From Candidatus Helarchaeota ASGARD archaeon Hel_GB_B (GTDB lineage Archaea > Asgardarchaeota > Lokiarchaeia > Helarchaeales > HEL-GB-B), in assembly GCA_005191425.1 (NCBI GenBank), contig SUPR01000028.1:5690-37689 (forward strand): a stretch of 32,000 nucleotides of DNA, read 5' to 3'. Within the stretch, counting starts at the first letter, position 1. The number at the start of each line of letters is the position of its first letter. This document shows positions 1-32,000 of this stretch, one piece after another. The notes below the pieces were generated by a model. It saw nothing but the letters and a program-made list of their open reading frames with translations, was not told the origin of the DNA and did not search any database. A program made the translations under genes and the position numbers.

Positions 1-224
1 TCTCCTTCACCAGCAGTAAGTTTATGATCTTCTATTTTTATCCAAGCTTTAATTGTATCAATTACATCGAATTGAATTTTAACATCATCGGTGTCTTCAA
101 GCTCATCTTGTAGATCTTCACTTGTTTCTGCTAGCTCTTGTAGTGCGCCCAAGAAGACTGGGAGATTCTTAGCTTCAAAAGCGCCATCTTCAATTAATTT
201 TTTTACTTCATCAATTTTACTCAT
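1..224 (-). CDS. SCP2 sterol/lipid-binding domain protein (5' part only, runs off window edge)
   Basis: Not in ORF track. ATG at 224 on minus strand gives MSKIDEVKKLIEDGAFEAKNLPVFLGALQELAETSEDLQDELEDTDDVKIQFDVIDTIKAWIKIEDHKLTAGEG..., which aligns by eye with the 750..1163 protein (GxFEAK shared). Confidence 0.75.
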   Translation of the reverse strand, partial: MSKIDEVKKLIEDGAFEAKNLPVFLGALQELAETSEDLQDELEDTDDVKIQFDVIDTIKAWIKIEDHKLTAGEG

Positions 225-749
225 AAATCTAACCTCTATTTGGTCATTTAGTAGATCAAATTATTCTATTACTACAAGGAAGTTTATTTTTGTATATTAA
301 GTATATTTACAAATATAGAATATATTAATAATTAAAAACTTCCGAATTTTATGTATATCATAAAAATTATGTTTAGTTATAAAGATTTTTCTTAACATAA
401 AAAAGTTTAAAAAATAATTATTAAAGGAAAAAAGTTTTAATTAAAACCTGTAGAAGAGACGGGTTAATTAAAGTCCACAAAAAATATAAAATGGCATGGT
501 AAATAATAATATAAATAAAATGAAGTGGAAAATTTAAAAAAAAACCATCAGCAGGATTGTAGTAGAATAAAATTTTGGATAAAGAAAAAAATTATTAAGA
601 AAGAAAGAAAAAGAGCGAAAAAAATAAAAAGAAAAAATAATAAGAGTTAAATACAGAAATACAGAAATATTGAAATTAAATAAGAAAATTAATCAGAAAA
701 TTAATTTAGAATTAGTAAAATATTGGTAAAAAAAAGGAAGTATTAAATA

Positions 750-1163
750 ATGGCTGTTGAAACAATAAAAACGAAGGTAGAAAGAGGAGAATTTGAAGCA
801 AAGGATTTTGGGATATATTTAATGGCAATAAAGGAGTTGGCAATAAAAGATAACGAAGTTAGAGAAATATTAAGAGAAATGCCTGATTTTGTGATACAAT
901 TTTCGATTTTTGGGGCGATAGATGTATATTTACAATTAAAAAATGGAAATTTAGAAGTGGTAGAGGGAGTAATAGAAAACCCAGCAATAAAATTTGAGAT
1001 GACAGATGTAGTAGCGACAGGGATAATAAAAAATGAAATAGATCCAATATCGGCATATTTATCTGGAGATATAAAAATAAATGGGGAAACTGTATTAGCG
1101 ATGAAATTAAAGCCAATAATTGAGAAATATAATAAGATATTGGGGTTTAAAGTTATAACTTAA
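750..1163 (+). CDS. SCP2 sterol/lipid-binding domain protein
   Basis: 137 aa; C-terminal DPISAYLSGDIKINGETVLAMKL matches the SCP2 consensus (dp..Af..GklkieGd...amkl). Confidence 0.85.
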   Translation: MAVETIKTKVERGEFEAKDFGIYLMAIKELAIKDNEVREILREMPDFVIQFSIFGAIDVYLQLKNGNLEVVEGVIENPAIKFEMTDVVATGIIKNEIDPISAYLSGDIKINGETVLAMKLKPIIEKYNKILGFKVIT

Positions 1164-1797
1164 AAAAGGCTTATAACCGAATCATGTAGAATTAGAATGG
1201 TGTAGTTTATAATCGTAGATAAAATTATAGAATGTTTTCTGAAATATCTTTATTCTGTTAATTTTTTCGCTAAAATCGCAATCAGAACTTTGATCAGTGG
1301 ACATAATAATATTTAGCGTAAGAAGATATAAAAAGACCACAATAACAGAAGAAATGCGAGAATTAAAACGCCAAATTTTTAAAGGATGAGGACGAGAAAA
1401 AATGATGATACATAAGATGTAAGGTTAAAAGTAATAAAATACAGTGGGATAAGTCTTAAAATAGTCAAAAATAAAAATAATAAAAAGTAGATAAAAAATA
1501 AAATTACCCGACTGAAATCAAGAGAATTATAAAATAATTTTAATAAGAAAAATAAAGAAAAAAAAAATTAAAATATTAAAAATGGGTTTGTAAATATCCT
1601 TAAGTCTGACGTTATTAAAATTACCAAATAAAATATTCAAAAAAAAAGTTAATAGAGTTAAAAAAAAATAATAATAATTGCAAAAAGCTATTCATTTTAA
1701 AAGAGGAATAATGAAGGTTTAATTTAAAGGTCAATGGAATTAAATTTTTAAAGACATATTTTCCATTTTTTATAATAAAATATGTCGGAGTAAAATA

Positions 1798-2991
1798 ATG
1801 GAAGAAAAACCCGAAAGATTAAAGATTATGGAATATGAAGTTGAAAAAAAAGATTTTAAAGCAATATTTTCAAGTAATATAATTGAACCGATAATTAAAT
1901 TTATTGAGAAGACAAAAATATATAAAATATTTTCACGAGTACCAAAAATAGTATATTATTTTATTGGACGAGGTTTTAGTTGGGAATTTTTTGGTGAATA
2001 TAAAAAAGAAATGGTCAAAACAACAAGGAAAATTATGGGAAAATTAGTAAATAGAAAATATAGAGAAAAAACAGTTGAAGAGAGAGATTGGGTTATAAAT
2101 GAAATAGTTTACCATAATACAGTCTATATGACGGAACTATTTTTAGAAATAATTATATTATTACCATATTTTTGCCACGTGAGAGATATAGACAGATTTT
2201 TTAAAATTAAAGGACTTGATTATTTAGATAATGCATTGAAGAAAGAAAGAGGAGTAATATTAATCTCTGGGCATATTGGAAATTATTTATTTATGTGTTG
2301 TTATTTAGCATTAAAAGGTTATAAAATAAACTTTATTTTAGAATACAGGTCATTCAGAGGTATTTTGAAATTATTAAAGAATTGTGGAATAAAGTTAATC
2401 CCAGTTCCAAGAATAGAAAACAATAAAATTAGAAACAAAATAAAAAAAATTATAGATAAAGCTTTAGATAATAATGAAATAGTAGTTATTATGCAAGATG
2501 CGGGCTTAAGACATTATATGTTAATAGATTTTTTTGGTGAACCATGTCATACAGCAACAGGTGCTATATCTTTAGCATTAAAACATGGATCGCCGATTAT
2601 ACCAATTTTCATTAGAAGTCAAGCTAAAAAACATGAGTATGAGATATCAATTTATCCTGAATTTAAGATTGAAAGAGAAAACATTAAGAACGATAAAGAA
2701 ATAATTTATTACAATACATATAGATTAAATAAAATACTTGAAGAGAAAATTAGGAGAAATATTATATATTGGAATAATTTAGCAATATATCATATAAGGA
2801 AATCGTTTAAAAAGAAGAACTTATTTGAGCAAAATTCAATTTTAGATAATTTAATCAACGAAATCCAATTTTTTAAAGATTATTTAAAATTTAGTTACGA
2901 AGTTAATAGAGATGACGAAAAAATAGAAAAAATTTTAGATGAAGCGAATTTTGAATTTAGAAAAATGAAGGACGAACAATCTAAATCATAA
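1798..2991 (+). CDS. LpxL/HtrB/PatA-family lysophospholipid acyltransferase, paralog A
   Basis: GLDYLDNALKKERGVILISGHIGNY, DFFG, ALKHGSPIIPIF and C-terminal W match the bacterial lipid A / PIM acyltransferase family. Confidence 0.8.
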   Translation: MEEKPERLKIMEYEVEKKDFKAIFSSNIIEPIIKFIEKTKIYKIFSRVPKIVYYFIGRGFSWEFFGEYKKEMVKTTRKIMGKLVNRKYREKTVEERDWVINEIVYHNTVYMTELFLEIIILLPYFCHVRDIDRFFKIKGLDYLDNALKKERGVILISGHIGNYLFMCCYLALKGYKINFILEYRSFRGILKLLKNCGIKLIPVPRIENNKIRNKIKKIIDKALDNNEIVVIMQDAGLRHYMLIDFFGEPCHTATGAISLALKHGSPIIPIFIRSQAKKHEYEISIYPEFKIERENIKNDKEIIYYNTYRLNKILEEKIRRNIIYWNNLAIYHIRKSFKKKNLFEQNSILDNLINEIQFFKDYLKFSYEVNRDDEKIEKILDEANFEFRKMKDEQSKS

Positions 2992-3114
2992 AATTTTATC
3001 TTAGTAATTTGAAAAACATTAAATTGGTCAAATAAATCCATAAAAATTAAGTTGTATAAAAAATCGATTTCAAAATAAATTTATTTTAAAAGTTTTAAGT
3101 CAATATTTCATTAT

Positions 3115-3513
3115 ATGAAAAACAAATTAATTAAAGAACAATACAAATTTTTTAAAAGAATTCCACAGGTTAGACCAATAAAAGAGGGAGAAATATTAAT
3201 AAAAATAGGGAATTTACAGTTATTACTTCAATATATTAATGATGAAATAAACATAAATAATGTTAAGGATATAAACAAAGAAGATTTCTGTGTCTTAAAG
3301 ATCTCAAGGAGTTCATTTAATTATATATTTAAAGCAAAAGATATAAATGATTATTATTCAAGGTTATTAAATATTGTTTTGTATAAAAAGGATATGAAAC
3401 TAGAAGTAAATGAAAATATTAAGCCAATGCGCAATGCTTTTTTTAAAATTTTAAGTATAAATCGAGGTAAAGGTGGAAAAAACAGATATGAATTGATGGT
3501 TGGATATTTATAA
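3115..3513 (+). CDS. hypothetical protein (possibly remote SCP2-like fold)
   Basis: 132 aa ORF co-oriented with neighbours; only a weak beta/alpha pattern resemblance to SCP2. Confidence 0.5.
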   Translation: MKNKLIKEQYKFFKRIPQVRPIKEGEILIKIGNLQLLLQYINDEININNVKDINKEDFCVLKISRSSFNYIFKAKDINDYYSRLLNIVLYKKDMKLEVNENIKPMRNAFFKILSINRGKGGKNRYELMVGYL

Positions 3514-3687
3514 CGAATTTTTGTAGATATTTGATAAAAATATGGCATTTAAAAAAGTAATAAATATAATAAAGAAATAACGAAATTTAATAAATAGAAA
3601 TTTTTTTTATTCAAATGAAATTAATTGAGTTAAATAAATGAATCATAAAAGTTTTCAATAAAAAATTAGTAATAATGATGAATAAAA

Positions 3688-4590
3688 ATGTTGCATTCAG
3701 TAATAATAATAAAAAAGGATTCCGGAATATGTCTTTTCAGTGAAAAAGAGTTAGATTTTGATTCTACATTATTTTCAGGATTTTTAACGGCGGTACAAAA
3801 TTTTGCTGAAAATTTGAAAATTGGGAGGCTAACAAGCTTTGTTACTAATGATAAGGTAGTAGTAATTTCATCGTCTGAGCAAGTGATTGCATCATTAATA
3901 GTAGATTTAGAAGATAATATCGATGATTGGTTCAGTAAAGCATATATAATTTGTGAAGAATTTGAAAAAAAATATAATTTAGAGGAATGGTCAGGGGAGA
4001 TTGGAAATTTTGAGGAGTTTTCAGAAATATTAAAAGAAATATTCAAATCGGAAAAGAAAAACTTTTTAGTAGAAGTAGCTAAATGGGCCAAAAAAGAATT
4101 TGGTGGAGAATTACAAATTAATGCCTTATTGAGTCCGGAAAAAGGGGCATCAAAATTGAAGGTGGATATATTATTAGATCGAGGAGAACTAGATATTTCA
4201 ACAATATATGACAAGCTTTCGGTTTTTCGATTTCAAGGATTAAAGAAAGACATAATATTTATTAAAGTAATTGATGGAATTGTAGGACGAGGAGAAATAA
4301 AAGACTTCATTGAATCTGTAGAACAATTTGGACAGATGGAAATTGACGAGAAAGACGAAGAAATATTTCCATATTTCCCAAAAATGATCGTAATAGTAGG
4401 TAGAGAATTCTCGGATACAGTATTCGATCTAACAGATAAATTATATAGAGTAAAAAATAAAAAGCATTTTATTCAGTCTAAAAATTTAAATTTGAAATTA
4501 TTAGGCCCAATTGGAAAGTTAGAAATTTTCAATGCATGGGTAGAATATTGGAAATGGAAAGAACCATACCCAGAGAGAATATTTAAATAG
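3688..4590 (+). CDS. longin-domain protein with C-terminal Mrr/restriction-endonuclease-like domain
   Basis: N-terminal ~120 aa (SGICLF...DSTLFSGFLTAVQNFAENL...FEKKY..EWSG...F) is typical of Asgard longins; the C-terminal half has VDILL...IIFIK...GRGEIKDF...IVIVGREFS. Confidence 0.7.
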   Translation: MLHSVIIIKKDSGICLFSEKELDFDSTLFSGFLTAVQNFAENLKIGRLTSFVTNDKVVVISSSEQVIASLIVDLEDNIDDWFSKAYIICEEFEKKYNLEEWSGEIGNFEEFSEILKEIFKSEKKNFLVEVAKWAKKEFGGELQINALLSPEKGASKLKVDILLDRGELDISTIYDKLSVFRFQGLKKDIIFIKVIDGIVGRGEIKDFIESVEQFGQMEIDEKDEEIFPYFPKMIVIVGREFSDTVFDLTDKLYRVKNKKHFIQSKNLNLKLLGPIGKLEIFNAWVEYWKWKEPYPERIFK

Positions 4591-4660
4591 TCATAAAAAG
4601 AATACCGAATTTTCAGTTTTCCATATTAATATTTCAATAATAAATTTTTGTGAGAAAAAT

Positions 4661-5830
4661 TTGTCATTCAAATTAAAAGATTTAATGCCTACAAGAAAAA
4701 TAATAGAGAGCGAAGAAGAAATTTTTTATATATTCAATGTAAAAATGGTAAAAAACATTATAGAAATTTTCAAATTTTTTAGATTATATTCGTTTTTCCC
4801 AAAAATACCCAAATCATTTTTAAAATTTTTAGCTCAAGGAGTAAGTCACGTAGTAATAAAAGATGAAACATACAACCAACCAATTATTAAATTCATTAAA
4901 AAGATTTTAGGGAAAAAGATTAATGAAAAATATCCTGGGAGAGAAAAATACATAATAAACAGGATTTTATTTCACAATTTTATAAAAATGTTTGAATTCT
5001 TTTTTGAAATAATATTATTGATGCCTCATTTTAATATGTATAGACAAATTGATGAATATGTTAAAATAAAAGGACGTAATTATTTAGATAATGCGCTAAA
5101 AAAGGGTAATGGAGTAATAATAGTTTCGGATCATATCGACAATTATCTTCTGTTTCTCATGTTCTTGGCTTTATCGGGTTATAAGGTAAATATAATAATG
5201 CAAATTCAGAGTTATACAAGTATTTTAAAAATTTTAAAAGAATCAGGATTAAAAATAATACCTAGCCCACCTTCAGGAAATGAGAAATTAAGGATAAAAA
5301 TAAGAAATTTAATAGAAAAAGTATTATATAACAATGAAATTTTAATTATTTTACAAGATTTTGGGAGCCAACACTATAAAATAATGGATTTTTTTGATGA
5401 ACTATGTTATACACCAATTGGAGTAGTTTCGCTAGCCTTAAAGTATAATTCACCAATTCTTATGGCTTTTTTCAAGAGTAACAAAAAAAAGTATAGATAT
5501 AAGATAACAATTACCCCTGAATTTAAAATTGAACGCAATTCAGACAAAAAAGCAGATATAATTTTACATAATACGTATAATATAAATAAAATTATAGAAA
5601 AACACATAAAAAGAAATATAATCGATTGGATGATAATCCCAATTTATTATAATAATAGGATATACAAGATTGGTGATATTAAAGATGAAGGTTCTCTTGT
5701 TAAAAAAATATTGAATAAAATTCAATTTTATGAAAATTTAATAAATAAAAGTTATGAACCAGGACGAGATAGTAAGAAGATTATTTTAGTTTTAAACAAA
5801 ATGAAGGAAGAGTTAAAAAGACTGGAATAA
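4661..5830 (+). CDS. LpxL/HtrB/PatA-family acyltransferase, paralog B
   Basis: TTG start (alternative ATG 4685); colinear with paralog A: YLDNALKKGNGVIIVSDHIDNY, DFF, SLALKYNSPIL. Confidence 0.8.
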   Translation: MSFKLKDLMPTRKIIESEEEIFYIFNVKMVKNIIEIFKFFRLYSFFPKIPKSFLKFLAQGVSHVVIKDETYNQPIIKFIKKILGKKINEKYPGREKYIINRILFHNFIKMFEFFFEIILLMPHFNMYRQIDEYVKIKGRNYLDNALKKGNGVIIVSDHIDNYLLFLMFLALSGYKVNIIMQIQSYTSILKILKESGLKIIPSPPSGNEKLRIKIRNLIEKVLYNNEILIILQDFGSQHYKIMDFFDELCYTPIGVVSLALKYNSPILMAFFKSNKKKYRYKITITPEFKIERNSDKKADIILHNTYNINKIIEKHIKRNIIDWMIIPIYYNNRIYKIGDIKDEGSLVKKILNKIQFYENLINKSYEPGRDSKKIILVLNKMKEELKRLE

Positions 5831-5929
5831 AAATACCGAATATTAATAAAATAATTACTAATAAAATTATAAAAAGGTGAATATTTAGATTATTATTCAA
5901 TGTTTTATAGATAATTTTAAATTAATGGA

Positions 5930-6676
5930 TTAAAAATTAAGAAATCGGTTTATTTTAAGAATGGAGAAAATACTTACAATTGGTTTAAAATTTCCACCAA
6001 GCATATTAATTTTAATTGCGATAATATATAGTTTTTTTAATAAATATATAATACGGTTTTTAATTTTATCAAGGAAAGAGATTTGGTCGGATTTTTTAGC
6101 AAATGTTATTGAGCCAATGAAACCGATATTTTTGAATTTGTTTCCCATAAAGAGATATTGATAAATGACCTTTTTAGGACCCTTATAAAAACCTAAAGTG
6201 TCATGAAAAGCAATAATTCCAGAGTTAACTAAAAATGGTTCCCATAATTTATAGTCAAGAAGAACATATTTAAATTCATGAGCCCCATCTATCCATAGAA
6301 ATTCGATTTTTTTACCATCCCATTCTTTTGCTGCTTTTTGAGATGTTTTAACAATGGGGACAACAATATTATCAAGTTTATACTTAGAAATATTTTTTTT
6401 AAAAATTTCAAAAGTCCAAACTTTTCCGTACCAATCTTTATGTTCAGAAGAGCCAGTGTGCGGGTCGATAGCATAAACTTTAATATTTTTTCCTGCTACT
6501 GAGCCTTTACCAAGCCATATTGTTGACTTTCCATGCCAAGAGCCAATCTCAAGGATAACCCCTTTACCAGTGCAACTTTTAGCCGTGTTATATAGAAAAA
6601 TTGCCTCTTTATCTAAAAGCCAGCCCTTAATACTGGATGTAGACTTTAGCAAATCATTAATTTCGGTTTCAGACAT
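5930..6676 (-). CDS. class I SAM-dependent methyltransferase (Methyltransf_24-like)
   Basis: LEIGSWHGKST motif I, LWIDGAH and IAFHD motifs. Confidence 0.85.
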   Translation of the reverse strand: MSETEINDLLKSTSSIKGWLLDKEAIFLYNTAKSCTGKGVILEIGSWHGKSTIWLGKGSVAGKNIKVYAIDPHTGSSEHKDWYGKVWTFEIFKKNISKYKLDNIVVPIVKTSQKAAKEWDGKKIEFLWIDGAHEFKYVLLDYKLWEPFLVNSGIIAFHDTLGFYKGPKKVIYQYLFMGNKFKNIGFIGSITFAKKSDQISFLDKIKNRIIYLLKKLYIIAIKINMLGGNFKPIVSIFSILKINRFLNF

Positions 6677-6923
6677 TTATATGAAGTCCTTTTATAATGT
6701 ATTTATTAATAACAAATAATTTAATATGACAAATATTTTAGAGATAAGCCCATTAAATAAGAATTTAAATTTTGTTAATTATATTTATTTAAATTTTTTA
6801 AGATTAAGAACTATGTTAAATATTTAAAAATGTTAGATATAAGTCTCTATTTATTTATAATTTGAAATTATTAATAAAATTATGAATAAAAAAAGAAATG
6901 AGACCAATGAAGGTTAGAAATAG

Positions 6924-8081
6924 ATGAGACGTGTCGGGATTATAGCTGCTGGTGAGTCGAAATTTGGAGCACGAGTAGGAATGGAATATGAAGAGTTGTT
7001 TGTTGAAGCATTTTTAGAAGCGATGGGACAAGTAGATAATTTAGAATCTAAAGATATTCAAGAAGCTTTTGTTGGTTCTTTAGCTTTTGGTGGTTCTCAA
7101 CTTGGAAATATGTCAGCACTTGTTGTTGACTCAGTAAATTTAATAGGAATACCTGCATCAAGAGTTGAAAATGCTTGCGGTTCAAGTGGATATGCTTTAC
7201 GATATGCTATAATGTCAATTGCTTCTGGAATAAATGATATAGTGATTGCAGGTGGAGTTGAAAAAATGCAAGATATTAGCAAAGCAACAAGGTTATATTG
7301 GTTTGGAGTTGCGGGCGACATAAAATGGGAGCGTTTATCTGGTATGACATTTCCTGGAAATTATGCTTTAATGGCGACAAGGCATATGAAAGAATTTGGT
7401 ACAAAAAAGGAAGCACTCTCAAGTGTTGCTGTTAAGAATCATGATTTTGCTTCAAGAAATCCAAAAGCTCAATTTCAAAGAAAAATTACATTAGAACAAG
7501 CAATGAATGCACCAATAGTAGCGTACCCATTAAATATTTATGATTGTTGCCCAATTACGGACGGTGCTTCTTGTGTCATTTTATGTGATTTAGAAATTGC
7601 AAAAAAATATACAGATACACCTATTGAAATTGTTGGATTTGGTGCCGGGACAGACCATTTGGCATTATATCAAAGAGAATCAATCACAAGAATAGATGCT
7701 GCAGTGAAAGCAAGCAAAATGGCATTTAAAATGGCAAATTTGCAACCTAAAGATATAGAGGTGGCTGAAGTGCATGACTGTTTTACTATTGCAGAAATTT
7801 TAGCTTATGAAGATATTGGGTTCTGTAAAAAAGGTGATGGAGGAAAAATGATTTTAGACGGAGAAACTACTATTCATGGGAGAATTCCAGTAAATACAGG
7901 AGGAGGGTTGAAAGCGAAAGGACACCCAATCGGAGCAACAGGAACAGCTCAAATATATGAAATATTCAAACAATTAAGAGGCGAGCATGAGAATCAAGTG
8001 CATGATGCAACAATTGGATTAACGCATAATGTAGGAGGCACGGGCTCTGCCTGTACGGTTACAATATTGAGGAGAGTATAA
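6924..8081 (+). CDS. archaeal-type thiolase (acetyl-CoA C-acyltransferase)
   Basis: VENACGSSG (catalytic Cys), EVHDCFT, KGHPIGATG, HNVGG. Confidence 0.93.
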   Translation: MRRVGIIAAGESKFGARVGMEYEELFVEAFLEAMGQVDNLESKDIQEAFVGSLAFGGSQLGNMSALVVDSVNLIGIPASRVENACGSSGYALRYAIMSIASGINDIVIAGGVEKMQDISKATRLYWFGVAGDIKWERLSGMTFPGNYALMATRHMKEFGTKKEALSSVAVKNHDFASRNPKAQFQRKITLEQAMNAPIVAYPLNIYDCCPITDGASCVILCDLEIAKKYTDTPIEIVGFGAGTDHLALYQRESITRIDAAVKASKMAFKMANLQPKDIEVAEVHDCFTIAEILAYEDIGFCKKGDGGKMILDGETTIHGRIPVNTGGGLKAKGHPIGATGTAQIYEIFKQLRGEHENQVHDATIGLTHNVGGTGSACTVTILRRV

Positions 8082-8084
8082 AAA

Positions 8085-9113
8085 ATGAGTAATAATGTAG
8101 GGATTATAGGTTATGGTACATACATACCAAGATATAGGATTAAAAAGGAAGAATATATAAAAACATGGGGGCATTTTTCAGGAAAAATTGAAGAAAAATC
8201 AGTAATAGGATATGACGAAGATGTTATTACAATGGCAGTGGAAGCCGGATATAATGCTATCCACAATTCAAGGATAAATAAAAATGACTTAAAATTAATT
8301 GCTATTGGAAGTGTATCATCTCCATATAATGTCAAATCAATGGCATCTGAAGTTGCAATGGCACTAGGACTACCAATGGACATATTATTATTAGATTTTA
8401 CAGAATCAGAGAAAGCAGGGACAACAGCATTATCTACGGGAATTGATATAATAGAAAATAAGGGTGGATATGGTCTTATCATAGGGTCAGATGCGCCGCT
8501 AGCAACCCCTGGAGATAGCTTGGAACATGTACAAGCTGCAGCTGCAGCTGCAATAGTTATTGGGAACAATAATAAATCCATTGCCGAAATAGTTGGTAAA
8601 AAAACGGCAAATATTGAATACATTTCGGATAGATTTAAAAGAAATGGAACAAAAATGATGAAAGACTTAGAAATTGCACCATACTCAAATTATGCTTATA
8701 ATAACACTATCAAAAAAACAGTTAACGATTTAACAGATGAGTTAAAGATCAAACTTAATGAATTTGATCATGTTTATATTCAAGGCCATGATTCAAGGCA
8801 ACCCACACGTATTTTTAAACAATTAAATAAAAATAAAATTTATTTGGATACTCTTAGAATTATTGGAGATACAGGTGCAGCATCTGCATTATTGGGTTTA
8901 AATGCAATATTATATTACAAAGCAAAAGAAAACGACAGAATTCTAATAGTTTCATATGGTTCGGGAGCTGGAAGTGATGCACTTGGAATAAAAGTAAATA
9001 GAAAACAAGATAAAATTAATGAAATTCCTACAATTGACCAGTATATAAATAGAAAAGAGTATATTAATTATGAAAAATATTTAAAATTTAAAGAATTAAT
9101 AGATTTGGATTAA
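8085..9113 (+). CDS. HMG-CoA synthase-like protein, catalytic residues absent (PhlA-like)
   Basis: Fold motifs present (GYGTYIPRYRI, DEDVITMAVEA, KAGT, YGSGAGSD), but V77, E109 and Q233 sit where archaeal HMGS has Glu, Cys and His. Confidence 0.85.
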   Translation: MSNNVGIIGYGTYIPRYRIKKEEYIKTWGHFSGKIEEKSVIGYDEDVITMAVEAGYNAIHNSRINKNDLKLIAIGSVSSPYNVKSMASEVAMALGLPMDILLLDFTESEKAGTTALSTGIDIIENKGGYGLIIGSDAPLATPGDSLEHVQAAAAAAIVIGNNNKSIAEIVGKKTANIEYISDRFKRNGTKMMKDLEIAPYSNYAYNNTIKKTVNDLTDELKIKLNEFDHVYIQGHDSRQPTRIFKQLNKNKIYLDTLRIIGDTGAASALLGLNAILYYKAKENDRILIVSYGSGAGSDALGIKVNRKQDKINEIPTIDQYINRKEYINYEKYLKFKELIDLD

Positions 9114-9130
9114 TAAAAGGTGAATTAAAA

Positions 9131-9553
9131 GTGGCACATGTGTCAATTCCTAAATATTGGAAAGCTTTACCGCAGAAATATAGATTAGTGGCAGGAAAAT
9201 GTTCAAATTGTGGAGAGTTGAATTTTCCACCGACTACATTATGTAAAAAGTGTGGACAAGAAAATACTCAAAAACACATCGAATTAAAAGGAAAAGGTAC
9301 AGTATATACATATACAATTATTGGAAGAGGAGGAGCTCCTCCGGAATTTGCAAAAATGCAAAAAAAATGCGGGCCATACGCAATAGCCATAGTAGAACTA
9401 GAAGAGGGACTAAAAATAAACGTACAATTAACGGATTGTGATCCTTTCAAAGATGTAAATATAGGAATGAAAGTTTCAGCAGTTTTTAGAAGAATATATG
9501 AACAAGAAAATGTAATAAGGTACGGTCTAAAATTCAGACCAATTATTGAATAA
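9131..9553 (+). CDS. DUF35 Zn-ribbon/OB-fold protein (thiolase-complex scaffold)
   Basis: GTG start after AGGTGA; CSNC...FPP...CKKC, GTVYTYT, AIVELEEG, YGLKFRP. Confidence 0.92.
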   Translation: MAHVSIPKYWKALPQKYRLVAGKCSNCGELNFPPTTLCKKCGQENTQKHIELKGKGTVYTYTIIGRGGAPPEFAKMQKKCGPYAIAIVELEEGLKINVQLTDCDPFKDVNIGMKVSAVFRRIYEQENVIRYGLKFRPIIE

Positions 9554-9612
9554 AAATAAAATTTACAAATCTTAATGATTTAACTTATTAAAAGATTCGT
9601 TATGTGAGATAA

Positions 9613-10677
9613 ATGATCGAATTTAAAAAAATAAAAAAATATGCTGAATTTCATAATCCAATGTATAATTTTGAATTAAAAAAACAGAAAGTAGAGTTCA
9701 GAGAGGACCCATTAACTGGTCAGAATTGTATAATTCCAGAGTCGCTATTAGATAAAGTAAAAATCATAATGAATAAACCATCTAAAAATATAATTCAAAA
9801 TATTATCGAAAATACCCAAGCTGGATGCCCATTTTGTCCAGATAAAATAATGACGCAAACACCAAATTTTGACGAAAAAATTATTCCAAACGGAAAAATT
9901 CAAATTGATGGAGCAATTGGATTTCCAAATATTTTCTCTTTTTTTGAACATTCTGCTGTTATTGTATTTACCGAGAAACATTTTTTAAATTTAGATGAAT
10001 TTTCACCAGATATAATTTATTCTGCATTAAAAGTTGCAAGGGAATACACGCATTATATATTAAAAGAATATGAAAATGTTGAATGTAACTGTATTTTAGG
10101 TTGTAATTATTTATATTCGGCAGGTTCTACTATCGTACATCCGCATTTTCAACTTTATTTGTCAGAAAATAATTTTTATTATAATAAAATACTATTGATA
10201 AATAGTAAAAAGTATTTTGAAAAAAATAAAAAGAATTTTTGGGATGATTTAATTAATTCAGAAAAAAATTTAAAAGAACGTTATATAGGGGCAATTGGGA
10301 CTACAGAATGGCTTGTTTCATTTGCTCCTCTAGGGGTATATGAAATCCAATGCATAGTTAAAAATAAAACATGTATTCATGAATTTACAGATAATAATCT
10401 TAAGGATATAGCTCAAGGATTATCTAATGTATTAAAATTTTATCATAAAAATAAAGTTACTTCTTTTAATTTTGCTTTATATTCTGCGCCATATAAATCT
10501 AAAGATAATTTAGATGAAATTAGAAAATACTTTTGGAGCTCTATGCGAATTATTGCTAGGCCAAATATAAGTAAAATTCCGCTAAATGATGTTTGGTTTC
10601 TCCCAAGGCTTATATATGATAATATTTCTCCAGTTGAACCTGAGAAATTATTACAAAAAGTTCAAGATTTTTTTTAA
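9613..10677 (+). CDS. GalT/HIT-superfamily nucleotidyltransferase (divergent)
   Basis: FREDPLTG, CPFC, FPN, AGSTIVHPHFQ (HxHxQ). Confidence 0.8.
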   Translation: MIEFKKIKKYAEFHNPMYNFELKKQKVEFREDPLTGQNCIIPESLLDKVKIIMNKPSKNIIQNIIENTQAGCPFCPDKIMTQTPNFDEKIIPNGKIQIDGAIGFPNIFSFFEHSAVIVFTEKHFLNLDEFSPDIIYSALKVAREYTHYILKEYENVECNCILGCNYLYSAGSTIVHPHFQLYLSENNFYYNKILLINSKKYFEKNKKNFWDDLINSEKNLKERYIGAIGTTEWLVSFAPLGVYEIQCIVKNKTCIHEFTDNNLKDIAQGLSNVLKFYHKNKVTSFNFALYSAPYKSKDNLDEIRKYFWSSMRIIARPNISKIPLNDVWFLPRLIYDNISPVEPEKLLQKVQDFF

Positions 10678-10799
10678 TCCTAAAAGATTAAACATATTTT
10701 AAAAGCATTCAAATTAATTTTTACAATGATATGAGTTTGCAATAGGAGAAAAAAAATTGGAATAAAAATAAAAAAAAATTGGTTGATAAGAAAAATCTT

Positions 10800-12224
10800 T
10801 TAAATTTTATTATCTTTTACACTAGCTCGTTTATTTTCATGAATTTTTTCAAGTTCCTCTCTCATTTTTTGTAACCTTTCGCCGTGTAATGGAAATTTTA
10901 TCAAACAAATTATAGCAATACAAATAGCAAGAATAGGAAATACTACCATTAAAGATTTTAGGCCAAAAATTACATTAATATTAGGATTCGGTGTATATTC
11001 TGCCCAACCAGCTCCGGTAAACACTAAGGCTACAGTAGTTATTCTTAATAAGATAGAGAATCTATGAATGAATGCATTCATTCCATAATAACTGCCTTCT
11101 CGTCTACAGCCAGTTTTTGTCTCGTCTTCATCAATTATATCACTAATTAAAATATCTACATAATATAATGCTCCGGACAATGGAAAACCGACAATTGCAG
11201 TAAATATAATACACAAGATAATATCTCCTGAACCTAGAAAAATATATGGTATCATAGTAAAGCACCAGATTATACAACTTATTATAAATGCCTTTCTAAA
11301 ACCAAATTTTTTCCCCATTTTTCTGTGGATAGGAAAAGTAAACGCAGCAACAATAAATGCAGCAATTAGTGGTAGGCCTGAGAGAAAGGTTGATTCAGGA
11401 GGTATTTCTAATACATAAGCAGCATATAATGGAAAAATAGTCGGTAAAAGACCGAATACATACCAAACAAATGTATTTGCTATAACAAAAATGAGAAAAC
11501 TTTTGTTTTTTAATGTTATTTTTGCAGCTTCTACAAAACCAGGGCCTTTCTCTACATCATATGCATATTCAGGACGTTCTTTAATACCAAAAAGGACAAA
11601 AAATATCCCAATACATCCAGTTATTATCGCCAAAAAAATACCATTTATAATGTATTTTGGAAAAATTTCAGTTGCAGTTATTCCATTTTTAGGAACCATT
11701 GGAGTAATAATAAAGGTTGGGACTACTATTGCAAAAATTAAAGCTATGACAGTAAAACTTTTTATAAAAATATTTGCAGAAGCTCGTTCTTTTTCTGAAG
11801 GAAACATTTCCGGAAATAATGCATTAACATTTACTGAATATAAAGTATAAACACCTTCATTTACATTAATTATAATGAGAAAATAGATAAAATTAATTAA
11901 ATTGCTTGTAAATGGAGCAGTATATAGGAAAATCATTAGCAAACATAATGGCACAAAAGCTATCGTTATATAAAACCGACGTTTACCAAACTTCTTAAAC
12001 AATTTTGTTCTGTCTGACAAAAGACCTAATAATGGGTCATTTATAGCATTCCAGATACCCCAGATAGTAAATCCAATCCATAATTGCGTCATATTAAGTC
12101 CAATTACGCTATAGTAAAATGTGAATACTAGAAATGTAAATGATTGATATGTTAATTGATCAGGAATAGCACTTAAACCAAAAAGAAACTTTTTCTTTAA
12201 AGTTGCACCCTCTTTCTGACTCAT
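10800..12224 (-). CDS. MFS GPH-family (MelB-like) glycoside:cation symporter
   Basis: Start CAT at 12222-12224, so minus strand (track label wrong); WNAINDPLLGLLSDRT, DIIDEDE..TG.RREGSYYG; about 12 TM segments. Confidence 0.9.
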   Translation of the reverse strand: MSQKEGATLKKKFLFGLSAIPDQLTYQSFTFLVFTFYYSVIGLNMTQLWIGFTIWGIWNAINDPLLGLLSDRTKLFKKFGKRRFYITIAFVPLCLLMIFLYTAPFTSNLINFIYFLIIINVNEGVYTLYSVNVNALFPEMFPSEKERASANIFIKSFTVIALIFAIVVPTFIITPMVPKNGITATEIFPKYIINGIFLAIITGCIGIFFVLFGIKERPEYAYDVEKGPGFVEAAKITLKNKSFLIFVIANTFVWYVFGLLPTIFPLYAAYVLEIPPESTFLSGLPLIAAFIVAAFTFPIHRKMGKKFGFRKAFIISCIIWCFTMIPYIFLGSGDIILCIIFTAIVGFPLSGALYYVDILISDIIDEDETKTGCRREGSYYGMNAFIHRFSILLRITTVALVFTGAGWAEYTPNPNINVIFGLKSLMVVFPILAICIAIICLIKFPLHGERLQKMREELEKIHENKRASVKDNKI

Positions 12225-12771
12225 TTTTTATTTCACTTAAAGTTATAAATCAATTTTTTAATTATTTATTAAATAACTAAAAATATGTATTTAAATTGAG
12301 TTGATTTAATCCTATATGAATTAAAAGTACAATTTAAAGAAATATTTTAAAATGATAAAATTTTAAACTATAAAAGAAAATATGCCTTAAACTTTTAACA
12401 ATAACTGTTTCTATAATCAAACTTAAACTTTTTGAAAAGTATAAAAAAGAACTAAACATAAATATTTATATTAAACATATAATTCCATTTATTGTTGAAT
12501 TTTCTTTAATTATGACAAAATTTTAGTTAATTTATTAGACATTTTTTGTTTTATAAATAAATTAAAGATTATTTAAGAGAATTAAATAAATGAATATAAG
12601 ATATAAGTAATCTTAGCATTGCTAAATTAGTTGTACCTTAAAAATTATGTTAAATAATTTTTGAATATTACGAAGTTAAATAAGATATTAAAAAAGGTTA
12701 AAAATATAACTATATTATTCAATTTTATTAAATATTTAAAATTAAACTCTTAATTTATAAATCAAAAAATA

Positions 12772-13752
12772 GTGGTTGATAAGATGACGGAGTTGCGCTG
12801 GAATCCAATTCTTCAAGAATGGACAATTATAGCTGGACATAGAGCTATAAGGCCGCAAGTGCATAAAAAAGCTAATATAATGGAGAAAAGTTGTCCATTT
12901 TGCGAGGGACAAGAAGAAGTAGAGGGCGAATGGATTGTAAAATACTTACCAAATAAATACCCTTCTTTGCAAATAAAACCACCAGAACCAAGTGTTTTAG
13001 GGAATGATTTAGTACCAGTTTTACCAGCAAAAGGGGTTTGTGAGGTAATAATATACACGAAAGACCATTATAAAACTTTGGAACGACTTCCTGTTGACCA
13101 TATTGTTAAAATTATTGAATTATGGACTAATAGATATGAAGAGATTGGTAAAATTAGCGAAATTAAATATGTCTTTATATTTGAAAATACAGGAACTGAA
13201 ATTGGAGTTTCCTTAGACCATCCACATGGTCAGATCTATTCTTTTCCATTTATCCCACCAAGAATTAAAGTAGAATTAAATTCATCAAAATCCTATTTTG
13301 AAAAAAATGAGAAATGCCTTTATTGTAGCATCATAGAATTCGAGATAAAAGATAAAAAAAGGATCATTTTTGAAAATGATGATTTTGTTTGTTTTATACC
13401 ATTTTTTTCACAATATGCATATGAGACATTTTTGATCCCAAAAAGACACATTCAAAGTCTTTCAGATTTAAAAGAAAATGAAATTAGAAATTTTGCTATA
13501 AGTTTAAAGCAGATTTTAAATATATATAGAAAAAGATTTCCCAATCAGCTTGATTATTTAATGCTTTTTCATCAGAAACCTACAACGGAAGAAAACTACG
13601 AATATTTTCATTTTTATGTAGAATTTATAGTAATTCAAAGGGGAGGAGGAAAAAAGAAATATTTGGGAGGAGTTGAAAGAGGTACTGGGACTATTATAAA
13701 TTCATCTAATCCAGAAAAAAATGCTAAAGAATTAAGAGAATTAAAAAATTAG
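12772..13752 (+). CDS. galT: galactose-1-phosphate uridylyltransferase (class I)
   Basis: ELRWNP, RAIRP, CPFC, NKYP, FEN..GVSLDHPHGQ; likely start ATG 12784. Confidence 0.88.
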   Translation: MVDKMTELRWNPILQEWTIIAGHRAIRPQVHKKANIMEKSCPFCEGQEEVEGEWIVKYLPNKYPSLQIKPPEPSVLGNDLVPVLPAKGVCEVIIYTKDHYKTLERLPVDHIVKIIELWTNRYEEIGKISEIKYVFIFENTGTEIGVSLDHPHGQIYSFPFIPPRIKVELNSSKSYFEKNEKCLYCSIIEFEIKDKKRIIFENDDFVCFIPFFSQYAYETFLIPKRHIQSLSDLKENEIRNFAISLKQILNIYRKRFPNQLDYLMLFHQKPTTEENYEYFHFYVEFIVIQRGGGKKKYLGGVERGTGTIINSSNPEKNAKELRELKN

Positions 13753-13771
13753 AATTAAACTGAAACAAAAA

Positions 13772-13942
13772 TTACCAATTAGTCCACTTTAATTTTCGGG
13801 GGTTTCGTCGTAATTTAAAATAGTTTTTGTAACATTTAGAGGAACAGATGTATGTTACTTTTCCATCGCTTCTAACATGCATGGACCCACAACCGGGTTC
13901 GATATCCTTATTACAAAATGCGCATTTTTGAATTCTGACCAT
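13772..13942 (-). CDS. rpl24e: 50S ribosomal protein L24e (eL24)
   Basis: Not in ORF track (56 aa). [56 protein letters not shown], preceded by a GGTGA ribosome-binding motif. Confidence 0.96.
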
Positions 13943-13950
13943 ATAATCAC

Positions 13951-14160
13951 CTATGGGACTTTAATTTTTCTAGCTTCGCGTTCAGTTTCTTTTAACATTA
14001 AGATATCTTTCAATCGTACAGGTCCTTTAACATTACGAGTTAAGATACGGTTTTTAGAAATACCTTCAAGTACTCTTACTTTTACTTGAATAATTTCGCC
14101 AGTAGTTCCTGTTCGGCCAACTATTTCAATTACTTCCGCAGGAACTGTCTCTTCTTCCAT
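13951..14160 (-). CDS. rps28e: 30S ribosomal protein S28e (eS28)
   Basis: [13 protein letters not shown]...VKVRVL...[24 protein letters not shown]. Confidence 0.97.
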
Positions 14161-14183
14161 TATTAACCACCATTTTTAAAAAT

Positions 14184-14543
14184 TCATTCATTAGTTAGTT
14201 TAAATATTAAATCTTTTAGTATTTTAACCCCATCGCCAGGGTCGATAATAGCTACAGACGAAGTTGGGACTTCTATGCCTGCTCTTTTACCCAATTTCTT
14301 TTTATCGGAGATCATTATAAATGGTGTTTTCTTTTCTGAACATAGAGGAGGTAAATGCATAATTATTTCGGGCGGTGTGACATCACCCGCAAAATAAACT
14401 AATTTGGCAATACCTCTTTCTATTGCTTTAGTAGTTTCATTTATTCCTCTTTTGATTTTACCCGTATCGACTGCAATATCAAGGACTTCAAGTGCCATAT
14501 TTTCTAACTCTTCAGAAACTTTATATTTTGCAAATTTTGACAT
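14184..14543 (-). CDS. rpl7ae: 50S ribosomal protein L7Ae (eL8)
   Basis: GKIKRGINETTKAIERG...DVTPPEI..HLP.LC.EK; CAT at 14541-14543, so minus strand. Confidence 0.96.
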   Translation of the reverse strand: MSKFAKYKVSEELENMALEVLDIAVDTGKIKRGINETTKAIERGIAKLVYFAGDVTPPEIIMHLPPLCSEKKTPFIMISDKKKLGKRAGIEVPTSSVAIIDPGDGVKILKDLIFKLTNE

Positions 14544-14656
14544 TTAATCATACACCTTTTTTCTTTCTAGGCAAAATAGCCTTTCATCATTCATCAAAAA
14601 CTTGAGTATATTCAATAAAAGATTGTTTTTTAAATTTTATTACAAAAATTTACTTT

Positions 14657-14860
14657 TTATTTTGGAGTTTGTTCGAATCGACTTATCTCATCTAATAAAT
14701 CTCTAAAACTGATAAACATGCGACGACAACATATTCTTTTTATACCTAGGCTATCGAGGACATCCTTAGGATGTTCGCCATTTTTTACTCTTTCTTCATA
14801 AATTTCCCATTTATCAGCAATAATTTTTCCGCATGTAAAACATCTAATTGGGATAATCAT
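14657..14860 (-). CDS. rpoN: RNA polymerase subunit N (Rpo10)
   Basis: MIIPIRCFTCGK...RICCRRM; ATG 14860 preferred over GTG 14875. Confidence 0.96.
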   Translation of the reverse strand: MIIPIRCFTCGKIIADKWEIYEERVKNGEHPKDVLDSLGIKRICCRRMFISFRDLLDEISRFEQTPK

Positions 14861-14871
14861 AAAAAACACCT

Positions 14872-15276
14872 TCACCTAAAACTTTTTTGAAAACGTGCAC
14901 GTGCGGATGGGCCACCAAATTTTTTAGGTTCAGTTCTTCTGGAATCTCCTGCGATTAATGTCCGATCATATTGCATAATTAGATTTTTAATTTCAGGGGT
15001 ATCAAACCATTGTACCAGTGCTCTAGCAATAGCTATTGCTACAGCTTGTGCTTGGCCCATTCGTCCACCACCTTTAACATTCACATCAATATCAATAGAA
15101 TTACGTAGTTTTTCGTCAATAAGATAGAGTGGTTCCATCATAATTTCTCTTGCTAAGTCGGTTTCTATAATTTCAATTGGTACTTTATTAACTCTAATTC
15201 TTCCTTTGCCCGTTTTCGTAGTAGCTCTTGCAATAGCAGTCTTTCTTTTTCCAGAAGTTAATACAATCTTTACCAT
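14872..15276 (-). CDS. rps9: 30S ribosomal protein S9 (uS9)
   Basis: SGKRKTAIARA, VKGGG..GQAQA, DSRRTEPKKFGG.SARARFQKSFR; minus strand. Confidence 0.97.
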   Translation of the reverse strand: MVKIVLTSGKRKTAIARATTKTGKGRIRVNKVPIEIIETDLAREIMMEPLYLIDEKLRNSIDIDVNVKGGGRMGQAQAVAIAIARALVQWFDTPEIKNLIMQYDRTLIAGDSRRTEPKKFGGPSARARFQKSFR

Positions 15277-15300
15277 TATTCATTCGCACCTATTTTACTC

Positions 15301-15741
15301 TTAAAATTTGCCTCCAATTTGAATAGCAAGATCAGATATGTGAATATATTTTTCTTTTAATCTAGAAACAGATGCACTATCTAATTTTTCTAATTTTAAT
15401 TTATTATTTTGATATTTTTCAGGAATTCCAATGTATACTCTTAAATTATGAAATGCTTTTTTACCACGGGGTTTTTTCCATGGGAGCATTCCTCTTATTG
15501 TTTTACGAACAATTCGGTCGGGTTTCCGTGGATGGAAAGGGCCTTTTAAAGGATTTGTTAAAGTTCGAATATTTAGCCGCTCCTTATACGACTCAATAAT
15601 TTGGTGATATTTTCCAGAAATAACTGCTTTTTCAGCATTAATTATTACTATTTTCTCGCCTAATAAAAGTCTTTTAGCAACAATTGATGCCATTCTTCCA
15701 AGAATTAAATTAGTTGCATCAATTATAGTTGGGTTTGTCAT
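15301..15741 (-). CDS. rpl13: 50S ribosomal protein L13 (uL13)
   Basis: IIDATNLILGRMAS, INAEKAVISG, RKTIRGMLP; minus strand. Confidence 0.97.
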   Translation of the reverse strand: MTNPTIIDATNLILGRMASIVAKRLLLGEKIVIINAEKAVISGKYHQIIESYKERLNIRTLTNPLKGPFHPRKPDRIVRKTIRGMLPWKKPRGKKAFHNLRVYIGIPEKYQNNKLKLEKLDSASVSRLKEKYIHISDLAIQIGGKF

Positions 15742-15763
15742 AATATTTCAGTCCTATTTCAAA

Positions 15764-16120
15764 TTATACAATAATTTTAATTTTTTTACCTTCTGGATTT
15801 CGGTTATATAATTCCTCAATTGTTTCTAATTTTATTTTATTTTCTAATATTTTTTTTCGAGCAGATTCTGAAAATGATAATGCCGCGATAGAAGCAATTT
15901 TATGGTCAAAATTACCATCACCTAAAATTTTTCCAGGTATTATAATCTGGTCATTTTCTTTGGCAAATCTATTAATTTTATTAATGTTAACGACCACTCT
16001 TTTTTTATTAGGTTTATTTAACCAATTATATACTGTCCTCCAAGACCTTCTTTTCGTTTTCCAGAGCATTTTAATTAATTTAATGTAATTTTCATTGCTT
16101 GATTTCGTCTTTAGCTTCAT
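15764..16120 (-). CDS. rpl18e: 50S ribosomal protein L18e (eL18)
   Basis: VVNINKINR, IIPGKILGDG, FSESARKKI, NPEG; ATG 16120 directly after the rpoD stop preferred over TTG 16141. Confidence 0.93.
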   Translation of the reverse strand: MKLKTKSSNENYIKLIKMLWKTKRRSWRTVYNWLNKPNKKRVVVNINKINRFAKENDQIIIPGKILGDGNFDHKIASIAALSFSESARKKILENKIKLETIEELYNRNPEGKKIKIIV

Positions 16121-16121
16121 T

Positions 16122-16940
16122 TTACTCCACGTTTTCTTCAATTTTTGTTAATAAATTTTTTGCTTTATTTCTCAATATTTCTATTGCAGTATTTAAAATT
16201 TTTAGAGCTGGTAAAGCACCAGTACTTTCAATTGTAAATATAAAGACATCATCATGCCATGATATATTAATTGCACCAAATTCACAAACTTCTTCACAAA
16301 TTTTGCACATTGTACAATTTTCAATATCATTAATAGCAATTGAATGAAATGGCTCATTAACTATTTCTAAAATATGACGAGGACATTGGTTTACGCATTC
16401 TTCACACATTTCGCATAGATCAGTTCGTAAATTAATTTCTGGCATATATTTATAAGCACAAGTCCCAACTGGCTGCCATTTTGCATGAGTAATCCCCTTA
16501 CCTAATTTAGCATATGCCTCAAGGATTATTGATTGCCCAGCATTTAACTTGACAATTGGAATTTTTGCTGCAACTTGTATTTTCTCATCTTCAGATTTTA
16601 GGTCTGTTGAATAGACCATAATATTATGTTCATCACCTTGTTTTTCTAATGTAAATGCTACTTGACACATTGGACACCCTTCACCTTTACACTCACATTC
16701 TTCAGGTAAAACATATGACTCTAAATCAGTAGTTAATGGGATTAATCCGAGTCTATGAGCTAGCATTTCATCATACAAAGGACTTGAATTTTTTACAATC
16801 CAAACGTCTTCTATAGCCATAGTAGGGACTTCTGCAAGAATTATTCTTCGTAATGAATTTACGAACTCTTTTGGAAAATCCTCTATAAGGATTTTCAAAT
16901 ACATTCCATCATCAGATAGTTCCAATATTTTTATACTCAT
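16122..16940 (-). CDS. rpoD: RNA polymerase subunit D (Rpo3) with ferredoxin-like Fe-S domain
   Basis: NSLRRIILAEVPTMAIE, LAHRLGLIPL, HAKWQP; CxxCxxCxxxCP and CxxCxxCxxxC motifs. Confidence 0.96.
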   Translation of the reverse strand: MSIKILELSDDGMYLKILIEDFPKEFVNSLRRIILAEVPTMAIEDVWIVKNSSPLYDEMLAHRLGLIPLTTDLESYVLPEECECKGEGCPMCQVAFTLEKQGDEHNIMVYSTDLKSEDEKIQVAAKIPIVKLNAGQSIILEAYAKLGKGITHAKWQPVGTCAYKYMPEINLRTDLCEMCEECVNQCPRHILEIVNEPFHSIAINDIENCTMCKICEEVCEFGAINISWHDDVFIFTIESTGALPALKILNTAIEILRNKAKNLLTKIEENVE

Positions 16941-17304
16941 TAATTATCATCTATAAAAAGTGAAGATCATGGAATATGTTAAAAATGACCTTTACATTCA
17001 TTTTGTAATTATTTTTTAACAGATAAATTTGTATTGATAAATTTGAGTTAATTATTTTTGAGAGATTATTTATTGATTTAAATCTTTTTGTTTAGTAAAA
17101 TAATCATTTTTCCATATTTTAAGAATATATCGATAAATTAAATTTGTTTATTTAAAATTTAGAATATTTAAAAATCTTATGATTTTATCATTCCTTTTAA
17201 TTTGGAATTTTATAAATAAAATTTTATGATATTTGAGTGTTTTTGATCTAATATTATATATTATTAAGTAAATAAAATAAAATTCATTAATAATTCTAAG
17301 TAGT

Positions 17305-17910
17305 TTAAACTCTTCTTCCTCGTCTGCCACCTTTCCTTCTTGTAGTATCATGAGGAATGGGTGTAACTTCTTCAATTCTTCCTATTCGGAGGCCTGACCT
17401 AGCCAATGCCCTAATCGCAGCTTGAGCACCTGGTCCAGGTGTCCGAGGCCCATGACCACCGGGCGCTCTAACTTTAATGTGTATATGATTATATCCTTTG
17501 TCTTTGATTTCTCTAGCAGCACGAAAAGCTGCTTGCATCGCAGCATATGCACTAGATTCTTCCCGATCAGCTTTTACAATCATTCCACCTGAATACCTTG
17601 CAAGAGTTTCAGCTCCAGTAATATCAGTAATATGGACAATTGTGTCATTATACGATGAAAAAATGTGAGCAATACCCCATAATTTCTTTTGTTTCTTTTT
17701 ATGTTTTCTTCTTATTTCTTTTGTTTCCTCTTTAACTTCTTCTTTGACTTCCTCTTTTGTTTCCTCTTTGACTTCCTCTTTTACTTCTTCCGATGAAGAA
17801 AGTTCACTAGTATCATTAGATTTTGTCTTATCTTGATTAATGTTTACATCTTCTTCATTATTTTCTTCTTTTACTTCTTCATTTTTATTTTTTGAACTCT
17901 TTTTAGACAT
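17305..17910 (-). CDS. rps11: 30S ribosomal protein S11 (uS11) with long acidic N-terminal extension
   Basis: [22 protein letters not shown] ... [14 protein letters not shown] ... [11 protein letters not shown]. Confidence 0.97.
17719..17790 (-). repeat. in-frame tandem repeat, 6 x 12 bp = ([12 protein letters not shown]) x 2, inside rps11
   Basis: Minus strand reads gaagaagtaaaa gaggaagtcaaa gaggaaacaaaa gaggaagtcaaa gaagaagttaaa gaggaaacaaaa. Confidence 0.9.
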
Positions 17911-17930
17911 TTTTAATCAACCCTAAATTT

Positions 17931-18458
17931 TTAAGATACAACTCCTTTTTGCCGCTCAGGATGATTAGGATTTTTTGCTAAAGGAGATGTAGGACTATAA
18001 GTAATTTCAGGCTCTTCATCAATAGTTACAATATAACTAGGTATTAAGATTCTTTTTCCGCTTATTGCGATATGTCCATGAACAATAAACTGGCGAGCTT
18101 GATATGGAGTTTTTGCTAAGCCTTTACGAAATACAACTGTTTGTAGCCTTCGTTCAAGAATATCACTAACAGTTAGTTGTAGGACATCATCAATAGTAGC
18201 ATTTTCAGGTAATACTCCAATTCTATGGAGCTTTTTTATTAATATCTCGGTTTCTTTTTCTTGTTTTTCTTTAGGCATTATTCTAATATCTCTTGCTCTA
18301 CGACGATATTTTCTGAGCATTGTTTGATGGCGCCATAATTCTCGTTTATTTCTCAAGCCATATGTTCCAACAAGAATTAATTCTTCATGTAATCGTTCAG
18401 CTTCCCATGGATGGGATGGTTTTGAATATTTCTTTTTAGATTTTTTAGGATCACCCAT
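17931..18458 (-). CDS. rps4: 30S ribosomal protein S4 (uS4)
   Basis: [41 protein letters not shown]. Confidence 0.97.
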
Positions 18459-18494
18459 AATTCAACACCAATTTCAAAATAAAAATCATTTTAA

Positions 18495-18947
18495 TTATTT
18501 TTTCTTACGTCTAGAAACACCTACTACGGCACCTTTTCTACCAGTTGTCCTTGTTCTTTGTCCACGAACTCTTAGCCCTAATGCATGTCTAATTCCGCGG
18601 TAACATTTAATACTTCTTAATCTATCAATGTCGGATTTGTGTATTAAGATTAAGTCAGACCCAATTATTTGAGTATTATGACCGTATTTGATATCTTTTT
18701 GTCTATTCATTACAAATGGTGGAATAGGATAATTTTGAGGGTTTTTGATTATATCCTCAATTTTTTTAATATCACGATCTGATAAAAACCCCAGTCTAAT
18801 ATTAGGGTCAATTTCAGCTAGCCTTAAAATGATATGGGCCATTCTAATATTTATTCCTTTAATTTTAGTCATGGCATAGCCGACTTTCTTTGAGCCATCT
18901 AAGTCAGTGCCTGCTACACGTATAATATGCCTATAATTTTCAGACAT
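18495..18947 (-). CDS. rps13: 30S ribosomal protein S13 (uS13)
   Basis: IIRVAGTDLDG, YRGIRHALGLRVRGQRTRTTGR. Confidence 0.97.
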   Translation of the reverse strand: MSENYRHIIRVAGTDLDGSKKVGYAMTKIKGINIRMAHIILRLAEIDPNIRLGFLSDRDIKKIEDIIKNPQNYPIPPFVMNRQKDIKYGHNTQIIGSDLILIHKSDIDRLRSIKCYRGIRHALGLRVRGQRTRTTGRKGAVVGVSRRKKK

Positions 18948-19355
18948 TGGTTTTCTCCTGAATAATTCATAAATTTTTTATGTCCAATATAAGGAGATAT
19001 AATCAATTTCTTTTAAGTTATAAATTTTGTTTATTTTTAAATTAAAAAACATTTAACTTTTTTAAATTTATTAATGATTTGTAAATAATCTAATAAAGAT
19101 GATATTTTAAATTTTGGAAGTAATATAAAATTTTTGGGTTTAAATTAGAATATGAAACTTAAGGTCAAATTAAAGAGAGTAATAATATAATTTAAAAATT
19201 TTGTTCAGTCCGAATTTAAATTTAGTATTATTTTAGGGCATATAAAGAAATTAAATAAAATTTAAATTACTTGATAATGGTTTTACATGAAATAATAAAA
19301 TAGGGTACATTAGGCTAAACAATTTTAACCTAAAAATTAGACTTTATAAGGTCTG

Positions 19356-19898
19356 TTATTTTACTATTTTATTTGTCATTAAACGTGCTAGATAAATAAA
19401 AGCTTCTAATACATTTGTGCCATCAGCGGCAGAAGTTTCAAAAAATTTTGCATTTACTTTTTCTGCCATTTCTTTTATTTCTTCAGTAGATTTTTTTCTA
19501 ATTTCAGTGAGGTCAATTTTATTAGCAATTAAAACGCGGGGAATATCGCCGGAGTATTTGAGTAAGTCATCAAACCAATGTGGAATATTATTAAATGTTT
19601 CAGGTCTTGTGACATCAAATACAAGTATAGCAGATGAAGCACCTTGATAATACAAATGGCGGACATCTTTCCATTTACTTTGTCCAGCTATGTCCCACAT
19701 TAACAAGCGGATATTATCGCCATTTTCCTGAATTTCCTTTATCACAATATTAGTGCCCAAGGTAGGTTTGTATTCTTTAATAAATTTTTGTTCTGCAAAA
19801 CGATTAATTAGTGATGTTTTACCAACTGCGCCATCACCAATAACTACGACTTTGAATACATATCTATGTTTTGATTTTTCATCCATATTTATAATCAC
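19356..19898 (-). CDS. Rab-like small GTPase
   Basis: G1 GDGAVGKT, G2 YKPT, G3 WDIAGQ, YYQGA, G4 NKID, G5 ETSA; start GTG 19898 (GTGA overlap with upstream stop) or ATG 19886. Confidence 0.93.
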   Translation of the reverse strand: MIINMDEKSKHRYVFKVVVIGDGAVGKTSLINRFAEQKFIKEYKPTLGTNIVIKEIQENGDNIRLLMWDIAGQSKWKDVRHLYYQGASSAILVFDVTRPETFNNIPHWFDDLLKYSGDIPRVLIANKIDLTEIRKKSTEEIKEMAEKVNAKFFETSAADGTNVLEAFIYLARLMTNKIVK

Positions 19899-20494
19899 TC
19901 CTTTAGATATTCCTTTACATCAAGTTTATATTTTTTAACAATTCTAAATTCACAACATTTATCTCCCAATGCAATACATTTGTCTTCTATTACATCATAT
20001 TTTTCTCCTGTTTCGGATTCTTTAATTTTACTTAAAGCACCACCGATAATATGACAAATAGGTTTTCCAGACATTGATTTAAGTCCATAACAAATTGGGC
20101 ATTCATAGACGTCCACTATTTCTAAATCATCTTTCTTAATTAAATCCCATTTGCCTCCAATCCAGTTTTCCAATTTTTTAATCATTACATCTAAAGATAG
20201 CCCAAAAGGAGATAAGTATATCAACCATTTTCGCCCTGCTTCATATAAAATGGCAGAAGTACCAAACCCAAGTAGGACAAACATAGAATTAATTAAAGAA
20301 TGAAAAATATTATAATCAATTTTCTCGTCCATTGAAATTTCATCAGGGGTGTGAGTATGAATATATTTATCTAATTTTGCATATCTCAAAACACTATTTT
20401 TACCATCTTGTCCCATTATATCATTTAATGCCGTAAGTAAAGCATAAAAAACATTCATTGATATCTCTTTTTTCTCCATTGGATTTAAAGTCAT
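19895..20494 (-). CDS. V4R-domain protein (V4R/TRAPP-Bet3 superfamily)
   Basis: ECPIC...PICHIIGGAL...E..CIALGD..CEF is the V4R signature. Confidence 0.85.
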   Translation of the reverse strand: MTLNPMEKKEISMNVFYALLTALNDIMGQDGKNSVLRYAKLDKYIHTHTPDEISMDEKIDYNIFHSLINSMFVLLGFGTSAILYEAGRKWLIYLSPFGLSLDVMIKKLENWIGGKWDLIKKDDLEIVDVYECPICYGLKSMSGKPICHIIGGALSKIKESETGEKYDVIEDKCIALGDKCCEFRIVKKYKLDVKEYLKE

Positions 20495-20638
20495 TAGGCT
20501 AACTCCGTCAAATATTTTTGATATTTACTTAATGCTCATTTAATTTTTAATATTTTTTCATTCCTTAAGATTTCTGGAATTAATGTTTAATAATTTAGTA
20601 GATTATTATAAAAATAATTATAAATAATCTATCTAGAA

Positions 20639-20962
20639 TTGTTTAAACATAAAAATATAAGAACGCATAATTGGACGGAATTAAAATTGGTCAAAATTTG
20701 TAATTTTTGTAAAAATAAAGCCAAACTTGAATGTCAATTTCATAAGAAAATTGCATGTAGAGATCATGCGCTTAAATGTCCTTATTGTCAAAATGTTGTA
20801 TGTATAGATTGTTTTAAAGAGAAAAATTATAGACCTATTTGTCCAGTTTGTAAAAAGGAATTATTAATTTGTCCAAATTGTCTTAAAAATGGTTTGATTT
20901 CTCGTTTACAGCAAGGTACTAATGTTTGTAAAATTTGTGGTTATTCAATCTCATCTAAATAA
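20639..20962 (+). CDS. multi-zinc-finger protein (14 Cys)
   Basis: TTG start; CxxC / CxxH pairs throughout 107 aa. Confidence 0.7.
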   Translation: MFKHKNIRTHNWTELKLVKICNFCKNKAKLECQFHKKIACRDHALKCPYCQNVVCIDCFKEKNYRPICPVCKKELLICPNCLKNGLISRLQQGTNVCKICGYSISSK

Positions 20963-21009
20963 AAATTAAATAGTAAAAATTCTTATTTCAATTTGAATTT
21001 ATTATAAAA

Positions 21010-21966
21010 GTGATGATAATGTTAAAAATAGATCTTAGTTTGGTAAATAAGGTATTAGAGAATCTGATAAATGCATTAACATCAATTCAAGCAGCAATGA
21101 TTTTCGATAATAAGGGAAATTTATTAACATCAATGATGAATAGTACACTTGATGAAGAGGAAATTGGTGGTACTACATCATTAATTTCGTTTATTTCCGA
21201 TAAAATAAAGATCGATTTCGAGACAGGATTATTTCAAAATTCATCTTTAAGTACTGATTATAGAAAGTTTATTTTCAGACAGATTGATGACCTTATTCTT
21301 GTCCTAATTTGTGATTTGAAATCGGATTTGAACATTATAAATCCTTATTCTGATTATGTAGCTACTAAAATTTTAAAAATAAATAAAAATGTTCAAATTG
21401 ACCCGTCTGTCCCGACTTTGGGAAAAATAGAAAGGCCTAAAAGAAAACCTAAGAACGAATATGTGTTTAAAATACTTATATTGGGGGATGCTGGTGTTGG
21501 TAAAACTACAACAACTGTGCGATTTGCCCAAGCATTATTTACCTCAGAATACAAACCTACATTAGGAGTAAATATTGTAAGAAATGAGTTTTGGATGAAT
21601 GATACGGATTTAATTCATTTTTCTATCTGGGACTTAGCTGGACAAGATAGGTGGGCTAGTATGAGAGGAATATATTATTCGGGTGCACAAGGTGCTTTAT
21701 TATTATTTGACACCACAAGATTAGATTCTTTTAGAAATCTTGATAAATGGATTAAAGAAATAAATACAAATACAATTAATATACCAGTAGTGTTAGTTGG
21801 AAATAAAATAGACCTTAAAGATTTAAGAAAAGTATCAAAAGAAGAGGGAATTAGAAAAGCCCAGGAATATGGTTATCGATATATTGAAACTTCAGCTAAA
21901 ACTTCGGAAAATATTAAGGAAACTTTTAAATTACTTGTAAAGGATATGATTAAGGGTAAAATATAA
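21010..21966 (+). CDS. roadblock/LC7-like domain fused to Rab-like GTPase
   Basis: N-terminal IQAAMIFDNKGNLL..., roadblock-type; C-terminal GDAGVGKT, YKPT, WDLAGQ, NKID, ETSA. Confidence 0.88.
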   Translation: MMIMLKIDLSLVNKVLENLINALTSIQAAMIFDNKGNLLTSMMNSTLDEEEIGGTTSLISFISDKIKIDFETGLFQNSSLSTDYRKFIFRQIDDLILVLICDLKSDLNIINPYSDYVATKILKINKNVQIDPSVPTLGKIERPKRKPKNEYVFKILILGDAGVGKTTTTVRFAQALFTSEYKPTLGVNIVRNEFWMNDTDLIHFSIWDLAGQDRWASMRGIYYSGAQGALLLFDTTRLDSFRNLDKWIKEINTNTINIPVVLVGNKIDLKDLRKVSKEEGIRKAQEYGYRYIETSAKTSENIKETFKLLVKDMIKGKI

Positions 21967-22102
21967 AGTAATAAATATTTTTATTCTATGATAATGAACC
22001 TATGGCTATTAGATTCTATTAGATTTTTAAATTAAACAACCAATAATTTGAAAAATAAGAAAAATCATTTTTGTTATTTAATTATATATTGAAATTTTAA
22101 GA

Positions 22103-23107
22103 TTGGTGAAAATGGGATTAAAATTAGGAGTTTTAATAAATCCTTCTATAGAATTAAATCATTTTGATTTATTAAAATTTAAGACGTTGGTTATTGATGG
22201 CTATGATTTTCTTTATAATGCATTAACAAGAATAAAGCGGCAAGATAAAATTCTTTATAATGATAAAGGAGAACCAATTTCGCACTATTTATATTTATTA
22301 GATTTTATAATAAATTTATTAGAGAGGAAAGTTCGTCCAATTTTCATTTTTGATAATATAAATGCGCTAAATTATAATATTAGAGTAAAAGATAAAATAG
22401 AAAAAATTGTAGAAATATTAAATAAACAAAAATCAAAAGATAAAACTCAAAAAATGAATACTAATAATATGTTAAATAATAGATCAATAAATGAAAATTA
22501 TGTAAATTTCATTGATAATATTTCGACTTTAATAAAATTTCTTGGAATTAACACGGTCATATCCCCTACTAATATTTTTCAAGCCTGTAAAAAATTAATT
22601 AGCGAAAAAAAAGCCGCAGGTATAATTACAAATGATTATAATTGCCTTTTATTTGGTATCCATGAAATGTATAGAAAATTAAATTTTGAAAATGATACTT
22701 TACAGCGAATTTTGCTCCAAAATGTATTAAATTCAAATAAAATAAATTTTGATCAATTTCTGGCGATTAATTTAATTATGGGCAATGATTATTTTTCTAA
22801 TAAAAATTCAAAATCATATGGAGTTAAAACAAGTTTAAAGTTAATAAAAGAATTTGGTACCTTAGAAAATTTAATCAAACATGGTATAATTAATGAACAC
22901 GATTTTCAAGAATTTAAAAATTTCTTTATTACTCCTGATTCATTGACCTTGTCTCCAGAACCATCTAATCTTAATAGATTTAAAGCAAAAGAATATTTAT
23001 TAAAAATAGGTCTATCTCAAGAAAGTTTTGAACAAAATTTGGACAGATTAGCTAAAGCTTATAGGAATTTAACTTTTAAACAAACATTTATTGACCAATT
23101 TTTATAA
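22103..23107 (+). CDS. FEN1/XPG-family paralog, degenerate active site, C-terminal PIP box
   Basis: LVIDG, G.PISH, RPIFIFD, DYNCLLFG, GNDY, G.KTSLKLIKEFG, KQTFIDQFL; likely start ATG 22112. Confidence 0.8.
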   Translation: MVKMGLKLGVLINPSIELNHFDLLKFKTLVIDGYDFLYNALTRIKRQDKILYNDKGEPISHYLYLLDFIINLLERKVRPIFIFDNINALNYNIRVKDKIEKIVEILNKQKSKDKTQKMNTNNMLNNRSINENYVNFIDNISTLIKFLGINTVISPTNIFQACKKLISEKKAAGIITNDYNCLLFGIHEMYRKLNFENDTLQRILLQNVLNSNKINFDQFLAINLIMGNDYFSNKNSKSYGVKTSLKLIKEFGTLENLIKHGIINEHDFQEFKNFFITPDSLTLSPEPSNLNRFKAKEYLLKIGLSQESFEQNLDRLAKAYRNLTFKQTFIDQFL

Positions 23108-23149
23108 AAAAGATAAGATTTATTATTTAAAGAAATAAAAAATAGAAAA

Positions 23150-23249
23150 CGCCGGGAGTGAGATTCGAACTCACGCGACACAGAGTGTCACAGACTATCA
23201 TGACTCATATACTCAAGGCCTGCGCCGTAATCCGCTTGGCTATCCCGGC
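23150..23249 (-). tRNA. tRNA-Ser(UGA) with 15-nt intron at 37/38
   Basis: GCCGGGA TA GCC..GGC G CAGGC CT TGA G [intron] A GTCTG; long variable arm GACAC-TCT-GTGTC; GTGAG TTCGAAT CTCAC; TCCCGGC; discriminator G73; CCA not encoded. Confidence 0.93.
23197..23211 (-). other. tRNA intron (TATATGAGTCATGAT)
   Basis: Removing it restores a 7-nt anticodon loop CTTGAGA closed by CAGGC/GTCTG. Confidence 0.85.
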
Positions 23250-23273
23250 TTTTTTAAATAATATTAAGCGCCA

Positions 23274-23281
23274 TATTTATA
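23274..23281 (-). promoter_or_regulatory. putative TATA box of tRNA-Ser
   Basis: TATAAATA 25-32 nt upstream of the tRNA 5' end; AT-rich background lowers certainty. Confidence 0.4.
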
Positions 23282-23405
23282 GATCTTAAATTTTATTTAC
23301 GATCAAATTAATTAAAATAGGTTGTATTATTTAAGAATAATTATTTAAATATTTTATTTGATTAACAAATAATTTTAATTTCTAAATGTAATATAAAGAA
23401 TAAAA

Positions 23406-23834
23406 ATGAACGACGGCTATAAATTTTTGGATCATAAAAGTGATGTCTATATAGAGGCATGTGGAAGGTCATTACAAGAGGCTTTTGAACAAGCAGGACG
23501 TGCGGTTTTTGATACTATGACAGACATTAGTAAAATTGAATTCAAAACAATGCATAAAATATCAATTCAATCAGAAGATCTAAAATCACTATTATATGAT
23601 TATTTAGACGAGCTTTTATTTATTTTTGATACTGAAATGTTATTGTTTAAAGAATTTAAAATTGAAATAGAGAATAAAAATGGATCGTATTTCTTGCATG
23701 GCGTTTTAAAAGGTGAGAAGTATAACCCAGATAAACATATTTCAAAAGTAGGTATTAAAGCAGCAACTTATAGTTTAATGGAAATAATTACAGACAAAAA
23801 CAAATTTTGCTTGCGATTCGTCATGGACATTTAA
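23406..23834 (+). CDS. archease (RtcB activator)
   Basis: YKFLDHKSDV.IEA.G..L.EAFE.A, IKAATY, C-terminal DI. Confidence 0.92.
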   Translation: MNDGYKFLDHKSDVYIEACGRSLQEAFEQAGRAVFDTMTDISKIEFKTMHKISIQSEDLKSLLYDYLDELLFIFDTEMLLFKEFKIEIENKNGSYFLHGVLKGEKYNPDKHISKVGIKAATYSLMEIITDKNKFCLRFVMDI

Positions 23835-23850
23835 ATAAAAAAGTAATTTA

Positions 23851-24128
23851 CTAACTTATTAAAATTCCATCATTCAATGCTTTTGTCATTGTATTTTCCC
23901 ATTTAACAGCAAGATCAGTTAATAAACTATCAATAGTATCTTTATAAGAAGGGTTATTTTTTCCAAACTCCGTTAATAAGTTCCAAATTTTAAGCCGATA
24001 ATATTTTTTACGGAAATCAGCTTTTTTAATAGTATTTTTGATATTATTAATAATTGTTAAATCACTATCTTTAATTTCATCTTCAATTATTTTAATAAAA
24101 GTTTCAATTATTTCTCTTGTTGTCTGCA
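23851..24128 (-). CDS. small hypothetical helical protein
   Basis: MQTTREIIETFIKIIEDE...; ATG 24128 more plausible than the upstream start at 24210; no family recognised. Confidence 0.5.
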
Positions 24129-24246
24129 TTTTTATTTTTCTCTCATTTAGTTTGTTAGAACAAATTTGAAAAATAATATGAACAATAATTAAAAAATTTA
24201 ATGATGACATTTTTCAATGTTAATTGAAAAAGAAATGTGAAACTGT

Positions 24247-24687
24247 ATGAATAAAAAAATCGAACCAATGAATGAAATATTAAGAGATCTTGTAAAAACA
24301 ACTCATATATTTCAAGCTGTAATAGTTGATCAAAATGGTTTACCAATTGCCTCGTGGAATGAAAAAAGTGGAAAAATAGAAAATGAATTAGAGAATAAAA
24401 TATCAGCTATTGGTGCTAGCGTTTTTCTTTTATCAGAAAAAACTTCAGAAATTTTTGATCTAGGATTAATGGAGCAAATGATTATAAAGAATAAAAAAGG
24501 AAAAATTGTTATTAAAAATATTAATAGCCAAGCATTAATCATTTGTGTAATGGAAAAGAAAGGTAGCGAAGCTTTAACCATGTTGAAGTTGAAAAATACG
24601 TGTGAAAAATTGAAAAAATTTGAAATATTAAATAGAAAAATTGATAATACACCTAAATCAGATATTTTCATTCCAAATATAGATTAG
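24247..24687 (+). CDS. roadblock/LC7 domain protein
   Basis: ATG at 24247 on plus strand (track label wrong); AVIVDQNGLPIAS...ISAIGAS...EQMIIKNKKGKIVI. Confidence 0.88.
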   Translation: MNKKIEPMNEILRDLVKTTHIFQAVIVDQNGLPIASWNEKSGKIENELENKISAIGASVFLLSEKTSEIFDLGLMEQMIIKNKKGKIVIKNINSQALIICVMEKKGSEALTMLKLKNTCEKLKKFEILNRKIDNTPKSDIFIPNID

Positions 24688-24736
24688 ATTAAAAAAATCA
24701 ATTTGTTTTAGAATTAAAAAACATTGGAGAATATTC

Positions 24737-25489
24737 ATGAAAATTGCGATAACTGTAGATGTAGAACCCGACCCAATAAAAGATTCATTTTTTGGAGTAA
24801 AATATGGGCTCCCCAAGATATTAAAAATTTTTGATGAAACAAAAATTCATGCCACATTTTTTATTACAGGAGAAATTGCGGAAAAATTTCCAGATCTAGT
24901 GAGAAATTTAAACAAAAAACATGAGATCGGAATGCACGGGATATATAAACACGAGAGATTAAGAAAAGTTGATGATAGAATAATTAATGAAATTATCGAA
25001 ATAAAAAACAATATTGAATCAATAATACAAACGCCAATTTATGGTTTTAGGGCACCATTTCTTGATATTGATGCAAGACTTCTTGTAAAATTAAAAGATT
25101 TAGGCTTCAAATATGATTCATCCCTTGGTCTTTTTAGATTTAATCAAATTAGGATGGAGAAATTCCTTGAAAAAGGTTTTGAATTTAAAGTATTATTTCC
25201 AAATGTATTTTTTAGATTTCCAATGGGACTTAAAGCTTTTCAAATTTTTTATAGTTTAAACCGGGTCAAGTTAGCAATTTTTTATTTACACCCGTGGGAA
25301 GCAATTAATGTGCGATATCTTTTAAAAAAATATAAAATGTACCAGTCTACTTTTGATAAGATTTTCAGAATAGATAGGTGGCTTAATACTGGGACAGAAT
25401 TTTTAAAACGATTAAAAAAGTTCATTATTTTCTTCAAAAATAAAGATTTTGAGATTAATACTTTAAAGAATTACTCAAAAATAAAATAA
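24737..25489 (+). CDS. polysaccharide deacetylase (CE4/NodB-like)
   Basis: TVDVE, ATFFITG, HEIGMHG..KH, GFRAP, YDSS, YLHPWE. Confidence 0.88.
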   Translation: MKIAITVDVEPDPIKDSFFGVKYGLPKILKIFDETKIHATFFITGEIAEKFPDLVRNLNKKHEIGMHGIYKHERLRKVDDRIINEIIEIKNNIESIIQTPIYGFRAPFLDIDARLLVKLKDLGFKYDSSLGLFRFNQIRMEKFLEKGFEFKVLFPNVFFRFPMGLKAFQIFYSLNRVKLAIFYLHPWEAINVRYLLKKYKMYQSTFDKIFRIDRWLNTGTEFLKRLKKFIIFFKNKDFEINTLKNYSKIK

Positions 25490-25523
25490 AAATAGAAAAA
25501 ATAATGATAAAAAATAAAAATTT

Positions 25524-26972
25524 TTAACCTTTAGTCACTCCAATAGGGACTAAACGTACAATTTTTGTTGCAATACCAATTCTATGAGAAATATCTGCTA
25601 CGATGTCAATATCTTTATATGCTTTAGGTGCTTCTTCACTTAATACTACTTTACTTTTTGCCTTGACATAAGTCCCACTTTGCATCATTTCTTTTTCAAT
25701 AGTTTCGCCCCAAAAAGTGCGCTTAGCTTTTGAGCGGCTCATACTTCGCCCTGCACCATGAGCAGTTGACCCAAAACTTAATTCCATAGCGCGAGAAGTT
25801 CCAGCTAATAAATAGCTAGCGGACCCCATCGAGCCAGGTAAAAGAACGGGTTGCCCAGTCGATTTATATTTAGAAGGAAGGTCAGGGTGATTAGGAGGGA
25901 ATGCTCTTGTGGCGCCTTTTCTATGAACACAAACCTTGATTTTTTTACCTTCAATTTCATGTTCCTCAATTTTTGCGATATTATGAGCTACACCATAGAT
26001 TAAATTTAAATCTAGATCTTCTGCAGATGTTCCTAGAACAGATTCAAAAGCTTCTCTTGTCCAATGAGTAATTAATTGCCGATTATTAAAAGCATAATTG
26101 ATTGCGCATGCCATTGCTTTAAAATAATTTTGGCCCTCCTTGGAATTAATGGGTACACTTGCTAGTTCCCGGCTTGGTGGTATTATACCATAATTTTTCA
26201 TTGCTTTTTCCATAATCCTTAGATAATCTGAGCAAACTTGATGCCCAAACCCTCGACTACCTGTATGTATCATTACAGTTATCTGCCCTACTTCGTTTAT
26301 CCCCCATTTTTTTGCAATATCTTTTTGATAGATTTTATCTACCTTTTGAATTTCTAAGAAATGATTTCCAGACCCAAGACTCCCAATTTGAGGAAGCCCA
26401 CGTTGTATTGCTTTTGATGATACAACAGAGGGGTCTGCATTTTCCATTTGACCATTTTCTTCTATAAATTCTAGGTCTTTTTCCCATCCATAATCGTTTT
26501 CAATAGCCCATTTAGCTCCAAGCCTTAATGCTTCATTTAATTGAGTCTGGTTTACTCTGATTTTACCTTGTGAACCTAAACCTGAAGGGACAAGTTCGAA
26601 TATTTTATTAATTAATTTTTTAATAGGTGGATTATCTCGGACATGAAGATTTGTTCTTAAAAGTCTAACACCACAATTGATGTCATATCCGACTCCACCA
26701 GGACTTATTACACCATCTTCAACTGAAGTTGCAGCTACACCACCAATAGGAAAGCCATAACCTTGGTGCCCATCGGGCAATACTATTGCATATTTTTGTA
26801 TTCCTTTTAATTGAGCTACTTCGCACAGTTGGATCAAAGTTTTATCTTTATTCATTCGTTCTAATAACTCTTTATTAGCATATATTCTTGCTGGGACTCT
26901 CATTTTGCCAACTTTCGCAATTTGCCATTGGAGTTGATCTGGTGATAATGGTCTTACGTTGATTGATTCCAT
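25524..26972 (-). CDS. rtcB: RNA 2',3'-cyclic phosphate / tRNA-splicing ligase RtcB
   Basis: PDGHQGYGFPIG, GYDINCGVR, GSGNHFLE, HTGSRG, HNIAK, HRKGAT, HGAGR. Confidence 0.97.
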   Translation of the reverse strand: MESINVRPLSPDQLQWQIAKVGKMRVPARIYANKELLERMNKDKTLIQLCEVAQLKGIQKYAIVLPDGHQGYGFPIGGVAATSVEDGVISPGGVGYDINCGVRLLRTNLHVRDNPPIKKLINKIFELVPSGLGSQGKIRVNQTQLNEALRLGAKWAIENDYGWEKDLEFIEENGQMENADPSVVSSKAIQRGLPQIGSLGSGNHFLEIQKVDKIYQKDIAKKWGINEVGQITVMIHTGSRGFGHQVCSDYLRIMEKAMKNYGIIPPSRELASVPINSKEGQNYFKAMACAINYAFNNRQLITHWTREAFESVLGTSAEDLDLNLIYGVAHNIAKIEEHEIEGKKIKVCVHRKGATRAFPPNHPDLPSKYKSTGQPVLLPGSMGSASYLLAGTSRAMELSFGSTAHGAGRSMSRSKAKRTFWGETIEKEMMQSGTYVKAKSKVVLSEEAPKAYKDIDIVADISHRIGIATKIVRLVPIGVTKG

Positions 26973-27186
26973 TTTTTAAACCCGCTTTTTTATTAATATT
27001 TAATTAAAACAGATTTCATTATTTCTTAAAACTTTTTTTCAGAATTTGAATTTTTTATTAAGATTAGCTAATGATTTGAATACTTTTAAATTTTTAAGGT
27101 ATTTTAGATAGAATTCAGTAATATTTTTATTAATAAATATTAAATCTAAAAAATATTAAAAACTAAATAAAATAAGGATTTAAATT

Positions 27187-28425
27187 TTGAAGAAAAATAG
27201 TATTTATCTATTAATATCAGCGTTTATTATATCGGTCAGTTCTCCAGCCTTCTTTATTTTTATGCTTAATAAAGCTGGAGTATATAATGCGCCATTACTT
27301 GTTTCAATTTATTTTTTACAATCAATTATTTTTTCATATATTTTTGGTAAGGTCTCAGATAGATATAATAAGGATCTTTTATTTATATTAATAGGGATTA
27401 TTTCCTCATCAATTTTATATCTGACCATTTATTTGATTGATAACTTTATTATATTAATAATTATTGCAGCATTAATAGGTATCTCAAATTCCGCTTGGAC
27501 GCCATTAATTATGGCATTATTTTTGAAAATAGAAGATAAAATGGCGTCAGGAAAACAAGCATCATTAATAAATAGTATGTTCAGTTTCGGGTGGGCTGTT
27601 GGGTCTATTATTGGTGGAATAATAGAGCAATTAACTAATTTGAACATGGTTTTTATATTTATGAGCATAATAGGAGGCATAAGTATTATTCCTTTAACAA
27701 AATTAATTACCTCATATAAAACAAATAAAACTAAAGATCAACTTTTTAACAATATAAAAAATAGTAGAGAGTTAAAAGAAAAAAAGTGCTCTATAAAGAA
27801 AATTACAATAAGAGGTCAGGACGAAAATTATAATCAAATTATCATTTTTCTTATTATTTGTATATCTCTGAGATATTTATGTTCTCAAGGGGCTGTTGTT
27901 GGGATCTTACCGAACTATATTCAATATGAATTGATAATTTTACCGGGTTTAAAAGGGTTAATTTTGTCAATAAATATGATTACACAATGTATTTTTATAA
28001 TTCCTTTAGGTTATTTAATAGATAAATTGGGAAAACGCCCGATATTTTTTGTAGGACTTATAGGTTCAGGATTAAATTCGATATTCTATTCAATGGCTCA
28101 TAATATTTGGTTTTTAATACTAAATCAAGTGCTTATTGGTTTTTCCTATTCGGCAATAGTTTCAAGTACAACAGCAATTATTAGAGATATTTCAGATTGT
28201 GATAAATATGGGCAGGGAATGGGAATAAATAATATGGCAAGAAGTGTTGGTGGTATGGTTGGACCATTTTTGGCATTTTTTTTATTGAATTTTAGCTATG
28301 ATTTTGCTTTTCAAATTTTAGGGATTATTGGACTAATTAGTGGATTAATTGCAGTAATTTTTTTAAAGGAGAATAAAATAAATTCAAAATATAGCATAAG
28401 GTTTATAAAAAAATTAGACATTTAG
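27187..28425 (+). CDS. MFS transporter
   Basis: TTG start; motif A twice (GKVSDRYNK, GYLIDKLGKR); about 12 hydrophobic segments. Confidence 0.88.
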   Translation: MKKNSIYLLISAFIISVSSPAFFIFMLNKAGVYNAPLLVSIYFLQSIIFSYIFGKVSDRYNKDLLFILIGIISSSILYLTIYLIDNFIILIIIAALIGISNSAWTPLIMALFLKIEDKMASGKQASLINSMFSFGWAVGSIIGGIIEQLTNLNMVFIFMSIIGGISIIPLTKLITSYKTNKTKDQLFNNIKNSRELKEKKCSIKKITIRGQDENYNQIIIFLIICISLRYLCSQGAVVGILPNYIQYELIILPGLKGLILSINMITQCIFIIPLGYLIDKLGKRPIFFVGLIGSGLNSIFYSMAHNIWFLILNQVLIGFSYSAIVSSTTAIIRDISDCDKYGQGMGINNMARSVGGMVGPFLAFFLLNFSYDFAFQILGIIGLISGLIAVIFLKENKINSKYSIRFIKKLDI

Positions 28426-29280
28426 TTAGTAATTAGTATCTTTACCCAACTTTTTGCGTGCATTCTTTAATTCTTTATCTAATTCACTAAAAGCAAACCA
28501 TGGAATATGCCTTTTTGCCCAATTATGAAATCCAGATGCACCTATAAATATATTAAACTTGTTTTTTGTCATTTTTTTAATAATTATATTTGCAACTTCA
28601 TCAGGTTTCATTAACCCCGCTCTTGCAGATATAATTTTTAATTCTTCAGGTTTAGTTCTATTTTCTTGTTCAAATCCAGGAGTTTCAGTGTCTACAGGAT
28701 AAACAACGGAAATTTTTATGTGATAAGGCTTTAATTCATGTCTTAAACATTCAGATAGACCTACAATCGCGAATTTAGAAGGACAATAAGTGCTATAACC
28801 CATTAAACCTAAAAATCCTGCCTCGGAAGATAGATTAATTATATGACCTGTTTTTTCCTTCATATAATAGGGGAGCAAAGTAAGAATTGGTGCGACTACT
28901 CCATAATAATTTACATCCATTGTTTTTCTAAAATCATCTAATTTTAGGTTTTCAATATAATCTGGAAAAGCTTGACCGACACAATTGAATAGATAATAAG
29001 GAATACCTTTTTTTTCTATAAAATTATCAATTAGTGGTCTTAATTTTTCGATATCAGTGGCATCACAAGAAATCATTTCTACAAATTGTTCATTATTAGA
29101 TTTAAACTCTTCTATATCTTTAACCGCTTTCTTTAATATTTCAACTCTTCTAGCAATTATACAAACGCACCCACCCAATTGGACAACCTTTTTGGCAATA
29201 GATTTACCAATACCTTGAGACCCACCTACGACCATCGCAATTTTTCCATCAAACATATTTTTTTTACCCAAATTTATCAC
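28426..29280 (-). CDS. SDR oxidoreductase, 3-ketodihydrosphingosine reductase (KDSR/Tsc10)-like
   Basis: GGSQGIG, LSSEAG, YCPSK and YPVDTETPGFEQENRTKP; likely start ATG 29256. Confidence 0.85.
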   Translation of the reverse strand: MINLGKKNMFDGKIAMVVGGSQGIGKSIAKKVVQLGGCVCIIARRVEILKKAVKDIEEFKSNNEQFVEMISCDATDIEKLRPLIDNFIEKKGIPYYLFNCVGQAFPDYIENLKLDDFRKTMDVNYYGVVAPILTLLPYYMKEKTGHIINLSSEAGFLGLMGYSTYCPSKFAIVGLSECLRHELKPYHIKISVVYPVDTETPGFEQENRTKPEELKIISARAGLMKPDEVANIIIKKMTKNKFNIFIGASGFHNWAKRHIPWFAFSELDKELKNARKKLGKDTNY

Positions 29281-29352
29281 GCTTAATCAAATTTTTATTT
29301 TAAAGAATTGACCTTTTAGTTATCTTTTATATTAATTATTTTAACTACTTCT

Positions 29353-30369
29353 TTATTTTATTTTTTGTTTTTGATGGTTATACCAAGTTACACTTTTTTT
29401 AATTGCGTTATTAAAATCAATTTTTGGGTCATATCCCAATAATTTTTTAGCTTTATCTGCCTTAAAATACAAATCGAATTTTGCAACTCTTAAGCGGTAA
29501 GTTGTTAATTTAATACCATTTCTTTTTTTGAATAAACGACAAATATTTTCATATAAACTTATTAAAGGGAATACAAGAAAATATGGAAGAGATAATGTGG
29601 GAGTTTTTATGTTTAATTCTTTACACAAATTATCGATAAAATCGTGAAAAGTTACAAATTCAGGTTTATTATCACACATAATAAAGGTTTGACCTGCTGC
29701 CTCTTTTTTTGTTCCGGCTAAAATTAAACCTTCGACCAAATTTTCAACATAAGAATAGCACATCTTTGCTTTACCATGATTTAAAAATGGCATACTTCCA
29801 CTCTCCAAAGTTTTGCACAATTCATAGGTAGTCATCAAATCATTAGGGCCAAAAATTGTAAATCCTGGACGTATTATAACAATTTCTATTTCATTCTTTT
29901 TCTTATTTAATAATTTTTCACATAAAATTTTAGATTTAGTATAAGGCCTTCTTTTATTTGGTGAAATAATTGGAGTACTTTCATCAGCGCCATTAAAGTT
30001 CGAAAATCCATGGACTACAAGGCTAGACATAAAAACGAACCGCTTTACATTATTCTTAATAGCCTCTTCCAAAATATTTTTTGTACCATTGTAATTAACG
30101 TTAAAAATAGATTTATTCCACCAATCGGATGGAATTGCAGCAAGGTGATAAATCAATTCAATATCATTTAAAATATTTTTTAATGTTTCTGGTTTAGTAA
30201 CATCGCCATAAATTAACTGTGTATTTAAATTACTCAAAAACTCTTCATTAGTACCTTTTAAAACTAAGGATATTACATCATGCCCATTTTCCACCAACTT
30301 TTTAACTAAATTACTTCCGATAAAACCATTTGCGCCACTTACAAGAATCTTCATGATAAATTCATCCAC
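29353..30369 (-). CDS. extended SDR, NAD-dependent epimerase/3-beta-HSD-like
   Basis: GANGFIG, HLAA, YTKSK, IRPG..FGP; likely start ATG 30354. Confidence 0.85.
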   Translation of the reverse strand: MDEFIMKILVSGANGFIGSNLVKKLVENGHDVISLVLKGTNEEFLSNLNTQLIYGDVTKPETLKNILNDIELIYHLAAIPSDWWNKSIFNVNYNGTKNILEEAIKNNVKRFVFMSSLVVHGFSNFNGADESTPIISPNKRRPYTKSKILCEKLLNKKKNEIEIVIIRPGFTIFGPNDLMTTYELCKTLESGSMPFLNHGKAKMCYSYVENLVEGLILAGTKKEAAGQTFIMCDNKPEFVTFHDFIDNLCKELNIKTPTLSLPYFLVFPLISLYENICRLFKKRNGIKLTTYRLRVAKFDLYFKADKAKKLLGYDPKIDFNNAIKKSVTWYNHQKQKIK

Positions 30370-30554
30370 ATCATTGATTTTTTTAATGAATAAATTATGA
30401 ATATTTAATCTATAAATTAATAAAACTATTAAATCTAATAGAAATATTTTTTTCTAAATGCCTTAATTATAAATACAGATCAATTATTTTTTGATTAAAA
30501 AATCAAATTTCAATTAAAATAAATAGAAAAAATATCAGATTAAAAAATGTTTAA

Positions 30555-31751
30555 ATGAAAGAAATGGAGATATTTGGTAAAATGTCAATAACTGATGATA
30601 AAGAAGAAATAATAAAGAAGTACCAAACTGCTGCAAAAGCGATAATTAAAGCAGGTATGATGCCATTTCCGTTAACAAATACATTTATTGAGATCTTAAA
30701 ATATTATTTAGATGAAGAAGATTTGGAATTTATCAAAGCATTTAAAATGAAACAGTCAATGACAATGGAACAATTAAAAAAGAAATTAAAAGATATGTCG
30801 GAAGAGGAGATTGATAGAATAGCTCAGAAATTAGCAAAAAAAGGATTTATATTTAATCAGCCAAGTTCAAAAGGGTTTATAGTTTATAGGCTTATGCCAA
30901 TTGTTATGATAGGGACTTTTGAATATCAATTTATGCAGAACCTTCCAGAAAGTGAAGCCGAACTTAATAGAATAAAAAAAATAGCTGAACTTTATGAGAA
31001 ACTATTAGAAGAACTAGCAGGAAAAATTCAAGAAGGATATGACACAATTGTTCCTGTTTTTGAAAAACAACCATCAACTGATAGAACAGTAACATTACTT
31101 TCAAGTAAAGGCACTAAATCAATTGAAATAAATGAAAAAATGGAAGTACAAGAACAAGTCTTACCTGCCCAAACAATTGAAGACATCATTAATAAATTTG
31201 ATGATATTGCAGTTGGAAACTGTTTCTGCCGGCAATATAGAAAAATGTTGGGTCATACTTGTGAATTAAATGCACCAATGGAAACATGTTTTACATTTGG
31301 TAAATCAGCAAGACATGTAATACAACAAGGATTTGGAAGGAGAGTATCTAAAGAAGAAGCATTAAAAATTATGAAAGAAGCTGAAGAAGCAGGTTTAATA
31401 CATAAAGCATTCCATAATTCTTCAAATATATATAAAGATGAAAATTCAATATGTAATTGTTGCAAAGATTGTTGTGATATTTTTAATTTGTGGAGAATGG
31501 GCGCAACTCCAATAATTACTTCAACAAACTATGTATCACAAATTAATCAAGATATTTGTATTGGGTGTGGGACATGCATCGAACGATGTCCTATGGATAC
31601 AATTTCATTAAATGATGATAATAAAGCAGTAGTAAATGAAAGTCATTGCATAGGATGCGGAATTTGTGCAAGATTTTGCCCTGAAGAAGCAGTAACATTA
31701 AAAGAAGGAATGAGAAGAGTATATATTCCACCTCCTCGATTAGAAACATAA
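30555..31751 (+). CDS. Fe-S protein with N-terminal HTH-like region and C-terminal 2x[4Fe-4S] ferredoxin domain
   Basis: CFCR, C...C..FG, ICNCCKDCC, CIGCGTCIERCP, CIGCGICARFCP. Confidence 0.85.
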   Translation: MKEMEIFGKMSITDDKEEIIKKYQTAAKAIIKAGMMPFPLTNTFIEILKYYLDEEDLEFIKAFKMKQSMTMEQLKKKLKDMSEEEIDRIAQKLAKKGFIFNQPSSKGFIVYRLMPIVMIGTFEYQFMQNLPESEAELNRIKKIAELYEKLLEELAGKIQEGYDTIVPVFEKQPSTDRTVTLLSSKGTKSIEINEKMEVQEQVLPAQTIEDIINKFDDIAVGNCFCRQYRKMLGHTCELNAPMETCFTFGKSARHVIQQGFGRRVSKEEALKIMKEAEEAGLIHKAFHNSSNIYKDENSICNCCKDCCDIFNLWRMGATPIITSTNYVSQINQDICIGCGTCIERCPMDTISLNDDNKAVVNESHCIGCGICARFCPEEAVTLKEGMRRVYIPPPRLET

Positions 31752-32000
31752 AATTCACATTGTATCTTACAATAAACTATTTTTTATAATTTTTCTAGTT
31801 TAAAACATTAGAAACCAATAAGGTACTCATTCAGTCGTAAGGTGTTATCCTGAATTTTTTATCAAATTTTAAATGAATAATAATTATTATATTGAGGTAA
31901 TGACTTTAACTAAATATTCATTTTAATTATCGATTTGAAAATGACTTAAGTTATTTTTTTGATTTCCCCATAAAAAGTAAAAATAAATGAGTATTTATAG

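Follow-up and report, generated by a model that had tools for sequence, protein, structure and literature searches.

Thiolase, HMG-CoA synthase (HMGS) and a DUF35 protein make up the 6ESQ/6ET9 complex of Methanothermococcus thermolithotrophicus, and archaeal complexes of this kind have been said to serve the mevalonate pathway almost universally (PMC12960953). In January 2026, a thiolase-only variant was described from Pseudomonas fluorescens (Liao et al., Nat Commun 2026). In this complex, PfACAT/HMGS-DUF35, the HMGS is without its catalytic tetrad and the ACAT has Cys/HDxF/GHx; it produced neither HMG-CoA nor acetoacetyl-CoA from acetyl-CoA, and thiolysis of acetoacetyl-CoA was seen (PMC12960953). 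The same work found the archaeal HMGS variant E82C/C114G/H238Q/N270D to be inactive, and its survey mined bacteria only (PMC12960953). Three subunits, one of them a non-catalytic HMGS-like protein, also form the acyltransferases PhlACB (PpATase; 5M3K/5MG5/9SKH) and MucABC (SmaATase; 9VBO). PhlC uses an acceptor site with Glu116 as general base, an Asp137-Thr132-His144 relay, His56, Tyr124 and Trp211. In PhlC and MucB, residues that bind the acceptor have been gained and HDxF is missing, and it is the loss of this motif that defines Friedel-Crafts acylases (PMC12960953). Finally, the fatty-acid synthase of Sulfolobus acidocaldarius has a thiolase/DUF35 pair as its core, and such pairs have multiplied in Asgard genomes (bioRxiv 10.1101/2024.07.05.601840). 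Here we describe a three-gene operon from an Asgard archaeon of the order Helarchaeales, to which PfACAT/HMGS-DUF35 is the closest known system; since the concept has been published for bacteria, the operon is less novel than a preliminary description of this DNA had assumed.

Layout of the operon, its thiolase and its DUF35 protein

The genes lie in the order thiolase, HMGS-like, DUF35 (Table 1) within the window, that is, the whole 32-kb stretch of DNA that was analysed. ORFs and spacing bear out the tight operon described earlier: only AAA (3 nt) separates the thiolase gene from the HMGS-like gene, 17 nt separate the latter from the DUF35 gene, and the Shine-Dalgarno-like sequences AGGAG and GGTG are found directly 5' of the HMGS-like and DUF35 starts. 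The AT-rich region in front of the operon is presumed to hold its promoter.

Table 1. Coordinates of the operon and its 5' flank in the window.
Feature	Position	Strand	Remarks
AT-rich intergenic region 5' of the operon	6677..6923	+	other border is a divergent methyltransferase gene
Thiolase gene (SCP2-type)	6924..8081	+	385 aa ORF
HMGS-like gene	8085..9113	+	342 aa ORF
DUF35 gene	9131..9553	+	140 aa ORF, GTG start

The thiolase consists of the Pfam domains Thiolase_N and Thiolase_C_1 and scores 495 bits against NCBIfam NF004720 (cut-off 420). Its active-site motifs, with Cys85 in ENACGSS (7176-7178), H284-D-C286-F (7773-7784) and G333-H334-P335 (7920-7928), align with the same motifs in the 6esq_A thiolase and are invariant among 12 orthologues. 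Judged by these motifs, the enzyme appears catalytically intact, as had been proposed. The best solved relative is 6esq_A with 301 bits, compared with 136 to PhlC, and these scores together with the retained HDCF uphold the earlier view that the thiolase is archaeal-type and not PhlC-like. The benzoylsuccinyl-CoA thiolase BbsAB (7PXP; 208 bits to 7pxp_C) is likewise a DUF35-bound thiolase of the SCP2 type with HDxF chemistry, but it has two subunits without an HMGS-like partner and acts on an aromatic substrate, and in NCBIfam the operon thiolase stays well short of the equivalog cut-offs.

The DUF35 protein combines a zinc ribbon of four cysteines (C24/C27/C38/C41), all invariant in 12 orthologues, with an OB fold (Pfam zf-ChsH2 and OB_ChsH2_C). 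It scores 101 bits to its best solved relative, 6esq_E, compared with 38 to PhlB, and is presumed to be the scaffold of the complex. Structure prediction for thiolase, DUF35 and HMGS-like protein together gave evidence neither way, as a control with the thiolase swapped scored equally high.

Residues, conservation and descent of the HMGS-like subunit

With 267.8 bits, the HMGS-like protein passes the cut-off of 244 for NCBIfam NF003274 ('HMG-CoA synthase'), but it reaches only 204.7 bits against TIGR00748 and misses that cut-off of 353. The M. thermolithotrophicus HMGS is its best solved relative (162 bits), which makes that archaeal complex the nearest solved relative of all three subunits. 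An AF2 model (pLDDT 88) has 6esq_I (TM 0.85), MucA (0.83) and PhlA (0.82) as its top fold matches and reaches TM 0.85-0.87 when compared with the 6ESQ/6ET9 complex fold. In an alignment to 6esq_I, the solved M. thermolithotrophicus HMGS, V77 (GTA, 8313-8315) stands opposite the Glu of GSES, E109 (GAG, 8409-8411) opposite the Cys of EFACKAGT, Q233 (CAA, 8781-8783) opposite the His of FHQPN and D262 (GAT, 8868-8870) opposite the Asn of GNTYS. Codons and alignment thus agree with the Val, Glu and Gln and the GD for GN noted before, and the whole catalytic tetrad Glu-Cys-His-Asn is gone: where the 6ESQ site reads E/C/H/N, all four residues are replaced and it reads V/E/Q/D. The conclusion drawn at that time, that such a complex cannot make HMG-CoA, fits by analogy with the published mutagenesis and with the tetrad-less bacterial complex that yielded no HMG-CoA (PMC12960953).

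We found orthologues of the HMGS-like protein (50-62% identity) in 7/7 searched genomes of the order and saw no frameshifts or stops in them. When residue columns were compared across 120 homologues, Glu occupied the Cys position in 26/26 orthologues (pattern x-E-Q-D, motif ESEKAG), whereas the wider tetrad-less clade allows Thr, Ser, Ala, Pro, Ile or Val there. S108-E109-K110-A111, Q233 and G261-D262 are among the 53 invariant columns of a 22-orthologue alignment; His235 is frequent but not invariant, with Arg or Lys in some orthologues. As a separate observation, Cys-to-Glu/Asp replacements are also seen in Chloroflexota operons, in thiolase subunits that have plainly degenerated. For the HMGS-like gene we obtained dN/dS values of 0.06-0.18, a rough upper-bound indication only, since synonymous sites are saturated (dS >1.2). 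Compared with one and the same relative, the HMGS-like protein is 70% and the thiolase 90% identical, and this approximately threefold faster change fits a subunit that is non-catalytic yet needed. Collectively, these data indicate that the HMGS-like gene is under selection and is no decaying gene.

The genome carries two further tetrad-less sets of HMGS-like, thiolase and DUF35 genes, and none of its three archaeal-type HMGS-like copies has the tetrad (0/3); a fused HMGS-like-DUF35 form is present as a paralogue on contig C93. The preliminary description had advised looking for a second, catalytic HMGS, and one with E/C/H/N was indeed found on a separate contig (C95:15953-17590), where it adjoins genes for mevalonate kinase, class II HMG-CoA reductase and an MVD-like decarboxylase in a mevalonate operon. 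By contrast with the 6ESQ-type complex, the operon studied here is unlinked to mevalonate genes, none of which were detected near it. A 550-aa DUF35-HMGS fusion with intact tetrad is encoded in three genomes from sister families of the order, and a fourth sister-family genome has an N-terminal fragment of it. The working HMGS of the order would on this evidence be a different, domain-fused protein. That the operon's own subunit passes NF003274, and that public records name its orthologues 'hydroxymethylglutaryl-CoA synthase', would suit a genuine HMG-CoA synthase with non-canonical residues, but none of its tetrad residues is left, an archaeal HMGS with the corresponding four substitutions is dead (PMC12960953) and an intact HMGS sits in the mevalonate operon. 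A decaying pseudogene is equally hard to reconcile with an intact frame, with orthologues throughout the searched genomes and with low dN/dS, and the notion of a lone recent pseudogene whose orthologues keep the Cys did not hold, because the loss is ancient and conserved. We regard both readings as scarcely credible and have rejected them on these grounds.

Every tetrad-less HMGS-like protein sampled falls into a single clade of our trees (SH-aLRT 100), and the thiolase tree mirrors the HMGS-like tree, so that the partners of tetrad-less proteins co-diverge with them. Among 80 genome loci sampled, 22 of the 24 tetrad-less loci pair the tetrad-less HMGS with a Cys/HDxF/GHx thiolase. Gene order differs as well: tetrad-less loci, whose thiolase has C/HDCF/GHP, read thiolase-HMGS-DUF35, or fused HMGS-like-DUF35 followed by the thiolase, while intact HMGS genes stand in the order HMGS-thiolase-DUF35 in the sampled operons. 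The tetrad-less form occurs in Helarchaeales, Odin- and Baldrarchaeota, Bathyarchaeota, one Euryarchaeota MAG and bacteria. It had been proposed that the operon is an evolutionary intermediate; this appears doubtful, because old clades of HMGS-like proteins and thiolases that co-diverge across several archaeal and bacterial phyla look like a stable lineage and not like a transitional form. By sequence comparison, the tetrad-less form is thus an old, co-evolving lineage with its own gene order. The trees were built without PhlA/PhlC, MucA/B and Pf sequences, and PhlA was placed by pairwise and profile scores and by the published tree (PMC12960953); a profile of the tetrad-less clade ranks 6esq_I (338 bits) above PhlA (290 and 285), and membership of PhlA in the sampled clade is therefore unsupported by scores.

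Comparison with acyltransferases and fatty-acid synthases

Considering the residue changes in the HMGS-like subunit, we asked how far the operon can be called PhlACB-like, as it had been. One part of that label stands: at the His and Asn positions PhlA has FQQN and IGDTGAAS or VGDAGSAS (9skh_A, 5m3k_A), so that PhlA and the Helarchaeales protein share Gln for His, Asp for Asn and the motif GD(T/A)G(A/S)AS, in line with the preliminary description. On the other hand, the Val and Glu of the Helarchaeales protein are Cys and Gly in PhlA, each of the three subunits scores higher to the archaeal mevalonate complex than to its Phl and Muc counterparts, and HDxF is kept in the thiolase, so that the label makes the relationship too close. 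A Friedel-Crafts C-acyltransferase of the PhlACB/MucABC kind, CoA-independent or acetyl-CoA-dependent and with a phenolic compound or a dione as acceptor, would account for the shared folds, for the common Gln, Asp and GDTGAAS and for the fold matches of the model to PhlA and MucA. It is nevertheless highly improbable, given that HDCF, the motif lost in PhlC and MucB, is present and invariant in the Helarchaeales thiolase, that thiolase and DUF35 protein score so much lower to PhlC and PhlB than to their archaeal counterparts, and that no PKS/NRPS gene, and thus no biosynthetic cluster, was detected in the window or at eight orthologue loci.

The flanking genes offer another comparison. An SCP2 gene and two Lip_A_acyltrans (LpxL/PatA-like) genes lie 1-6 kb upstream of the operon; this neighbourhood is syntenic in a relative of 70% identity and not conserved beyond the closest relatives. 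At a more distant orthologue locus, an SCP2 gene is again adjacent. These neighbours are compatible with a role in fatty-acyl biosynthesis no less than with one in degradation. [quoted passage not shown] The multiplication of thiolase/DUF35 pairs in Asgard genomes and the recurring SCP2 gene speak for this possibility, which we consider very unlikely all the same: the Sulfolobus complex recruits a reductase and a dehydratase and is without an HMGS-like subunit, genes for ketoacyl-CoA reductase, MaoC dehydratase and enoyl-CoA reductase are absent from the 32-kb window, and the acyltransferase neighbours are not conserved. The flanking genes fix no pathway, and synteny of the flanks is limited to the genus or family. 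Two of the orthologue loci have no thiolase gene next to their HMGS-like and DUF35 genes, and at one orthologue locus an acetoacetate-decarboxylase-family gene is found two genes off, a single weak case. The sequencing runs containing DNA of the locus are hydrothermal-vent and sediment metagenomes, and no RNA run is listed among them.

PfACAT/HMGS-DUF35 and the Helarchaeales operon have in common an HMGS without tetrad, a thiolase that keeps Cys/HDxF/GHx and the lack of a PKS/NRPS neighbour. They differ in host, in the invariant Glu at the nucleophile position here, and in the fusion of HMGS-like and DUF35 parts, which are joined in the Pf protein and encoded by separate genes in our operon; the fusion is perhaps a trait of the characterised Pf example and not of the whole class.

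Proposed function and its implications

Because the HMGS look-alike has lost all four catalytic residues, the operon would represent an archaeal counterpart of the thiolase-only complex known from bacteria since 2026 and not a mevalonate module. We think it reasonably probable that the operon encodes an assembly resembling the archaeal complex, in which the thiolase is the only enzyme, most likely a scaffolded short-chain 3-ketoacyl-CoA thiolase; that the products form a complex, and its substrate and direction, are what we infer from family chemistry and relatives. In such an assembly, Cys85 of the thiolase would be acylated upon activation by His334 of GHP and the enolate would be handled by His284 and Cys286 of HDCF, so that acetoacetyl-CoA, or another short 3-ketoacyl-CoA, is reversibly formed by Claisen condensation or cleaved by thiolysis. 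The HMGS-like subunit, devoid of nucleophile, general base and oxyanion partners, may have been retained for a structural role and probably continues to form part of a shared CoA-binding surface, and the DUF35 protein would clamp it to the thiolase. As the complex would contain no consumer of acetoacetyl-CoA, the thiolytic direction is probably favoured in the cell, and in a Helarchaeales-type organism thiolysis would be the final step of short-chain acyl-CoA beta-oxidation. Helarchaeota have been proposed to oxidise short alkanes via beta-oxidation with acetyl-CoA acetyltransferase as the final enzyme (PMC6478937). The genome studied here has an MCR-alpha-like gene, and it also encodes seven pairs of SCP2-type thiolase and DUF35, so that a role in beta-oxidation is not assignable to the operon thiolase in particular. 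Another possibility is that an enzyme acting further downstream docks on DUF35 and draws the reaction towards condensation.

Certain observations count against a thiolase-only complex, among them the two orthologue loci at which no thiolase gene adjoins. The strictly invariant Glu109, its neighbour Glu107 and the frequent His235 would likewise seem to exceed the obvious needs of a pure scaffold. These residues might instead form a new site, through which the HMGS-like subunit acts on the thiolase product as a thioester hydrolase, CoA-transferase or decarboxylase and pulls the unfavourable condensation as a true HMGS does. The fully conserved S-E-K-A around a position that varies in the wider tetrad-less clade argues for such a site, as does the confidently predicted fold and, weakly, the acetoacetate-decarboxylase-family gene mentioned above. 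However, the canonical four residues are gone, oxyanion and His partners included, His235 varies, the protein evolves faster than the thiolase, and the carboxylate may be a tolerated filler of the sort seen in the degenerate Chloroflexota subunits. An active HMGS-like subunit is therefore unlikely in our judgement, if deserving of some weight. To our knowledge, there is no precedent in the thiolase superfamily for a Glu active site in place of the Cys. The more specific proposal, that the invariant Glu in the ESEKAG motif of this Helarchaeales-specific clade is a new catalytic residue by which the product is hydrolysed, transferred or decarboxylated, strikes us as decidedly unlikely; if true, the complex would be a condensing machine of a kind not described before, such as a thiolase complex that forms acetoacetate or recycles CoA, with chemistry new to the superfamily.

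Returning to the thiolase-only complex, its recognition bears on annotation, since NF003274 passes both the HMGS-like protein and its paralogue and public records label the orthologues as HMGS; metabolic reconstructions of how Asgard archaea make isoprenoids and lipids would be wrong if they count such genes as HMGS. Tetrad-less complexes would extend beyond bacteria as an old lineage present in Asgard archaea, Bathyarchaeota and a Euryarchaeota MAG. In putatively alkane-oxidising Asgard archaea, the operon is a candidate source of the thiolase that short-chain acyl-CoA metabolism requires, and it may serve as a natural system in which to ask why a thiolase-fold partner without activity persists for hundreds of millions of years.

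Architecture of the operon and replacement of the HMGS tetrad

In the window, which spans C105:5690-37689, the genes for thiolase, HMGS homologue and DUF35 protein lie on one strand with gaps of 3 nt (AAA) and 17 nt, and Shine-Dalgarno-like motifs stand 5' of the second (AGGAG) and third (GGTG) starts. The host is an Asgard archaeon, and near homologues come from MAGs labelled Helarchaeota or Lokiarchaeota. HMMER alignment to 6esq_I, from the Methanothermococcus thermolithotrophicus mevalonate complex, placed V77, E109, Q233 and D262 (codons GTA 8313, GAG 8409, CAA 8781 and GAT 8868) opposite the catalytic Glu, Cys, His and Asn of HMGS, so that ORFs, codons and alignment fully confirmed the trio and the replaced residues noted in the preliminary description. 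The PhlA resemblance stated there was also recovered: in this alignment set, PhlA has Cys/Gly/Gln/Asp at the four positions and shares the motif GD(T/A)G(A/S)AS with the HMGS-like protein. The AlphaFold2 model of the latter (pLDDT 88.1) matches the folds of 6esq_I (TM 0.85), PhlA (0.82) and MucA (0.83).

As first read, the thiolase is intact and of archaeal type. It can be aligned from end to end with the 6esq_A thiolase (301 bits, versus 136 bits for PhlC) and retains Cys85, HDCF (284-287) and GHP (333-335). The DUF35 protein, in which all four zinc-ribbon Cys are invariant in the orthologue alignment, scores 101 bits to 6esq_E versus 38 to PhlB. Since both partners score higher to 6esq, the term 'PhlACB-like' overstated the kinship. 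PhlACB and MucABC, in which the HMGS tetrad is lost together with the HDxF motif of the thiolase, catalyse Friedel-Crafts C-acetylation (Liao et al., Nat Commun 2026, PMC12960953); such a role is most improbable for a trio whose thiolase retains HDCF and at which we found no biosynthetic cluster.

Features of the window and of other contigs of the genome (window coordinates unless a contig or locus is named)
Feature	Location	Strand	Family matches or signature
Thiolase ORF	6924-8081	+	Thiolase_N/Thiolase_C_1; NF004720 495 bits (cut-off 420)
HMGS homologue ORF	8085-9113	+	NF003274 267.8 (cut-off 244); TIGR00748 204.7 (cut-off 353); V/E/Q/D
DUF35 protein ORF	9131-9553	+	zf-ChsH2 + OB_ChsH2_C
SCP2 sterol-carrier-type gene	750-1163		
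LpxL/PatA-like acyltransferase genes	1798-2991; 4661-5830		
300-aa protein	3688-4590		without family
354-aa ORF	9613-10677		faint GalT match (29 bits)
Regular GalT gene	12772-13752		
Two Ras-family small GTPase genes and V4R-domain gene	19356-19898; 19895-20494; 21010-21966		
HMGS-like, DUF35, thiolase	C150		I/A/Q/D
Fused HMGS-like-DUF35, then thiolase	C93		T/T/Y/N
545-aa HMGS, mevalonate operon	C95:15953-17590 (L010:7957-9591)	-	E/C/H/N
MCR-alpha-like domain in 609-aa frame	C103:30835-31227 (L124)		

The SCP2 and LpxL/PatA-like genes upstream of the operon hint at a fatty-acid-synthase role of the trio, but their synteny is confined to close relatives, and we consider this role improbable. 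Acyl-chain transferases are unexpected for an archaeon. The block (750-5830), which includes the 300-aa protein, keeps its gene order in a relative at 70% identity (L007), and among the orthologue loci compared no gene context outside the trio is conserved beyond close relatives. The 354-aa ORF, 59 nt 3' of DUF35 and 2 kb before the regular GalT gene, had no match in a Pfam search and is kept behind the trio in same-genus or same-family relatives only. The Ras GTPase and V4R genes, one GTPase having a 150-aa N-terminal extension, adjoin a ribosomal-protein/RNA-polymerase cluster; such content is typical for Asgard archaea.

Conservation of the HMGS-like subunit

Of 120 homologues from the databases, the 26 most similar ones (48-99% identity, all labelled as Asgard) without exception carry the replaced signature x-E-Q-D. 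In an alignment of 22 sequences, 53 columns are invariant, among them S108-E109-K110-A111, Q233 and G261-D262. When 81 genomes of the class were sampled, all seven that belong to the order, Helarchaeales, had an orthologue (50-62% identity), and those of the other families had none. Nei-Gojobori dN/dS is 0.06-0.18, a rough figure because synonymous sites are saturated. Together, these observations led us to reject a pseudogene. The gene evolves roughly three times as fast as its partners; identity to one same relative is 70% for the HMGS-like protein, 90% for the thiolase and 86% for DUF35. The strict invariance of Glu109 would fit a neo-catalytic HMGS-like subunit, an idea that in its broad form we regard as unlikely.

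In one x-E-Q-D subclade, loci L009 and L128 (orthologues P0026 and P0016) have HMGS-like and DUF35 genes without an adjacent thiolase and a radical-SAM gene upstream on the opposite strand; an acetoacetate-decarboxylase-family gene lies near L009. Locus L016 (DATKTP010000193.1, labelled Candidatus Deferrimicrobium), a bacterial-MAG contig, carries a Helarchaeota-type trio with S-E-Q-D and falls within the Helarchaeota clade in both HMGS-like and thiolase trees, which is likely due to mis-binning and less likely to recent transfer.

HMGS paralogues and the wider tetrad-less family

The genome encodes four HMGS-like proteins. The catalytic HMGS sought elsewhere was found on C95. Its operon also encodes an MVD-like decarboxylase, a class II HMG-CoA reductase and mevalonate kinase, and the HMGS gene adjoins one for a cis-prenyltransferase; with the tetrad replaced in the window, this upholds the earlier view of a dead HMGS in a module that is not a mevalonate one. 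The C-terminal extension of the C95 protein (~170 aa) matched no Pfam family. C95-type HMGS is present within the genus and, among the class's other families, in 70 of 74 genomes, and was not found in the order's two sister families (five genomes). Three of these five encode a 550-aa protein in which an N-terminal DUF35-like domain is fused to an HMGS with intact tetrad (L105, L106, L109), and a fourth has an N-terminal fragment of this fusion. Every archaeal-type operon copy that we examined from the order, whether of C105 or C150 type, lacks the tetrad, the C150-type paralogue doing so in every examined genome. The order's mevalonate HMGS is thus a separate, fused protein.

When 67 non-redundant homologues were analysed by maximum likelihood (a quick search, with some long rows), all tetrad-less sequences fell on one side of a branch (SH-aLRT 100), and on that side the x-E-Q-D group is monophyletic (support 100). 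The thiolase tree mirrors this HMGS-like tree: thiolases of operons ordered thiolase, HMGS-like, DUF35 form one clade, as do the partners of x-E-Q-D proteins (support 100 each). Both trees were built without PhlA, PhlC, MucA/B and Pf sequences. Across 80 loci from species-representative genomes, tetrad-less loci show that order or a fused HMGS-like-DUF35 followed by thiolase, with thiolases reading C/HDCF/GHP; intact loci run HMGS-thiolase-DUF35. Contigs with the tetrad-less form are labelled Helarchaeota, Odin- and Baldrarchaeota, Bathyarchaeota and one Euryarchaeota MAG, and, among bacteria, Syntrophobacterales, Desulfocucumis, Deltaproteobacteria and Pseudomonadota. Judged from these sequences, the module looks like an old, co-diverging one rather than a transitional state, and 'possible evolutionary intermediate', as it had been called, was too strong.

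Within the HMGS-thiolase-DUF35 clade, whose tetrads are otherwise intact, three Chloroflexota loci (L033, L035, L037) have independently lost part of the tetrad (G/F/H/N and E/G/H/S), so tetrad loss occurred more than once. The reciprocal case, a live HMGS (E/C/H/N) with a dead thiolase (taken as the ORF just 3' of the HMGS match), occurs in many Chloroflexota and some Thermoproteota operons of that order (L046, L053 from Pelolinea submarina, L056, L057, L062, L073, L076 from Herpetosiphon llansteffanensis; further L078, L084, L054, L066, L072, L083); Glu, Asp or Gly replaces the catalytic Cys, and HDxF and GHx are often absent.

Proposed function and implications

We think it reasonably probable that only the thiolase is catalytic and that the HMGS-like and DUF35 proteins are retained structural partners. 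With Cys85, His334 and the HDCF motif, the thiolase would catalyse a reversible reaction, its substrate being acetoacetyl-CoA or another short 3-ketoacyl-CoA; thiolysis would be the likelier direction, since no component of the putative complex removes acetoacetyl-CoA. The closest known system, with the same combination of dead tetrad and intact thiolase (Cys/HDxF/GHx), is PfACAT/HMGS-DUF35, one of 1,001 of 1,030 bacterial HMGS/ACAT/DUF35 clusters without biosynthetic neighbours, which cleaves acetoacetyl-CoA and makes neither HMG-CoA nor acetoacetyl-CoA (PMC12960953). In the same study, archaeal HMGS carrying the PhlA-type quadruple substitution was inactive; mining covered bacteria only, archaeal complexes being treated as mevalonate enzymes. 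A thiolase/DUF35 core also occurs in the Sulfolobus fatty-acid synthase, and Asgard genomes average 3.8 thiolase/DUF35 pairs (preprint 10.1101/2024.07.05.601840); this genome has seven. For Helarchaeota, beta-oxidation ending in acetyl-CoA acetyltransferase has been proposed (Seitz et al., PMC6478937), and the MCR-alpha-like domain on C103 fits the alkyl-coenzyme-M reductase reported for them.

The tetrad-less class is already known, having been described in bacteria in 2026. New are an archaeal lineage, from Asgard archaea, in which Glu invariably replaces the Cys, the operon order particular to this lineage, three dead HMGS-like sets per genome, and the consequence for HMGS annotation across Asgard archaea.

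Follow-up and report, generated by a model that had tools for sequence, protein, structure and literature searches.

It is not settled how eukaryotes came to make sphingolipids, and in a study from 2026 the pathway is traced in broad terms to Asgard ancestry (PMC12872458). The stretch of Candidatus Helarchaeota archaeon Hel_GB_B DNA analyzed here (32,000 nucleotides; hereafter the window) bears on this question through two adjacent SDR genes, one resembling eukaryotic 3-ketodihydrosphingosine reductase (KDSR) and the other a 3-beta-HSD-like reductase. An initial annotation proposed that the two form an Asgard 3-keto-lipid reduction operon, possibly in sphingoid-base or sterol-like lipid metabolism, that is relevant to the origin of eukaryotic KDSR. 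Is this reductase a step of an archaeal sphingolipid pathway, and is it kin to the ancestor of the eukaryotic enzyme?

Both co-oriented reading frames were found with the 72-bp gap described for them, and the KDSR-like peptide quoted in the annotation is present in the shorter one (Table 1). The spacer holds a TATA-like TTTAAAATA ~20–30 nt ahead of the GTG, which is uninformative given a GC content of 28%. On the two sides, the position of the MFS transporter is matched in a Helarchaeota contig (L017; 68% identity), which also holds a 389-aa counterpart of the ferredoxin-domain protein. In the latter, Fer4 families cover residues 328–381 only, and the N-terminal 320 aa are Cys-rich and have no assigned domain.

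Table 1 Features at the locus of the two SDR genes, in window coordinates.
Feature	Coordinates	Strand	Remarks
MFS transporter	27187..28425	+	Convergent, abuts KDSR-like stop codon; PF07690 1.4e-49; syntenic neighbour only
KDSR/Tsc10-family classical SDR	28426..29280	−	284 aa, GTG start, soluble, predicted NADPH-dependent 3-ketoreductase; PF00106 1.3e-39
AT-rich spacer separating the two SDR genes	29281..29352	−	72 bp; direct reading
Extended SDR, 3-beta-HSD/NSDHL/HpnA-like type	29353..30369	−	338 aa; PF01073 116 bits, PF01370 112 bits
Protein with C-terminal 2x[4Fe-4S] ferredoxin domain	30555..31751	+	398 aa; divergent from 3-beta-HSD-like gene; syntenic neighbour only

By sequence, the 284-aa protein is a member of the KDSR/Tsc10 family (3-ketodihydrosphingosine reductase, EC 1.1.1.102). 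Its likeness to eukaryotic KDSR, as originally noted, is borne out by alignments to the Bugula, Dictyostelium and Cryptococcus proteins, and the identity is unusually high. BLASTP aligned Bugula neritina KDSR at 40% identity over 251 residues, covering the motif region (E = 4e-56), and Dictyostelium KDSR is 42% identical. Among 1.84 billion representatives, these eukaryotic KDSRs fall within approximately the top 70 (41–42% identity), and Cryptococcus TSC10 (8jat) is the second-best sequence match in the PDB (7.6e-23), with the PGF..ENRTKP stretch aligned. The Gly-rich motif GGSQGIG occupies residues 19–25, and strand 2 is followed by R44-R45, an NADPH signature whose first arginine does not vary among 32 family members; this basic pair suggests a preference for NADPH. 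The catalytic tetrad is complete (N124, S152, Y165 and K169), with S152, Y165 and K169 invariant in the family and N124 conserved in at least 90% of members; the corresponding residues of yeast KDSR/Tsc10 are N140/S167/Y180/K184 (PMC6148460). Also present is the lid motif PxDTxTPGFxxENxTKP, carried by none of eight SDR paralogues from the same genome. Among sampled family members the motif occurs in 18/26 archaeal, 19/29 bacterial and 7/12 eukaryotic sequences, and it is invariant or almost so across the Asgard set.

The window protein thus has in common with eukaryotic KDSR/FVT1 and Tsc10p the classical SDR form, the NADPH signature, the Asn-Ser-Tyr-Lys tetrad, the lid motif and 40–42% identity over ~250 residues, but at 284 aa it is shorter than the eukaryotic enzymes (~320–335 aa), and it has neither an N- nor a C-terminal membrane segment. 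The annotation's caveat that a membrane anchor is missing was correct (highest Kyte-Doolittle 19-residue mean 1.26, with no hydrophobic segment). Catalysis does not depend on such an ER-type anchor, as Tsc10p retains activity when truncated (PMC6148460). An AF2 model of the protein gives a Rossmann fold (pLDDT 95), and Foldseek comparison of this model with the PDB returned generic SDRs at near-equal scores with TSC10 outside the top 50, so that fold comparison does not discriminate among SDRs here. The substrate range of SDRs is notoriously hard to infer from sequence. Bacteroides-type KdsR (NCBIfam NF049977, BT_0972-like) and the 3-ketocapnine reductases are also classical SDRs reducing 2-amino-3-keto lipids, and 3-ketocapnine is reduced by unrelated SDRs at 21–27% identity (PMC11211663). 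With the NF049977 model, the window protein reaches 98.7 bits (97.2 in the genome search) relative to a cut-off of 400, which places it in a different SDR lineage; another SDR of the same genome (C137) scores above it, at 163 bits.

Among Asgard archaea, the KDSR-like gene belongs to the class Lokiarchaeia: none of 123 sampled genomes from other Asgard classes contained it at E ≤ 1e-40, and Dictyostelium KDSR as a query against those classes gave a single weak match (101 bits). Most archaeal copies are preceded by genes for a FabG-like SDR and for a small membrane protein with four helices, together a conserved three-gene unit. Two cultured Asgard archaea, Promethearchaeum syntrophicum MK-D1 and Lokiarchaeum ossiferum, carry orthologues on their closed chromosomes, so that activity and lipid products are directly testable. 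The four-helix protein (131 aa) was considered as an ORMDL-like regulator of serine palmitoyltransferase (SPT) and rejected, as it has no Pfam match even at E ≤ 10; in the protein atlas it matched only DUF8058-like bacterial clusters. Complex prediction for the MK-D1 KDSR-like protein and the 131-aa membrane protein gave a score of 0.00, which is uninformative either way.

Another close comparison is with the uncharacterized bacterial KDSR-like reductases that share operons with SPT-like synthases in Chloroflexota, Acidimicrobiia, Spirochaetota and Bryobacterales, which share a clade with the window protein (support 100/99; 42–53% identity) and match it in length, soluble form and lid motif. 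They differ in gene context: an alpha-oxoamine synthase (AOS) lies within 6 kb of the KDSR-like gene in 15 of 32 bacterial loci, compared with 0 of 48 archaeal loci. Bacterial examples include an AMP-ligase-ACP-AOS cluster in a spirochaete and a PKS-AOS-reductase operon in Bryobacterales. Because approximately half of the bacterial members are operonic with an SPT-like AOS, a 2-amino-3-keto long-chain base is almost certainly what is reduced there. In a single archaeon, Lokiarchaeon G165, an SPT-like AOS (378 bits to NF047600) is located ~1 kb from the KDSR-like gene, indicating that SPT/KDSR coupling can exist in Asgard genomes.

The initial annotation counted a lack of SPT in the genome as evidence against a sphingolipid role, and none was found of this enzyme, which produces the substrate of KDSR. 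TIGR01822 had no match in the source MAG (G000), while the same model was positive in 11 of 14 control genomes; the best score to the SPT model NF047600 was 19.9 bits, and the four strong PF00155 matches are Asp, DAP, Met and His aminotransferases. Because the MAG is 93.7% complete (contamination estimate 4.9%), this absence is not strict, but a genome of the same genus (G156, 93% complete) is also without SPT, and AOS was absent from all seven Helarchaeales genomes searched, namely these two and five more. Across the class, 8 of 35 genomes with the KDSR-like gene have no AOS of any kind, and five of these are 95–99% complete. The AOS that is common in Lokiarchaeia is Kbl/BioF-like and adjoins a GalE-like SDR, resembling a threonine-degradation pair. 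A search of the genome for TLC/Lag1 ceramide synthase (PF03798) found none, a result that carries little weight as no control genome was positive either. With no AOS or SPT in this genome or in six others of its order, the suggested sphingoid-base synthesis is unlikely in this organism.

The upstream gene is, as first described, an extended SDR of the 3-beta-HSD/NSDHL type (PF01073, 116.2 bits against a cut-off of 22), with PF01370 Epimerase nearly equal at 112 bits and the motifs GANGFIGS (GxxGxxG) and YTKSK (YxxxK) in its translation. PDB matches include 3wj7 (1.6e-30) and human NSDHL (6jkg, 1.2e-19). The protein has the Pfam folds and motifs of the 3-beta-HSD/NSDHL, HpnA and OleD extended SDRs but none of their equivalog scores, falling far under the cut-offs for HpnA (TIGR03466, 159.2 versus 367.65 bits), OleD (112.7 versus 580) and SdmB (101.4 versus 600). 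The proteins most closely related to it are unnamed ones from Asgard archaea and Bacteroidota, with at least 50% identity in Helarchaeota/Promethearchaeia and ~45% in Bacteroidota. The two SDR genes adjoin in the source MAG, G156, contig L017 and two short contigs; in the metagenomic contigs L054 and one from ENA they are linked in other arrangements, and in G151 and G167 they sit on separate contigs. The 3-beta-HSD-like gene occurs without its KDSR-like partner in three genomes of this order, and none of 48 archaeal species-level loci had it within 6 kb of the KDSR-like gene. The operon as first proposed is therefore not supported: adjacency is limited to this genus and close relatives, and what joins the two genes is a linkage of limited lineages, recurring in a few arrangements, rather than a conserved operon. 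This recurrence may reflect a lipid substrate common to both enzymes.

In ML trees, the window gene is placed near the base of a mixed clade (48 rows, 26 archaeal and 22 bacterial; support 100/99) of Lokiarchaeia-class Asgard archaea and bacteria of at least five phyla. The ML topology nests bacteria inside archaea within this clade, but the AU test does not reject monophyly of the archaeal members (p-AU 0.10), so we make no claim on the direction of transfer. Eukaryotes are sister not to the clade of the window gene but to a bacterial group (Terasakiella, Sedimenticola, Nostoc and Elainellaceae) in both ML trees (support 99/99 and 95/94). Only two rows are named eukaryotes (Bugula and Dictyostelium), the others having been assigned from length, an N-terminal hydrophobic segment and clade membership; a Chilomastix sequence (P0260), whose very long branch (1.77) attached to the Asgard clade, was omitted from the second tree. 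Trees constrained to join eukaryotes to the Asgard-centred clade were 22–27 log-likelihood units worse, but AU tests did not reject them (p-AU 0.062 and 0.215). The gene thus branches with bacteria, though not far from eukaryotic KDSR, and it may or may not be relevant to the origin of the eukaryotic enzyme: the favoured topology has a bacterial sister, but the Asgard-clade alternative is not rejected. These trees neither demonstrate nor exclude the Asgard gene as the ancestor of eukaryotic KDSR. Literature searches found no paper joining Lokiarchaeota and KDSR and no relevant paper on an archaeal 3-dehydrosphinganine reductase.

Taken together, the KDSR-like protein is probably, though far from certainly, an orphan KDSR-type NADPH 3-ketoreductase that acts on a long-chain polar lipid outside any recognizable sphingolipid pathway. 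As a soluble classical SDR, it would use NADPH and the Asn-Ser-Tyr-Lys tetrad to reduce a keto group, and strict conservation of the lid motif suggests continued recognition of a polar-headed long-chain 3-keto compound; with no AOS accompanying the archaeal gene, the reductase would stand alone rather than serve as a step of sphingolipid synthesis. The strength of this KDSR-specific lid conservation also counts against an orphan enzyme, as it speaks for a sphingoid-type 2-amino-3-ketone as the present substrate, for which a source would be needed and was not found. We consider it unlikely that the protein is a working 3-ketodihydrosphingosine reductase in an archaeal sphingoid-base pathway, whose condensing enzyme is missing from the MAG or non-homologous or whose substrate comes from outside (partners or detritus). 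The identity to eukaryotic KDSR, the intact lid motif, the SPT-like operons of the closest bacterial relatives, the G165 locus and the MFS transporter abutting the gene all speak for such a pathway, but AOS is absent from the order and from the 48 archaeal neighbourhoods, the usual Lokiarchaeial AOS looks like part of a threonine-degradation pair, and ceramide synthase had no match here or in the controls. In addition, the published lipids of MK-D1, which has an orthologue, are isoprenoid signatures only, from an analysis by ether cleavage that was not directed at long-chain bases (PMC7015854). Less plausible still is that the neighbouring SDRs catalyse successive steps on a lipid of polycyclic or isoprenoid type (sterol-, hopanoid- or polyprenol-like) and that the KDSR likeness reflects ancestry rather than substrate. 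The type of the upstream gene, linkage of the two genes in three arrangements and an Rce1-like membrane protein beside the 3-beta-HSD-like gene in two contigs are consistent with this idea, but the HpnA, OleD and SdmB scores are far too low, the two genes are not co-distributed, and the lid motif is equally conserved in lineages with no 3-beta-HSD-like neighbour.

With regard to ancestry, among Asgard candidates for one step of sphingolipid synthesis the KDSR-like family is the most concrete, with 40–42% identity to eukaryotic KDSR. That eukaryotic KDSR descended directly from the Asgard clade, inherited vertically through the archaeal host, with the window gene a surviving relative of the ancestor, nevertheless appears doubtful. 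The lid motif is common to eukaryotes and the Asgard-centred clade but occurs in only one of the eight bacterial sequences adjacent to eukaryotes in the ML topology, the two clades are neighbours in one tree (support 84/87), the constraint joining them is not rejected by AU tests, and eukaryotic sphingolipid metabolism has been globally associated with Asgard archaea in a paper whose text does not name KDSR (PMC12872458). Weighing against this origin are the bacterial sister in both ML trees, the likelihood cost of the constraint, the restriction of the gene to Lokiarchaeia with one weak match elsewhere, and the presence of five or more bacterial phyla in the clade, which implies that inter-domain transfer has occurred. 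A claim of Asgard ancestry is tempered accordingly: the gene occurs in a single Asgard class, is intermixed with bacterial sequences, is not coupled to SPT and, in the ML trees, is not sister to the eukaryotic clade. A broader and improbable proposal is that a KDSR-type reductase kept without SPT in Lokiarchaeia, usually in the unit with the FabG-like SDR and four-helix protein, might mark an undescribed archaeal pathway for long-chain amino-alcohols or keto-lipids, and that eukaryotic KDSR might have arisen from the Asgard-centred clade, which would also have lent some bacterial sphingoid-base operons their reductase.

The contamination estimate of the MAG and the many bacteria in the clade would fit a bacterial contig carrying a bacterial sphingolipid reductase, but synteny and closed genomes effectively refute this. 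Asgard hallmark genes surround the locus, including Ras/Roc/Arf-type small GTPases, Roadblock/LC7, archease, RtcB and an XPG/FEN1-type nuclease, and the GC content of the window is uniformly 23–32%. The gene order is repeated in the Helarchaeota contig L017, which is 337 kb long, and the orthologues of P. syntrophicum MK-D1 and L. ossiferum are chromosomal.

By sequence, the 284-aa protein is a member of the KDSR/Tsc10 family, as the initial annotation had proposed, and this assignment was borne out by matches to named KDSRs and TSC10, the lid motif, the NADPH signature and the catalytic tetrad. Searching 1.84 billion representatives with HMMER returned 473 proteins at E ≤ 1e-30; from about rank 8 these included proteins of 317–367 aa with an N-terminal hydrophobic extension, of which two are named: KDSR of Bugula neritina (41% identity; by BLASTP, E = 4e-56 and 40% identity across 251 residues) and 3-dehydrosphinganine reductase of Dictyostelium purpureum (42%). 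Cryptococcus TSC10 (8jat) ranked second in a PDB sequence search, with the PGF..ENRTKP stretch inside the alignment. The protein carries a Gly motif at residues 19–25 and, after strand 2, the Arg-Arg pair typical of NADPH-preferring classical SDRs. Its tetrad (N124/S152/Y165/K169) and motifs agree with residues reported for characterised KDSRs (PMC6148460). The KDSR/Tsc10-specific lid motif (PxDTxTPGFxxENxTKP) was found in most archaeal and eukaryotic members and in most bacteria of the same clade, and in 0/8 SDR paralogues of the same genome. The caveat that a membrane anchor is missing held, with no membrane segment in the protein. A confident AF2 model (pLDDT 95) retrieved generic SDRs only in a fold search. 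The model of the Bacteroides-type KdsR family has a cut-off of 400 bits, and the window protein, at 98.7 bits, lies outside that family; in a comparison with another SDR of the genome, the latter reached 163 bits to the same model and the window protein 97, both far short of the cut-off. Many of these proteins already bear the JGI label '3-dehydrosphinganine reductase', and we found no description of an archaeal KDSR in the literature. We regard the window protein as a new member, of Asgard lineage, of an enzyme family that was already known; its pathway context is orphan.

The window derives from contig C105 of a 3.54-Mb MAG (93.7% complete). Its two co-oriented minus-strand ORFs and their 72-bp spacer were as initially described, and the quoted peptide lies within the 284-aa product. 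Surrounding genes encode RtcB, archease, Roadblock/LC7, Ras/Roc/Arf-type small GTPases and an XPG/FEN1-type nuclease, and a 337-kb Helarchaeota contig (L017) has the same gene order (Fer4 protein, 3-beta-HSD-like, KDSR-like, MFS, RtcB). Because of these Asgard-type neighbours, the synteny with L017 and a GC content that is even throughout, the locus is genuinely Asgard and contamination was ruled out. In NCBI, a near-identical counterpart of the 3-beta-HSD-like product is assigned to Candidatus Helarchaeota. Close to archease and RtcB, the two GTPases (one with a 150-aa N-terminal extension) cluster with V4R-domain and Roadblock/LC7 proteins, as is typical of eukaryote-signature neighbourhoods in Asgard archaea. 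In the Fer4 protein, which is syntenic in L017, the N-terminal 320 residues belong to no family and include Cys-rich stretches.

Positions of the genes and loci discussed in the text
Feature	Location	Strand	Description
KDSR-like SDR	window 28426-29280	minus	284 aa; Pfam adh_short 1.3e-39
3-beta-HSD-like extended SDR	window 29353-30369	minus	338 aa; Pfam 3Beta_HSD 116 bits, Epimerase 112 bits (about equal)
Small GTPases and neighbours	window 19356-21966 and 24247-24687		two Ras/Roc/Arf-type GTPases, V4R-domain protein, Roadblock/LC7
Fer4 protein	window 30555-31751	plus	398 aa; recognised part is the C-terminal 2x[4Fe-4S] domain only
Other SDR of the window's genome	G000:C137:10622-11410 (L009)		
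131-aa membrane-protein gene, examples	L083:5530-5925 (MK-D1); L071:5559-5963; L096:5555-5965		
Basal Helarchaeota locus	L018:591-7888		
PKS-AOS-reductase locus	L052:1-7858		Logan contig
G165 locus	L051 (G165:C27) 6251-10124		AOS, glyoxalase-family gene, KDSR-like gene and FabG-like SDR in 4 kb
Usual AOS with GalE-like SDR	L044:1498-3819; L048:149-2670		
Rce1-like and 3-beta-HSD-like genes	L054:7626-9431		

The two SDR genes had been read as an operon, and their linkage is real but lineage-limited. They are adjacent in a genome of the same genus (G156) and in L017, and in two more close relatives they occur together on short contigs. On two more distant contigs (L054 and an ENA contig) they are linked in other arrangements, convergent and abutting in one case and, in the other, with a 174-aa ORF and the gene of an Rce1-like membrane protein between them. 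Elsewhere, the two genes lie on separate contigs in two genomes (G151 and G167), three (G152, G153 and G155) have only the 3-beta-HSD-like gene, and this gene was near the KDSR-like gene in 0/48 archaeal species loci. The 3-beta-HSD-like protein scored far under the cut-offs for HpnA, OleD and SdmB, and its best PDB matches were an uncharacterised oxidoreductase (3wj7) and human NSDHL. A TATA-like element lies in the spacer, but at a GC content of 28% it is hardly informative. In L054 and the ENA contig, an Rce1-like (CPBP) gene lies directly upstream of the 3-beta-HSD-like gene, and its product may be a second conserved partner.

We extended the search for serine palmitoyltransferase (SPT), which makes the KDSR substrate and had been noted as missing from the window, to the whole genome. 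The KBL model TIGR01822, positive in 11/14 control genomes, had no match there, the SPT model NF047600 reached only 19.9 bits, and the four strong class-I/II aminotransferase matches were Asp, DAP, Met and His aminotransferases; alpha-oxoamine synthases (AOSs) were found in 0/7 genomes of the same order. Among 61 sampled genomes of the class, 35 have the KDSR-like gene and 41 an AOS; eight have the KDSR-like gene without any AOS, five of them 95–99% complete. The usual Lokiarchaeial AOS is Kbl/BioF-like (485 bits to TIGR01825, cut-off 535.4) and in two families is divergent from a GalE-like extended SDR. Kbl is known to pair with SDR-type threonine dehydrogenase (TDH/KBL), and the arrangement suggests such a pair, not one related to sphingolipids. 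The exception is one genome (G165) with a second AOS that scores nearer SPT models (NF047600, 378 bits). Only some 1 kb separates it from the KDSR-like gene; a glyoxalase-family gene lies in this interval, and a FabG-like SDR gene adjoins the group. This was the sole archaeal AOS linkage seen. A Glyoxalase_4 gene also adjoins the KDSR-like gene in L042 and in the ENA contig mentioned above.

Across 151 Asgard genomes, the KDSR-like gene occurred only in the window's class (0/123 genomes of other classes at E ≤ 1e-40), and a Dictyostelium KDSR query gave one weak match in those classes (101 bits). Closed chromosomes with an orthologue include Promethearchaeum syntrophicum MK-D1 (52% identity) and Lokiarchaeum ossiferum (50%). 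For neighbourhoods, we scanned neighbour proteins by tblastn across 48 archaeal and 32 bacterial KDSR-like loci from species-representative genomes, the latter from Chloroflexota, Actinomycetota/Acidimicrobiia, Spirochaetota, Desulfobacterales, Bryobacterales and others. An AOS lay within 6 kb in 15/32 bacterial compared to 0/48 archaeal loci. In 38 of the 48 archaeal loci the gene immediately upstream encodes a conserved protein of 131 aa that has four hydrophobic segments, itself preceded by a FabG-like SDR in 29. This small protein has no Pfam family, and the window's genome yielded no detectable homologue of it; a protein atlas points to DUF8058-like clusters of Chloroflexota and Actinomycetota. 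Bacterial contexts include a spirochaete acyl-ligase/ACP/AOS cluster, an adjoining ceramidase gene and a Logan contig (L052) with start-to-stop overlaps between the genes of a type I PKS (>2100 aa), an AOS that shares 99% identity with the AOS at Bryobacterales locus L136, and the KDSR-like reductase. The arrangement on L052 resembles an operon that would make a polyketide-derived amino alcohol. A basal Helarchaeota lineage (L018) has genes for a class-III aminotransferase and an acyl-CoA dehydrogenase divergent from its KDSR-like gene, and a ubiquitin-like system (ubiquitin, ThiF/E1, UQ_con/E2, JAB) is encoded close by.

With its SDR active site and lid intact, the 284-aa protein would reduce a 3-keto group by hydride transfer from NADPH, Tyr165 serving as the acid as the corresponding Tyr does in all classical SDRs. 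Because the acidic and polar lid residues (D197, T198, T200, E206, K210, P211 and E213) are conserved also in lineages without AOS, the sequences suggest that a polar-headed long-chain substrate is still recognised there. After ether cleavage, MK-D1 lipids were reported to yield isoprenoid hydrocarbons only (PMC7015854); this is weak evidence, because the method is blind to long-chain bases. The original observation is confirmed, and the Asgard 3-keto-lipid operon envisaged from it is supported in part: the KDSR family stands, AOS/SPT was not found in this genome, and the pairing is limited to a few lineages.

Finally, we built two trees with IQ-TREE (LG+C20+F+G4 PMSF), of 100 rows and of 98 rows with named loci, using SDR paralogues from the genome as the root. 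In the first, the eukaryote-type clade (100/96) was sister to ten bacterial representatives (99/99), the named ones being Terasakiella, Sedimenticola, Nostoc and an Elainellaceae cyanobacterium, and the Asgard-bearing clade (99/97) neighboured both at 84/87. In the second, eukaryotes were again sister to the bacterial group (95/94), and a 48-row clade (100/99) united 26 archaeal and 22 bacterial sequences, in which Helarchaeota lineages, including that of the window, diverged first and bacteria were nested. As to the suggested relevance to eukaryotic KDSR origin, both trees placed eukaryotes with bacteria, but AU tests rejected none of three constraints: holding eukaryotes with the Asgard-centred clade cost 27.4 log-likelihood units (p-AU = 0.062) in the first data set and 22.3 (p-AU = 0.215) in the second, and a single archaeal clade cost 32.0 (p-AU = 0.10), with groups named after the trees were seen and bootstrap runs not fully converged. 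It is firm that the family is common to the domains and that the window's clade is an inter-domain mixture. A 2026 Nature paper describes eukaryotic sphingolipid metabolism as globally Asgard-associated, its text not mentioning KDSR (PMC12872458); the window gene has a possible, testable bearing on how eukaryotic KDSR arose. One KDSR-like sequence, from the anaerobic metamonad Chilomastix cuspidata (EukProt P0260, 309 aa), did not group with other eukaryotes but joined the Asgard-centred clade basally, its branch being very long (1.77); lateral transfer, contamination and artefact are all conceivable explanations.
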